Counted from the stretch's first letter, positions 1 to 64,000 are shown. The stretch is 64,000 bases of DNA from Escherichia coli (GCF_044324785.1 NZ_CP172127.1), one strand, 5' to 3'. Made by a program: numbers and translations. Notes: generated by a model from the sequence alone, not told the origin.

Positions 1-248
1 GCCAGATTTGCCACTTCCTCCAATGGGATATTATGGCTTTCAGCGAGCTTCTGATAACTCTCTTTCCGTGCCTGATTGATATTTGCTACCAGCTCTCGTG
101 TTTCTGGATCAGTGCTTATAGCCGCAAGGTAGCCATTATGCCTTTCACCTACCCGCCCCTGACTTCTGGCTTCATTCAGGGTTAATGCCATCGCACTACT
201 GCTCACCAGACCAATAATCCATACCGCTATGAGTAATGTTCTTTTCAT
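1..248 (-). CDS. ydbL: YdbL (DUF1318 periplasmic protein), N-terminal part only; the 3' end lies beyond the window start
   Basis: Minus-strand translation from the ATG at 248 gives MKRTLLIAVWIIGLVSSSAMALTLNEARSQGRVGE..., a signal peptide plus YdbL-like sequence. It lies directly downstream of ynbE/ydbH as in K-12. It is absent from the ORF track because it runs off the window. Confidence 0.8.
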   Translation of the reverse strand, partial: MKRTLLIAVWIIGLVSSSAMALTLNEARSQGRVGERHNGYLAAISTDPETRELVANINQARKESYQKLAESHNIPLEEVANL

Positions 249-255
249 CATTACC

Positions 256-441
256 TCAGAAAAGATCGCTACGAGTTTCAAGCAGCTCTTCGACATCTTT
301 GTCTGCCTTGATGATGATCTCATGCTCAATTTTAACGTTCATATTGATAGTGATCGGTTCCTTAGGTGCAGCGACTTCAATGCGAGGCGTACAGCCAACC
401 AGCATAAAAGATGACGTCAACGCAGCCAGTAAAATTTTCAT
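256..441 (-). CDS. ynbE: Small lipoprotein YnbE
   Basis: 61-aa ORF MKILLAALTSSFMLVGC... with a lipobox (LVGC). Its start overlaps the ydbH stop by 4 nt, consistent with a ydbH-ynbE-ydbL operon. Confidence 0.88.
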   Translation of the reverse strand: MKILLAALTSSFMLVGCTPRIEVAAPKEPITINMNVKIEHEIIIKADKDVEELLETRSDLF

Positions 442-3077
442 TGTTTTTCCTCACACTCTTTTCCTTGCGGACAGTCATTTCCCGGCAGACGCGCGTTCTG
501 CTCCAACCATGCCTGGAGATTATCGCCAAAGCGTAAACTGCGCCACAGCGTAAAAATATTCTCTTCATGATGGTAATTAAGGTTTACCGTACCGCTTTTA
601 CCATCAACGCGACTGGTGCCTGTAATGTTGGCCTGCATGGTTAATAAACCGAGATTATCTAAGTTAATTTTTGTCGATGAACGGCTAATTTCCATATAGC
701 GCAACCAGTTAATTGCTGAACCCGCGGTCATATTGTCTTTCACTACCGCATCTGCGGTGTCTTTATCCAGCCGCAAGGTCATTGGCCCGCTATTTGCCAG
801 CCAACCATCTTTCACTATCCATTTTTCGTTGTTTAGCCATAACGGCAATGCACCACTAAATGCCCCGGACATGGCGAATTGTTTCGGATTGACGGCGCTA
901 ACCAGTTCGCTGGATGAGAGATTATTCAGCCGCAACAGCGCCGGGTCATGTTGCGGCATACGTAATTGTTTCATCAGCACGTTACCGCCTAACACATCGA
1001 CGCTAACATCAGTCAACAGCAATGGTTCTTCTTCTGTCCACGGATAGCGCCCTTGCAAATCAGCCGTAATATTTTTCGCTGTCACCAGATTAATCACTTC
1101 GGCAATTCGCAACGTAACGGGGCCGCGAGTCCCCAGATGCCAGGCTCCATCGGCAAAACGGAAAGGCAGGACAAAATCGACACCGTTAACCTGATTATCT
1201 GGCATCCAGGCACTACCGCCTTTCAACACACCGTGCCCTCCCGCGCGGAATCCTTGTTCAGGCGCAGCAGAAAATGCGACCTGGGCATATAGTTCGCCAT
1301 CGCGTAAGTTCATCTTCCAGTCGGGTGGCACCAGCGGCTGGAATACGGTCAGTGATTGTTTAGGCCACCAGGCGTTACCGCGCAGACGAATACCGTCCCA
1401 GCGACCACTTACCCGAACCGGGCCAATCTCACCAGCATGTAAATCGCCTTTAAAAAGGAAATACGTCGGATCGCGTCCATCGACGCTAAATTTTAAGGTT
1501 GATGGCGGTAACACACTGCCGCCAGTGAACAGCGTTTGCCCGGCGTCCAGTGACAGCGCGCCGCTAAAGGAGGGATGCTGTGCGTCACGTACCCAGACGA
1601 CGGGCTTGTCGAGAATTAGTCGCGGCTTTTCTACCGTCATCGTACCGTATTGTAACTGGTCGAAACCGGTGGAGAGATCGGTCAGCGTAATCGTGCTGTC
1701 ATGCCACTCACCCTTTCCTGCGACGTCCCAGGTGGCATTCATCGGTGTAAAACTGCCTTTTCCCCAGTAGCGCCACTGCCAGCGGCCAGCGTCAGGGAGA
1801 AAATCATTCGCCAGTCCATCCATATGCAGCACGAAATCGCCCAGTTCATTTTCATGCGCCTGCAAAATGGCCTGCAAACGTCCGTCAACACCACGTTGGG
1901 TGACTTTTACACCCGCTAAAGGCCAGCGGATTTCATCGATGTCCAGCGAATCGATGACTCTTCCCTTCGAACGTAATAACGCGCCTGGCTCAAAGGCCAG
2001 CGTTGGGTCAGTCAGACTTCCGCTTAGCTGCGCAGGTAAGCGGGCATATAAAATGAGATCCGCCTGTTTCGCTTCACCGGTCAGCTGCAAAGGCAGCTGG
2101 CTGTTATCCATGCTTAATTTTCCAGGGCCAAAATTAAGCACCGCGTTGCCTTTACCCGCTTGCCCCTGGGTCAGCACACTAAGTCGTCCGCTGACCAGAG
2201 CGTTCTCGAGCCCTGCCTGCCAGTTGTCGACTTTGACACCCAGTCGGCCACTCAAAGGAAAACCTGCATACGGCCAACTCCAGCGACCATCGCTTACGGT
2301 CAATTGTTGACGAGTAATTTGCCACGGCAAATCGAGCAACGGATCGCCGTTATCCCGTGCCAGCACAATCAATTGCCCGCTATTTTCCTGCCAGTCCAGC
2401 TCTGCATCCACCAGTGACGGTTCCTGCGGCAAGTTAAACGTCGCAGTAGTATGCCCACTGACAGGAAGTCCATCCGGCACGAGCGGCATAGTAAATTCCC
2501 CCGCCAGTTTAACCGGCGGCTGATTTTCAAACGCGACGACATCCAGTTCGCTGACTGTAAGTTGTTGCCCTTTCAGCTGGCCTTGAAATTTAACTTTTTC
2601 GCCCTGATAACGCAGTTGCTGGATATCAGAGGTTAATGCGAGAGAGAGTTTTCCCTGCCATTCCTGCCAGGGAGAAAAAATCAGTTTATCGATATTGATC
2701 CAGGTGTTAGGCAGCATGGACTGCCACTGCGCGAGGGTTTTTGGAGCGGCTGGCGATTGCTCCGTCTGCGGCAATTTCGCCAGACAAGCAGAATCAAGTT
2801 CTACCGTGCCGACGTTCAATAACCAGCGGCTGGGATGTGAAAGGCTGGCGTTGGTGATATGCGCAAGCTGACAATCTCCCACCAGATAACGGAGATCGGG
2901 AATGATTAAACCTTTACGCGTAATGCGTGGGCTTTCATCTAATGCAATACGTGTCCCGAGCGGTAGCCAGATGCCCGCCAGCGTGGGAACCCACAAGCCG
3001 AGCGTCATCAGCAGCGTCAACGGCACAAGAATAATCAGTAATAACAGCGCGAGAACGGCTTTATATTTACCCAGCAT
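438..3077 (-). CDS. ydbH: AsmA-like/TamB-like envelope protein YdbH (proposed intermembrane lipid transport)
   Basis: 879-aa ORF with an N-terminal TM anchor (MLGKYKAVLALLLLIILVPLTLLMTL...). Length and sequence match my memory of K-12 YdbH. Confidence 0.95.
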   Translation of the reverse strand: MLGKYKAVLALLLLIILVPLTLLMTLGLWVPTLAGIWLPLGTRIALDESPRITRKGLIIPDLRYLVGDCQLAHITNASLSHPSRWLLNVGTVELDSACLAKLPQTEQSPAAPKTLAQWQSMLPNTWINIDKLIFSPWQEWQGKLSLALTSDIQQLRYQGEKVKFQGQLKGQQLTVSELDVVAFENQPPVKLAGEFTMPLVPDGLPVSGHTTATFNLPQEPSLVDAELDWQENSGQLIVLARDNGDPLLDLPWQITRQQLTVSDGRWSWPYAGFPLSGRLGVKVDNWQAGLENALVSGRLSVLTQGQAGKGNAVLNFGPGKLSMDNSQLPLQLTGEAKQADLILYARLPAQLSGSLTDPTLAFEPGALLRSKGRVIDSLDIDEIRWPLAGVKVTQRGVDGRLQAILQAHENELGDFVLHMDGLANDFLPDAGRWQWRYWGKGSFTPMNATWDVAGKGEWHDSTITLTDLSTGFDQLQYGTMTVEKPRLILDKPVVWVRDAQHPSFSGALSLDAGQTLFTGGSVLPPSTLKFSVDGRDPTYFLFKGDLHAGEIGPVRVSGRWDGIRLRGNAWWPKQSLTVFQPLVPPDWKMNLRDGELYAQVAFSAAPEQGFRAGGHGVLKGGSAWMPDNQVNGVDFVLPFRFADGAWHLGTRGPVTLRIAEVINLVTAKNITADLQGRYPWTEEEPLLLTDVSVDVLGGNVLMKQLRMPQHDPALLRLNNLSSSELVSAVNPKQFAMSGAFSGALPLWLNNEKWIVKDGWLANSGPMTLRLDKDTADAVVKDNMTAGSAINWLRYMEISRSSTKINLDNLGLLTMQANITGTSRVDGKSGTVNLNYHHEENIFTLWRSLRFGDNLQAWLEQNARLPGNDCPQGKECEEKQ

Positions 3078-3284
3078 GGGTAGTTAATATCCTGATTTAG
3101 CGAAAAATTAAGCATTCAATACGGGTATTGTGGCATGTTTAACCGTTCAGTTGAAGGTTGCGCCTACACTAAGCATAGTTGTTGATGAATTTTTCAATAT
3201 CGCCATGGCTTTCAATTATATTTGAAATTTTGTAAAATATTTTTAGTAGCTTAAATGTGATTCAACATCACTGGAGAAAGTCTT

Positions 3285-4274
3285 ATGAAACTCGCCGTTT
3301 ATAGCACAAAACAGTACGACAAGAAGTACCTGCAACAGGTGAACGAGTCCTTTGGCTTTGAGCTGGAATTTTTTGACTTTCTGCTGACGGAAAAAACCGC
3401 TAAAACGGCCAATGGCTGCGAAGCGGTATGTATTTTCGTAAACGATGACGGCAGCCGCCCGGTGCTGGAAGAGCTGAAAAAGCACGGCGTTAAATATATC
3501 GCCCTGCGCTGTGCCGGTTTCAATAACGTCGACCTTGACGCGGCAAAAGAACTGGGGCTGAAAGTAGTCCGTGTTCCAGCCTATGATCCAGAAGCCGTTG
3601 CTGAACACGCCATCGGTATGATGATGACGCTGAACCGCCGTATTCATCGCGCGTATCAGCGTACTCGTGACGCCAACTTCTCTCTGGAAGGTCTGACCGG
3701 CTTTACTATGTATGGCAAAACGGCAGGCGTTATCGGTACCGGTAAAATCGGTGTGGCGATGCTGCGCATTCTGAAAGGTTTTGGTATGCGTCTGCTGGCG
3801 TTCGATCCGTATCCAAGTGCGGCGGCACTGGAACTCGGTGTGGAGTATGTCGATCTGCCAACCCTGTTCTCTGAATCAGACGTTATCTCTCTGCACTGCC
3901 CGCTGACACCGGAAAACTACCATCTGTTGAACGAAGCCGCCTTTGATCAGATGAAAAATGGCGTGATGATCGTCAATACCAGTCGCGGTGCATTGATTGA
4001 TTCTCAGGCGGCAATTGAAGCGCTGAAAAATCAGAAAATTGGTTCGTTGGGTATGGACGTGTATGAGAACGAACGCGATCTGTTCTTTGAAGACAAATCC
4101 AACGACGTGATCCAGGATGACGTATTCCGTCGTCTGTCTGCCTGCCACAACGTGCTGTTTACCGGGCACCAGGCATTCCTGACAGCAGAAGCACTGACCA
4201 GTATTTCTCAGACTACGCTGCAAAACTTAAGCAATCTGGAAAAAGGCGAAACCAGCCCGAACGAACTGGTTTAA
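3285..4274 (+). CDS. ldhA: Fermentative D-lactate dehydrogenase
   Basis: 329-aa ORF MKLAVYSTKQYDKKYLQQVNESFGFELEFFDF... with the NAD-binding motif GVIGTGKIG. Recognised as LdhA. Confidence 0.97.
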   Translation: MKLAVYSTKQYDKKYLQQVNESFGFELEFFDFLLTEKTAKTANGCEAVCIFVNDDGSRPVLEELKKHGVKYIALRCAGFNNVDLDAAKELGLKVVRVPAYDPEAVAEHAIGMMMTLNRRIHRAYQRTRDANFSLEGLTGFTMYGKTAGVIGTGKIGVAMLRILKGFGMRLLAFDPYPSAAALELGVEYVDLPTLFSESDVISLHCPLTPENYHLLNEAAFDQMKNGVMIVNTSRGALIDSQAAIEALKNQKIGSLGMDVYENERDLFFEDKSNDVIQDDVFRRLSACHNVLFTGHQAFLTAEALTSISQTTLQNLSNLEKGETSPNELV

Positions 4275-4281
4275 TCTTGCC

Positions 4282-4310
4282 GCTCCCCTGCATTCCAGGG
4301 GAGCTTATTC
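4282..4310 (+). terminator. Stem-loop downstream of ldhA (putative intrinsic terminator)
   Basis: GCTCCCCTG-cattc-CAGGGGAGC perfect 9-bp stem, 8 nt after the ldhA stop, followed by TTATTC. Confidence 0.55.
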
Positions 4311-4384
4311 AGATAATCCCCAAAGACCTTTCATCCTCTATTCTTAAAATAGTCCTGAGTCAGAAACTGTAATTGAGAACCACA

Positions 4385-4807
4385 ATGAAGAAAGTAGCCG
4401 CGCTCGTTGCGCTAAGCCTGCTGATGGCGGGATGTGTAAGTAATGACAAAATTGCTGTAACCCCAGAACAGCTACAGCATCATCGCTTTGTGCTGGAAAG
4501 CGTAAACGGTAAGCCCGTGACCAGCGATAAAAATCCGCCAGAAATCAGCTTTGGTGAAAAGATGATGATTTCCGGCAGCATGTGTAACCGCTTTAGCGGT
4601 GAAGGCAAACTGTCTAATGGTGAACTGACAGCCAAAGGGCTGGCAATGACCCGTATGATGTGCGCTAACCCGCAGCTTAATGAACTCGATAACACCATTA
4701 GCGAAATGCTGAAAGAAGGTGCACAAGTGGATCTGACCGCGAACCAGTTAACGCTGGCGACCGCGAAACAGACATTAACTTATAAGCTGGCGGATTTAAT
4801 GAATTAA
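4385..4807 (+). CDS. hslJ: Heat-shock lipoprotein HslJ
   Basis: The ORF track opens at a TTG at 4373. The ATG at 4385 gives MKKVAALVALSLLMAGC (lipobox) and the 140-aa length of K-12 HslJ. Confidence 0.9.
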   Translation: MKKVAALVALSLLMAGCVSNDKIAVTPEQLQHHRFVLESVNGKPVTSDKNPPEISFGEKMMISGSMCNRFSGEGKLSNGELTAKGLAMTRMMCANPQLNELDNTISEMLKEGAQVDLTANQLTLATAKQTLTYKLADLMN

Positions 4808-5070
4808 TAGCTGCCACAGCTCCCGGCGGCAAGTGACTGTTCGCTACAGCGTTTGCCGTTGGGTAATGCACACATCCCAATCGCCGTACCATCCAGTTGA
4901 CGGGCAACAGAAAGCGAACCGCCGATCATTGCACAATTTGCTTCTCCACTACTGGACATCGACGCTTTTAAACCTGGCGCTACGTGCGCCGCAGTCGCCT
5001 GTTGAACAGGTTCACTACTACACGCCGACAACAATAAAGCGGCACACCCTACCCAAAACGCTGCTCGCAT
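4804..5070 (-). CDS. ydbJ: DUF333 lipoprotein YdbJ
   Basis: 88-aa ORF MRAAFWVGCAALLLSAC... with a lipobox. Convergent with hslJ and overlapping it by 4 nt, as in K-12. Confidence 0.8.
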   Translation of the reverse strand: MRAAFWVGCAALLLSACSSEPVQQATAAHVAPGLKASMSSSGEANCAMIGGSLSVARQLDGTAIGMCALPNGKRCSEQSLAAGSCGSY

Positions 5071-5343
5071 CTTTTCTTCCTCTGATCTTCAAGCCAAACG
5101 ACACCGCCATAAATAATAGGCAGCACAGAGGGCGACGTCGAGAGCTGTCCTGCGCGTTGCCCCGCATTTTTACTTTTTTATGGCTATTTTTTTGCCCTCT
5201 GTTTGATCAAAACATTCATTACGCTGATGTGGGGGACACAAAAGCGAAAATGCAGAAGAAAGCCATTTGCTAAAATTGAAAGATAACTACTGGGCGCGCA
5301 GCAATTTCGTGCGCCCCTCATTTGCGCAATGTAAGGGTGTCAT

Positions 5344-8300
5344 ATGATTACTATTGACGGTAATGGCGCGGTTGCTTCGGTGGCGTTTCGCACCAGTGAA
5401 GTTATCGCCATCTACCCTATTACCCCCAGTTCCACGATGGCAGAACAGGCTGATGCATGGGCCGGAAACGGCTTGAAAAACGTCTGGGGAGACACACCAC
5501 GCGTGGTTGAAATGCAGTCGGAAGCAGGTGCTATCGCTACCGTGCATGGCGCTTTGCAGACGGGTGCCCTTTCAACATCGTTTACGTCATCGCAGGGTTT
5601 GCTGCTGATGATCCCGACGCTGTACAAACTGGCAGGCGAACTCACACCGTTTGTCCTACATGTAGCGGCACGTACCGTTGCCACACATGCACTCTCTATT
5701 TTTGGCGATCATTCCGACGTCATGGCGGTGCGCCAGACGGGTTGCGCGATGTTGTGTGCGGCAAACGTCCAGGAAGCGCAAGACTTTGCTCTCATTTCGC
5801 ACATCGCGACGCTGAAAAGCCGCGTGCCATTTATTCATTTCTTTGATGGTTTCCGCACGTCCCACGAAATCAATAAAATTGTCCCGCTGGCCGATGACAC
5901 GATTCTTGATCTCATGCCGCAGGCCGAAATTGATGCTCATCGCGCCCGGGCACTCAACCCGGAACATCCGGTGATCCGCGGTACGTCCGCCAATCCTGAC
6001 ACTTATTTCCAGTCTCGCGAAGCCACCAACCCCTGGTACAACGCGGTCTATGACCATGTTGAGCAGGCGATGAATGATTTCGCTGCCGCGACAGGTCGTC
6101 AGTATCAGCCGTTTGAGTATTACGGGCATCCGCAAGCTGAACGAGTGATTATCCTGATGGGCTCAGCCATTGGCACCTGTGAAGAAGTGGTTGATGAATT
6201 GCTAACCCGTGGCGAAAAAGTCGGCGTGCTGAAAATTCGCCTGTACCGCCCCTTCTCAGCCAAACACTTGCTACAAGCTCTGCCGGGATCCGTACGCAGC
6301 GTGGCGGTACTGGACAGAACCAAAGAACCCGGTGCCCAGGCAGAACCGCTCTATCTGGATGTGATGACCGCACTGGCAGAAGCCTTTAATAATGGCGAGC
6401 GCGAAACCCTGCCCCGTGTCATTGGTGGGCGCTATGGTCTTTCATCCAAAGAATTTGGCCCGGACTGTGTACTGGCGGTATTTGCCGAGCTCAACGCGGC
6501 TAAACCGAAAGCGCGCTTTACGGTTGGTATTTACGATGATGTGACCAATCTGTCACTGCCGTTGCCGGAAAACACCCTGCCAAACTCGGCGAAACTTGAA
6601 GCCTTGTTTTATGGCCTTGGTAGTGATGGCAGCGTTTCCGCGACCAAAAACAATATCAAGATTATCGGTAATTCCACGCCGTGGTACGCACAGGGCTATT
6701 TTGTTTACGACTCCAAAAAGGCGGGCGGCCTGACGGTTTCTCACCTTCGCGTGAGCGAGCAGCCGATTCGTTCCGCTTATCTCATTTCCCAGGCTGATTT
6801 TGTTGGCTGCCACCAGTTGCAGTTTATCGATAAATATCAGATGGTTGAACGTTTAAAACCTAGCGGCATTTTCCTGCTCAACACGCCGTACAGCGCAGAT
6901 GAAGTGTGGTCGCGCTTGCCGCAGGAAGTTCAGGCCGTGTTAAACCAGAAAAAAGCGCGCTTCTATGTGATTAACGCGGCGAAAATCGCCCGCGAATGTG
7001 GCCTGGCGGCCCGTATTAATACCGTCATGCAGATGGCTTTTTTCCATCTGACGCAAATTCTGCCTGGCGATAGCGCCCTCGCAGAATTGCAGGGTGCGAT
7101 TGCCAAAAGTTACAGTAGCAAAGGTCAGGATCTGGTGGAGCGCAACTGGCAGGCTCTGGCGCTGGCGCGTGAATCCGTAGAAGAAGTTCCGTTGCAGCCG
7201 GTTAATCCGCACAGCGCCAATCGACCGCCTGTGGTTTCCGATGCCGCTCCTGATTTCGTGAAAACCGTTACCGCGGCGATGCTCGCCGGGCTTGGTGATG
7301 CCCTCCCCGTTTCGGCGCTGCCGCCAGACGGCACCTGGCCGATGGGCACCACGCGCTGGGAAAAACGCAATATCGCCGAAGAGATCCCCATCTGGAAAGA
7401 GGAACTCTGTACCCAATGTAACCACTGCGTCGCCGCTTGCCCACACTCAGCTATTCGCGCAAAAGTGGTACCGCCTGAAGCGATGGAAAACGCCCCTGCC
7501 AGCCTGCATTCGCTGGATGTGAAATCGCGTGATATGCGCGGGCAGAAATATGTCTTGCAGGTGGCACCGGAAGATTGCACCGGCTGTAACCTGTGCGTCG
7601 AAGTTTGCCCGGCGAAAGACCGTCAGAATCCAGAGATTAAAGCCATCAATATGATGTCGCGCCTGGAACATGTCGAAGAAGAGAAAATCAATTACGATTT
7701 CTTCCTCAACCTGCCAGAAATCGACCGTAGCAAACTGGAACGTATTGATATTCGTACATCGCAGCTGATTACACCGCTGTTTGAATATTCAGGTGCTTGC
7801 TCCGGTTGTGGCGAGACGCCGTATATTAAATTGCTGACTCAGCTCTATGGCGACCGGATGTTGATCGCTAACGCCACGGGCTGTTCTTCAATTTATGGCG
7901 GTAACCTGCCCTCTACACCGTATACTACCGATGCCAACGGTCGAGGACCGGCATGGGCGAACTCGCTGTTTGAAGATAACGCCGAATTTGGCCTTGGTTT
8001 CCGCCTGACGGTCGATCAACACCGTGTCCGCGTGCTGCGTCTGCTGGATCAATTTGCCGATAAAATCCCGGCTGAATTACTAACTGCGTTGAAATCAGAC
8101 GCCACGCCAGAGGTTCGTCGTGAACAGGTTGCAGCTTTACGCCAGCAACTCAAAGATGTTGCCGAAGCACATGAACTGCTACGTGACGCAGATGCGCTGG
8201 TGGAAAAATCAATCTGGCTGATTGGCGGCGACGGCTGGGCTTACGATATCGGCTTTGGCGGTTTGGATCATGTATTGAGTTTGACAGAAAACGTCAACAT

Positions 8301-8868
8301 TCTGGTGCTGGATACGCAATGCTATTCCAACACCGGTGGTCAGGCGTCGAAAGCGACACCGCTGGGTGCAGTAACTAAGTTCGGCGAGCACGGCAAACGT
8401 AAAGCGCGTAAAGATCTTGGCGTCAGTATGATGATGTACGGTCATGTTTATGTGGCGCAGATTTCTCTCGGCGCGCAGCTCAACCAGACGGTGAAAGCGA
8501 TTCAGGAAGCGGAAGCGTATCCGGGGCCATCGCTGATCATCGCTTATAGCCCCTGTGAAGAGCATGGTTACGATCTGGCACTCAGTCACGACCAGATGCG
8601 CCAACTCACTGCTACCGGCTTCTGGCCGCTATATCGCTTTGATCCGCGTCGTGCCGATGAAGGCAAACTGCCGCTGGCGCTGGATTCACGCCCGCCGTCA
8701 GAAGCACTGGAAGAAACGTTACTTCATGAGCAGCGTTTCCGTCGTCTGAATTCGCTGCAGCCAGAAGTGGCAGAACAGTTATGGAAAGATGCTGCAGCTG
8801 ATTTGCAAAAACGCTATGACTTCCTGGCACAAATGGCCGGAAAAGCGGAAAAAAGCAACACCGATTAA
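5344..8868 (+). CDS. ydbK: Pyruvate:flavodoxin/ferredoxin oxidoreductase
   Basis: 1174-aa ORF with two 4Fe-4S ferredoxin motifs (CTQCNHCVAACP, CTGCNLCVEVCP) and a C-terminal TPP-binding region (GGDGWAYDIG). Recognised as YdbK/Pfo. Confidence 0.97.
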   Translation: MITIDGNGAVASVAFRTSEVIAIYPITPSSTMAEQADAWAGNGLKNVWGDTPRVVEMQSEAGAIATVHGALQTGALSTSFTSSQGLLLMIPTLYKLAGELTPFVLHVAARTVATHALSIFGDHSDVMAVRQTGCAMLCAANVQEAQDFALISHIATLKSRVPFIHFFDGFRTSHEINKIVPLADDTILDLMPQAEIDAHRARALNPEHPVIRGTSANPDTYFQSREATNPWYNAVYDHVEQAMNDFAAATGRQYQPFEYYGHPQAERVIILMGSAIGTCEEVVDELLTRGEKVGVLKIRLYRPFSAKHLLQALPGSVRSVAVLDRTKEPGAQAEPLYLDVMTALAEAFNNGERETLPRVIGGRYGLSSKEFGPDCVLAVFAELNAAKPKARFTVGIYDDVTNLSLPLPENTLPNSAKLEALFYGLGSDGSVSATKNNIKIIGNSTPWYAQGYFVYDSKKAGGLTVSHLRVSEQPIRSAYLISQADFVGCHQLQFIDKYQMVERLKPSGIFLLNTPYSADEVWSRLPQEVQAVLNQKKARFYVINAAKIARECGLAARINTVMQMAFFHLTQILPGDSALAELQGAIAKSYSSKGQDLVERNWQALALARESVEEVPLQPVNPHSANRPPVVSDAAPDFVKTVTAAMLAGLGDALPVSALPPDGTWPMGTTRWEKRNIAEEIPIWKEELCTQCNHCVAACPHSAIRAKVVPPEAMENAPASLHSLDVKSRDMRGQKYVLQVAPEDCTGCNLCVEVCPAKDRQNPEIKAINMMSRLEHVEEEKINYDFFLNLPEIDRSKLERIDIRTSQLITPLFEYSGACSGCGETPYIKLLTQLYGDRMLIANATGCSSIYGGNLPSTPYTTDANGRGPAWANSLFEDNAEFGLGFRLTVDQHRVRVLRLLDQFADKIPAELLTALKSDATPEVRREQVAALRQQLKDVAEAHELLRDADALVEKSIWLIGGDGWAYDIGFGGLDHVLSLTENVNILVLDTQCYSNTGGQASKATPLGAVTKFGEHGKRKARKDLGVSMMMYGHVYVAQISLGAQLNQTVKAIQEAEAYPGPSLIIAYSPCEEHGYDLALSHDQMRQLTATGFWPLYRFDPRRADEGKLPLALDSRPPSEALEETLLHEQRFRRLNSLQPEVAEQLWKDAAADLQKRYDFLAQMAGKAEKSNTD

Positions 8869-8896
8869 ATGTTCTGGATAAGAATTATCCAATTCT

Positions 8897-9006
8897 AAAA
8901 AAAAGCCCGAACGACTGTTCGGGCTTGTCTTTTTATATGTTGGAAAATCAGTGGCAATGCAATGGCCCAACAGAAAATAAAATCTGTGACAATAAAGGCA
9001 TATAAC
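8897..9006 (-). ncRNA. micC: MicC sRNA (Hfq-dependent repressor of ompC)
   Basis: The reverse complement reads GTTATATGCCTTTATTGTCACAGATTTTATTTTCTGTTGGGCCATTGCATTGCCACTGATTTTCCAACATATAAAAAGACAAGCCCGAACAGTCGTTCGGGCTTTTTTTT. This matches remembered MicC and ends in a GC hairpin plus U-run. It sits in the ydbK-ompN intergenic region, as known for K-12. Confidence 0.88.
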
Positions 9007-9233
9007 CCGCGCAGAATAACGTATAGCAAATTAAAAGTATAATTTTTATTTTGTATGTATTATCTCCAATACATTCACCAGACTTATTATCATTTCAGAA
9101 GAATTATTTGATTAAGGTTTTACTTAAGGCGTAACAAATAATATTTATCGGCTAACTGAACTTCTCCTTTAGGATGTTTTCACTCCCCGAAATGGGGATA
9201 AAAGGCAAATAAAATAACTAAAGGATTTATTCA

Positions 9234-10367
9234 ATGAAAAGCAAAGTACTGGCACTTTTAATTCCTGCCCTGCTCGCCGCAGGTGCTGCACATGCAGCCG
9301 AAGTTTATAATAAAGACGGCAACAAATTAGATCTGTATGGCAAAGTTGATGGCCTGCATTATTTTTCTGATAATTCAGCGAAAGATGGCGACCAGAGCTA
9401 TGCGCGTCTGGGTTTTAAAGGCGAAACCCAAATTAACGATCAACTAACTGGCTACGGTCAATGGGAATACAATATTCAGGCAAACAACACTGAATCCTCA
9501 AAAAACCAGTCATGGACCCGTCTGGCATTTGCCGGATTGAAATTTGCAGATTACGGTTCTTTCGATTACGGACGTAATTATGGCGTAATGTACGACATCG
9601 AAGGCTGGACCGATATGCTGCCTGAATTTGGCGGTGACTCTTATACCAATGCAGACAACTTTATGACTGGTCGAGCCAATGGCGTCGCGACTTATCGTAA
9701 TACTGATTTCTTCGGTCTGGTAAATGGTCTGAACTTCGCGGTGCAGTATCAAGGTAACAACGAAGGTGCCAGTAATGGTCAGGAAGGCACCAACAACGGA
9801 CGTGATGTTCGCCATGAAAACGGTGACGGCTGGGGTCTTTCCACAACATATGATTTAGGCATGGGCTTTAGCGCTGGTGCGGCATACACCTCTTCTGACC
9901 GCACCAATGACCAGGTTAACCATACTGCGGCGGGTGGTGATAAAGCAGACGCATGGACTGCTGGGCTAAAATACGATGCTAACAATATTTACCTGGCAAC
10001 CATGTATTCAGAAACGCGTAATATGACCCCGTTTGGCGACAGCGATTATGCTGTTGCAAACAAAACCCAGAACTTTGAAGTTACTGCACAGTACCAGTTT
10101 GATTTTGGTCTGCGTCCGGCAGTCTCTTTCCTGATGTCTAAAGGCCGTGACCTGCACGCTGCCGGTGGTGCAGACAACCCGGCAGGTGTTGATGATAAAG
10201 ATCTGGTTAAATACGCCGATGTTGGCGCGACTTACTATTTCAACAAAAATATGTCCACCTACGTTGACTATAAAATCAACCTGTTGGATGAAGATGACAG
10301 CTTCTACGCTGCCAACGGCATCTCTACCGATGATATTGTCGCTTTAGGTCTGGTTTATCAGTTCTAA
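9234..10367 (+). CDS. ompN: Outer-membrane porin OmpN
   Basis: 377-aa ORF with a signal peptide ([21 protein letters not shown]), the [16 protein letters not shown] porin N-terminus and a C-terminal ...GLVYQF. Confidence 0.94.
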
Positions 10368-10375
10368 ATCCTCCT

Positions 10376-10399
10376 GCCCGCTGTTATGGCGGGCTTTTT
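10376..10399 (+). terminator. ompN intrinsic terminator
   Basis: GCCCGC-tgttatg-GCGGGC followed by TTTTT, 9 nt after the stop codon. Confidence 0.8.
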
Positions 10400-10426
10400 C
10401 TGCTTATTCTTCCTCCTTTGATCTAA

Positions 10427-10942
<516 letters not shown>

Positions 10943-10949
10943 CACTAAC

Positions 10950-10974
10950 GCCCGCACATTGCTGCGGGCTTTTT
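10950..10974 (+). terminator. uspF intrinsic terminator
   Basis: GCCCGCA-cattgc-TGCGGGC followed by TTTTT. Confidence 0.8.
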
Positions 10975-11117
10975 GATTCATTTCGCAAATGTGCTGACAT
11001 TTTCCCCTCTAATCCGTACCATACACGCCACTGTTTTTATATCAGATTTCTTATGCTGGGCATTCCGGCATGACGCATACTCTTCTGATGCCATATAACG
11101 AATTGAGTCGCTTTTAA

Positions 11118-12053
11118 ATGTCGCAAAATCAAGAAATTAGTAAGAAAGAACAATACAACCTGAACAAATTACAAAAACGTCTGCGTCGTAACGTGGGCGA
11201 AGCCATTGCTGACTTCAATATGATTGAAGAAGGCGATCGCATCATGGTTTGCCTCTCCGGGGGTAAAGACAGCTATACCATGCTGGAGATTCTGCGCAAT
11301 TTGCAGCAAAGCGCGCCAATCAATTTTTCGCTGGTGGCTGTTAACCTCGATCAAAAGCAACCGGGCTTCCCGGAACACGTTCTGCCCGAGTATCTTGAAA
11401 AGCTGGGCGTTGAGTACAAGATTGTTGAAGAGAACACTTACGGTATCGTGAAAGAGAAAATTCCAGAGGGCAAAACCACTTGCTCACTGTGTTCTCGCCT
11501 GCGTCGCGGTATCCTTTATCGTACCGCAACGGAACTAGGGGCGACGAAGATCGCACTGGGTCACCATCGTGACGATATCCTGCAAACGCTGTTCTTAAAT
11601 ATGTTCTACGGTGGCAAGATGAAAGGTATGCCTCCGAAACTGATGAGCGATGATGGCAAACATATCGTGATTCGTCCGCTGGCCTACTGCCGCGAGAAAG
11701 ATATTCAGCGCTTTGCCGATGCAAAAGCGTTCCCGATTATTCCGTGCAACCTGTGCGGTTCACAGCCTAACCTGCAACGTCAGGTAATTGCTGACATGTT
11801 GCGTGACTGGGATAAACGTTATCCGGGGCGTATCGAGACGATGTTCAGCGCAATGCAGAATGTGGTGCCGTCGCATCTGTGCGATACCAACCTGTTCGAT
11901 TTCAAAGGCATTACCCACGGTTCTGAAGTGGTTAACGGGGGTGATCTGGCGTTTGATCGCGAAGAGATCCCACTACAACCGGCGGGCTGGCAGCCAGAAG
12001 AAGATGAAAATCAGTTGGATGAGTTACGACTGAATGTGGTTGAAGTGAAATAA
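11118..12053 (+). CDS. ttcA: tRNA 2-thiocytidine(32) synthetase TtcA, uninterrupted
   Basis: 311-aa ORF with the PP-loop SGGKDS and CxxC pairs (CSLCSRL, CNLCGSQ). Full length, with no prophage junction. Confidence 0.95.
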
Positions 12054-12061
12054 CCAGGATA

Positions 12062-12135
12062 GCGCCCGATGCGCAAGCGTATCGGGCTACTCTTATGGAG
12101 GCCGGATAAGACGCGGCCAGCGTCGCGTCCGGCAA
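12062..12135. repeat. REP/BIME palindromic units between the convergent ttcA and dbpA
   Basis: Two imperfect palindromes of REP type: GCCCGATGCGCAAGCGTATCGGGC and GCCGGATAAGACGCGGCCAGCGTCGCGTCCGGC. Confidence 0.75.
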
Positions 12136-12181
12136 TCCCGGAGAAGATGTTTACTCTTGCACCCTGCGATTCAACATTTCA

Positions 12182-13555
12182 TTATTTTAATAACCGCACC
12201 CGGCACGTTTTTCCTTTAATCTTCCCGCCCTGCAACTGTTTCCATGCTTTATGAGCAACAGCCTGACGCACCGCGACATAGACATGCGCCGGATGCACGG
12301 CGATTTTGCCAATATCTGCGCCATCAAGCCCGATATCTCCTGTCAGCGCACCTAATACATCACCCGGGCGCATTTTGGCTTTTTTCCCGCCATCGATACA
12401 TAACGTTGCCATTTCGGCTTCCAGCGGCACAATGGAACTATTAACTGGCGGCGTTTGCCAGTTAAGTTTTATCTGCAACATGTCAGAAATGATATTGGCC
12501 CGCTGTGCTTCTTCCGGGGCACAGAAACTGATCGCCAGACCGCTATTTCCTGCACGCGCTGTGCGACCGATGCGATGTACATGAACTTCAGGATCCCACG
12601 CCAGCTCAAAGTTCACCACCAGCTCAAGCGATTTAATATCCAGACCTCGCGCAGCAACATCAGTCGCAACCAGTACACGGGCGCTACCGTTAGCAAAACG
12701 TACCAGGGTCTGATCGCGATCGCGTTGCTCCAGATCGCCGTGTAACGACAATGCACTTTGCCCTACTTCATTCAGCGCGTCGCAGACAGCCTGGCAATCT
12801 TTTTTGGTATTGCAAAACACCACACAAGAGGATGGCTGATGCAAGCTTAATAACCGTTGCAACAGAGGAATTTTGCCTTTACTGGATGTCTCATAAAATT
12901 GTTGTTCAATGGGTGGCAAAGCATCTGTTGAGTCAATTTCAATCGCCAAAGGATCGCGTTGCACTCGTCCGCTGATTGCGGCGATGGCTTCCGGCCAGGT
13001 TGCCGAAAACAGAAGCGTCTGTCGAGATGCAGGCGCAAAACGGATGACATCATCAATGGCATCGCTAAATCCCATATCCAGCATGCGGTCGGCCTCATCC
13101 ATCACCAAAGTATTCAGCGCATCCAGTGATACCGTGCCTTTTTGCAAGTGATCCAGCAAACGACCCGGCGTTGCCACGATAATATGCGGCGCATGTTGCA
13201 ACGAATCACGCTGCAAACCGAACGGTTGACCACCGCACAACGTCAAAATTTTGGTATTTGGCAGAAAACGCGCCAACCGACGCAATTCACCTGCCACCTG
13301 ATCCGCCAGTTCACGCGTAGGACACAGCACTAAAGCCTGGGTTTGAAATAGCGACGCATCAATTTGCTGTAACAAGCCGAGGCCAAAAGCCGCCGTTTTG
13401 CCGCTGCCGGTTTTCGCCTGCACGCGAACATCTTTTCCGGCAAGGATCGCCGGAAGCGCGGCGGCCTGCACCGGCGTCATGGTTAAATAACCCAACTCAT
13501 TAAGGTTCGTGAGTTGGGCGGGAGGCAAAACATTCAGGGTAGAAAAAGCGGTCAC
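12182..13555 (-). CDS. dbpA: DEAD-box RNA helicase DbpA (23S rRNA hairpin 92 dependent)
   Basis: 457-aa ORF with Walker A AKTGSGKT, the DEAD box (VMDEADRM), SAT and HRIGRTAR motifs. The start codon is GTG at 13555. Confidence 0.95.
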   Translation of the reverse strand: MTAFSTLNVLPPAQLTNLNELGYLTMTPVQAAALPAILAGKDVRVQAKTGSGKTAAFGLGLLQQIDASLFQTQALVLCPTRELADQVAGELRRLARFLPNTKILTLCGGQPFGLQRDSLQHAPHIIVATPGRLLDHLQKGTVSLDALNTLVMDEADRMLDMGFSDAIDDVIRFAPASRQTLLFSATWPEAIAAISGRVQRDPLAIEIDSTDALPPIEQQFYETSSKGKIPLLQRLLSLHQPSSCVVFCNTKKDCQAVCDALNEVGQSALSLHGDLEQRDRDQTLVRFANGSARVLVATDVAARGLDIKSLELVVNFELAWDPEVHVHRIGRTARAGNSGLAISFCAPEEAQRANIISDMLQIKLNWQTPPVNSSIVPLEAEMATLCIDGGKKAKMRPGDVLGALTGDIGLDGADIGKIAVHPAHVYVAVRQAVAHKAWKQLQGGKIKGKTCRVRLLK

Positions 13556-13584
13556 AATCTATTCTCGTGGTCATCGACGCAAAG

Positions 13585-13758
13585 TTAGCAGGCGCGTATC
13601 CTCGCAGATCTACGCTCACGATGCGACAATTTAATCGGTTCTTCATCGGGTGGTGGGTCAGGCATGGGTTGCGGGCGAGGGATTGGATCGGGCACAGGAA
13701 CAGGATCGCCAGGAATCGGTTCAGGGACAGGAATTTGCAAATAAATAAGTGTCGTCAT
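13585..13758 (-). CDS. Hypothetical 57-aa proline-rich small protein / possible dbpA leader ORF
   Basis: Hand translation gives MTTLIYLQIPVPEPIPGDPVPVPDPIPRPQPMPDPPPDEEPIKLSHRERRSARIRAC*. The ATG is preceded by GGAGGGAAAT (strong SD, good spacing). The ORF ends 29 nt before the dbpA GTG. It is below the 60-aa cutoff of the ORF track. I recognise no homolog. Confidence 0.4.
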   Translation of the reverse strand: MTTLIYLQIPVPEPIPGDPVPVPDPIPRPQPMPDPPPDEEPIKLSHRERRSARIRAC

Positions 13759-13815
13759 ATTTCCCTCCGGTCATTGGGTGGACTCTTAAAGGGTAGACGC
13801 TGATAAATAACAGGC

Positions 13816-13843
13816 AAAAAAAAGCCGACTCATCAAAGTCGGC
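13816..13843 (-). terminator. Intrinsic terminator on the minus strand, about 190 nt downstream of zntB
   Basis: The minus strand reads GCCGACT-ttgatg-AGTCGGC followed by TTTTTTTT (A8 run at 13816-13823 on the plus strand). Confidence 0.7.
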
Positions 13844-14032
13844 GTCGTACGAATCAATTGTGCTATGCAGTAATTCAAAAAAGGAAGTAAGACAATATGG
13901 AGCGCAACGCCCATCGCTTGACGTTGCATTCACCTGCAAGGGAGATATTGCCCTGAATGGGTAGAGAGTTTATTGACTTCGCTCAAACTTTGCGGCGTTT
14001 TTGTATACAGACAGCCGGAAAAATTGCTTTTG

Positions 14033-15037
<1,005 letters not shown>

Positions 15038-15270
15038 TTATTTTGTAGTCTAGCCTTCTGGCCCTGTTACGCAACATCTCATCACCCCATTACCCTGAAA
15101 TGATTAATAAAATTCTGTCTAAATTGAATACAAAAAGCAAAATGCTTTTCCATATACAAACCGTGTGAAGTGTTAAATAGCGTCTATCATTATCAGAATT
15201 ATCTGATCATATGACGTGGCTTTTTTGCGATCGGATAGCAACAAAAATTGATAAAAATAATGGGATCTCA

Positions 15271-16503
15271 ATGATTACGCACAACTTCAATACCCTGGAC
15301 TTACTCACCAGTCCTGTCTGGATCGTTTCGCCCTTTGAGGAACAGTTAATTTATGCCAATAGCGCGGCGCGACTGTTGATGCAAGACCTCACGTTTAGTC
15401 AGCTACGAACCGGTCCCTATTCCGTCTCCTCACAAAAAGAACTGCCAAAATACCTCTCCGATCTGCAAAACCAACACGATATTATCGAAATCCTCACCGT
15501 TCAGCGCAATGAAGAGGAAACAGCATTGAGCTGTCGGCTTGTTTTGCGAAAGCTGACAGAAGCAGAACCGGTGATTATTTTCGAAGGTATCGAAGCACCG
15601 GCAACGCTGGGTTTAAAAGCCAGTCGCTCGGCAAATTATCAGCGCAAAAAACAAGGTTTTTATGCGCGCTTTTTTCTGACTAACTCTGCACCAATGTTGT
15701 TGATTGACCCGTCACGAGATGGACAAATCGTCGATGCTAACCTCGCCGCGCTCAATTTCTATGGTTATAACCATGAAACGATGTGCCAGAAACATACCTG
15801 GGAAATAAATATGCTCGGGCGTCGCGTCATGCCTATCATGCATGAAATCTCGCATTTACCCGGTGGTCATAAGCCTTTGAATTTTATTCATAGGCTGGCG
15901 GATGGTTCGACTCGTCATGTGCAGACCTATGCCGGTCCGATTGAAATTTATGGCGACAAGCTCATGTTATGTATTGTGCATGATATTACTGAGCAAAAAC
16001 GGCTGGAGGAGCAGCTGGAACATGCTGCCCACCATGACGCGATGACAGGATTACTGAATCGGCGACAGTTTTATCACATTACCGAGCCAGGCCAAATGCA
16101 GCACCTCGCCATCGCCCAGGATTACAGCTTGTTGCTCATCGACACCGATCGTTTTAAACACATTAACGATCTCTATGGGCATTCTAAAGGTGATGAGGTG
16201 TTATGCGCCCTCGCCCGCACTCTCGAAAGTTGCGCTCGCAAAGGCGATTTGGTGTTTCGTTGGGGAGGCGAAGAGTTTGTCTTATTGCTACCAAGAACCC
16301 CACTGGATACCGCGCTTTCGCTGGCTGAAACTATCCGCGTAAGCGTGACAAAAGTGAGTATTTCGGGCTTACCACGCTTTACCGTCAGCATTGGTGTGGC
16401 GCATCACGAAGGAAATGAAAGCATCGATGAACTGTTTAAACGCGTTGATGATGCTTTGTATCGGGCGAAAAATGATGGACGCAACCGCGTGCTGGCGGCA
16501 TAA
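15271..16503 (+). CDS. dgcM: Diguanylate cyclase DgcM (YdaM), PAS-PAS-GGDEF
   Basis: The ATG at 15271 gives MITHNFNTLDLLTSPVWIVSPFEE... and the 410-aa K-12 length. The GGEEF active-site motif is present (RWGGEEFVLLLP). Confidence 0.93.
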   Translation: MITHNFNTLDLLTSPVWIVSPFEEQLIYANSAARLLMQDLTFSQLRTGPYSVSSQKELPKYLSDLQNQHDIIEILTVQRNEEETALSCRLVLRKLTEAEPVIIFEGIEAPATLGLKASRSANYQRKKQGFYARFFLTNSAPMLLIDPSRDGQIVDANLAALNFYGYNHETMCQKHTWEINMLGRRVMPIMHEISHLPGGHKPLNFIHRLADGSTRHVQTYAGPIEIYGDKLMLCIVHDITEQKRLEEQLEHAAHHDAMTGLLNRRQFYHITEPGQMQHLAIAQDYSLLLIDTDRFKHINDLYGHSKGDEVLCALARTLESCARKGDLVFRWGGEEFVLLLPRTPLDTALSLAETIRVSVTKVSISGLPRFTVSIGVAHHEGNESIDELFKRVDDALYRAKNDGRNRVLAA

Positions 16504-16523
16504 GCCGCGGATGCGTCTCGAGA

Positions 16524-17087
16524 TCAACGACTGCGCTTAGCGTGGCGCTCCCAGTTTTCTTGCTTCGCCTGCGCCGTTTTACGTAGTGCGACGTAACACG
16601 CCCCGCTGCCGCCATGATGCGGTAGCGCGGTGCAATATGCCTGAACATCATCAAATTCGGTCAGCCAGCGCGCCACATAGCTGCGGACAATATTGGCATG
16701 CGATTTATCATCCCGCCCTTTACCATGAATAATCAGCACGTTACGCAAACCATCCGCCAGGGCTTGTTGAATAAAACTGAACACCATTTTGCGGCACTCT
16801 TCCACCGGCTGGCGCAAAAGATTCAGGCTCGCCTGTTGCGGATATTTACCACTGCGCAGCTTATCCAGCACCCCATGTTGCAACCCTTCCCGCCGAAACT
16901 CCAGCGGCTGACTTAGTGGGATGATGTCGAGAAATCCGGTGGTGAGGAAATTATCAAGCTGCAGCGTGTCGATACGCTGCGGCGCACGTTGGTTACGCGT
17001 TGGATGCCAGTGGACATCGGTAGCACGTTTCAGCGGCTGGACATCTTCCATGGCGTCAAGAAACAGCGATTTGTCGTCAAGGTTCAT
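16524..17087 (-). CDS. smrA: Smr-domain DNA endonuclease SmrA (YdaL)
   Basis: 187-aa ORF MNLDDKSLFLDAMEDVQPLKR... with an Smr-domain core (LIIHGKG). Confidence 0.9.
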   Translation of the reverse strand: MNLDDKSLFLDAMEDVQPLKRATDVHWHPTRNQRAPQRIDTLQLDNFLTTGFLDIIPLSQPLEFRREGLQHGVLDKLRSGKYPQQASLNLLRQPVEECRKMVFSFIQQALADGLRNVLIIHGKGRDDKSHANIVRSYVARWLTEFDDVQAYCTALPHHGGSGACYVALRKTAQAKQENWERHAKRSR

Positions 17088-17281
17088 GTAACCTCCTATG
17101 CACCTTCACACGTCGTGATTCAGACGGGTTAATTGTTCATACTTACTGCATCGTTCCCTTCACAGATTGAAACAATACTCTACTTCATACCTGTGAGTAT
17201 CTGCGCAGGCGGGGCATTTTATACTAGCCTGTTAGCAGTATCGAACAGTTTAGCCCGAGTTTAATTCAGCACAGGCTCCGA

Positions 17282-18796
17282 TCAGGATGATTTATTCATA
17301 GCAGGAACCAACAAAAATGCGATAAATAACAGACCACTGATTAGCAGAAAGGTATCCGAAAATGCCATAGTTTGCGCCTCCCTCAGCATCAATTGACTTA
17401 ATAATTTGGTTGAAGCCAGTATTTCCGATGTCTGGTCACTTCCACTGCGATTAAAAAACAAAGCACTTCTGGAAATGAAGTCATTCACCGTATGGGGAAC
17501 AGAAACCATTTTTTCACCCATTCTCGAAAAATGAAAATTAGTTCGATTATTGAGAATAGAGCCACACAGGGCAATACCAATCGCGCCCCCAAGATTACGT
17601 GTTAAATTAAATACACCAGAGGCTAACTTCAGCCGTTCTTTTGGAATTCCCCCCAGCGTTAATGTTACGATGGGGGCCATCGCAAACTGCTGCGAAATCC
17701 CTCTAATTGCCTGTGGAAACAGTAACTCCTGCCATCCCCATTCGTGGGTTATCGGGGTAAAAAGATACATTGAAAACACAAATCCACCCAGCCCCGCCAT
17801 CAACAGCCATCGCAGATTTATTTTTTTACTTAACCAGAAGTAAAAGGGAACAGAAAATAACTGGAAAATACCTGTTGTGCAAACGGCAAAACCTATCTCT
17901 TCGGCATTTAATCCGCGAACCTGCCCCAAAAACACAGGTATTAAATATACAGTAGAGAATATCCCAACCCCTCCAGAAAAAGAAAAAAAACATCCCAGCG
18001 TGAAATTTTTATCCTTAAAAGCATGAAGATCCATTATCGGATTGGATATTGTAAGTGTACGCACAGCAAATAAAATAAAACTCACCAATGCCAGAACTGA
18101 TGTCAGCAAAATAGTATTATCATCCAGCCATCCCCAGCGCGCTCCTTCTTCAACGGTATATTCCAGACATCCCAGTGTCATGGCCAACAGGATAATACTC
18201 GGATAATCAGCAACTTTCAGTAAAGAGAGATCAGGTTTATCAAAATTAACCAGAAAAGGAATACTCAAAACTAAATATATGCCAGGTAATATATTGATAT
18301 AAAATAGCCATCGCCAGTCGAGATTATCAGTGATCCAGCCCCCCAGAGTTGGCCCTAGCGTCGGTGACAGTGAGGCCAGCGCACTGACTACCGCAGCAGC
18401 CAACCCCAGCTCTTTACCCTGGTAATAAATAAACGCCGTCGTGAAAACTAAAGGGATCATGGATGCGCCAGCCGCTCCCTGTAAAGCACGAAACAAAATC
18501 ATGATCTGAATATTCCATGCAAGTCCACACGCGATACTCATTAAAGTAAATATTCCCGCGGATAGAGTAAAAAGCCAACGAGTGGAAAATACCCGTGACA
18601 GCCACCCAGAGAGCGGAATAACAATAATCTCAGCAATTAAATAGCTGGTCTGAAGCCAGGCCATTTCGTCTTTACCTGCGGACAGACCACCACCTATTTC
18701 ATTTAGGGATGACGATACAATTTGAATATCAAGCTGAGCAATAAATAATCCCATACACATACTGGCGAAAGCAATATGTTTACGCATAGACATCAT
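17282..18796 (-). CDS. MFS drug:H+ antiporter, DHA2 (EmrB/QacA-like, ~14 TMS)
   Basis: 504-aa, highly hydrophobic ORF. The N-terminal region LDIQIVSSSLNEIGGGLSAGKDEMAWLQTSYLIAEIIVIPLSGWLS resembles the EmrB/EmrY signature. Its ATG overlaps the upstream stop (ATGA), suggesting translational coupling. Confidence 0.85.
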   Translation of the reverse strand: MMSMRKHIAFASMCMGLFIAQLDIQIVSSSLNEIGGGLSAGKDEMAWLQTSYLIAEIIVIPLSGWLSRVFSTRWLFTLSAGIFTLMSIACGLAWNIQIMILFRALQGAAGASMIPLVFTTAFIYYQGKELGLAAAVVSALASLSPTLGPTLGGWITDNLDWRWLFYINILPGIYLVLSIPFLVNFDKPDLSLLKVADYPSIILLAMTLGCLEYTVEEGARWGWLDDNTILLTSVLALVSFILFAVRTLTISNPIMDLHAFKDKNFTLGCFFSFSGGVGIFSTVYLIPVFLGQVRGLNAEEIGFAVCTTGIFQLFSVPFYFWLSKKINLRWLLMAGLGGFVFSMYLFTPITHEWGWQELLFPQAIRGISQQFAMAPIVTLTLGGIPKERLKLASGVFNLTRNLGGAIGIALCGSILNNRTNFHFSRMGEKMVSVPHTVNDFISRSALFFNRSGSDQTSEILASTKLLSQLMLREAQTMAFSDTFLLISGLLFIAFLLVPAMNKSS

Positions 18797-19824
18797 CTCT
18801 CATCAACACTGACGGTGACGGACAGTCCCGGGCGAAGAAGTTGCTTTAATTCCTTTGCGTCGTCAAATGCAATCCGTACCGGGACACGCTGAACAATTTT
18901 GGTGAAATTGCCAGTGGCATTTTCTATCGGAATCAAGCTGAAACTGGCTCCTGTCGCTGGGGAAAGGCTTTCAATGTGACCGTGAAACACTTCCCCTTTG
19001 AGAATATCAGCACGGATCTCAGCCTTCATTCCTGGCTTCATTCCCGCTATTTGGTTTTCTTTATAATTTGCATCAACCCACAACTCACTGACTGGTACTA
19101 GTGAAACTAACGATGTGCCGCCTTCCACCCAACTGCCTGTATGGGCGCTGCGGTTTGCGACAATGCCATCAATCGGCGCACGAACAAGGGTATATTCCAG
19201 ATCCAGTAGTGCCTGAGTCAAAGCGGCCTGAACTTCTTCGATACTTGCACGTACGTTTTCTTCCTGAGCAGATAAAACTGCCAGCCGTTGCTTCTCCACC
19301 ATGAAATCGTTCGCGGCTTTGCGCTCCTTTGCTGCGACCTGCTGGTAGTCAAACCTGGCGTTATCAATAATTTGTTGCGATATTGCCGCTGATTGTGCGA
19401 GTTTTTCATAACGTTCAGTATCTCGCAGGCGCTTTTGCTCCTCATGTTTTACTGCCTGCCATGTTTCACTGGCACTTTGAATTATCGACTGCTGCATCGC
19501 AATAGTGGCTTGAATGCTTTCGAGATTGGCTTTGCTACTTTTTATTTTTGCCTCAAGCCTGGCGACATTTGCACGATAATCCCGATCATCGAGACGCAGG
19601 ATAATATCGCCTTTTTTTACGCTCTGATTATCGCGCACCTCTATAGCAGAAATATAACCAGAAACTTTACTTGCCACCGTGGTGATATTACCACCAATGT
19701 AAGCATCATCCGTCGTCTGTATAAATCTTCCTTTGCTTACCCACCAGATAAAAAAGACAACGCCAGCCAAAATAATACCGATCGCTACCACCCCAATAAG
19801 CTGTTTTTTAGAAATTATCATCAC
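18793..19824 (-). CDS. HlyD/EmrA-family periplasmic adaptor (membrane fusion protein)
   Basis: 343-aa ORF with an N-terminal TM anchor, then TDDAYIGGNITTVASKVSGYISAIEVRDNQSVKKGDIILRLDDRDY (biotinyl-lipoyl-like hairpin typical of EmrA) and a long coiled-coil middle. Confidence 0.85.
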   Translation of the reverse strand: MMIISKKQLIGVVAIGIILAGVVFFIWWVSKGRFIQTTDDAYIGGNITTVASKVSGYISAIEVRDNQSVKKGDIILRLDDRDYRANVARLEAKIKSSKANLESIQATIAMQQSIIQSASETWQAVKHEEQKRLRDTERYEKLAQSAAISQQIIDNARFDYQQVAAKERKAANDFMVEKQRLAVLSAQEENVRASIEEVQAALTQALLDLEYTLVRAPIDGIVANRSAHTGSWVEGGTSLVSLVPVSELWVDANYKENQIAGMKPGMKAEIRADILKGEVFHGHIESLSPATGASFSLIPIENATGNFTKIVQRVPVRIAFDDAKELKQLLRPGLSVTVSVDER

Positions 19825-19917
19825 TCTTTACACCGTATATATCCGGAAACTTGCATTCGTCATATTTAAAATTTAACATGGCTTATTTGATGATTTCTGA
19901 CAAAATACCTACTGTAA

Positions 19918-20733
19918 ATGACAATCACACTGCAACCCAAAGCATCACCAGGGCATCACATTATCGGACTGGATTCGGAACATCTGAATGGAGGCACAGT
20001 TCCCTGGCATAAACATCTCTATGCCCAGTTGCTTTACCCGGCTGAAGGAGTCGTTCGTGTATGGGCTGGAGAAAGCGTCTGGCTAGTCCATGCCAGCAGC
20101 GCGCTTTGGCTGCCCCCACAAATGCCGCATAAGTTTGTTGCGACAGGCAACGTACTTTTAAAAACCGTACTGGTTTCAGAAGCGGAAAGTGAAACGCTGG
20201 GAAAAGTTTGCTTCATGACGGGTATTTCACCCCTGTTAAGAGAATTACTAATTGCAATTAACCAACTTCCACCGTCGCAAAGTACCACAGATAAACAACA
20301 GTTACGTTTTTCAGCCCTCGAGACACTGATACTTCAGGAAATAAAAATGGGGGTGAAAATGTCACTTGAACTCCCTTGGCCAAATGATGAGCGGCTACAG
20401 CAGCTTTGTGAGAATTTGCTAAACAACCAAGGGTATCTACCAACACTGGATAATCTAGCGGATAAAATTAACGTCAGTAGCCGTACACTCATGCGCTTAT
20501 TTGTTAAAGAGACGGGATTAACATTTCGCCACTGGGTTCAGCAAATGCACGTTATTTCTGCAGTGACGCTTCTTGATGATGGATATTCGTTGACCAAAAT
20601 TGCCCATCGTCTGGGCTATGCCTCAGCTGAATCGTTCGGCAATATGTTTAAGCGTCGAACGGGCTACTCGCCCGGTAAATTTACTCGTCGATTAACGATG
20701 CATGATTATGCAATCACAAGACAAATGATTTAA
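19918..20733 (+). CDS. AraC/XylS-family transcription regulator (N-terminal cupin-like sensor + C-terminal double HTH)
   Basis: 271-aa ORF. The C-terminus LADKINVSSRTLMRLFVKETGLTFRHWVQQMHVISAVTLLDDGYSLTKIAHRLGYASAESFGNMFKRRTGYSPGKF is a typical AraC HTH_18 region. It is divergent from the efflux pair across a 93-bp intergenic region. Confidence 0.85.
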   Translation: MTITLQPKASPGHHIIGLDSEHLNGGTVPWHKHLYAQLLYPAEGVVRVWAGESVWLVHASSALWLPPQMPHKFVATGNVLLKTVLVSEAESETLGKVCFMTGISPLLRELLIAINQLPPSQSTTDKQQLRFSALETLILQEIKMGVKMSLELPWPNDERLQQLCENLLNNQGYLPTLDNLADKINVSSRTLMRLFVKETGLTFRHWVQQMHVISAVTLLDDGYSLTKIAHRLGYASAESFGNMFKRRTGYSPGKFTRRLTMHDYAITRQMI

Positions 20734-20803
20734 CTTATATTTTCGTGAAATCTGTCACTGAAGAAAATTGGCAACGGATGGGTAAAACCGTTATAACACT
20801 GTC

Positions 20804-20897
20804 ACCGGTCACCAGGACCCCAGGCCGGATTTAAGACGAGGATGCACTGCTGTGTGTACTGTAGAGTCTGGCGGATGTCGACAGACTCTATTTTTTT
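20804..20897 (+). ncRNA. mcaS: McaS (IsrA) sRNA, variant allele
   Basis: ...GGATTTAAGACGAGGATGCACTGCTGTGTGTACTGTAGAGTCTGGCGGATGTCGACAGACTCTATTTTTTT matches remembered McaS, including the terminator hairpin (AGAGTCTG...CAGACTCT + T7). A TATAAC -10-like hexamer lies about 7 nt upstream of 20804. It is adjacent to abgR as in K-12. The 5' end is approximate. Confidence 0.78.
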
Positions 20898-20905
20898 ATG
20901 CAGTT

Positions 20906-21814
20906 TTAACTTTGCAGATAGCCGCATTCTCGCCGAAATTGCGTGATTAATGACGCGGTCAGTGGTGTCTGGCGACTATCACGCCGCTGAATCAAATAAT
21001 AGGTCGCTTTCGGTAAAATTTCGCTAACCGGCAACATCACCAGCCCCTGTCCGTGCAAGGGATCGCAGCCCATTTCTTCAGGTAGTATGCTGAGAAAATC
21101 GCTTTTTGCCACCAGACTGATACAGGCTGAGAACGTCTCGCAGACTACGCCGACCTGTGGCGTTTGCGCCTGATCGTCAAGCAATTCACTCAAGTGTTTG
21201 TAGTAGCTGCCGTGTGGCGTCGGCATTGTCCAGCTGTAGTCCAGTAACTGTTTGATCGAACGGGCACCAATGGCGGGATGTCCCGGGCGGCAAAAGATCG
21301 CGAATTGTTTTTCCAGTAATTTCTCAAAAGTAAATTCGTGGTCGTAGGGTCCCTGATAATAGGTATTGATGGTGAAATCCAGTTCCCCCTGGCGCAATTC
21401 ATTAATCATCGATACCAGTTGCCCTTCCATAATGCGTACTTTTACCTGCGGATGCTGCTGATGAAAACGAGATATGACAGCTGGCATCAGACTGCGGGAA
21501 ATACTGGCCCCCATGCCGATATTAATTTGCCCTGCCAGTTGCCCTTGTCGTTGGCGAATATCCTCTTGCGCTGCGCGCAGCTCTTCAAGAATAAGACTGG
21601 CGTGCTGATAAAAACTTTCACCGGCATCAGTTAACGTCACGCCTTTACTACGGCGAAAAAAGAGTTGTGCCGCCAACCCTTCTTCCAGCTCCTGAATAGA
21701 TTTACTCAGTGCCGGTTGCGACATATTCAACATTCGGCTCGCTCCGCGAATGCTGCCCTGACGAGCCACTTCAACAAAAGCCCGAATTTGATGAATTTTT
21801 ACCTGAAAAGCCAT
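20906..21814 (-). CDS. abgR: LysR-family regulator AbgR
   Basis: 302-aa ORF MAFQVKIHQIRAFVEVARQGSIRGASRMLNMSQPALSKSIQELE..., divergent from abgA. Confidence 0.94.
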   Translation of the reverse strand: MAFQVKIHQIRAFVEVARQGSIRGASRMLNMSQPALSKSIQELEEGLAAQLFFRRSKGVTLTDAGESFYQHASLILEELRAAQEDIRQRQGQLAGQINIGMGASISRSLMPAVISRFHQQHPQVKVRIMEGQLVSMINELRQGELDFTINTYYQGPYDHEFTFEKLLEKQFAIFCRPGHPAIGARSIKQLLDYSWTMPTPHGSYYKHLSELLDDQAQTPQVGVVCETFSACISLVAKSDFLSILPEEMGCDPLHGQGLVMLPVSEILPKATYYLIQRRDSRQTPLTASLITQFRRECGYLQS

Positions 21815-21989
21815 GACGCCACCGATAACCGTTATTTATCAGACCAAAGAAACTGGCATCTACTTTAATGCAGATGATTGTGTCAGGGTAATTTATGAAC
21901 GGTTAAAACTGTGAAAAATCAGTTAGTGATAAGTAAAAACTATCGCTACGTGAACCGGGTCACACTTTTTACTGATGACGGGAAAGGTT

Positions 21990-23300
21990 ATGGAGTCTTT
22001 GAATCAATTTATTAATTCGCTTGCCCCAAAATTATCGCACTGGCGACGTGATTTTCACCACTATGCAGAGTCTGGCTGGGTGGAATTCCGCACTGCCACC
22101 CTTGTTGCGGAAGAATTGCACCAGCTCGGTTATTCACTGGCGCTGGGCCGCGAAGTAGTTAATGAAAGTAGCCGGATGGGATTACCTGATGAATTCACTC
22201 TACAACGCGAATTCGAGCGCGCTCGTCAACAGGGTGCGCTAGAACAATGGATTGCGGCTTTTGAAGGCGGTTTCACTGGCATCGTCGCTACCCTGGATAC
22301 CGGTCGCCCCGGTCCGGTGATGGCTTTCCGTGTCGATATGGACGCGCTGGATCTCAGTGAAGAACGGGATGTCAGCCATCGCCCCTATCGCGACGGTTTT
22401 GCGTCATGTAACGCCGGAATGATGCATGCCTGTGGTCATGATGGACATACCGCCATTGGGCTTGGGCTGGCGCATACCCTTAAACAGTTCGAGTCCGGAC
22501 TACATGGCGTCATCAAACTGATTTTTCAACCTGCAGAGGAAGGTACGCGTGGCGCGCGGGCGATGGTCGATGCAGGAGTAGTGGATGATGTTGATTATTT
22601 TACTGCCGTGCACATTGGCACTGGTGTACCTGCGGGCACAGTAGTGTGCGGCAGTGATAATTTTATGGCAACCACCAAATTTGACGCGCACTTCACCGGG
22701 ACCGCCGCTCACGCAGGCGCAAAACCAGAAGACGGTCACAATGCCTTGTTGGCGGCAGCACAAGCAACTCTTGCACTGCATGCAATCGCCCCGCACAGCG
22801 AAGGCGCTTCCAGAGTAAACGTGGGCGTTATGCAGGCAGGAAGCGGTCGTAATGTTGTTCCCGCCTCAGCGTTGCTGAAAGTGGAAACACGCGGGGCCAG
22901 CGACGTCATTAATCAATATGTTTTTGACCGTGCACAACAAGCGATTCAGGGCGCAGCAACCATGTATGGTGTCGGCGTTGAAACTCGTCTGATGGGTGCA
23001 GCTACCGCCAGTTCTCCTTCGCCGCAATGGGTCGCATGGTTGCAAAGTCAGGCAGCTCAGGTCGCCGGGGTCAATCAGGCCATTGAACGTGTTGAAGCGC
23101 CTGCGGGTTCCGAAGATGCCACATTAATGATGGCCCGCGTGCAGCAACATCAAGGGCAAGCCTCCTATATGGTGTTTGGCACACAGCTGGCGGCAGGTCA
23201 TCACAACGAAAAATTCGATTTTGACGAGCAGGTTCTCGCTATTGCCGTCGAAACGCTGGCGCGCACCGCGCTCAATTTTCCCTGGACGCGAGGTATCTGA
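21990..23300 (+). CDS. abgA: p-Aminobenzoyl-glutamate hydrolase subunit A (M20 peptidase)
   Basis: The ATG at 21990 gives MESLNQFINSLAPKLSHWRRDFHHY... and the 436-aa K-12 length. Confidence 0.93.
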   Translation: MESLNQFINSLAPKLSHWRRDFHHYAESGWVEFRTATLVAEELHQLGYSLALGREVVNESSRMGLPDEFTLQREFERARQQGALEQWIAAFEGGFTGIVATLDTGRPGPVMAFRVDMDALDLSEERDVSHRPYRDGFASCNAGMMHACGHDGHTAIGLGLAHTLKQFESGLHGVIKLIFQPAEEGTRGARAMVDAGVVDDVDYFTAVHIGTGVPAGTVVCGSDNFMATTKFDAHFTGTAAHAGAKPEDGHNALLAAAQATLALHAIAPHSEGASRVNVGVMQAGSGRNVVPASALLKVETRGASDVINQYVFDRAQQAIQGAATMYGVGVETRLMGAATASSPSPQWVAWLQSQAAQVAGVNQAIERVEAPAGSEDATLMMARVQQHQGQASYMVFGTQLAAGHHNEKFDFDEQVLAIAVETLARTALNFPWTRGI

Positions 23301-24745
23301 TGCAGGAAATCTATCGTTTTATCGACGATGCGATTGAAGCCGATCGCCAACGTTATACCGATATTGCCGATCAAATCTGGGATCATCCAGAAACACGTTT
23401 TGAAGAGTTCTGGTCAGCGGAGCATCTGGCTTCGGCGCTGGAGTCTGCAGGCTTCACCGTTACCCGCAACGTAGGCAATATCCCAAATGCCTTTATTGCT
23501 TCGTTTGGTCAAGGCAAACCGGTTATCGCCCTGCTGGGGGAATATGACGCCCTGGCAGGTTTAAGTCAGCAAGCCGGTTGCGCGCAACCTACATCCGCGA
23601 CGCCCGGTGAAAATGGTCACGGTTGCGGACACAATTTGCTGGGAACCGCCGCCTTTGCCGCAGCAATAGCCGTCAAGAAATGGCTGGAACAATATGGGCA
23701 AGGCGGCACGGTGCGCTTTTATGGTTGTCCTGGCGAAGAAGGCGGCTCGGGTAAAACGTTCATGGTCCGCGAGGGGGTATTTGATGATGTGGATGCGGCA
23801 CTCACCTGGCACCCGGAAGCCTTTGCCGGTATGTTCAATACCCGCACGCTGGCAAACATTCAGGCATCATGGCGCTTTAAAGGGATCGCAGCACATGCCG
23901 CGAACTCCCCTCATTTGGGACGCAGCGCCCTTGATGCCGTAACGTTGATGACCACTGGCACCAACTTCCTCAACGAACATATTATTGAAAAAGCGCGCGT
24001 ACACTATGCCATCACAGATAGCGGCGGGATCTCGCCCAACGTGGTCCAGGCGCAGGCAGAAGTGCTTTATCTTATCCGCGCCCCCGAAATGACCGATGTG
24101 CAGCATATTTATGATCGGGTCGCCAAAATCGCCGAAGGTGCGGCATTGATGACCGAAACCACGGTTGAATGCCGCTTCGACAAAGCCTGTTCCAGTTATC
24201 TCCCGAATCGCACCTTAGAAAATGCCATGTACCAGGCCCTATCCCATTTTGGTACCCCGGAATGGAACTGCGAAGAACTGGCTTTTGCGAAACAAATTCA
24301 GGCTACGCTCACCTCCAACGATCGGCAAAACAGTCTGAATAATATCGCCGCAACCGGTGGCGAAAACGGCAAGGTTTTTGCACTACGTCATCGTGAAACG
24401 ATACTGGCGAATGAAGTCGCTCCATATGCCGCCACCGATAACGTGCTTGCGGCATCGACTGATGTCGGCGACGTCAGTTGGAAACTGCCTGTTGCCCAGT
24501 GTTTCAGCCCCTGTTTTGCCGTCGGTACACCGCTACATACGTGGCAACTGGTTAGCCAGGGGCGAACATCTATTGCTCATAAAGGAATGCTGCTGGCGGC
24601 GAAAACTATGGCAGCAACCACAGTCAATCTCTTCATTGATTCAGGGCTATTGCAAGAATGCCAACAAGAGCATCAGCAAGTTACGGACACGCAACCGTAT
24701 CACTGCCCTATCCCGAAAAACGTGACACCGTCACCTTTAAAATAA
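23300..24745 (+). CDS. abgB: p-Aminobenzoyl-glutamate hydrolase subunit B (M20 peptidase)
   Basis: 481-aa ORF MQEIYRFIDDAIEADRQRYTDIADQIWDHPE.... Its start overlaps the abgA stop (TGATG). Confidence 0.94.
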   Translation: MQEIYRFIDDAIEADRQRYTDIADQIWDHPETRFEEFWSAEHLASALESAGFTVTRNVGNIPNAFIASFGQGKPVIALLGEYDALAGLSQQAGCAQPTSATPGENGHGCGHNLLGTAAFAAAIAVKKWLEQYGQGGTVRFYGCPGEEGGSGKTFMVREGVFDDVDAALTWHPEAFAGMFNTRTLANIQASWRFKGIAAHAANSPHLGRSALDAVTLMTTGTNFLNEHIIEKARVHYAITDSGGISPNVVQAQAEVLYLIRAPEMTDVQHIYDRVAKIAEGAALMTETTVECRFDKACSSYLPNRTLENAMYQALSHFGTPEWNCEELAFAKQIQATLTSNDRQNSLNNIAATGGENGKVFALRHRETILANEVAPYAATDNVLAASTDVGDVSWKLPVAQCFSPCFAVGTPLHTWQLVSQGRTSIAHKGMLLAAKTMAATTVNLFIDSGLLQECQQEHQQVTDTQPYHCPIPKNVTPSPLK

Positions 24746-24781
24746 CAACAACAACGCAAACACAACAAACGAGGAATGCCC

Positions 24782-26308
24782 ATGAGTATGTCATCCATAC
24801 CGTCGTCCTCCCAATCCGGGAAGCTCTATGGCTGGGTCGAAAGAATTGGTAACAAGGTTCCCCATCCTTTTTTGCTCTTTATCTATTTGATTATCGTACT
24901 CATGGTGACGACGGCAATTTTGTCGGCCTTTGGCGTCAGTGCGAAAAACCCGACCGATGGTACGCCGGTGGTCGTGAAAAACCTGCTCAGTGTGGAAGGA
25001 TTACACTGGTTTTTACCCAATGTGATTAAAAACTTTAGCGGTTTTGCTCCACTTGGTGCGATCCTGGCGCTGGTTTTAGGTGCCGGCCTAGCGGAGCGCG
25101 TCGGCTTACTGCCAGCGCTAATGGTTAAAATGGCATCGCATGTGAATGCCCGCTACGCCAGTTATATGGTGCTGTTTATTGCTTTTTTCAGCCACATTTC
25201 TTCCGATGCGGCGTTAGTGATCATGCCACCGATGGGTGCGCTAATTTTTCTGGCGGTGGGCAGGCATCCAGTTGCAGGTTTACTGGCCGCCATTGCAGGC
25301 GTAGGTTGCGGCTTTACGGCTAATTTACTGATTGTCACAACCGACGTGTTGCTGTCGGGGATCAGCACGGAGGCTGCGGCTGCGTTCAATCCGCAAATGC
25401 ACGTCAGTGTAATTGATAACTGGTATTTTATGGCCAGCTCCGTAGTCGTACTGACGATTGTTGGCGGCCTGATAACCGACAAAATCATTGAGCCACGTTT
25501 AGGTCAATGGCAGGGAAACAGCGATGAGAAACTGCAGACATTAACCGAAAGTCAGCGTTTTGGTTTACGCATAGCAGGTGTCGTATCGCTACTTTTTATT
25601 GCTGCGATTGCGCTGATGGTGATCCCGGAAAACGGGATATTGCGCGATCCGATTAATCACACCGTGATGCCATCCCCCTTTATTAAAGGTATCGTGCCAC
25701 TGATCATTCTTTTTTTCTTTGTGGTCTCGCTGGCTTATGGCATCGCTACCCGCACAATTCGACGTCAGGCGGATTTACCGCATTTAATGATTGAACCGAT
25801 GAAAGAGATGGCGGGATTTATCGTGATGGTTTTTCCCCTCGCCCAGTTTGTCGCCATGTTTAACTGGAGCAACATGGGGAAATTCATCGCCGTGGGGCTG
25901 ACCGATATACTGGAAAGTTCAGGGCTTAGCGGCATCCCGGCGTTTGTCGGTCTGGCGTTGCTTTCCTCTTTCTTATGCATGTTTATCGCCAGCGGTTCCG
26001 CAATCTGGTCGATTCTGGCCCCCATTTTCGTACCGATGTTTATGCTACTTGGCTTTCACCCGGCATTTGCGCAAATCCTCTTTCGTATTGCCGACTCATC
26101 CGTATTGCCTTTAGCGCCGGTATCTCCTTTTGTTCCACTGTTTCTTGGATTCCTGCAACGTTACAAACCAGACGCGAAACTGGGTACTTACTATTCGTTA
26201 GTTTTGCCCTATCCACTTATCTTTTTGGTGGTATGGCTGCTGATGTTGCTGGCGTGGTATCTTGTTGGCTTGCCGATAGGTCCGGGTATTTACCCACGTT
26301 TGTCTTAA
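24782..26308 (+). CDS. abgT: p-Aminobenzoyl-glutamate transporter AbgT
   Basis: The ATG at 24782 gives [30 protein letters not shown]... and 508 aa. Polytopic membrane protein. Confidence 0.93.
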
Positions 26309-26318
26309 GAGAGAACGG

Positions 26319-26834
26319 ATGCTGAGATTACTTGAAGAAAAAATTGCCACGCCACTGGGTCCACTGAGGGTGATTTGCGATGAGCAATTTCGCCTGCGGG
26401 CGGTTGAATGGGAAGAGTACAGCGAACGCATGGTGCAGCTGCTGGACATCCATTATCGCAAAGAAGGCTATGAGCGCATTTCTGCCACCAACCCAGGTGG
26501 TTTAAGCGACAAGCTTCGTGAATATTTTGCCGGTAATCTTAGCATTATTGATACGCTTCCCACTGCCACGGGGGGGACGCCATTTCAGCGCGAAGTCTGG
26601 AAAACACTGCGCACTATCCCCTGCGGGCAGGTAATGCATTATGGCCAACTGGCTGAACAATTAGGCCGCCCAGGCGCGGCGCGTGCCGTTGGTGCGGCAA
26701 ACGGATCGAATCCCATCAGCATCGTCGTACCTTGCCATCGGGTTATTGGCCGAAACGGCACCATGACCGGATATGCAGGCGGAGTTCAGCGAAAAGAGTG
26801 GTTATTGCGCCACGAAGGTTATCTTTTGCTGTAA
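26319..26834 (+). CDS. ogt: O6-alkylguanine-DNA methyltransferase Ogt
   Basis: 171-aa ORF with the active-site PCHRV motif. Confidence 0.95.
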
Positions 26835-26995
26835 ACATTAAACAATTTGTGCCAGCTTGTTCACACTTTTATGTAAAGTCACCCTTAACAACTTAAGGGT
26901 TTTCAAATAGATAGACATATATTTACATCTAATATCGGAATTCTCTGCTGTTAAGGTTTGCTTAGACTTACTTGCTCCCTAAAAAGATGTTAAAA

Positions 26996-27009
26996 TTGAC
27001 AAATATCAA
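26996..27009. promoter_or_regulatory. FNR box in the fnr promoter (autoregulation site)
   Basis: TTGAC-AAAT-ATCAA, one mismatch from the consensus TTGAT-N4-ATCAA, 20 nt upstream of the fnr ATG. FNR autorepression through a site at its own promoter is established. Confidence 0.75.
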
Positions 27010-27028
27010 TTACGGCTTGAGCAGACCT

Positions 27029-27781
27029 ATGATCCCGGAAAAGCGAATTATACGGCGCATTCAGTCTGGCGGTTGTGCTATCCATTGCCAGGATTGCAGC
27101 ATCAGCCAGCTTTGCATCCCGTTCACACTCAACGAACATGAGCTTGATCAGCTTGATAATATCATTGAGCGGAAGAAGCCTATTCAGAAAGGCCAGACGC
27201 TGTTTAAGGCTGGTGATGAACTTAAATCGCTTTATGCCATCCGCTCCGGTACGATTAAAAGTTATACCATAACTGAGCAAGGCGACGAGCAAATCACTGG
27301 TTTCCATTTAGCAGGCGACCTGGTGGGATTTGACGCCATCGGCAGCGGCCATCACCCGAGCTTCGCGCAGGCCCTGGAAACCTCGATGGTATGTGAAATC
27401 CCGTTCGAAACGCTGGACGATTTGTCCGGTAAAATGCCGAATCTGCGTCAGCAGATGATGCGTCTGATGAGCGGTGAAATCAAAGGCGATCAGGACATGA
27501 TCCTGCTGTTGTCGAAGAAAAATGCCGAGGAACGTCTGGCTGCATTCATCTACAACCTGTCCCGTCGTTTTGCCCAACGCGGCTTCTCCCCTCGTGAATT
27601 CCGCCTGACGATGACTCGTGGCGATATCGGTAACTATCTGGGCCTGACGGTAGAAACCATCAGCCGTCTGCTGGGTCGCTTCCAGAAAAGCGGTATGCTG
27701 GCAGTCAAAGGTAAATACATCACCATCGAAAATAACGATGCGCTGGCCCAGCTTGCTGGTCATACGCGTAACGTTGCCTGA
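27029..27781 (+). CDS. fnr: Oxygen-sensing global regulator FNR
   Basis: The ATG at 27029 gives [32 protein letters not shown]... (N-terminal Fe-S cysteine cluster) and 250 aa. Confidence 0.97.
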
Positions 27782-27802
27782 TTTTTCCGCATAACTCACT
27801 AT

Positions 27803-27851
27803 CCTTCTGTCATATCATTAAATTTTTCTGATTTATTGATCTGACAGAAGG
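27803..27851. other. 10-bp perfect inverted repeat with a 29-nt AT-rich spacer between fnr and uspE
   Basis: CCTTCTGTCA (27803-27812) and TGACAGAAGG (27842-27851). It could be an fnr transcript stem-loop or a uspE operator. Function not established. Confidence 0.35.
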
Positions 27852-27932
27852 TTCATCACTGTTTCATTCACCAGATATGGGTTAATCTTTTAATTACAAA
27901 CTGCGTTGACAGTTGTTGTAAGGAGACCCTGT

Positions 27933-28883
27933 ATGGCTATGTATCAGAACATGCTCGTTGTTATCGATCCTAACCAGGACGACCAACCAGCATTGCGGCG
28001 AGCTGTTTATTTACATCAACGGATTGGTGGCAAAATTAAAGCCTTTTTGCCGATCTATGACTTCTCATACGAAATGACCACCCTGCTCTCTCCGGACGAA
28101 CGTACCGCTATGCGTCAGGGCGTCATCAGCCAGCGTACAGCCTGGATCCACGAGCAGGCAAAATATTATCTCAATGCTGGCGTTCCCATTGAAATTAAAG
28201 TGGTCTGGCATAACCGTCCTTTCGAAGCCATCATTCAGGAAGTGATCAGCGGCGGGCACGATTTGGTGCTAAAAATGGCGCACCAACATGACCGTCTGGA
28301 AGCGGTGATTTTTACGCCAACGGACTGGCATCTGTTACGCAAATGCCCAAGCCCGGTGTGGATGGTGAAAGACCAGCCGTGGCCGGAAGGGGGTAAGGCG
28401 CTGGTGGCGGTGAATCTCGCCAGTGAAGAGCCGTATCATAATGCGCTCAATGAAAAACTGGTCAAAGAGACGATCGAACTGGCGGAACAAGTCAACCATA
28501 CCGAAGTTCATCTGGTTGGCGCTTATCCGGTAACGCCAATTAATATCGCGATTGAACTGCCGGAATTTGATCCGAGCGTTTATAACGATGCCATTCGTGG
28601 GCAACATTTGCTGGCAATGAAAGCCCTGCGGCAGAAATTCGGCATTAATGAAAACATGACGCACGTAGAAAAAGGTCTGCCAGAAGAGGTGATTCCTGAT
28701 TTGGCGGAGCATTTACAGGCGGGGATTGTGGTTCTGGGCACGGTCGGACGCACCGGTATTTCAGCGGCATTCCTCGGCAACACGGCGGAACAGGTGATTG
28801 ATCATCTTCGCTGCGACCTGCTGGTCATTAAACCTGACCAGTATCAGACACCCGTTGAACTGGATGACGAAGAAGACGATTAA
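27933..28883 (+). CDS. uspE: Tandem-domain universal stress protein E
   Basis: The ATG at 27933 gives [33 protein letters not shown]... and 316 aa. Confidence 0.93.
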
Positions 28884-28904
28884 CGACTCTTCAATAACTG
28901 ACAA

Positions 28905-28930
28905 GGCCCGAGTTATCGGGCCTATTTTTT
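28905..28930. terminator. Bidirectional terminator between the convergent uspE and ynaJ
   Basis: GGCCCGA-gtta-TCGGGCC followed by TATTTTTT. Confidence 0.75.
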
Positions 28931-28932
28931 AC

Positions 28933-29190
28933 TTACTGCTCTTCGCCGCCAAGGAAATAAATTCCCAACGGGATTGCCAGCAACACAGTAAAGACCAGGC
29001 TATAAACAAAAATCATCGATGACTGAATCACATACATTGATGTCGTCCACTCAGACAGCGGAATATTGTACTGTTCTATCACGCCGCCGATGGTCGCGCG
29101 AGTCACAACCGACGCCGCAATAATGAAAACCGCCAACAAACCAAAGAGAAATTTCTTCCCTTTCGCTGACTTCAGTTTCGCCATAATCAT
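28933..29190 (-). CDS. ynaJ: Small inner-membrane protein YnaJ (DUF2534)
   Basis: 85-aa ORF MIMAKLKSAKGKKFLFGLLAVFIIAASVV... with two predicted TM helices. Confidence 0.85.
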   Translation of the reverse strand: MIMAKLKSAKGKKFLFGLLAVFIIAASVVTRATIGGVIEQYNIPLSEWTTSMYVIQSSMIFVYSLVFTVLLAIPLGIYFLGGEEQ

Positions 29191-29433
29191 GATGTAATCC
29201 TTGTGCAGACAAATTTCTTGTTACCTAAACGTAACAATACCATGACATTTTACCGTTGTCTGCTCTGAAAACCTTACCTCTTAGCTGGATTTACAATCAA
29301 CGCATTGATTAGTTAGCTAATGTTGCTACTTCCTTCCCTGACTATTGATGATCTGAATGAATTGTCGCGGTAAAATAGCCCCGCCAGGGGTTTCCGGCAT
29401 GACGACAATTATCTGGAGGAGCCTGATAAAACA

Positions 29434-30465
29434 ATGATCGCTGAACTGTTTACAAATAATGCGCTTAATCTGGTCATTATTTTCGGTAGCTGCGCAGCAT
29501 TGATTCTGATGAGCTTTTGGTTTCGCCGCGGAAATCGTAAAAGAAAAGGTTTTTTATTCCATGCGGTGCAATTTTTAATCTACACCATAATTATCAGTGC
29601 TGTTGGTAGCATCATTAATTATGTTATAGAAAACTATAAACTCAAATTTATCACCCCAGGCGTTATCGATTTTATCTGTACGTCCCTGATTGCGGTTATT
29701 CTGACGATTAAGCTATTTCTGCTGATTAATCAGTTTGAAAAACAGCAGATTAAAAAAGGTCGCGATATCACCAGTGCGCGGATTATGTCGCGTATCATCA
29801 AAATCACCATTATTGTGGTGCTTGTTCTGCTTTATGGCGAACATTTCGGCATGAGCCTTTCTGGCTTGTTGACCTTTGGTGGTATTGGTGGTCTGGCTGT
29901 CGGTATGGCCGGTAAAGATATTCTGAGTAACTTCTTTTCCGGGATTATGCTCTATTTCGACCGTCCTTTTAGTATTGGCGACTGGATCCGTTCACCGGAC
30001 AGAAATATCGAAGGTACAGTAGCGGAAATTGGCTGGCGAATTACCAAAATTACGACCTTTGATAATCGTCCATTGTACGTACCGAACTCGCTGTTTTCGT
30101 CAATCAGCGTAGAAAACCCTGGACGAATGACCAACCGGCGCATTACCACGACCATTGGTTTACGTTATGAGGATGCGGCAAAAGTGGGCGCTATTGTCGA
30201 AGCCGTACGTGAGATGCTGAAAAATCACCCGGCCATCGACCAGCGACAAACCCTACTGGTTTATTTCAACCAGTTTGCTGACTCTTCATTGAATATTATG
30301 GTTTATTGCTTTACCAAAACCACGGTATGGGCTGAATGGCTTGCTGCACAGCAAGACGTTTATTTGAAGATTATCGATATTGTACAGTCACACGACGCGG
30401 ACTTTGCCTTCCCCAGCCAGACGCTGTATATGGATAACATTACACCGCCGGACCAGGGTCGCTAA
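29434..30465 (+). CDS. ynaI: MscS-family mechanosensitive channel YnaI
   Basis: 343-aa ORF with N-terminal TM helices and a conserved MscS core (...[11 protein letters not shown]...[26 protein letters not shown]). Confidence 0.93.
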
Positions 30466-30475
30466 ATCAGACATC

Positions 30476-30505
30476 ACTGGCGTTATCCACAAGGGTAACG
30501 CCAGT
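30476..30505. terminator. Stem-loop between the convergent ynaI and the mppA 3' end
   Basis: ACTGGCGTTA-tccacaaggg-TAACGCCAGT, a perfect 10-bp stem with no strong U-run. Confidence 0.45.
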
Positions 30506-30746
30506 TCCCATTACATCAATGCTTCACAATATACATAGTCCGACTGTACGCCACATCTTCAGGGTTATTAATGGGATAACCTTTCAGCCACGGCTTGATT
30601 AATCGTCCATTGGTATATTGATAAATTGGTGCAATCGGTGCTTGCTCCATGAGGATTTTTTCTGCCGCATTGTAATCGGCATTACGCGCTTGGTGATGCT
30701 GCCAACTTACTGATTTAGTGTATGATGGTGTTTTTGAGGTGCTCCA

Positions 30747-31022
30747 GTGGCTTCTGTTTCTATCAGCTGTCCCTCCTGTTCAGCTACTGACGGGGTGGTG
30801 CGTAACGGCAAAAGCACCGCCGGACATCAGCGCTATCTCTGCTCTCACTGCCGTAAAACATGGCAACTGCAGTTCACTTACACCGCTTCTCAACCCGGTA
30901 CGCACCAGAAAATCATTGATATGGCCATGAATGGCGTTGGATGCCGGGCAACTGCCCGCATTATGGGCGTTGGCCTCAACACGATTTTACGTCACTTAAA
31001 AAACTCAGGCCGCAGTCGGTAA
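30747..31022 (+). CDS. insA: IS1 InsA
   Basis: 91-aa ORF (GTG start) [43 protein letters not shown]..., recognised as InsA. Confidence 0.95.
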
Positions 31023-31444
31023 CCTCGCGCATACAGCCGGGCAGTGACGTCATCGTCTGCGCGGAAATGGACGAACAGTGGGGCTATGTCGGGGCTAAAT
31101 CGCGCCAGCGCTGGCTGTTTTACGCGTATGACAGTCTCCGGAAGACGGTTGTTGCGCACGTATTCGGTGAACGCACTATGGCGACGCTGGGGCGTCTTAT
31201 GAGCCTGCTGTCACCCTTTGACGTGGTGATATGGATGACGGATGGCTGGCCGCTGTATGAATCCCGCCTGAAGGGAAAGCTGCACGTAATCAGCAAGCGA
31301 TATACGCAGCGAATTGAGCGGCATAACCTGAATCTGAGGCAGCACCTGGCACGGCTGGGACGGAAGTCGCTGTCGTTTTCAAAATCGGTGGAGCTGCATG
31401 ACAAAGTCATCGGGCATTATCTGAACATAAAACACTATCAATAA
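30941..31444 (+). CDS. insB: IS1 InsB frame (expressed as the InsAB' transposase by -1 frameshift)
   Basis: 167-aa ORF recognised as InsB. The A6C slippery run (TTAAAAAAC, A-run at 30998-31003) lies in the insA/insB overlap. Confidence 0.93.
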
Positions 31445-32963
31445 GTTGGAGTCATTACCTACGCGCTTTAACGGTATTTTCCGTTGATGCCTGGGCCAGT
31501 ACTTTGTCGTATGCCGGATTGTTAAAGCGTGAAATATTCCCTGAATGCGTTGACGTTAACAACGTAAGGAAAGTGGAGGGTTCATTATAATCCCCTACCC
31601 ATGAGGCGCGGATAACATCAAAATTGCCGGTGTTACGGCTATCGATATAGGTTTTCCATTCCTGATTCTGCAATTTAACATCTACGCCAAGGTTCTTTTT
31701 CCACATCGATGCTACAGCAATCGCAATTTTTTGATGGTTTTCTGAAGTGTTATACAAAAGCGTCAGCTTCAGCGGTTTTTGCGGACCATAACCAGCTGCG
31801 CTCAACAAAGTTTTTGCCTGCGCATTCAGTTCTTCCTGACTCATTTGTTCAAACGGCGAAGGCTCCGGCGTAAAACCGGCAGTAACATCTGGTGTAAAAT
31901 GCCACGCTGGCTTTTCCCCCGTCCCCAACACTTTTTCGGTCATCAGGCGGCGATCTATCGTCATACTTAATGCCAGGCGAACACGCTGATCGGCCGTCGG
32001 CCCTTTTTGCGTGTTAAACGCATAATAATAGGTCCCGAGCTGCGGCGGCGTATAAACCTGCCCCGGAATATCCTTCAACAGCTTCTGATACATATTTTTC
32101 GGGAAGGATTCGGTGATATCAATATCCCCCGCGAGGTAACGCTTAGTGGCTGCGGATTCCTGATTAATTGGCAAGAAGGTCACTTTTTGCAGTACCGTTT
32201 TGGCGTTATCCCAATAATGGGTATTCGGTACCACGACCAGTTTTTCATTGACTACGCGCTCTTCAAGAACATAAGCGCCATTACCGATCAGTTTTCCGGG
32301 TTTCGTCCACTCTTTAATGCTTTCTACGTTGGCTTTTTGCACCGGGAAGAAGGCAAAGTTAGCGGTTAAATTCACAAACCACGGCAACGGTTTATCAAGC
32401 TGGATTTTCAAAGTATGGGCATCAACTGCGGTGACGCCAAGCTGGTCAGGCGTGGCTTTACCATCAATAATCGCCTGTGCGTTGTTGATTCCCGCCAGCG
32501 CGGCAAACCATGCAAATGGCGACAATGTTTTTGGGTCCACCAGACGTTGCCAGCTGTAGACAAAATCTTGCGCCGTTACCGGTGTGCCATCCGCCCATTT
32601 TGCGTTATCGCGCAAGGTAAATGTCCAGATACGGTTGTCATTACTTTTCCACTGAGTCGCAACGCCGGGGACAATCTCCCCTTTCTCGTTCTGATTCACC
32701 AGTCCTTCAAACAGATCGCGAATGACCTGAATCTCTGGCAGGCCCACGGCTTTAGCGGGATCCAGCGACGCAGGTTCATCTTTAATGTGGCGCACCAACT
32801 CCTGCTTCTCTGCCAGTACTGTGCCGCTCGGAACTTCTGCAGCATACGAAAGAGAAATGCTGCTGACCAACAGCGCACAACACGTGACTGAAACAGAGTG
32901 CTTCATAAGTTTCCCTCTAACCGACATTAAAATTGATGCGTAATTATTTGTTTCGCCTTAAAG

Positions 32964-33000
32964 AAATGCAAACAACTTCCATCAAAAAAGTGACAAAGGA
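32964..33000. promoter_or_regulatory. 37-bp conserved element, copy 1 (upstream of mppA)
   Basis: AAATGCAAACAACTTCcatCAAAAAAGTGAcAaAgGA. It matches 36954-36990 at 31 of 37 positions (exact 16-mer, 3 variable nt, exact 11-mer), in the same plus-strand orientation. It lies 58-94 nt upstream of the mppA ATG at 32906. Confidence 0.45.
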
Positions 33001-33242
33001 AGCATCAAATGTTTTAAGTATCAATATATCAAATCAGATTTAGCGTAAATAATAGTCTCCAAAATGCGGTAAAGCACATAGAACTCCGAACACTACGTTC
33101 GGGCTTCGCACGTTCAAACCCGTTTTCGGTATCATAATCAGCATCTGTCGCCATTGTGCGAAGAATAAAAAATGACCAAAACGTTGAAAGGAACTGAGAA
33201 TACGTTAAGAGAAGAATTAAATTAATGTATCAGCAAGTAGTG

Positions 33243-34142
33243 CTAAACAGCACCTTTATACTTCAGCCTATCTATAAATAATGAGAATGCCGAGCCAGCA
33301 TGTCGACGGTGTGGATAGTACAGGTGATAACCGGGTAAATCTGGTGTGAATTTATCCAAAACACGTATCAGTTTTTTTTCTTTAATAGCCCGCTCAACCT
33401 GATCATAAGGTAGATACGCCAACCCATGCCCATCAATTGCAGCATCAATGATCAGGTCTATCGTATTCAGTAAAAGCTGACCTTCCATGCGAACACGAAC
33501 TTCACGTCCACCGCGTATTAATCTCCAGCGATTTGCTGTACCCGATGTGGGAAGATACAAATTAATTGCCTGATGATCTATTAATTGTGACACTGACGTT
33601 GGAGCACTTCGACGAGAAAAATAATCCGGTGAGCCAACAATAGCCATTGGTATATCTGGCCCGATTCGAATGGCGATCATATCTTTATCCATCTCCCCAC
33701 CCAGACGGACGCCTGCATCAAAACGTTCAGAAACGACATCGGTCAAACCATAATCAATGGTAAGCTGGATATCAATTTCAGGATGCGATTTCAGGAATGT
33801 GCGCATAGCTGGTAACAATATCGTTTTTGCTGCATGTTCTACAGTAGTAATACGTATTGTCCCGGATGGGCGGTTCTGCAGATCGCTCAGGGATGTCAGG
33901 GCAGAATCTATGTCATGCAACATAGGGCCAAGAACAGACAAAAGATGCTCGCCCGCTTCAGTGGGTACAACGCTGCGCGTGGTTCGCGTCAGAAGCCGCA
34001 ATCCTAATCGTTCTTCTATACGGCGCACTATCTGGCTTAAAGCTGACTGCGCCATGCTCAGGCGGGCTGCTGCGCGAGTGAAGCTACGCTCCTCTGCAAC
34101 GACGACAAACGCCATCAGATCAGCGATTTCTTCACGCTTCAT
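33243..34142 (-). CDS. pgrR: LysR-family regulator PgrR (YcjZ), regulator of peptidoglycan-peptide recycling genes
   Basis: 299-aa ORF MKREEIADLMAFVVVAEERSFTRAAARLSMAQSALSQIVRRIEERLG..., divergent from ycjY. Length matches K-12 YcjZ. Confidence 0.9.
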   Translation of the reverse strand: MKREEIADLMAFVVVAEERSFTRAAARLSMAQSALSQIVRRIEERLGLRLLTRTTRSVVPTEAGEHLLSVLGPMLHDIDSALTSLSDLQNRPSGTIRITTVEHAAKTILLPAMRTFLKSHPEIDIQLTIDYGLTDVVSERFDAGVRLGGEMDKDMIAIRIGPDIPMAIVGSPDYFSRRSAPTSVSQLIDHQAINLYLPTSGTANRWRLIRGGREVRVRMEGQLLLNTIDLIIDAAIDGHGLAYLPYDQVERAIKEKKLIRVLDKFTPDLPGYHLYYPHRRHAGSAFSLFIDRLKYKGAV

Positions 34143-34166
34143 TCAGTATCTCCATACAATCTATTA

Positions 34167-34209
34167 ATCATTTAAATGATAGGTCTAATCATGATTTTGG
34201 GTCTAATCA
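34167..34209. promoter_or_regulatory. Candidate PgrR operator region in the pgrR/ycjY divergent promoter
   Basis: Perfect 14-bp palindrome ATCATTTAAATGAT (34167-34180), followed by two direct copies of GGTCTAATCA (34182-34191 and 34200-34209). Confidence 0.4.
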
Positions 34210-34279
34210 ACTTAATGATCAATATCTATAGTGATATCACCAACCGTCAAAACGAACCGACAACTCCATGAGGAACGGA

Positions 34280-35200
34280 ATGATGAATAATAAAGTCAGC
34301 TTCACTAACAGCAATAATCCAACCATCTCTTTGTCTGCAGTGATCTATTTCCCTCCAAAATTTGATGAAACCCGTCAGTATCCGGCAATTGTGGTATCTC
34401 ACCCAGGTGGGGGCGTTAAAGAGCAAACGGCCGGAACCTATGCCGAAAAACTGGCGGAAAAGGGATTTGTCACTATTGCTTATGACGCATCTTATCAAGG
34501 TGAAAGCGGCGGCGAGCCGCGTCAGTTAGAAAACCCATACATTCGTACTGAAGACGTCAGTGCCGTGATTGATTACCTGACAACGCTTTCTTATGTCGAC
34601 AATACCCGAATTGGTGCGATGGGAATTTGTGCCGGTGCAGGATATACAGCCAATGCTGCAATTCAGGATCGCCGCATCAAGGCCATCGGTACTGTTAGTG
34701 CGGTCAATATTGGTTCGATGTTCCGTAATGGTTGGGAAAACAATGTGAAATCTATTGATGCCCTACCATACGTTGACGCGGGTTCAAACGCCCGAACCAG
34801 CGATATTAGCAGCGGAGAATACGCCACTATGCCACTGGCACCAATGAAGGAGTCCGATGCGCCGAACGAAGAACTGCGTCAGGCCTGGGAGTATTACCAC
34901 ACCCCTCGCGCGCAGTATCCAACAGCACCGGGTTACGCTACTTTGCGCAGCCTTAACCAGATTATTACCTATGATGCTTACCATATGGCGGAAGTGTACC
35001 TGACTCAGCCGATACAGATTGTGGCGGGCAGCCAGGCAGGGAGCAAATGGATGAGTGACGACCTGTACGATCGAGCATCAAGCCAGGATAAACGCTATCA
35101 CATTGTTGAAGGCGCAAACCATATGGATCTTTATGACGGCAAAGCCTATGTGGCTGAAGCAATTTCAGTATTAGCTCCGTTCTTTGAGGAAACTCTGTAA
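34280..35200 (+). CDS. ycjY: Alpha/beta hydrolase YcjY (dienelactone-hydrolase-like, Cys nucleophile elbow)
   Basis: The ATG at 34280, preceded by GAGGA, gives MMNNKVSFTNSNNPTISLSAV... and 306 aa. The nucleophile elbow is GICAGAG (GxCxG rather than GxSxG). Confidence 0.88.
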   Translation: MMNNKVSFTNSNNPTISLSAVIYFPPKFDETRQYPAIVVSHPGGGVKEQTAGTYAEKLAEKGFVTIAYDASYQGESGGEPRQLENPYIRTEDVSAVIDYLTTLSYVDNTRIGAMGICAGAGYTANAAIQDRRIKAIGTVSAVNIGSMFRNGWENNVKSIDALPYVDAGSNARTSDISSGEYATMPLAPMKESDAPNEELRQAWEYYHTPRAQYPTAPGYATLRSLNQIITYDAYHMAEVYLTQPIQIVAGSQAGSKWMSDDLYDRASSQDKRYHIVEGANHMDLYDGKAYVAEAISVLAPFFEETL

Positions 35201-36132
35201 TGAAACATATTCAAATCCGCAATAGTGATATGGCCTGGCATATTGCTGCCAATATTCAGTTTCCACCAAATTTTGATGAGTCAAAACAGTATCCGGCGAT
35301 TATCAGCGTCCATCCTTTTGGCAGTTGTAAGGAGCAGACGTCTGGCAATATCTATGGCAAGGCATTGGCTGAAAAAGGCTATGTCGTTCTCGCTTATGAC
35401 GCCAGTTTCCAGGGAGAATCTGGTGGGGAGCCTCGTTGGATAGAAGATCCGACACAGCGCGTTGAGGATATTAGCCGTGTTATCGATTATGCAGTAACTC
35501 TGCCATATGTTGATGCTGAACGCATTGGCGTGCTGGGTGTGTGTGGGGGGGGTGGCTATGCCATTAATGCCGCGCTGACAGAAAAACGAATTAAAGCTGT
35601 AGTGAGTATTACGGGTGTTAATATCGGGCGTCTTTTTCGAGAAGGTTTCAGCAATTACGATCCGATTGGCGCATTGAATGCAATGGCGTCGCAACGAACC
35701 AAAGAGGCTCGTGGTGGAGAATTACAGATCAACGAATTACTTCCCGCCAGCCTGGATGCAGCAAAAGCCCATGGACTGACCGAACGCGATGTTTATGAAG
35801 CAACTGACTACTATAAAACACCACGCGGGCAACAACCGGGAGGTGCGACAAAAATGTTGTTCTCACATGCACAGAAAACGCTGGCCTGGGATGCCTTCGC
35901 ATTTACTGAAGTGTTACTGACTCAGCCGGTGATGGTAGTAGTTGGTGAAAAAGTCGGTGCCTTCGGTGCTTATCGTGATGGACTGGAAGTCTATGGCCGG
36001 GCGATGGTTTCGCAGGATCGTCAGTTAGTTTCGTTACCCGATTTCTCACATTATGAACTGTATGACAAACCGGAAGCAGTTCAGGAGGCGCTGGAAAAAG
36101 TTATTCCTTTTTTCAACACCCATCTGGGATAA
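35200..36132 (+). CDS. Second alpha/beta hydrolase, paralog of YcjY (GxCxG elbow)
   Basis: 310-aa ORF, alignable with YcjY along its length (e.g. QYPAIISVHPFGSCKEQTSG.../YDASFQGESGGEPR/RIGVLGVCGGGGYAINAA). Its start overlaps the ycjY stop (TAATG) and is preceded by GAGGA. Confidence 0.85.
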   Translation: MKHIQIRNSDMAWHIAANIQFPPNFDESKQYPAIISVHPFGSCKEQTSGNIYGKALAEKGYVVLAYDASFQGESGGEPRWIEDPTQRVEDISRVIDYAVTLPYVDAERIGVLGVCGGGGYAINAALTEKRIKAVVSITGVNIGRLFREGFSNYDPIGALNAMASQRTKEARGGELQINELLPASLDAAKAHGLTERDVYEATDYYKTPRGQQPGGATKMLFSHAQKTLAWDAFAFTEVLLTQPVMVVVGEKVGAFGAYRDGLEVYGRAMVSQDRQLVSLPDFSHYELYDKPEAVQEALEKVIPFFNTHLG

Positions 36133-36149
36133 GTTTCATGAGAAATATT

Positions 36150-36788
36150 ATGAAAAAAGTACTCATTCTTGGTGCTGGCGGTCAGATAGCCCGCCATGTG
36201 ATTAATCAACTGGCAGATAAACAAACCATTAAACAAACTTTATTTGCTCGTCAGCCAGCAAAAATACACAAACCCTATCCAACTAATAGCCAGATTATTA
36301 TGGGGGATGTACTGAATCATGCAGCACTGAAGCAGGCCATGCAGGGACAGGATGTTGTGTATGCCAACCTTACGGGGGAAGATTTAGATATTCAGGCAAA
36401 TTCAGTGATCGCTGCGATGAAAGCCTGTGATGTTAAACGTCTGATCTTTGTTCTTTCCCTCGGTATTTATGATGAAGTTCCAGGAAAATTTGGCGAATGG
36501 AATAATGCAGTTATTGGTGAACCCCTAAAACCATTCCGCAGGGCTGCGGATGCAATTGAGGCTTCTGGACTGGAATATACAATTCTTCGCCCTGCCTGGC
36601 TGACTGATGAAGATATTATTGATTATGAGCTTACCTCACGCAATGAACCATTCAAAGGTACGATCGTATCACGTAAGAGTGTCGCCGCATTAATTACAGA
36701 TATCATCGATAAACCTGAGAAACACATTGGTGAGAATATAGGCATCAATCAACCCGGGACTGATGGCGATAAACCCTTCTTCATGTAA
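36150..36788 (+). CDS. NAD(P)-binding Rossmann protein (NmrA/atypical-SDR-like); probably the full-length form of the K-12 ymjC remnant
   Basis: MKKVLILGAGGQIARHVINQL... (GxxGxxG-type dinucleotide fold). The ORF track starts at 36138, and the ATG at 36150 puts the Rossmann motif at the N-terminus. The link to ymjC is from memory of the K-12 annotation. Confidence 0.75.
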   Translation: MKKVLILGAGGQIARHVINQLADKQTIKQTLFARQPAKIHKPYPTNSQIIMGDVLNHAALKQAMQGQDVVYANLTGEDLDIQANSVIAAMKACDVKRLIFVLSLGIYDEVPGKFGEWNNAVIGEPLKPFRRAADAIEASGLEYTILRPAWLTDEDIIDYELTSRNEPFKGTIVSRKSVAALITDIIDKPEKHIGENIGINQPGTDGDKPFFM

Positions 36789-36806
36789 ATCAATTATATA
36801 GCTACC

Positions 36807-36838
36807 ATCGTACTGTACTATGTGCAGTACGATTTATT
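36807..36838 (+). terminator. Stem-loop after the NAD(P)-binding gene (putative terminator/attenuator before mpaA)
   Basis: ATCGTACTG-tactatgtg-CAGTACGAT followed by TTATT. Confidence 0.55.
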
Positions 36839-36953
36839 AAACTTATTAAGGTGAACTGATCAATCAGATGCGATTAACATGTGTAGAACCAGTAAGAATA
36901 AAATACGCCATGTATATAACATTACGACAATTCTAATATCTGCACATCAATGA

Positions 36954-36990
36954 AAATGCAAACAACTTCTGGCAAAAAAGTGATACAAGA
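36954..36990. promoter_or_regulatory. 37-bp conserved element, copy 2 (upstream of mpaA)
   Basis: AAATGCAAACAACTTCtggCAAAAAAGTGAtAcAaGA. See copy 1 at 32964-33000. It lies 89-125 nt upstream of the mpaA ATG at 37079. Confidence 0.45.
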
Positions 36991-37078
36991 TCGATGACAT
37001 AGCGTTGAAGAAAAGGATTTGATAATCCGCAAAATTTGCACAACACTGCCTGTAATACTTCCTGAACCAGAGACGATC

Positions 37079-37807
37079 ATGACCGTAACCCGCCCACGCG
37101 CCGAACGCGGCGCATTTCCGCCCGGAACAGAACATTACGGACGTTCATTATTGGGCGCGCCGTTAATCTGGTTTCCTGCCCCTGCAGCCAGCCGCGAAAG
37201 TGGTTTGATTCTGGCTGGCACTCACGGTGATGAAAACTCTTCGGTCGTCACGCTCTCCTGTGCTCTGCGGACGTTGACACCTTCTTTGCGCCGTCATCAT
37301 GTGGTGCTGTGTGTAAATCCTGACGGCTGCCAGTTGGGGTTACGGGCCAATGCTAATGGTGTGGATTTAAACAGAAACTTTCCGGCGGCGAACTGGAAGG
37401 AAGGTGAAACCGTTTATCGCTGGAACAGCGCCGCTGAAGAACGTGATGTCGTTTTACTGACAGGTGACAAACCTGGCTCCGAACCTGAAACCCAGGCGCT
37501 GTGCCAGCTTATACACCGCATTCAACCTGCCTGGGTGGTCTCATTCCACGATCCACTGGCCTGTATTGAAGATCCCAGACACAGCGAATTAGGCGAATGG
37601 CTAGCCCAGGCGTTTGAATTGCCTCTGGTAACCAGCGTCGGTTATGAAACACCTGGCTCTTTCGGTAGTTGGTGTGCGGATCTCAACCTGCATTGCATAA
37701 CCGCAGAGTTTCCGCCCATCTCCTCCGACGAAGCCAGCGAAAAATATCTCTTTGCGATGGCAAACTTGCTGCGCTGGCATCCTAAAGATGCAATTCGCCC
37801 GTTGTGA
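37079..37807 (+). CDS. mpaA: Murein tripeptide amidase MpaA (M14 gamma-D-Glu-Dap carboxypeptidase)
   Basis: The ATG at 37079 gives MTVTRPRAERGAFPPGTEHYGRSLLGAPLIWFP... and 242 aa. The HGDE zinc motif is present. Confidence 0.92.
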   Translation: MTVTRPRAERGAFPPGTEHYGRSLLGAPLIWFPAPAASRESGLILAGTHGDENSSVVTLSCALRTLTPSLRRHHVVLCVNPDGCQLGLRANANGVDLNRNFPAANWKEGETVYRWNSAAEERDVVLLTGDKPGSEPETQALCQLIHRIQPAWVVSFHDPLACIEDPRHSELGEWLAQAFELPLVTSVGYETPGSFGSWCADLNLHCITAEFPPISSDEASEKYLFAMANLLRWHPKDAIRPL

Positions 37808-38747
37808 ACTGAAGCGCCGGTTCCACATCTACCGCCAGCCAGGTCGGTCCGTCAAGATCGGCGAAACTGACCTGCGGCACCAGCGGTAAAGCGGCGCTAA
37901 TGGCACGAGAGGTACACAACATGCAGCCCAGCATCAGACTAAAACCTTGTGCACGTGCTTCAGTCGCCAGCGCCAGCGCTTCCGTCAGGCCACCCGTTTT
38001 ATCGAGCTTAATGTTAACCATCTCATAGCGCCCTTTCAGCGCCTTCAGATTGCTACGAGTATGACAACTTTCATCTGCACAAATCGGTAACGGATGAATA
38101 AAATTCTCCAGTGCCGCATCGTCCTGCGCAGGGAGCGGTTGTTCAAGCATCGCAACGCCTAAATCCGCCAATAGCTGGCAACGCGCCGCCAACCCTTCTG
38201 CACGCCAGGATTCATTTGCGTCAACGATCAGCGTCGCATCGGGCACAGCTGTGCGAATTGCCACCATCCGCTCACTGATAAGATGGTTATCCAGCTTCAC
38301 TTTCAGTAATTTCGCGCCTGCCTGCCAGAATGTTGATGCACTATTGGCCATCTGATCAGGCGTACCGATGACTACCGTCTGTGCAGTGGTGACTATCTCG
38401 GGAAGCGTTACGCCGATCAAATCAGCCAGCGATTGCTGCTGTTTTCGCGCCGCCAGATCCCACAATGCACAATCCAGCGCATTACGTGCTGCGCCGGCAG
38501 GGAGAATTTTTTGCAACTCCTCCCGTGTCAGCCCTTTCTCTAATTGCGGCACGACGCTCATAATTTGCGCCATTACCGAGGCATCACTTTCTCCATAGCG
38601 CGGATAGGGCGTGCATTCACCGGTGCCTTTAATACCCTCTTCTTCCAGTTCAACCACCACCACGCGCGCTTCACTGCGACTTCCCCGAGCAATCACAAAC
38701 GGGGTATGTAAGGGCCAGGCTTCCTCAAATACCTTAACGGTTCTCAT
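37782..38747 (-). CDS. ycjG: L-Ala-D/L-Glu epimerase YcjG (enolase superfamily)
   Basis: The ATG at 38747 gives MRTVKVFEEAWPLHTPFVIARGSRSEARVVVVELEEEG... and 321 aa. Its 3' end overlaps the mpaA 3' end by 26 nt. Confidence 0.92.
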   Translation of the reverse strand: MRTVKVFEEAWPLHTPFVIARGSRSEARVVVVELEEEGIKGTGECTPYPRYGESDASVMAQIMSVVPQLEKGLTREELQKILPAGAARNALDCALWDLAARKQQQSLADLIGVTLPEIVTTAQTVVIGTPDQMANSASTFWQAGAKLLKVKLDNHLISERMVAIRTAVPDATLIVDANESWRAEGLAARCQLLADLGVAMLEQPLPAQDDAALENFIHPLPICADESCHTRSNLKALKGRYEMVNIKLDKTGGLTEALALATEARAQGFSLMLGCMLCTSRAISAALPLVPQVSFADLDGPTWLAVDVEPALQFTTGELHL

Positions 38748-38865
38748 CTTTACTCCTTGTTGTCGCAGTGGTCTGCGGATTAAGCGCAAATAGCGTTTGC
38801 TGTGTTATTGACAGTTAGCATAAACTAGGTGTGACGTTAACTATATGTAAACAGGAAAGATAATC

Positions 38866-39372
38866 ATGTCACAAACCGTTCATTTCCAGGGCAACCCGGT
38901 TACAGTCGCCAATTCCATCCCGCAGGCGGGTAGCAAAGCGCAGACTTTTACTCTCGTGGCAAAAGATCTGTCTGACGTCACCCTCGGTCAGTTTGCGGGT
39001 AAACGCAAAGTGCTGAACATTTTCCCGAGTATTGATACCGGTGTTTGCGCCGCATCAGTACGTAAGTTTAACCAACTGGCAACAGAGATCGACAACACCG
39101 TTGTGCTGTGTATCTCTGCCGATCTGCCGTTCGCCCAGTCTCGTTTCTGCGGCGCAGAAGGTCTGAACAACGTTATCACCCTCTCCACTTTCCGTAACGC
39201 TGAGTTCCTGCAAGCTTACGGTGTGGCAATTGCTGATGGCCCACTGAAAGGTCTGGCAGCGCGTGCCGTTGTGGTTATTGATGAAAATGACAATGTGATT
39301 TTCAGCCAGCTGGTGGATGAAATCACCACCGAGCCGGATTACGAAGCAGCTCTGGCTGTACTGAAAGCATAA
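38866..39372 (+). CDS. tpx: Thiol peroxidase Tpx
   Basis: 168-aa [41 protein letters not shown]... with the peroxidatic Cys context IDTGVCA. Confidence 0.96.
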
Positions 39373-39376
39373 GTTA

Positions 39377-39409
39377 ATATGCCTGATGGTGTTGCACCAT
39401 CAGGCATAT
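39377..39409. terminator. Bidirectional terminator between the convergent tpx and tyrR
   Basis: ATATGCCTGATGGTG-ttg-CACCATCAGGCATAT, a perfect 15-bp stem. Confidence 0.8.
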
Positions 39410-39415
39410 TCGCGC

Positions 39416-40957
39416 TTACTCTTCGTTCTTCTTCTGACTCAGACCGTATTCCCGCAACTTATTGGCAATCGCGGTATGCGAAACGCCCAGGCGTTTTGCC
39501 AGTTTGCGCGTGCTGGGATAATTGCGATAAAGCTGGGTTAATACCGAGCGTTCAAAACGGCTGGTGATTTCGTCCAGCGAACCTTCCATCGCATCTTCGC
39601 CCACGGCTACCGTTGCGGCGTCATAATCCGGTAACAAAATATCCTGTGGACGCAGCTCATAACCGTCCAGTTGTGTTAGTGCGCGATAAATAGCGTTCTT
39701 TAACTGCCGCACATTTCCCGGCCACGCATAACGCGTAAGTACAGTATTCAGGTCAGCGGCCAGTTTCGGACGCGGCACGCCCTGCTCGTCGGCAAAGCGG
39801 GCGACGAACAGCTCGGTTAACGGCATGATGTCCTGCGGACAGTCACGTAGCGGCGGCAGATTGAGCGTCAACACGTTCAGACGATAATAGAGATCTTCAC
39901 GGAACACGCCTTTTTGCACCAGTTCGACAAGATTCTTCTGCGTCGCGCAAATCACCCGCACATCGACATGCACCTCATGGTCTTCGCCAACCCGACGGAA
40001 AGTGCCATCATTAAGGAAACGCAGTAATTTCGCCTGCATCCGTGGTGACATCTCACCTATTTCATCCAGCAGTACCGAACCACCGTTCGCCTGCTCAAAG
40101 AACCCTTTCTTCCCTTCCGGAGCATGACCAAACAGTTCACTCTCGACCGCATCTTCCGGGATAGAAGCACAGTTCAGCGCCAGATAGGGTTTGCCCGCGC
40201 GTGGGCTTGCCTGATGACAGGCATACGCAAAGAGATCTTTTCCGGTGCCGGTATCACCCGTAATCAGCAGCGGCGCGCTTAGCATCGCCAGTTTTTGCGC
40301 CTGTTCGACAACATGCTTCATTTTCGGGCTGACAGCGACAATTTGACTAAAGGCGCTGACGTCCTGGGCGGCGACATTTTGCAACTGACGGCCCATACGA
40401 ATCGTTGATCGCAACATCACCACCGCACCGGTCAGGACGTGTTGATCATTTTCATCCTGAAGATAAACAGGCGTAATCTCCATCAGGAAATTCTGCCCAT
40501 TAATAACGACATGCTCGTTATGCGAATCTTGCGGTTCGCTTTCCAGCCAACGTAAAAAATTAAAGCCGTTAATCAATTGTGCGGCGGTATGGTTGCGCAG
40601 GCGATCCAATTTTTGCCCAAAAAGCTGACAGCTCGCCGGGTTCGCCATATCCACTTTGCTTTTCATATCGACAGAGAGCACAGGTTCAGGCAACGCCTCC
40701 AGTAACGCGCTCAACGCCAGATGCTCACGTTCGGAAGGCATCCACGGGACAGTACGGACATCGGTAACACCTGCAATACGGCGTATTTCGGCCATCAGAC
40801 TGCTGAAACTCTCAAACTCCAGTTCAGCAAAATTGAGGTAGATTCGCCCAATGGGGTCAATCTCAATACCGCGTAAATCAATGCCTCTTAGCACGAGTAG
40901 ATCGAGTAATTCGCGGGTCAGACCGAGTCGGTCTTCACAAAAGACTTCCAGACGCAT
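39416..40957 (-). CDS. tyrR: Aromatic amino acid regulator TyrR
   Basis: The ATG at 40957 gives MRLEVFCEDRLGLTRELLDLLVLRGIDLRGIEID... and 513 aa. It has a central AAA+ domain (GDTGTGKD) and a C-terminal HTH. Confidence 0.96.
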   Translation of the reverse strand: MRLEVFCEDRLGLTRELLDLLVLRGIDLRGIEIDPIGRIYLNFAELEFESFSSLMAEIRRIAGVTDVRTVPWMPSEREHLALSALLEALPEPVLSVDMKSKVDMANPASCQLFGQKLDRLRNHTAAQLINGFNFLRWLESEPQDSHNEHVVINGQNFLMEITPVYLQDENDQHVLTGAVVMLRSTIRMGRQLQNVAAQDVSAFSQIVAVSPKMKHVVEQAQKLAMLSAPLLITGDTGTGKDLFAYACHQASPRAGKPYLALNCASIPEDAVESELFGHAPEGKKGFFEQANGGSVLLDEIGEMSPRMQAKLLRFLNDGTFRRVGEDHEVHVDVRVICATQKNLVELVQKGVFREDLYYRLNVLTLNLPPLRDCPQDIMPLTELFVARFADEQGVPRPKLAADLNTVLTRYAWPGNVRQLKNAIYRALTQLDGYELRPQDILLPDYDAATVAVGEDAMEGSLDEITSRFERSVLTQLYRNYPSTRKLAKRLGVSHTAIANKLREYGLSQKKNEE

Positions 40958-41027
40958 GGGAACCTTCACCTGAAAAAAGAACAATTAATATGATGATATG
41001 ACACTATTTGGATAGCAGGAAGGTTTC

Positions 41028-41045
41028 TGTCAACAATCATTGACA
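41028..41045. promoter_or_regulatory. TyrR box in the tyrR promoter (autoregulation)
   Basis: TGTCAA-caatca-TTGACA, a palindrome fitting the TyrR box consensus TGTAAA-N6-TTTACA, 71-88 nt upstream of the tyrR ATG. Confidence 0.75.
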
Positions 41046-41104
41046 CAAAGACGGAAAAACGGGCACTTCGGCGTAAAGATATCCGGTCAGCACCCGATAT
41101 TGCA

Positions 41105-42166
41105 TTATTTTTCGCTGGGCGTTTTGCCTTTTTGCAGCGTTTCTTTCACCTGACCGATAAGCTGACGACGGAAATCCCCAAGGCGAGGTTTGTCATCGTC
41201 AATCCACGGCAGAGGGCGGCAAAGCTCCATAGCTTTAATCCCCAGTCGTGCCGTCAGAAGTCCAGCACCAATCCCCTGAGCTGCCCGGGTAGACAAACGC
41301 GCAGCGAGATCTTGCGACATCCAGTCCATCCCCACTTCGCGCACCAGTTCGCTGGCCCCGGCGAAAGCGATATTCAGCAATACCAGCTTAAACAGGCGCA
41401 AACGGCTGTAATATCCCAGTTCAATGCCATACAGCGTGGCGATGCGATTGATCAAACGCAGATTGCGCCAGGCGATAAATGCCATATCCACCAGCGCCAG
41501 CGGGCTAACGGCGATCATCAACGTTGATTCCGCTGCCGAACGGCTGATTTCGCGCCGCGCCTGGGCATCTAAAACTGGCTGGACCAGATGAGCATACAGG
41601 CTGACCACTTCACGATCGTTCTGCGTTTCATGGATTGAGGCATACCAGCGTTGCAGTGCCGGATGCGACTGGTCGATGCCCGCCTGCTGCGCCAGTTTTT
41701 CGCAAAATGCGCGGCCTTTACCCGTGCCGTGACTGTGCAACAAATCGCGCGCTTCGTCGCGTTCATGGGCGCGCTGTCGCAAGCGCCATAAGCGCCGCCA
41801 CTCTGTTACCACAGAACCTACGCCAGCGCCGATAATCAATGCCCCAGCGGCACATCCACCCAGCGCTACCCAATCCTGAGTTTGCCAGGCGTTCATTGTC
41901 CACTGTACGCCCTGCCCGACAACGCTTGCGCCAAACAGAGCCAGCCCGCCCATCACCATTTTGCGCCACAGGCTGCGTTTCGGACGTAACGCTGCGTCCA
42001 TCACCGCTTCAACTTGCCCTTCTTCTTCCGGTGCTTCGTCGAGCGTGGCCGGAGCAAAATTTTGCGCCTGATTTTCGTCAAAGGTCTGCTGCGCCCTGAA
42101 TTTTGGATTCTGATCGACCTCCAGTGGACCGTCGAAATCAATACGTGGTTTTAACGGTTCGGTCAT
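41105..42166 (-). CDS. ycjF: Inner-membrane protein YcjF (DUF697 family)
   Basis: 353-aa [32 protein letters not shown].... Its start overlaps the ycjX stop (ATGA). Confidence 0.9.
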
Positions 42167-43560
42167 CGCAATTTATCTCCTATTAAAAATTCCAGCGCAG
42201 CATCAAGACGAATATGCGGCAGCGGTTTGTCGACATCCATCACCTGCGGACGAAACGCCTCAAACTGGAAGCCTTGCTTATCCCAGAACGCCTGACCAGG
42301 TAAACGTGCGGGAACTTCGCCAGGATAAACAGTGAGCGGTGCGCCATCGCTGAGTCGATTACCGCGCAGCGCCGGGATTTTCTCACCGTTAACATCAATA
42401 ATGCCGCTGGTGGTCGCCTGAACTGACGCCAGCCCCAGGCAGTCCATGCTGATCCCTTCGAAAGCCGCATTTTGCCAGGCATCCTGAATTAGTTGTTGCA
42501 GTAATGAAACCATATTGGCGTGCTGATCGATGGTCACATGGTCTGCTTTAGTGGCAGCAAACAATAGCTTATCGATAACCGGCGAAAACAAACGCCGGAA
42601 CAGGGTTCGCTGCCCGTAGTGGAAACTTTGCATCAGCTGCGTCAGCGCCAGACGCATATCATTAAATGCCTGTGGCCCACTGTTGAGAGGCTGCAGGCAA
42701 TCCACCAGCACAATCTGGCGGTCAAAGCGCAGAAAATGATTCTTATAGAATCCCTTCACCACTTTCTCGCAGTAATAATTAAACCGCTCGCGCAGCATTC
42801 CGGCATTGGTATGCTTATCGGCCTGCGCCAGTTTGGACTCGCCCCAGGCATCGACATCCGGCCACGGGAAGAATTGCAGCGCGGGCGCACCTGCCATATC
42901 TCCCGGCAAGACAAAGCGCCCAGGCTGAATAAAGTGCAACCCCTGCTGTTTGCAGTGGTGGAGATACTCGGTCCAGGCGGCGGCAATGTCTGCCAGCCGG
43001 TTTTCGTCGGCAGGCGCTAGCGGATCCAGCCCTTCGCACATCATTCGCCATTTCGCCGACCATTCGCCGCGCTGACCATTAAGTAAGCCCGTCATCTGGC
43101 GCGACCAGCTTAAATAGTCCTGCGCCAACATCGGCAGATCGAGCAGCCATTCGCCGGGATAATCCACAATCTCCAGATACAGCGTGGAGGTGTCCTTGAA
43201 GTGGCGTAGCAGCGAATCGTTCGATTTAAAACGTAACGCCAGGCGAATTTCACTGACGCCGCGCGTAGGCGTCGGCCAGGCGGGAGGATCGCCATATAAC
43301 TGCGCCAACCCTTCATCATAGGTGAAGCGCGGAATGCCAAAGTCACGCTGGGGAATGCGTTTTACGCCCAGCAGGCGCTCTTCACGCACCGCACTTAAAA
43401 GCGGCAAACGTGCTCCGGCATGAATATTGAGCAACTGATTAACCATCGCGGTGATAAACGCTGTTTTGCCGCTGCGGCTAAGTCCGGTTACAGCGAGGCG
43501 CAGATGTCTGTCGACACCCCGATTCACCAGCGCATTAAGTTCATTTTTAAGTCGCTTCAT
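42163..43560 (-). CDS. ycjX: P-loop NTPase YcjX (DUF463)
   Basis: 465-aa [46 protein letters not shown]... (Walker A GLSRSGKT). Confidence 0.92.
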
Positions 43561-43678
43561 TGCTGTCCTGTGCCAGAAAGCTGTAGAAAGGATTAGATAC
43601 TGGAGATAATAATGTGGGTTAATTTTGATTTATCAAATGAATAAGCGGCGTTGTTTACACCGCTCAATAAGTAATTTG

Positions 43679-43993
43679 TTAACCTTTGACCTTCGGCATT
43701 GCGATGTCTTTCAGGCCACCGGCGTTCTCAACGTGGGTATATCCCATCTCGCTAAGGATCTCTTTTGCCTGCCCTGACTGGCGTCCGGCATTGCAATACA
43801 CTTTCACGGTGTCGTTTTTATCCGGAACGGCGGTGGCAATGCGCTCTTTTACTTCCTTCAGGGGAATATTGATGGCCCCCTGAACGTGCTCTTGCTGATA
43901 CTGCTCTGGAACACGAACATCGATCCAGTGTTCAGCGGCGAAAACGGGCAGTGAAAACACCAGTGTCAGAGCAAGTAAGCCTTTTTTAAACAT
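43679..43993 (-). CDS. pspE: Periplasmic rhodanese (thiosulfate sulfurtransferase) PspE
   Basis: 104-aa ORF with a signal peptide and the rhodanese active-site loop CNAGRQS. Confidence 0.94.
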   Translation of the reverse strand: MFKKGLLALTLVFSLPVFAAEHWIDVRVPEQYQQEHVQGAINIPLKEVKERIATAVPDKNDTVKVYCNAGRQSGQAKEILSEMGYTHVENAGGLKDIAMPKVKG

Positions 43994-44067
43994 GTAAGCG
44001 TCCTTCTATGGATGAAAATTGCCATCCATAATATGCCTTAGCTTTAACAATTTTTGCGAAACTCCCC

Positions 44068-44289
44068 TCACCTTTTATAACGCTGCGCCAGTTTATTGGC
44101 AGCCCGACTTAACAGCGGTTCCAGCGCCACGGCCAGCAACATTTTCAGTGGTCGGCGAGCAACTGATTTTATCGCCCAGCCAGCTACACCCGCCGGGCCA
44201 TAGCGCAGTGCGGTAAGAAGTACCAGCTTGCCTGCTAATTTGAAACCAGGCTTCACCTTTTGCCCGGCCTGTTGCCAGCGAGTATTCAT
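44068..44289 (-). CDS. pspD: Phage shock protein D
   Basis: The ATG at 44289 gives [34 protein letters not shown]... and 73 aa. Confidence 0.9.
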
Positions 44290-44297
44290 AACTTTCC

Positions 44298-44657
44298 TCA
44301 CAGTTGACGGAAACGGCTACGTAACGTGAAAGTATCGGAAGTGACATAACGTTCCATCTCGCGTAAACGCGTTTCACTTGCCGCCAGTTCACGGTCGACT
44401 TCATCCAACAATTCGCTGCTGGAAGGTAGCTGCTCACCAAAGGCCATGTTGTCCGGCATTGGATCAAGCGCAAATGACAAAATGATGTAAGCAACCAGGG
44501 TAAACAGCGCCAGACCGAAGAAAATCGACAGCACCACCAGGATACGCACCAGTTTTACCGGTACATCAAAATAGTTGGCAATCCCGGCGCAAACGCCGCG
44601 TACCATGCCCTGCTGCGGAATACGCCATAATTTTTTATTGAGATTAATGCCCGCCAT
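44298..44657 (-). CDS. pspC: Phage shock protein C
   Basis: 119-aa [47 protein letters not shown]... (PspC domain). Confidence 0.95.
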
Positions 44658-44881
44658 TAGCGATCCCTCCAGTTCGGATGTTCTGCATCAAGAATAGATT
44701 CCAGCGCCTGAGTACGTTCGCGCATCCGTTTTGCTTCATCAGCCAGTTGCGCTAATCGCTGCTGCTCACTTTGCGACAATTCACTGCGACCAGAACGATT
44801 GCTGTAATGCAGCCATAACCAGATCGGTAAAACAAACAGCACAAAAATGGTTAACGGAATAGCCAGAAATAGCGCGCTCAT
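44657..44881 (-). CDS. pspB: Phage shock protein B
   Basis: 74-aa ORF MSALFLAIPLTIFVLFVLPIWLWLHYSNRSGRSELSQSEQQRL.... Confidence 0.95.
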   Translation of the reverse strand: MSALFLAIPLTIFVLFVLPIWLWLHYSNRSGRSELSQSEQQRLAQLADEAKRMRERTQALESILDAEHPNWRDR

Positions 44882-44934
44882 AAGGACTCCTTAGACGATG
44901 AGCGGCGGCGCGTTCGGACGCCGCCTGGATGTTA

Positions 44935-45675
<741 letters not shown>

Positions 45676-45769
45676 TTATCTTTTTGATTTATAAAGATCT
45701 GATTGAAGAATCAACAGCAGCATGCCAGGATAAGTTAGCGAATTACACTAACAAGTGGCGAATTTCATC

Positions 45770-46747
45770 ATGGCAGAATACAAAGATAATTTACTCGGCG
45801 AGGCGAACAGCTTTCTCGAAGTGCTGGAACAGGTTTCGCATCTCGCACCGCTGGACAAACCGGTGCTCATCATCGGCGAGCGCGGCACAGGTAAAGAGCT
45901 GATTGCCAGCCGTCTGCATTATCTCTCCTCCCGTTGGCAGGGGCCGTTTATTTCCCTTAACTGCGCGGCGTTAAATGAAAATCTGCTGGATTCCGAACTG
46001 TTTGGTCACGAAGCGGGCGCGTTTACCGGTGCGCAAAAACGTCATCCAGGGAGATTTGAACGTGCCGACGGCGGTACGCTATTTCTTGATGAACTCGCTA
46101 CGGCACCGATGATGGTACAGGAGAAATTATTGCGCGTGATTGAGTACGGTGAACTGGAGCGCGTTGGCGGCAGCCAGCCATTGCAGGTGAATGTGCGGTT
46201 GGTATGCGCGACGAATGCCGATCTCCCGGCGATGGTCAATGAAGGTACTTTTCGCGCTGACCTGCTCGACCGGCTGGCTTTCGATGTAGTGCAACTGCCG
46301 CCCCTGCGCGAGCGCGAAAGCGACATTATGCTGATGGCAGAACACTTTGCCATTCAGATGTGTCGGGAAATCAAGCTGCCTCTGTTCCCGGGGTTTACGG
46401 AGCGCGCCAGAGAAACATTGCTGAATTATCGCTGGCCGGGAAATATTCGTGAATTGAAAAACGTGGTGGAACGTTCAGTGTATCGCCACGGCACCAGCGA
46501 TTATCCGCTTGATGACATCATTATTGATCCCTTTAAACGGCGTCCGCCTGAAGACGCTATCGCCGTTTCAGAAACCATCTCGCTTCCAACACTGCCGCTG
46601 GATTTACGTGAGTTTCAGATGCAGCAGGAAAAAGAGTTGCTGCAACTCAGTTTGCAACAAGGGAAATATAACCAGAAGCGCGCGGCTGAATTACTGGGGT
46701 TAACCTATCATCAGTTCCGCGCGTTGTTGAAAAAGCACCAGATTTAG
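45770..46747 (+). CDS. pspF: Sigma-54 enhancer-binding activator PspF
   Basis: The ATG at 45770 gives MAEYKDNLLGEANSFLEVLEQVSHLAPLDKPVLIIGERGTGKE... and 325 aa. The GAFTGA loop is present. Confidence 0.96.
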   Translation: MAEYKDNLLGEANSFLEVLEQVSHLAPLDKPVLIIGERGTGKELIASRLHYLSSRWQGPFISLNCAALNENLLDSELFGHEAGAFTGAQKRHPGRFERADGGTLFLDELATAPMMVQEKLLRVIEYGELERVGGSQPLQVNVRLVCATNADLPAMVNEGTFRADLLDRLAFDVVQLPPLRERESDIMLMAEHFAIQMCREIKLPLFPGFTERARETLLNYRWPGNIRELKNVVERSVYRHGTSDYPLDDIIIDPFKRRPPEDAIAVSETISLPTLPLDLREFQMQQEKELLQLSLQQGKYNQKRAAELLGLTYHQFRALLKKHQI

Positions 46748-46768
46748 CGAAGTTGGGCAATACAACTT

Positions 46769-46786
46769 GCCGGATGCGGCGTGAAT
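46769..46786. repeat. Left half of a REP palindromic unit split by the IS insertion
   Basis: GCCGGATGCGGCGTGAAT. Joined with 48223-48238, one copy of GAAT removed, it rebuilds GCCGGATGCGGCGTGAATGCTTTATCCGGCATAC, a typical REP. Confidence 0.8.
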
Positions 46787-46837
46787 TGAACTGCACCCCA
46801 AATGTTGGACATAATCTGACATCTGAAGGTGCAGTTT

Positions 46838-48218
<1,381 letters not shown>

Positions 48219-48286
48219 GAATGCTTTATCCGGCATACATAATCAATACGTCGTTTGCAGGCCTGATAAGCGCAGCGCATCAGACA
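48219..48286. repeat. Right half of the split REP plus a second REP (BIME)
   Basis: GAATGCTTTATCCGGCATAC, then ...AGGCCTGATAAGCGCAGCGCATCAGACA (REP-type palindrome). Confidence 0.75.
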
Positions 48287-48313
48287 TTATTGCGTTGACC
48301 CTGCTTCTGCGTA

Positions 48314-49579
48314 TTAATCTTTCAGCGCATCCTGCAAAATTTTCATTGCCGCATCGAATTGCGCATCCGGGATGGTCAGCGGATACAGGAAACGAATCAC
48401 GTTGCCGTATGCGCCACAGGTCAGCAGAAGCAGCCCCTGCGCCAGCGCGCGTTGCTGGATTTTCTGTGCAATCGCCGCTGACGGCTCGCCCGTTTGCGGA
48501 TCGTTAAACTCTGCCGCAATCATAGACCCCAGACCGCGTACCGCCGCGATGGCCGGAACGCTTTCTTTGGCATCAATCAACGTGTTTGTCAGGCGCTGGC
48601 CCAGTTGATTCGCGCGTTCACAGAGTGATTCTTTGTCGATAATGTTGAGCACAGCGTGCGCGGCAGCCACCGCCAGCGGGTTCCCGGCGTAAGTACCACC
48701 CAACCCGCCCGGCGCGGGCGCGTCCATAATATTCGCGTTACCGACCACGCCCGAAAGCGGCATGCCGCCTGCGAGGCTTTTCGCCATCGTCATTAAGTCC
48801 GGCTTATCGGCGTAGTGATCCATGGCAAACAGTTTACCGGTACGCGCAAAGCCGCTTTGCACTTCATCGGCAATCATCACAATGCCGTGCTCGTCGCACA
48901 GGCGGCGAATGGCGGCAACCAGCTCTTTGGGTGCAACGTTGAAACCGCCCTCGCCCTGCACCGGTTCGAAAATAATCGCCGCCACCTGCTTCGCTTCAAT
49001 GTCCGATTTAAACAAGCGTTCGATGGCGTCGAGGGAGTCCTGCGTTGAAACGCCATGTAAATCTGACGGATAAGGTACGTGATATACCGAACCGGGGAAC
49101 GGGCCGAAGCCGATTTTGTACGGCGCGACCTTTCCGGTCAGCGCCATGGTCATATATGTACGACCGTGGAAGCCGCCGCTAAACGCAATCACGCCAGGGC
49201 GTCCGGTATGGGCGCGGGCGATTTTCACCGCGTTCTCCACCGCTTCCGCACCGGTAGTGAAGAACGCAGTTTTAGCCTGCCCGCTCACCGGGGCAAGGGC
49301 GTTGATTTTCTCCGCCAGGGTGACGTAGCTTTCGTACGGCACAATCTGATACGCCGTGTGGGTAAACTGTTGCAATTGCTGCTCCACCGCCGCGACCAGA
49401 TCAGGGTGGCGATGCCCGGTATTCAGCACCGCAATGCCTGCGGCGAAATCGATATATTCGTTGCCCTCTACATCCTTCAGCGTGGCGTTTTCTGCCGACT
49501 GGGCGAAGAAGTTACACATCACGCCAACCCCGCGTGGGGTAGCAGAAAGACGACGCTGATGGAATTCATTGTTGCTCAT
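48314..49579 (-). CDS. puuE: 4-Aminobutyrate aminotransferase PuuE
   Basis: 421-aa ORF MSNNEFHQRRLSATPRGVGVMCNFFAQSAENATLKDVEGNEYIDF..., a class-III PLP aminotransferase. Confidence 0.95.
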   Translation of the reverse strand: MSNNEFHQRRLSATPRGVGVMCNFFAQSAENATLKDVEGNEYIDFAAGIAVLNTGHRHPDLVAAVEQQLQQFTHTAYQIVPYESYVTLAEKINALAPVSGQAKTAFFTTGAEAVENAVKIARAHTGRPGVIAFSGGFHGRTYMTMALTGKVAPYKIGFGPFPGSVYHVPYPSDLHGVSTQDSLDAIERLFKSDIEAKQVAAIIFEPVQGEGGFNVAPKELVAAIRRLCDEHGIVMIADEVQSGFARTGKLFAMDHYADKPDLMTMAKSLAGGMPLSGVVGNANIMDAPAPGGLGGTYAGNPLAVAAAHAVLNIIDKESLCERANQLGQRLTNTLIDAKESVPAIAAVRGLGSMIAAEFNDPQTGEPSAAIAQKIQQRALAQGLLLLTCGAYGNVIRFLYPLTIPDAQFDAAMKILQDALKD

Positions 49580-49616
49580 GTTTCACACCTTTTGACTCTT
49601 CACTGTTAATCGGAAA

Positions 49617-50897
49617 TTAAACGCCCAGACGATCGCGCAGGCTGTAATAAGCCGCGCCCATCGCGGTAAATGGCACGCGCAGCGTGCGCCCGCCGGGGAA
49701 CGGGTAATGCGGCAGATTGGCGAAGGCGTCGAAGCGTTCGGCGTCACCGCGCAGCAGTTCAGCAATCAAACGCCCGGCAAGATGGGTACAGGTGACGCCG
49801 TGGCCGCTGTAACCCTGCATGTAATAGATGTTGGTATCAAGGCGACCGAACTGCGGCATGCGCGACAAGGTCAGCAGGAAGTTGCCCGTCCAGCGGTAAT
49901 CAATTTTCACGCCCTTCAGCTGCGGGAAGGTTTTCAGCAGTTTCGGCACAACAAGACGCTCAACGTCATCTGGGTCGCGCGCGCCGTAGACCACGCCGCC
50001 GCCGTACAGCAGGCGGTTATCGGCAGTCAGGCGGTAGTAATCAAGCAGATAGTTACAGTCTTCCACGCAGTAGTTTTTCGGGATCAGCGAACGGGCTAAA
50101 TCATCGGAAAGCCGCTCGGTGGTGATCACCTGCGTACCGCACGGCATGCTGCGTTTCGCTAGTTCCGGCTCTACTTTATCGCCCAGATACGCATTCCCGG
50201 CGACAACCACATACTTCGCCGTCACCTGACCATTGGCAGTCCGCACCACGGCTGGCGTGGTGTGCTGGATCTGCGTCACGGCGGAAAGCTCATACACGCG
50301 CCCGCCGTTCAGGCGGATGGCATCGGCTTCACCAATGGCGAGGTTTAGCGGGTGAATATGCCCACCGCTGTGATCCAGCAGCGCACCAGTGTAGCGATCG
50401 CTGGCGACCTCGCGGCGAATAGCGTTGGCGTCCAGCAGCTCCAGCTGTTTATTGCCGTAGCGTTCCCAGTTCTCTTTCTGCTCTTCGAGTGTGGCGAGTT
50501 GTTTATCATTCATCGCCACAAACAGACCGCCGGGGCGATAGTCGCAGTCAATCTGATAACGTTTGATACGTTCGCGGATGATCTCGCCACCCTCGAACAT
50601 CATGCTGCCGAGCATACGGGCGGTGTCCATGCCGTAGCTTTTTTCGATCACGTCGATGTCGCGGCTGTAGGAGTTCACAAGCTGCCCGCCGTTGCGTCCG
50701 CTTGCGCCGAAGCCGATGCGTGAGGCTTCAAGAACCACCACGTCAAAGCCCGCTTCTGCCAGATGCAGCGCGGAGGAAAGCCCGGTATAGCCGCCGCCGA
50801 CCACGCAAACATCGCAGGAAATCGACTCATTCAGTGTGTCGAATGGCGCGTATTTATTCGCACTGGCGGCGTAATAACTGCTGGTATGTTCGGTCAT
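49617..50897 (-). CDS. puuB: Gamma-glutamylputrescine oxidase PuuB
   Basis: 426-aa ORF with the FAD dinucleotide fold VCVVGGGYTGLSSAL. Confidence 0.95.
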   Translation of the reverse strand: MTEHTSSYYAASANKYAPFDTLNESISCDVCVVGGGYTGLSSALHLAEAGFDVVVLEASRIGFGASGRNGGQLVNSYSRDIDVIEKSYGMDTARMLGSMMFEGGEIIRERIKRYQIDCDYRPGGLFVAMNDKQLATLEEQKENWERYGNKQLELLDANAIRREVASDRYTGALLDHSGGHIHPLNLAIGEADAIRLNGGRVYELSAVTQIQHTTPAVVRTANGQVTAKYVVVAGNAYLGDKVEPELAKRSMPCGTQVITTERLSDDLARSLIPKNYCVEDCNYLLDYYRLTADNRLLYGGGVVYGARDPDDVERLVVPKLLKTFPQLKGVKIDYRWTGNFLLTLSRMPQFGRLDTNIYYMQGYSGHGVTCTHLAGRLIAELLRGDAERFDAFANLPHYPFPGGRTLRVPFTAMGAAYYSLRDRLGV

Positions 50898-50898
50898 T

Positions 50899-52386
50899 TC
50901 AGGCCTCCAGGCTTATCCAGATGGTTTTCAGTTCGGTGAATTTTTCAAGGGCATGCAGGGATTTGTCGCGACCGTTGCCGCTCTGCTTATAGCCGCCAAA
51001 CGGCACTGTCATATCGCCATCGTTGTAGTTATTGACGAAGACGGAACCGGCTTTCAGGCGGCGACTCATGCGGTGCGCGCGGGAGAGGTCGCGCGTCCAT
51101 ACTGCCGCGCCGAGGCCGTACTGGCTGTCGTTAGCAAGCTGAAGCGCCTGATCTTCTGATGTGAAACGCGTGACCACCAACACCGGGCCGAAAATCTCTT
51201 CGCGGCTTAAGGACGCATTCGGGTCTACATCCACAAAGATGGTCGGGCCGATGGCGGCAGCCAGCTCGGCGTTACGGCCATCCAGCAGCAGTTGCCCTTT
51301 GCCTTCGCCTTCACGAATAAAGCTATGCACCGAGTCGGCGTGGGCGCAGTCGATTAAGGTGCCCATGGTGGTTGCGGGATCAAGTGGATGGCCCGGCTGC
51401 CAGTTTTGCGCCTGCTGTTTTAACAGGGCTAAGAATTCATCGGCGATGCTCTCTTCCAGCAACAAACGCGTTCCGGCGATGCACACCTGGCCCTGGTTGT
51501 AGAAAATGCCTGCGGCGGTGGCGCTTGCCGCCTGTTGCAAATTCGGGCAGTCGGCGAAAACGATGTTGGCGCTTTTGCCGCCCGCCTCCAGCCAGACGCG
51601 TTTCATGTTGCTGTCGCCCGCGTCCTTCAGCAGCTGTTTCCCGGTGCGGGTTGAGCCAGTAAAGGCAATGGCATCGATATCGTTATGGCGCGAAAGCGCC
51701 TGCCCGGCTTCATGACCAAAACCCGTCACCACGTTCAACACACCATCCGGCAGCCCCGCGTCTTTCGCCAGCCCCGCGAGACGAATCGCACTGAGCGGTG
51801 ATTTTTCAGACGGTTTTAGAATCACGCTGTTTCCCGCCGCCAGCGCCGGGCCGAGTTTCCAGCAAGTCAGCAGCAGCGGGAAGTTCCACGGCACGATGGC
51901 GGCAATCACGCCGACCGGTTCACGCACGATCATCGCCAGCTCATGGCTACTGGTGGTCGCCACTTCGCCATACACTTTGTCGATCGCTTCGGCGTACCAG
52001 CGAATGGCGCGCGCCGCGCCGGGAATATCATCACGCAGGCTGTGACGAATCGGTTTACCGGTGTCGAGCGTTTCCAGCAGTGCCAGCTCTTCGGCGTTGG
52101 CTTCCATTAAATCGGCGAGTTTATTCAGTACCGCTTTACGTTTAGCCGGAGAAGAGAGTGACCAGTCGCCGCGTTCAAATACGCCGCGTGCTGCGCTCAC
52201 CGCACGGTCGATATCGACGCTCTTGCCGCGGGCAATTTTCGCCAGCGGTGCCTGGGTGACCGGATCAACGGTTTCAAAAGTTTCATTTTCCGCCGCAGCA
52301 GTATATTCACCGTTAATAAATAAGCGGGTTTCAATGGCGAGACTTAACGCTTTATCCTGCCAGTAAGCCAGATGATGAAAATTCAT
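50899..52386 (-). CDS. puuC: Gamma-glutamyl-gamma-aminobutyraldehyde dehydrogenase PuuC
   Basis: The ATG at 52386 gives MNFHHLAYWQDKALSLAIETRLFINGEYTAAAENETFETV... and 495 aa. Aldehyde dehydrogenase motifs are present (EAGGKS, GQVCIAG). A few substitutions relative to remembered K-12 PuuC. Confidence 0.94.
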   Translation of the reverse strand: MNFHHLAYWQDKALSLAIETRLFINGEYTAAAENETFETVDPVTQAPLAKIARGKSVDIDRAVSAARGVFERGDWSLSSPAKRKAVLNKLADLMEANAEELALLETLDTGKPIRHSLRDDIPGAARAIRWYAEAIDKVYGEVATTSSHELAMIVREPVGVIAAIVPWNFPLLLTCWKLGPALAAGNSVILKPSEKSPLSAIRLAGLAKDAGLPDGVLNVVTGFGHEAGQALSRHNDIDAIAFTGSTRTGKQLLKDAGDSNMKRVWLEAGGKSANIVFADCPNLQQAASATAAGIFYNQGQVCIAGTRLLLEESIADEFLALLKQQAQNWQPGHPLDPATTMGTLIDCAHADSVHSFIREGEGKGQLLLDGRNAELAAAIGPTIFVDVDPNASLSREEIFGPVLVVTRFTSEDQALQLANDSQYGLGAAVWTRDLSRAHRMSRRLKAGSVFVNNYNDGDMTVPFGGYKQSGNGRDKSLHALEKFTELKTIWISLEA

Positions 52387-52494
52387 TATGACTCCTGTTT
52401 CACGTCTATCAGATATATGCAGTTTGTGAACGTCAGGGCGCAGAGATCCCCGGGCCGTATGCCCGTTTATTTCTGGCGACATTCTTTATAGATT

Positions 52495-52522
52495 GCCGGG
52501 CGCATTGCGCTTACCCGGCTTA
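52495..52522. repeat. REP-like palindromic unit between puuR and puuC
   Basis: GCCGGGCGCATTGCGCTTACCCGGCTTA. Confidence 0.6.
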
Positions 52523-52535
52523 CAGAACAAAAAGA

Positions 52536-53093
52536 TTAAAACGTGGTGGGCGTATGGGCGCTGATAATTCGGCAAATACCTGCCGACGTATTACTGAAAC
52601 TGTGCGGGATGCCGGTATTAATGGCATAACTTTGCCCCGCGACGAGGTGGTAATCCTGACCATTAATCGTCAGAACAATTTCACCTTCCAGTACAGTGCC
52701 TATTTCCTCACCCTGATGCTTAATTCTTTCCCCAGTGGTTGTGCCCGGCTGGTAAGTTTCAAAGATCATCGCCAGCGTGCGATTCGGGTTACCGTTATGA
52801 ACCAGCTTCATTGACACACCCTGACTGCCCATCTCAATTAAGTCGTCCTGATTAATGACGACCTGCGGCTCATCAGGTTTTTCCGGCTCGGAAAAGAATT
52901 CCGAGAGTGACAGACCATACACCTTCAGCAGCTTTTGCAGCGTACTTATGGCAGGGCTGACTTTATCTTGTTCTATCGTACTGATAGCACTGTGAGTCAG
53001 CCCGGAGAGTTCGGCGGCACGACGTTGTGAAAGCCCCTGCTGCTGGCGGATTTCCGACAAGCGTTTTCCTGGCGCCAGTCCCTCATCACTCAT
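52536..53093 (-). CDS. puuR: Putrescine-utilisation repressor PuuR (XRE HTH + cupin)
   Basis: 185-aa ORF MSDEGLAPGKRLSEIRQQQGLSQRRAAELSGLTHSAISTIEQDKVSP.... Confidence 0.95.
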   Translation of the reverse strand: MSDEGLAPGKRLSEIRQQQGLSQRRAAELSGLTHSAISTIEQDKVSPAISTLQKLLKVYGLSLSEFFSEPEKPDEPQVVINQDDLIEMGSQGVSMKLVHNGNPNRTLAMIFETYQPGTTTGERIKHQGEEIGTVLEGEIVLTINGQDYHLVAGQSYAINTGIPHSFSNTSAGICRIISAHTPTTF

Positions 53094-53119
53094 ATTTGCA
53101 TTTCCTTAAACTGTAGTGG

Positions 53120-53884
53120 TCAGAGTCGCTGTTTTTCAGCGATATGGTGCTGACAAGCGGTGATAAAGCCCTCGAACAATATACGCGAAAGCGCGTACTC
53201 GCTACTGTTCCATTCCGGGTGCCACTGTACGCCCAGCGCAAAAGGATGATTGATGACGCTAACCGCCTCAACTAAGCCATCCGGCGAGCGAGCTTCAACA
53301 CGCAACCGTGGGCTAACGACCTTCGCCCCTTGTCCATGCAGAGAGTTTACCCAAAAGTTGCTACATTCAGGTAACAACGCAGACAGTAATCCCCCCTCTT
53401 CAACCAGAACTTCATGCGACGGCGCATATTGCTGCTCCACCGGCAGTTCGGGATCTTCCCGATGTTCCAGCAATTCAGGCTGTTCGCACAGCTTGCGATG
53501 CAACGAACCACCGGTTGCCACCACCAGTTCCTGTAAACCCCGGCAGATGGCGAAAATGGGGATGCGCCTTTCGAGTGCGGCATTAATTAACGCCATGCTC
53601 AGAAGATCACGCCCAGGATCGGCGTCAGGCTCATCGCCGTTTTCACCATATAGGTGCGGCTGCACATTGCTGGGACTACCAGGAAGATAAATACCATCGA
53701 GTTTCGGCAAAAGTTGTTCAAGTAATGACGGTTCCGCCAGCGCATGTGGCAGCGCAATTGGCAAGCCGCCTGCGTGGATGATGGCATTCAGGTACTTTTC
53801 TTGCAGAGTCTGGGTCGCATGACCCTTAAGCCTGTTCCTGCACATTACGACACCGATAACCGGATTGTTCATTATATTTTCCAT
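53120..53884 (-). CDS. puuD: Gamma-glutamyl-GABA hydrolase PuuD (class I glutamine amidotransferase-like)
   Basis: The ATG at 53884 gives MENIMNNPVIGVVMCRNRLKGHATQTLQEKYLNAII... and 254 aa. The nucleophile Cys context is FAICRGLQ. Confidence 0.94.
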   Translation of the reverse strand: MENIMNNPVIGVVMCRNRLKGHATQTLQEKYLNAIIHAGGLPIALPHALAEPSLLEQLLPKLDGIYLPGSPSNVQPHLYGENGDEPDADPGRDLLSMALINAALERRIPIFAICRGLQELVVATGGSLHRKLCEQPELLEHREDPELPVEQQYAPSHEVLVEEGGLLSALLPECSNFWVNSLHGQGAKVVSPRLRVEARSPDGLVEAVSVINHPFALGVQWHPEWNSSEYALSRILFEGFITACQHHIAEKQRL

Positions 53885-54037
53885 GCTCAATCTCACAAAG
53901 TGGACTAAATTATCGCCATTACTGCGCTTTAAATGACCTTTATGTTCAATATTTTTTCAATCTAGCAGTGGGTTTTCATTTTTGCAAACTCAATTTAACA
54001 TTTGACAAACATTTAGTTTGCATACAGATTCGAATGG

Positions 54038-54052
54038 TGGTCATTATATTTT
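54038..54052. promoter_or_regulatory. Candidate PuuR operator in the puuD/puuA divergent region
   Basis: TGGTCATTATATTTT, whose reverse complement is AAAATATAATGACCA. This resembles the about 15-bp PuuR recognition sequence as I recall it (AAAATATAATGAACA). A weaker copy, TGTTCAATATTTTTT, is at 53943-53957. The consensus is from memory, so confidence is modest. Confidence 0.35.
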
Positions 54053-54095
54053 ACGCTTTGATAACGAGCGGAAAACAAACCAAAGGCGAAGAATC

Positions 54096-55514
54096 ATGGA
54101 AACCAATATCGTTGAAGTAGAGAACTTTGTTCAGCAGTCAGAAGAGAGGCGGGGTAGCGCCTTTACGCAGGAAGTGAAACGCTACCTGGAGCGCTACCCG
54201 AATACGCAATATGTTGATGTTTTACTTACCGATTTAAATGGTTGCTTCCGTGGAAAACGTATTCCTGTTTCAAGCCTGAAGAAGCTCGAGAAAGGGTGTT
54301 ATTTCCCGGCCTCGGTATTTGCAATGGATATTCTGGGCAACGTAGTAGAAGAAGCGGGTCTGGGTCAGGAAATGGGCGAACCGGATCGTACCTGTGTTCC
54401 TGTTCTCGGTTCCTTAACCCCTTCTGCCGCCGATCCAGAGTTTATCGGTCAGATGCTCCTGACCATGGTCGATGAAGATGGCGCTCCCTTTGACGTTGAG
54501 CCGCGGAACGTTCTTAACCGCCTGTGGCAGCAGCTGCGCCAGCGCGGATTGTTCCCGGTCGTAGCGGTAGAGCTGGAGTTCTATTTACTGGATCGCCAGC
54601 GCGACGCTGAAGGGTATCTGCAACCGCCCTGCGCGCCTGGCACCGATGACCGCAATACACAAAGCCAGGTTTACTCCGTTGATAACCTCAACCACTTCGC
54701 CGACGTGCTCAATGATATTGATGAGCTGGCGCAGTTACAGCTGATTCCGGCAGATGGCGCGGTCGCCGAGGCCTCGCCAGGTCAGTTTGAAATCAATCTT
54801 TACCATACCGATAACGTGCTGGAAGCTTGCGATGATGCGCTGGCACTAAAACGCCTGGTGCGTCTGATGGCAGAAAAGCATAAGATGCACGCCACTTTTA
54901 TGGCGAAGCCGTATGAAGAGCACGCGGGCAGCGGGATGCATATCCATATCAGTATGCAAAATAATCGTGGCGAGAACGTGCTTTCTGACGCGGAAGGCGA
55001 AGATTCGCCGCTGCTGAAAAAGATGCTCGCCGGGATGATTGACCTGATGCCGTCATCAATGGCGTTGCTGGCACCAAACGTGAACTCGTATCGCCGCTTC
55101 CAGCCGGGAATGTATGTGCCGACGCAGGCGTCGTGGGGCCATAACAACCGCACCGTTGCCCTGCGTATTCCGTGCGGCGATCGTCATAATCACCGCGTGG
55201 AATATCGCGTGGCGGGTGCCGATGCCAACCCATATCTGGTGATGGCAGCGATTTTTGCCGGTATTTTGCATGGCCTTGATAACGAGCTGCCGTTGCAGGA
55301 AGAAGTCGAAGGCAACGGGCTGGAACAGGAAGGCTTACCCTTCCCGATTCGCCAGAGCGATGCCCTGGGTGAGTTTATCGAGAATGATCACCTGCGCCGC
55401 TATTTAGGCGAACGCTTCTGCCATGTCTATCACGCCTGTAAAAATGATGAGCTGTTGCAGTTTGAGCGCCTCATCACAGAAACAGAAATTGAGTGGATGT
55501 TGAAAAACGCGTAA
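54096..55514 (+). CDS. puuA: Glutamate-putrescine ligase PuuA (glutamine synthetase family)
   Basis: The ATG at 54096 gives METNIVEVENFVQQSEERRGSAFTQEVKRYLERYPNTQYVDVLL... and 472 aa. Confidence 0.95.
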   Translation: METNIVEVENFVQQSEERRGSAFTQEVKRYLERYPNTQYVDVLLTDLNGCFRGKRIPVSSLKKLEKGCYFPASVFAMDILGNVVEEAGLGQEMGEPDRTCVPVLGSLTPSAADPEFIGQMLLTMVDEDGAPFDVEPRNVLNRLWQQLRQRGLFPVVAVELEFYLLDRQRDAEGYLQPPCAPGTDDRNTQSQVYSVDNLNHFADVLNDIDELAQLQLIPADGAVAEASPGQFEINLYHTDNVLEACDDALALKRLVRLMAEKHKMHATFMAKPYEEHAGSGMHIHISMQNNRGENVLSDAEGEDSPLLKKMLAGMIDLMPSSMALLAPNVNSYRRFQPGMYVPTQASWGHNNRTVALRIPCGDRHNHRVEYRVAGADANPYLVMAAIFAGILHGLDNELPLQEEVEGNGLEQEGLPFPIRQSDALGEFIENDHLRRYLGERFCHVYHACKNDELLQFERLITETEIEWMLKNA

Positions 55515-55816
55515 TACCCCTTGCGGGGTTGTTTCATCGGCCTGAGCGGAGCCAGGCCTGACATTTGCTGGTAATCCAGACATTTTCCGGATGTCGCGTT
55601 ATGGAGCGCAGGCGGCAACGGGCTTCCGTTAACGATTAAGACTGTGACGAGGAAATGAGATGATGCCGATGATTAAATCCCCGCATGGCGAGGGAGGCTG
55701 CGTATGCGCCCCTCCTGCGACTGACTGGACTCCGCCCCCTTTGCTTCCCTTGCTAAACAGGTTTGATTTCAGGTCGACACGACCGCAAACCTTATTACGC
55801 AGGGGAGGCAGCAATT

Positions 55817-57202
55817 ATGGCTATTAATTCACCACTGAATATTGCTGCGCAACCCGGCAAAACCCGTCTGCGAAAATCACTGAAATTGTGGCAGGTGGTG
55901 ATGATGGGTCTGGCCTATCTCACGCCGATGACTGTGTTCGATACCTTTGGTATTGTCTCCGGCATTAGCGACGGTCACGTTCCGGCGTCCTATTTGCTGG
56001 CGCTGGCGGGCGTGCTGTTTACCGCTATCAGCTACGGCAAACTGGTTCGCCAGTTTCCGGAAGCCGGTTCGGCCTATACCTACGCGCAAAAGTCGATTAA
56101 CCCGCACGTCGGATTTATGGTCGGCTGGTCATCGCTGCTGGATTATCTCTTTTTGCCGATGATCAACGTCTTGTTGGCGAAAATCTATCTCTCCGCCCTC
56201 TTCCCGGAAGTGCCGCCGTGGGTGTGGGTGGTAACCTTCGTCGCCATTTTAACCGCCGCGAATCTGAAGAGCGTCAACCTGGTCGCAAACTTCAATACCC
56301 TGTTTGTACTGGTGCAAATCTCCATCATGGTGGTGTTTATCTTCCTGGTGGTTCAGGGACTGCATAAAGGAGAAGGCGTTGGCACCGTCTGGTCACTTCA
56401 GCCGTTTATCAGCGAGAACGCGCACCTGATCCCGATTATTACCGGGGCGACGATTGTCTGTTTCTCCTTCCTCGGTTTCGATGCGGTGACCACGCTTTCG
56501 GAAGAGACGCCGGACGCCGCACGCGTGATCCCTAAAGCCATCTTCCTGACGGCGGTATACGGCGGCGTTATCTTTATCGCTGCGTCGTTCTTTATGCAGC
56601 TGTTCTTTCCCGATATCAGCCGCTTTAAAGACCCGGACGCCGCACTGCCTGAAATTGCGCTGTACGTCGGCGGCAAGCTCTTCCAGTCGATTTTCCTCTG
56701 CACCACGTTTGTGAACACGTTAGCGTCTGGCCTGGCTTCACATGCCAGCGTGTCGCGTCTGCTGTATGTGATGGGGCGTGACAATGTGTTTCCGGAGCGC
56801 GTGTTTGGCTATGTGCACCCGAAATGGCGCACGCCAGCGCTGAACGTCATTATGGTCGGGATTGTTGCGCTGTCGGCGCTGTTCTTTGATTTAGTCACCG
56901 CGACAGCATTGATTAACTTCGGTGCTCTGGTGGCATTTACCTTCGTAAATCTGTCGGTGTTTAATCATTTCTGGCGGCGTAAAGGAATGAATAAAAGCTG
57001 GAAGGATCACTTCCACTATTTGCTGATGCCGCTGGTTGGCGCGCTGACGGTGGGTGTGCTGTGGGTTAACCTCGAGTCAACGTCACTGACACTCGGTTTG
57101 GTATGGGCTTCATTAGGCGGCGCATATTTGTGGTATCTGATCCGCCGCTATCGCAAAGTGCCGTTGTATGATGGTGACAGAACGCCGGTGAGCGAAACGT
57201 AA
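55817..57202 (+). CDS. puuP: Putrescine importer PuuP (APC family)
   Basis: The ATG at 55817, preceded by GGGGAGG, gives [41 protein letters not shown]... and 461 aa. Confidence 0.94.
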
Positions 57203-57335
57203 TAGTCGGATGCGCGGCGCATTATCCTGCCTGAGGGTAATGCACCGCGCCATTAACTATAAAAAGATGTATGACCCGGATCACGAGTGCTATCATCCGC
57301 CCTTATGCTTAGCGCATTAACCCCAGGGGCAAACA

Positions 57336-57581
57336 ATGAACCACGATATCCCGCTAAAATATTTTGATATTGCCGATGAGTACGCGACCGAATGCGCAGA
57401 GCCTGTCGCAGACGCTGAACGCACACCGCTGGCCCACTACTTCCAGTTACTGCTCACCCGTTTGATGAACAATGAAGAAATCAGCGAAGAAGCCCAACAT
57501 GAAATGGCTGCTGAAGCGGGGATTAATCCCGTACGCATTGATGAGATCGCAGAGTTTTTGAATCAATGGGGTAATGAGTAA
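57336..57581 (+). CDS. ymjA: DUF2543 protein YmjA
   Basis: 81-aa [57 protein letters not shown].... Confidence 0.85.
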
Positions 57582-57614
57582 TTATTTCATTGCAGACGCT
57601 CGGTCAGTATCGTT

Positions 57615-57645
57615 GCCCGGATAAAGCGTTCACGCCGCATCCGGC
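57615..57645. repeat. REP palindromic unit between ymjA and sapA
   Basis: GCCCGGATAAAGCGTTCACGCCGCATCCGGC. Confidence 0.7.
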
Positions 57646-57893
57646 TAAAAATGACACGCACTGCAGCGTGCCTTAATGGGTTTCTCACGATCGTACCGCT
57701 CTGCTCCTCGCTAAGTTGTTCTGTGAGTTATAGTTATAGAGAAATCACGGGTACGAATGTTGAACAGATGGCGACGTCACCTGTTCAACGACCAACCACA
57801 CGGCCCTCATTAAGACCCCTGAACACAAACGGTAATGGCAAATGTCATTAAATATTAGTAAGATAGCCTCTTTACATAAAATCCCTTAATATT

Positions 57894-59537
57894 ATGCGCC
57901 AGGTATTATCGTCTCTTTTGGTGATTGCTGGACTTGTGAGTGGTCAGGCAATCGCCGCGCCTGAATCCCCCCCGCATGCTGATATCCGCGACAGCGGTTT
58001 TGTCTATTGCGTTAGCGGGCAAGTCAACACCTTTAACCCATCCAAAGCGAGCAGTGGGTTAATTGTCGATACCCTTGCCGCCCAGTTTTATGATCGACTG
58101 CTGGATGTCGATCCCTATACCTATCGCCTGATGCCGGAACTTGCCGAAAGCTGGGAAGTTCTCGACAACGGCGCGACCTATCGCTTCCACCTGCGTCGCG
58201 ATGTTCCGTTTCAAAAAACCGACTGGTTTACTCCCACTCGTAAAATGAATGCCGACGATGTGGTGTTTACCTTCCAGCGAATTTTTGACCGCAACAACCC
58301 GTGGCATAACGTCAACGGCAGCAACTTCCCCTACTTCGACAGCCTGCAATTTGCCGATAACGTGAAAAGCGTCCGCAAACTGGATAATCATACGGTTGAG
58401 TTCCGACTCGCCCAGCCGGATGCTTCTTTTTTGTGGCACCTGGCGACCCATTATGCATCGGTCATGTCGGCAGAATATGCCGGGAAGTTAGAGAAAGAAG
58501 ATCGCCAGGAACAACTCGACCGTCAACCGGTTGGCACCGGTCCGTATCAGTTGTCGGAATACCGCGCCGGGCAATTTATTCGCTTACAACGTCATGATGA
58601 TTTCTGGCGTGGTAAGCCGTTGATGCCACAAGTGGTGGTGGATTTAGGCTCTGGCGGTACAGGACGATTGTCGAAACTCCTGACCGGGGAGTGCGACGTT
58701 CTGGCCTGGCCTGCTGCCAGTCAGCTATCCATTTTGCGTGACGACCCACGCTTGCGTTTAACGCTGCGTCCTGGGATGAACGTCGCCTATCTGGCATTTA
58801 ACACCGCCAAGCCGCCGCTAAATAATCCCGCTGTCCGCCATGCGCTGGCACTGGCGATCAATAACCAGCGTCTGATGCAATCCATCTATTATGGTACGGC
58901 TGAAACGGCAGCCTCTATTTTACCGCGCGCCTCGTGGGCCTATGACAACGAGGCTAAAATTACTGAATACAATCCGGCGAAATCGCGCGAACAGTTGAAG
59001 GCGTTGGGGCTGGAAAACTTAACGCTGAAACTGTGGGTGCCAACACGTTCGCAGGCGTGGAACCCCAGTCCACTGAAAACCGCCGAACTGATTCAGGCGG
59101 ATATGGCACAGGTTGGCGTAAAAGTGGTGATTGTGCCGGTAGAAGGTCGCTTTCAGGAGGCGCGGTTGATGGATATGAGCCATGATCTGACGTTATCCGG
59201 TTGGGCGACTGACAGTAACGACCCGGACAGTTTCTTCCGTCCGTTACTGAGCTGCGCAGCAATTCATTCGCAGACCAACCTCGCCCACTGGTGCGATCCG
59301 AAATTCGACAGCGTGTTGCGTAAGGCGCTCTCCTCGCAGCAGCTGGCGGCGCGTATTGAAGCCTATGACGAAGCGCAAAGTATTCTGGCGCAGGAATTAC
59401 CTATTCTGCCGCTGGCGTCGTCATTGCGTTTGCAGGCCTATCGGTACGATATCAAAGGTCTGGTACTTAGTCCGTTTGGTAACGCCTCCTTTGCTGGGGT
59501 GTATCGCGAGAAACAGGATGAGGTGAAAAAACCATGA
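57894..59537 (+). CDS. sapA: Periplasmic substrate-binding protein SapA (family 5 SBP)
   Basis: 547-aa [52 protein letters not shown]... with a signal peptide. Confidence 0.94.
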
Positions 59538-60499
59538 TTATCTTCACCTTACGCCGCATTTTGTTATTGATTGTCACCTTGTTCCTGCTGACCTTCGTTG
59601 GCTTCAGTTTGAGCTATTTCACTCCACACGCGCCGTTACAAGGCGCGTCACTGTGGAATGCCTGGGTGTTCTGGTTTAATGGCCTGATCCACTGGGATTT
59701 TGGTGTTTCCAGCATTAACGGTCAACCAATTGCCGAACAGTTAAAAGAGGTCTTCCCGGCGACGATGGAACTGTGCATCCTCGCCTTCGGTTTTGCGCTG
59801 ATTGTTGGCATCCCCGTGGGGATGATTGCCGGGATTACGCGCCATAAGTGGCAGGATAACTTGATCAACGCCATCGCCTTACTGGGCTTTTCAATCCCGG
59901 TGTTCTGGCTGGCGCTTCTGTTGACGCTGTTTTGTTCACTCACGCTAGGTTGGTTGCCCGTTTCAGGGCGTTTCGATCTGCTCTACGAAGTGAAACCGAT
60001 TACCGGTTTTGCGTTGATTGATGCCTGGCTTTCGGACTCACCATGGCGGGATGAAATGGTCATGAGCGCAATCCGCCATATGATATTGCCCGTGATCACC
60101 CTGTCGGTTGCGCCAACAACTGAAGTGATCCGACTGATGCGTATCAGCACTATCGAAGTGTATGACCAGAACTATGTTAAAGCAGCGGCGACCCGCGGTT
60201 TGTCGCGCTTTACTATTTTGCGTCGCCACGTTCTGCATAACGCGTTACCTCCGGTTATTCCTCGCCTGGGCTTACAGTTTTCTACCATGCTGACGCTGGC
60301 GATGATCACCGAAATGGTTTTTAGCTGGCCGGGTTTAGGCCGCTGGTTAATTAACGCTATCCGCCAGCAGGATTACGCAGCCATTTCCGCCGGAGTGATG
60401 GTGTGTGGCTCACTGGTCATTATTGTTAACGTGATTTCTGATATTTTGGGTGCCATGGCTAACCCTCTGAAACATAAGGAATGGTATGCCTTACGATAG
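59534..60499 (+). CDS. sapB: ABC permease SapB
   Basis: 321-aa polytopic ORF. Its start overlaps the sapA stop by 4 nt. Confidence 0.94.
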
Positions 60500-61376
60500 C
60501 GTATACAGCGAAAAGCGCCCGCCGGGCACGCTGCGTACCGCCTGGCGCAAATTTTATAGTGATGCCTCTGCGATGGTCGGCCTGTACGGCTGCGCGGGGC
60601 TGGCTGTACTGTGTATTTTTGGCGGCTGGTTTGCGCCTTACGGCATCGATCAGCAATTTCTCGGTTATCAATTATTGCCGCCGTCATGGTCGCGCTATGG
60701 CGAAGTTTCTTTCTTCCTGGGGACTGACGACCTCGGACGCGATGTTTTAAGCCGTTTACTGAGCGGAGCTGCGCCAACCGTAGGCGGCGCATTTGTGGTG
60801 ACGCTTGCCGCTACGATCTGTGGCCTGGTACTGGGCACCTTCGCCGGGGCGACGCACGGCCTACGCTCAGCGGTGCTTAACCATATTCTGGATACCTTAC
60901 TGGCGATCCCTTCCCTGCTGCTGGCAATTATCGTTGTAGCGTTTGCCGGACCGAGTTTGTCTCACGCCATGTTTGCCGTCTGGCTGGCGCTACTGCCGCG
61001 TATGGTACGTTCGATTTACAGCATGGTGCATGACGAACTGGAAAAAGAGTACGTCATCGCCGCCCGTCTGGATGGCGCATCAACGCTGAATATTCTCTGG
61101 TTTGCTGTGATGCCAAACATCACCGCCGGGCTGGTCACCGAGATCACCCGCGCACTGTCGATGGCAATTCTCGATATCGCCGCGCTGGGCTTTCTCGATC
61201 TCGGCGCGCAACTCCCCTCGCCTGAATGGGGAGCGATGCTCGGTGATGCGCTGGAACTGATTTATGTCGCCCCGTGGACTGTCATGCTGCCAGGTGCGGC
61301 AATTATGATTAGCGTGCTGTTGGTTAACCTCCTTGGCGACGGTGTCCGTCGTGCAATTATTGCGGGGGTGGAATAA
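60486..61376 (+). CDS. sapC: ABC permease SapC
   Basis: 296-aa polytopic ORF overlapping the sapB end. Confidence 0.94.
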
Positions 61377-62368
61377 TGCCATTACTCGATATTCGTAACC
61401 TGACCATTGAATTTAAAACCGGTGATGAGTGGGTTAAAGCCGTCGACCGCGTAAGTATGACCTTAACCGAAGGTGAAATCCGCGGTCTTGTTGGTGAATC
61501 CGGTTCCGGCAAGAGTTTGATTGCGAAAGCAATTTGTGGGGTGAATAAAGATAACTGGCGTGTTACAGCTGATCGTATGCGTTTTGATGATATCGATTTG
61601 CTGCGTCTCTCCGCACGCGAACGGCGCAAGCTGGTTGGTCACAACGTGTCGATGATTTTCCAGGAACCGCAGTCGTGTCTTGACCCTTCAGAACGTGTGG
61701 GTCGCCAGTTGATGCAAAACATCCCAGCCTGGACCTATAAAGGCCGTTGGTGGCAGCGTTTTGGCTGGCGCAAACGCCGTGCCATTGAACTGCTGCACCG
61801 CGTGGGGATTAAAGATCACAAAGATGCGATGCGCAGTTTTCCCTATGAGTTGACCGAAGGTGAATGTCAGAAAGTGATGATAGCCATTGCACTGGCGAAT
61901 CAACCGCGTCTGCTGATTGCTGACGAACCGACAAACTCAATGGAGCCAACAACCCAGGCGCAAATCTTTCGCCTGCTGACGCGTCTCAACCAAAACAGCA
62001 ATACCACTATTTTGCTTATCAGCCATGACTTACAAATGCTTAGCCAATGGGCGGATAAAATTAACGTGCTTTACTGCGGTCAAACGGTGGAAACCGCGCC
62101 AAGTAAGGAGTTGGTGACAATGCCACATCATCCTTATACCCAGGCGCTGATCCGCGCGATACCAGACTTCGGCAGCGCGATGCCGCATAAAAGTCGCCTC
62201 AATACGCTGCCCGGCGCTATCCCACTGCTGGAACAGTTACCGATTGGGTGTCGTCTGGGGCCGCGTTGCCCGTATGCACAACGAGAATGCATTGTGACGC
62301 CACGTTTGACGGGGGCGAAAAATCATCTCTATGCCTGTCATTTCCCGCTGAACATGGAGAAAGAGTGA
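61376..62368 (+). CDS. sapD: ABC ATPase SapD
   Basis: 330-aa ORF with Walker A GESGSGKS and Walker B LLIADEPT. Confidence 0.95.
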
Positions 62369-62369
62369 G

Positions 62370-63176
62370 ATGATCGAAACGTTGCTTGAAGTGCGTAATT
62401 TAAGTAAAACGTTCCGCTACCGGACCGGCTGGTTTCGTCGTCAGACCGTAGAAGCGGTAAAACCCTTGAGCTTTACGCTACGTGAAGGCCAGACACTGGC
62501 GATCATTGGCGAGAATGGTTCTGGTAAATCCACGCTGGCAAAAATGCTGGCGGGAATGATAGAACCTACCAGCGGCGAGTTATTGATTGACGATCATCCG
62601 CTGCATTTTGGCGATTATTCCTTCCGCAGTCAGCGTATCCGCATGATTTTTCAGGATCCTTCGACCTCGTTGAATCCCCGTCAACGTATCTCGCAAATTC
62701 TGGATTTTCCACTGCGTCTGAACACCGATCTGGAACCTGAACAGCGTCGCAAACAGATTATTGAAACGATGCGTATGGTTGGGCTGCTACCGGATCACGT
62801 CAGTTACTATCCGCATATGTTGGCACCCGGGCAAAAACAGCGTCTGGGGCTGGCGCGCGCGCTGATATTGCGCCCAAAAGTCATTATTGCCGATGAAGCC
62901 CTCGCCTCACTGGATATGTCGATGCGTTCGCAGTTGATTAATCTGATGCTGGAGTTACAGGAAAAACAGGGCATTTCGTATATTTATGTTACCCAGCATA
63001 TCGGAATGATGAAGCACATTAGCGACCAGGTGCTGGTGATGCATCAGGGCGAGGTTGTCGAGCGAGGCAGCACCGCGGATGTGCTGGCATCGCCGCTGCA
63101 TGAACTCACCAAACGGCTTATTGCCGGTCATTTTGGCGAGGCATTGACGGCGGATGCGTGGCGTAAGGACCGTTAA
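62370..63176 (+). CDS. sapF: ABC ATPase SapF
   Basis: 268-aa ORF with Walker A GENGSGKS and Walker B VIIADEAL. Confidence 0.95.
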   Translation: MIETLLEVRNLSKTFRYRTGWFRRQTVEAVKPLSFTLREGQTLAIIGENGSGKSTLAKMLAGMIEPTSGELLIDDHPLHFGDYSFRSQRIRMIFQDPSTSLNPRQRISQILDFPLRLNTDLEPEQRRKQIIETMRMVGLLPDHVSYYPHMLAPGQKQRLGLARALILRPKVIIADEALASLDMSMRSQLINLMLELQEKQGISYIYVTQHIGMMKHISDQVLVMHQGEVVERGSTADVLASPLHELTKRLIAGHFGEALTADAWRKDR

Positions 63177-63805
63177 CAGGTTTCCTGGCTAGTACAATAT
63201 TCTTCACCGATAGCATCAGGGTCGATAAAGGGATACTCATTTTGCATAATATCCTGTAAATATTGTGCAAAATTAACAGCAATGACCTGATAGCTATCGG
63301 GATCATGTAAATAACGAACAATTTGTCCAGATTTTCCTTTTGGAGATGGAGAAAAGTCGATATATAAACGTGAAGTGCCGCCATTATTAATGCAATGAGC
63401 AAAACAGAGCCAGCGATGAAACGGTACAGTTGGATCTATACGTTCATCAACATCGACTTCGTCCATTTGCCCATCGTAGATTTTCATGATGGATTCCTGA
63501 CCAAACCATGACTTTCTTTCCTCCAAAATCTGCTGGGCAGACTGGAGATAATAGGGATATTCTCCGCCTTCAACATCCGCCCCTAAAACGGGTAAAAATA
63601 CCTTTTTATCCTGATGTTGTTGAAAATAAGTTCCCTTGATCTGGCGAAGCAAACCGAGTAAATCCTCCGAAGAATCAGGATATTCATGGAGAAGTTCTGT
63701 TATATCGCTTTCTTGCGCTCCAGACAGTGTTGCAAATAATGCCCTGACATCCGTTGGCAAATGTGCGGCAAGCCCGGCCAAATATTCCTGATACATTGTC
63801 ATCAT
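63173..63805 (-). CDS. SMI1/KNR4 (SUKH-1)-like protein, a possible orphan immunity protein
   Basis: 210-aa ORF. The C-terminal half CINNGGTSRLYIDFSPSPKGKSGQIVRYLHDPDSYQVIAVNFAQYLQDI resembles the SMI1/KNR4 family core (GG..., D.. P..GK.GQV..., then sF.eyL). AAGGA lies upstream of the ATG. It overlaps the sapF stop by 4 nt, convergently. The family call is from pattern memory, not an HMM. Confidence 0.6.
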   Translation of the reverse strand: MMTMYQEYLAGLAAHLPTDVRALFATLSGAQESDITELLHEYPDSSEDLLGLLRQIKGTYFQQHQDKKVFLPVLGADVEGGEYPYYLQSAQQILEERKSWFGQESIMKIYDGQMDEVDVDERIDPTVPFHRWLCFAHCINNGGTSRLYIDFSPSPKGKSGQIVRYLHDPDSYQVIAVNFAQYLQDIMQNEYPFIDPDAIGEEYCTSQETC

Positions 63806-64000
63806 AACGTCCTTTTTTAATCCATAATGAACAGCGTGTTTTGACTGTTTTTCTTAACAAAAGTTCCTGCTGTGCAACGCTCTGGCTCTTTAGTCCTTTC
63901 GTCGCTTATAATAGCTTTTTTCGGTCTTCCTCTTTCTCAAGAGAAAAGCTGCCTGATGTACAGGCACTGAAACGAGTATCAACAATAAGGATTAAAGCTA

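Follow-up and report, generated by a model that had tools for sequence, protein, structure and literature searches.

A rare SMI1/KNR4-family (SUKH-1) gene replaces ycjD between sapF and fabI of Escherichia coli and may encode a stand-alone toxin-binding protein

Results

The window, by which we mean the whole 64,000-nucleotide stretch of E. coli DNA analysed here, carries near its end sapF, the last gene of sapABCDF, at 62370–63176 on the plus strand, as given by our ORF list and by the annotations of strain N3 and of K-12-type genomes. Convergent with sapF, a coding sequence of the SUKH-1 group (SMI1/KNR4 family) occupies 63173–63805 on the minus strand. It starts with ATG and encodes 210 amino acids; a second in-frame ATG at 63802 would give an alternative product of 209 amino acids. 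A 210-aa AT-rich ORF overlapping sapF by 4 nt had been reported here by a first-pass annotation made from the sequence of the window, and both the sequence and the ORF list agree with it. The overlap, read directly from the sequence, is tail to tail: the TAA stop codon of sapF lies at 63174–63176 and the complement of 63173–63175 is the TAA of the SUKH ORF, so that the two reading frames have the four nucleotides 63173–63176 in common. The same overlap was found in every allele examined. The GC content of the SUKH ORF is 41.4% (GC3 35%) compared with 51.5% (GC3 57%) for sapF. In strain N3 the same gene is already machine-annotated in RefSeq, where it is labelled “SMI1/KNR4 family protein” (WP_200834211.1). 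With 418 homologues, a dN/dS ratio of 0.21 and this annotation, the SUKH ORF is a real, constrained gene and not a chance reading frame. No convincing strong sigma-70 promoter was seen upstream of the gene on the minus strand, no intrinsic terminator was found between the convergent sapF and SUKH genes, and an Rfam scan of 62800–64000 returned nothing credible.

The likeness of the C-terminal part to SUKH proteins had been noticed in the first-pass annotation, which had proposed an HMM search and had made the assignment dependent on a SUKH-family match. Such a match is present: Pfam PF09346 (SMI1_KNR4) aligns with residues 65–184 at 38.2 bits (E = 2.6e-9), above the curated gathering score of 25.4 bits that served as cut-off, and mostly over the C-terminal two thirds of the protein. 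Among the matches listed in the database search that returned the 418 homologues, PF09346 was found in 120 of 120; NCBIfam holds no model for the protein. An AlphaFold2 model calculated from an alignment of 35 homologues reached a mean pLDDT of 93 and a pTM of 0.90, and its fold agrees with the HMM assignment. In a Foldseek search against the PDB the core of yeast Knr4 ranked top (E 4e-9, TM about 0.6), followed by FBXO3, BF1740, Lin2918 and YobK; the model also matches Tdi1 and RhsPI, two proteins proven to confer immunity. When PDB sequences were searched with a profile, Knr4 again came first, with the alignment extending over the C-terminal core motif. The predicted structure has the alpha+beta SUKH fold known from Knr4, YobK and Syd. 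Because of the HMM match and the Foldseek and PDB profile matches, membership of the protein in the SUKH-1 group is well supported.

The closest structures are those of the Knr4/Smi1 core of Saccharomyces cerevisiae (PDB 5J1B, 8AJ2) and of the SUKH domain of human FBXO3 (9KBF), although the sequence identity of the SUKH protein to Knr4 and FBXO3 is just 15–20%. Knr4 is a eukaryotic signalling hub with long disordered tails and FBXO3 is an F-box ubiquitin-ligase subunit; we know of no bacterial partner comparable to the partners of these two proteins. YobK of B. subtilis (2PRV), RhsPI (8BD1) and Tdi1 of Bacteroides (8G0K) are encoded directly beside a toxin gene, whereas the SUKH gene described here has no toxin neighbour. 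The protein is also longer than these three, with four additional helices at its N-terminus, and conservation within its subfamily is much higher than among immunity proteins of the YobK/RhsPI/Tdi1 type. It is thus a long form with an N-terminal helical extension and stands nearer to Knr4/FBXO3 than to the short immunity proteins.

The window ends with the first base of the fabI start codon at position 64000 (plus strand), as deduced from alignment and from the annotation of N3, in which position 10001 of L001 corresponds to 64000. The divergent intergenic region between the SUKH gene and fabI (63806–63999) comprises 194 bp upstream of the SUKH ORF, contains no gene and represents the promoter and leader of fabI, which fits the earlier observation that the remaining upstream sequence holds no toxin-like ORF. 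The gene order in N3 and in all draft contigs examined is sapABCDF, SUKH, fabI, yciW, rnb, pdeR, and the order downstream of the SUKH locus (fabI, yciW, rnb, pdeR) is exactly that of K-12. The idea of the first-pass annotation that a cognate toxin gene might follow past 64000 is refuted, because fabI starts at 64000 and is followed by yciW and rnb. No toxin gene adjoins the SUKH gene in the window, in N3 or in any draft contig examined, and the location next to a toxin-domain gene that would mark an immunity protein is not seen at sapF–fabI. Since the next gene is fabI and not a toxin gene, we regard the SUKH gene as a stand-alone accessory gene.

In K-12-type genomes sapF is followed on the same strand by ycjD, which encodes 117 amino acids with a DUF559 domain (E = 1.4e-49), in agreement with the first-pass annotation; between sapF and fabI, the SUKH gene replaces ycjD. 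The proposed comparison of this interval across E. coli strains revealed three alternative contents in complete genomes and confirmed a replacement at a variable locus. ycjD is present in 3375 of the 5426 complete E. coli genomes (62%), and 2038 (38%) carry an 8-kb island of genes for a TetR regulator, an RND adaptor, an RND pump, an outer-membrane factor and an MFS protein. The SUKH gene occurs in a single complete genome out of the 5426, that of strain N3, and by subtraction 12 genomes have other or rearranged contents. Examples of the two frequent states are the efflux island of strain ZH193 (L098, 983–8999) and the ycjD interval of a K-12-type genome (L002, 6178–6965). The slot is essentially dimorphic, holding either ycjD or the efflux island, with the SUKH gene as a rare third state. 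ycjD and the efflux island occupy the same chromosomal slot as the SUKH gene, with the left boundary at the sapF stop codon, but their proteins are unrelated to the SUKH protein and are encoded on the opposite strand. The last 123 bp before fabI are common to the ycjD and efflux types, whereas the SUKH type shares only the last 25–50 bp. Draft assemblies contain the gene less rarely: there, the SUKH cluster at 90% identity comprises 28 sequence variants on several hundred contigs, and the exact protein of the window (P0121) is found on 294 draft contigs. The gene hence combines strain-variable presence with signs of horizontal acquisition: one occurrence in 5426 genomes, a foreign GC content and a slot with three contents.

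Alignments and mismatch maps delimit a block at 63177–63975 that is unlike both the K-12 type and the efflux type and that consists of the SUKH gene and a diverged fabI promoter and leader. In the alignment, identity with K-12 ends directly after the sapF stop codon. The last four codons of sapF contain three synonymous changes relative to K-12, at 63167, 63170 and 63173, and the left edge of the block may therefore fall a few codons inside sapF. On the fabI side, mismatches and a 3-nt indel relative to K-12 reach to about 63975, and no excess divergence was seen inside fabI itself. A TATAAT at 63907–63912 (plus strand) lies in the same register as in K-12, and a hairpin TGCCTG/CAGGCA at 63950–63966 is kept between the two types with a different loop. 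Between the shared motifs GCAAC (63874) and GCCTGAT (63951) the SUKH type and K-12 both have 77 bp, in which 32 of 77 bases are identical; the leaders compared were 63874–63975 of the window and about 6843–6940 of L002 (K-12 type). Just upstream, the K-12-type interval has a FadR-like CTCCGGTCGGACCTGG sequence before fabI, which is missing from the SUKH type. It is mentioned here as a side remark only, as the efflux type lacks it too and it is unconfirmed in the papers found. Neither flanking direct or inverted repeats of note nor a mobile-element signature were found at the SUKH block.

We infer that homologous recombination brought in the block from a lineage whose native gene order was already sapF–SUKH–fabI. 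The exchanged segment would start at the end of sapF, or just inside it, would end in the fabI leader, and would have carried its own diverged fabI promoter region. This donor order is suggested by the synonymous changes in the last sapF codons and by a fabI promoter that is diverged while its –10 hexamer and spacing are kept. The arrival of the block also replaced the fabI promoter region.

At least three SUKH allele groups exist at sapF–fabI, differing from the protein of the window by 0–2, 8–10 and 24–29 residues. Comparison of the window allele with the most divergent one gave dN = 0.050 and dS = 0.23, from which the dN/dS of 0.21 follows, whereas the dS of sapF in the same pair is 0.084. 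The SUKH gene is thus under purifying selection, with alleles older than the neighbouring core genes. Copies of the common allele differ at 1–5 positions over 774 bp on sap backgrounds 1.4–1.8% apart (Fisher p = 7e-4 and p = 0.02 for the near-identity of the block versus the divergence of sap). The near-identity of the block on diverged sap backgrounds indicates that this allele has spread recently between lineages. A search for the donor among species-representative genomes gave no relative with more than 62% identity, and a metagenome scan yielded two low-coverage human-gut contigs only, with the same E. coli SUKH allele. An apparent “83%” metagenome match was discarded as a divergent relative: it is 98.7% identical at the DNA level with gaps and is therefore explained by assembly error. 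No match to the SUKH protein was obtained by tblastn in phage genomes. All plasmid matches were remote (≤ 49% identity) and came from outside the enterobacteria, mostly from Bacillus megaplasmids, and no annotated toxin was present in the two plasmid contexts inspected. Rapid diversification or tandem divergent paralogues, as would be typical of immunity genes, are not seen: the gene is single-copy with a dN/dS of 0.21, and its Stenotrophomonas orthologues are on average 83% identical to each other.

The subfamily occurs in 411 of about 185,000 species-representative genomes, and across Proteobacteria, Bacteroidota and Bacillota its members show 41–49% identity with 34 invariant residues. In Stenotrophomonas/Xanthomonas, the SUKH orthologue is single-copy and stands at one syntenic position in about 43–46 species (L020–L090, about 6001–6590), with genes for a polyprenyl synthetase, a Mur-ligase-family protein, an alpha-amylase-family protein, a dienelactone hydrolase and an aspartokinase/DAP-decarboxylase fusion as neighbours. 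The mean pairwise identity in Stenotrophomonas is 83% for the SUKH protein, 88% for the Mur ligase and 95% for the polyprenyl synthetase. Since the SUKH protein is nearly as conserved as the Mur ligase, no arms-race signature is apparent, and a slow, syntenic orthologue of this kind is atypical for an immunity gene. In Burkholderia, five to six syntenic SUKH loci lie beside genes for cytochrome bd oxidase, bestrophin and glyoxalase.

A wider neighbour survey covered 28 other diverse loci with two genes on either side. No recurrent toxin family was found among the 109 neighbours of these loci, which contain 166 Pfam families. The genes directly upstream in other lineages are mutually unrelated and encode a UvrA paralogue, an MscS channel, an RTX protein, a fucosidase, an ECF sigma factor and an MFS transporter. 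At two Chitinophaga loci a 1475-aa DUF6443 (Rhs-type) gene is located two genes upstream of the SUKH gene, with Imm70 nearby; among the loci examined, an Rhs-type gene near a subfamily member was seen in Chitinophaga only. In Pseudomonas, the SUKH gene either belongs to arrays that also contain DUF7716 and further SUKH-like genes or is present as tandem paralogues, and such arrays or tandem copies were confined to some Pseudomonas and Janthinobacterium loci. Immunity-style contexts of the subfamily thus exist, but as a minority. A gene for a GNAT acetyltransferase is directly adjacent on the same strand at the first three distant loci, from Chitinophaga, Lysinibacillus and Pseudomonas (L011 5457–6017, L012 6597–7067 and L014 6711–7166), and overlaps the SUKH gene in two of them. 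As a linked partner it was rejected, since it accounts for 2 of 109 neighbours in the wider set and is not present at sapF–fabI.

The nearest relatives of the SUKH protein, with 61–62% identity, form its sister clade in a neighbour-joining tree. The sister SUKH gene is the last gene of a four-gene cassette, whose other three genes code for a SWIM protein and for two DUF6493/DUF7824/DUF7825 proteins of 855 and 887 aa. This cassette is located between yegX and yegW in Escherichia sp. MOD1-EC7003 and Shigella flexneri; in Klebsiella aerogenes its site is the thiD–fbaB interval. Cassettes with or without the terminal SUKH gene have the coordinates L007 1413–8624, L099 2393–9624 and L101 474–9796. 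The sister SUKH genes are similar to the window gene in their low GC content of 40%; they stand at another locus, where each closely follows three large uncharacterised genes on the same strand, whereas the window gene is solitary. Among PADLOC models, SWIM_XIII matches the SWIM protein of the cassette (E = 1e-60), and the model of the defence candidate PDC-M40A weakly matches the SUKH proteins (39.8 bits, E = 9e-11, C-terminal part only). The latter match probably reflects the common SUKH domain, and no PDC-M40 partner genes are adjacent to the window SUKH gene. NCBIfam has no model for the DUF6493, SWIM or SUKH proteins of the sister cassette, and no mention of DUF6493 was found in the literature. 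DUF6493 and SWIM genes are absent from the window locus, where the SUKH gene is not part of such a cassette. The cassette of two DUF6493 genes, SWIM and SUKH was not found at high identity in complete E. coli genomes. A related form with three DUF6493 genes and SWIM but without SUKH is present in two of these genomes, and SUKH is therefore an optional component.

Discussion

We propose that the SUKH gene is a stand-alone accessory gene in a replacement hotspot between sapF and fabI. Its product would be a cytoplasmic, non-enzymatic protein in which an N-terminal helical extension is followed by the SMI1/KNR4 alpha+beta core, and it would act by tight one-to-one binding of another protein. Binding of another protein is the most likely mode of action. 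As binding partner we hypothesize the C-terminal toxin domain that competitors inject as part of a polymorphic toxin (Rhs, T6SS or CDI), in which case the SUKH protein would provide “orphan” immunity against non-self toxins without a cognate toxin gene of its own. A competitor's toxin domain seems the most likely partner because the SUKH gene is extremely sporadic in E. coli and its base composition is foreign. The match of the model to the immunity proteins Tdi1 and RhsPI and the Rhs-type or array contexts of some relatives in Chitinophaga and Pseudomonas also speak for this proposal. Isolated SUKH genes were proposed to confer immunity to non-self toxins by Zhang et al. 2011 (PMC3113570). 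Our confidence that the protein is a stand-alone toxin-binding protein of the orphan immunity type is low, and we would put its probability at roughly 0.4.

This estimate is weakened by the missing adjoining toxin gene, the synteny in Stenotrophomonas and Burkholderia, the absence of a recurrent toxin among the neighbours surveyed, the 34 invariant residues, the likeness to Knr4/FBXO3 and the want of a convincing promoter. Since no toxin is linked in E. coli, an immunity role is without local support, and the genomic contexts suggest that the immunity reading is not well supported at the family level either. From the immunity interpretation of the first-pass annotation, the family membership stands and the linked toxin falls. 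The opposite case that it had considered, a conserved neighbour of sapF with no linked toxin anywhere, holds only in part: the SUKH gene is not a conserved neighbour in most E. coli, and a linked toxin is indeed lacking as far as loci were examined.

The main rival explanation is that the protein is a Knr4-like SUKH-1 adaptor or regulator of an endogenous protein, of which E. coli possesses an occasional accessory copy. The near-housekeeping conservation at one syntenic site in about 43 Stenotrophomonas species, the synteny in Burkholderia and the residues kept invariant across Proteobacteria, Bacteroidota and Bacillota all argue for it, as do the adaptors Knr4/Smi1 and FBXO3 as best matches in sequence and structure and the neighbourhoods without a recurrent toxin. 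However, a gene that over 99.9% of the complete E. coli genomes lack is hard to square with a housekeeping partner, and the patchy distribution (411 of about 185,000 species representatives), the foreign base composition and the relatives found in SUKH arrays or near an Rhs-type gene also speak against an adaptor; we consider this explanation rather unlikely. Similarly doubtful, and slightly more so, is the wider proposition that the protein is no immunity factor at all and that it represents a long-form SUKH-1 subfamily, similar to Knr4/FBXO3 and deeply conserved, whose binding partner is endogenous. This subfamily is inherited vertically at one position in Stenotrophomonas and in Burkholderia, and its enteric members close the uncharacterised DUF6493–SWIM cassette. 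If the endogenous-partner reading is true, the subfamily would be the closest that bacteria have to the eukaryotic Knr4/Smi1 adaptors.

The SUKH protein could also be useless in E. coli, its gene being a neutral passenger of a recombined block that was selected, possibly for the altered fabI promoter, or that is drifting. This would agree with the very low frequency of the gene, with the lack of a recognisable promoter and with the simultaneous exchange of the fabI promoter region, of which only 32 of 77 bases are identical to K-12. Against it, hundreds of assemblies from at least three allele groups retain an intact reading frame, with a dN/dS of 0.21 at a dS of 0.23, and the block is present on diverged sap backgrounds; we judge a passenger role improbable. 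Still less probable is that the gene is a detached part of the DUF6493/DUF6493/SWIM/SUKH cassette which acts with or against such proteins encoded elsewhere or on incoming DNA, for although the 61–62% identical sister proteins of MOD1-EC7003, Shigella flexneri and Klebsiella aerogenes end that cassette, and although its SWIM protein fits SWIM_XIII (E = 1e-60) and the SUKH protein shows a weak match to PDC-M40A, no DUF6493 or SWIM gene adjoins the window gene, a search of the complete E. coli genomes did not detect the cassette at high identity, the related form lacks SUKH, and more distant subfamily members are without such linkage.

If the SUKH gene is an orphan immunity gene, as we tentatively prefer, it would add another case of E. 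coli strains gaining protection from the toxins of competitors through allele replacement between core genes and not on mobile elements, which would be useful to know, if expected. The housekeeping-like behaviour of the orthologue in Stenotrophomonas cautions against calling every bacterial SUKH protein an immunity protein. Whatever the function, the block brings a strongly diverged promoter region for an essential gene, and as a side effect of the SUKH allele the promoter region of fabI, the essential target of triclosan, is swapped.

Further features of the window and of strain N3

Compared with N3, the window contains a 768-bp insertion at 30692–31459 with InsA- and InsB-like ORFs (IS1). 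The insertion adjoins mppA at its 3′ end; the mppA ORF of the window has 490 amino acids and appears truncated. A second insertion relative to N3, of ~1.43 kb at 46787–48218, lies between pspF and puuE and contains two overlapping IS3-family transposase ORFs, which look similar to InsJ and InsK of IS150. In N3, pspE is directly followed by ycjX (L102, 45352–45471), and the window is collinear there at about 43600–44000. In K-12, pspE and ycjX are presumably separated by the ~13-kb ycjM–ycjW/ompG cluster, which appears to be absent from the lineage of the window. In N3, the only complete genome with the SUKH allele, many genes are flagged as frameshifted, including sapA, nifJ and abgB (L001, 3896–5538; L102). 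The ORF lengths of sapB, sapC, sapD and sapF in the window equal those in the N3 annotation.
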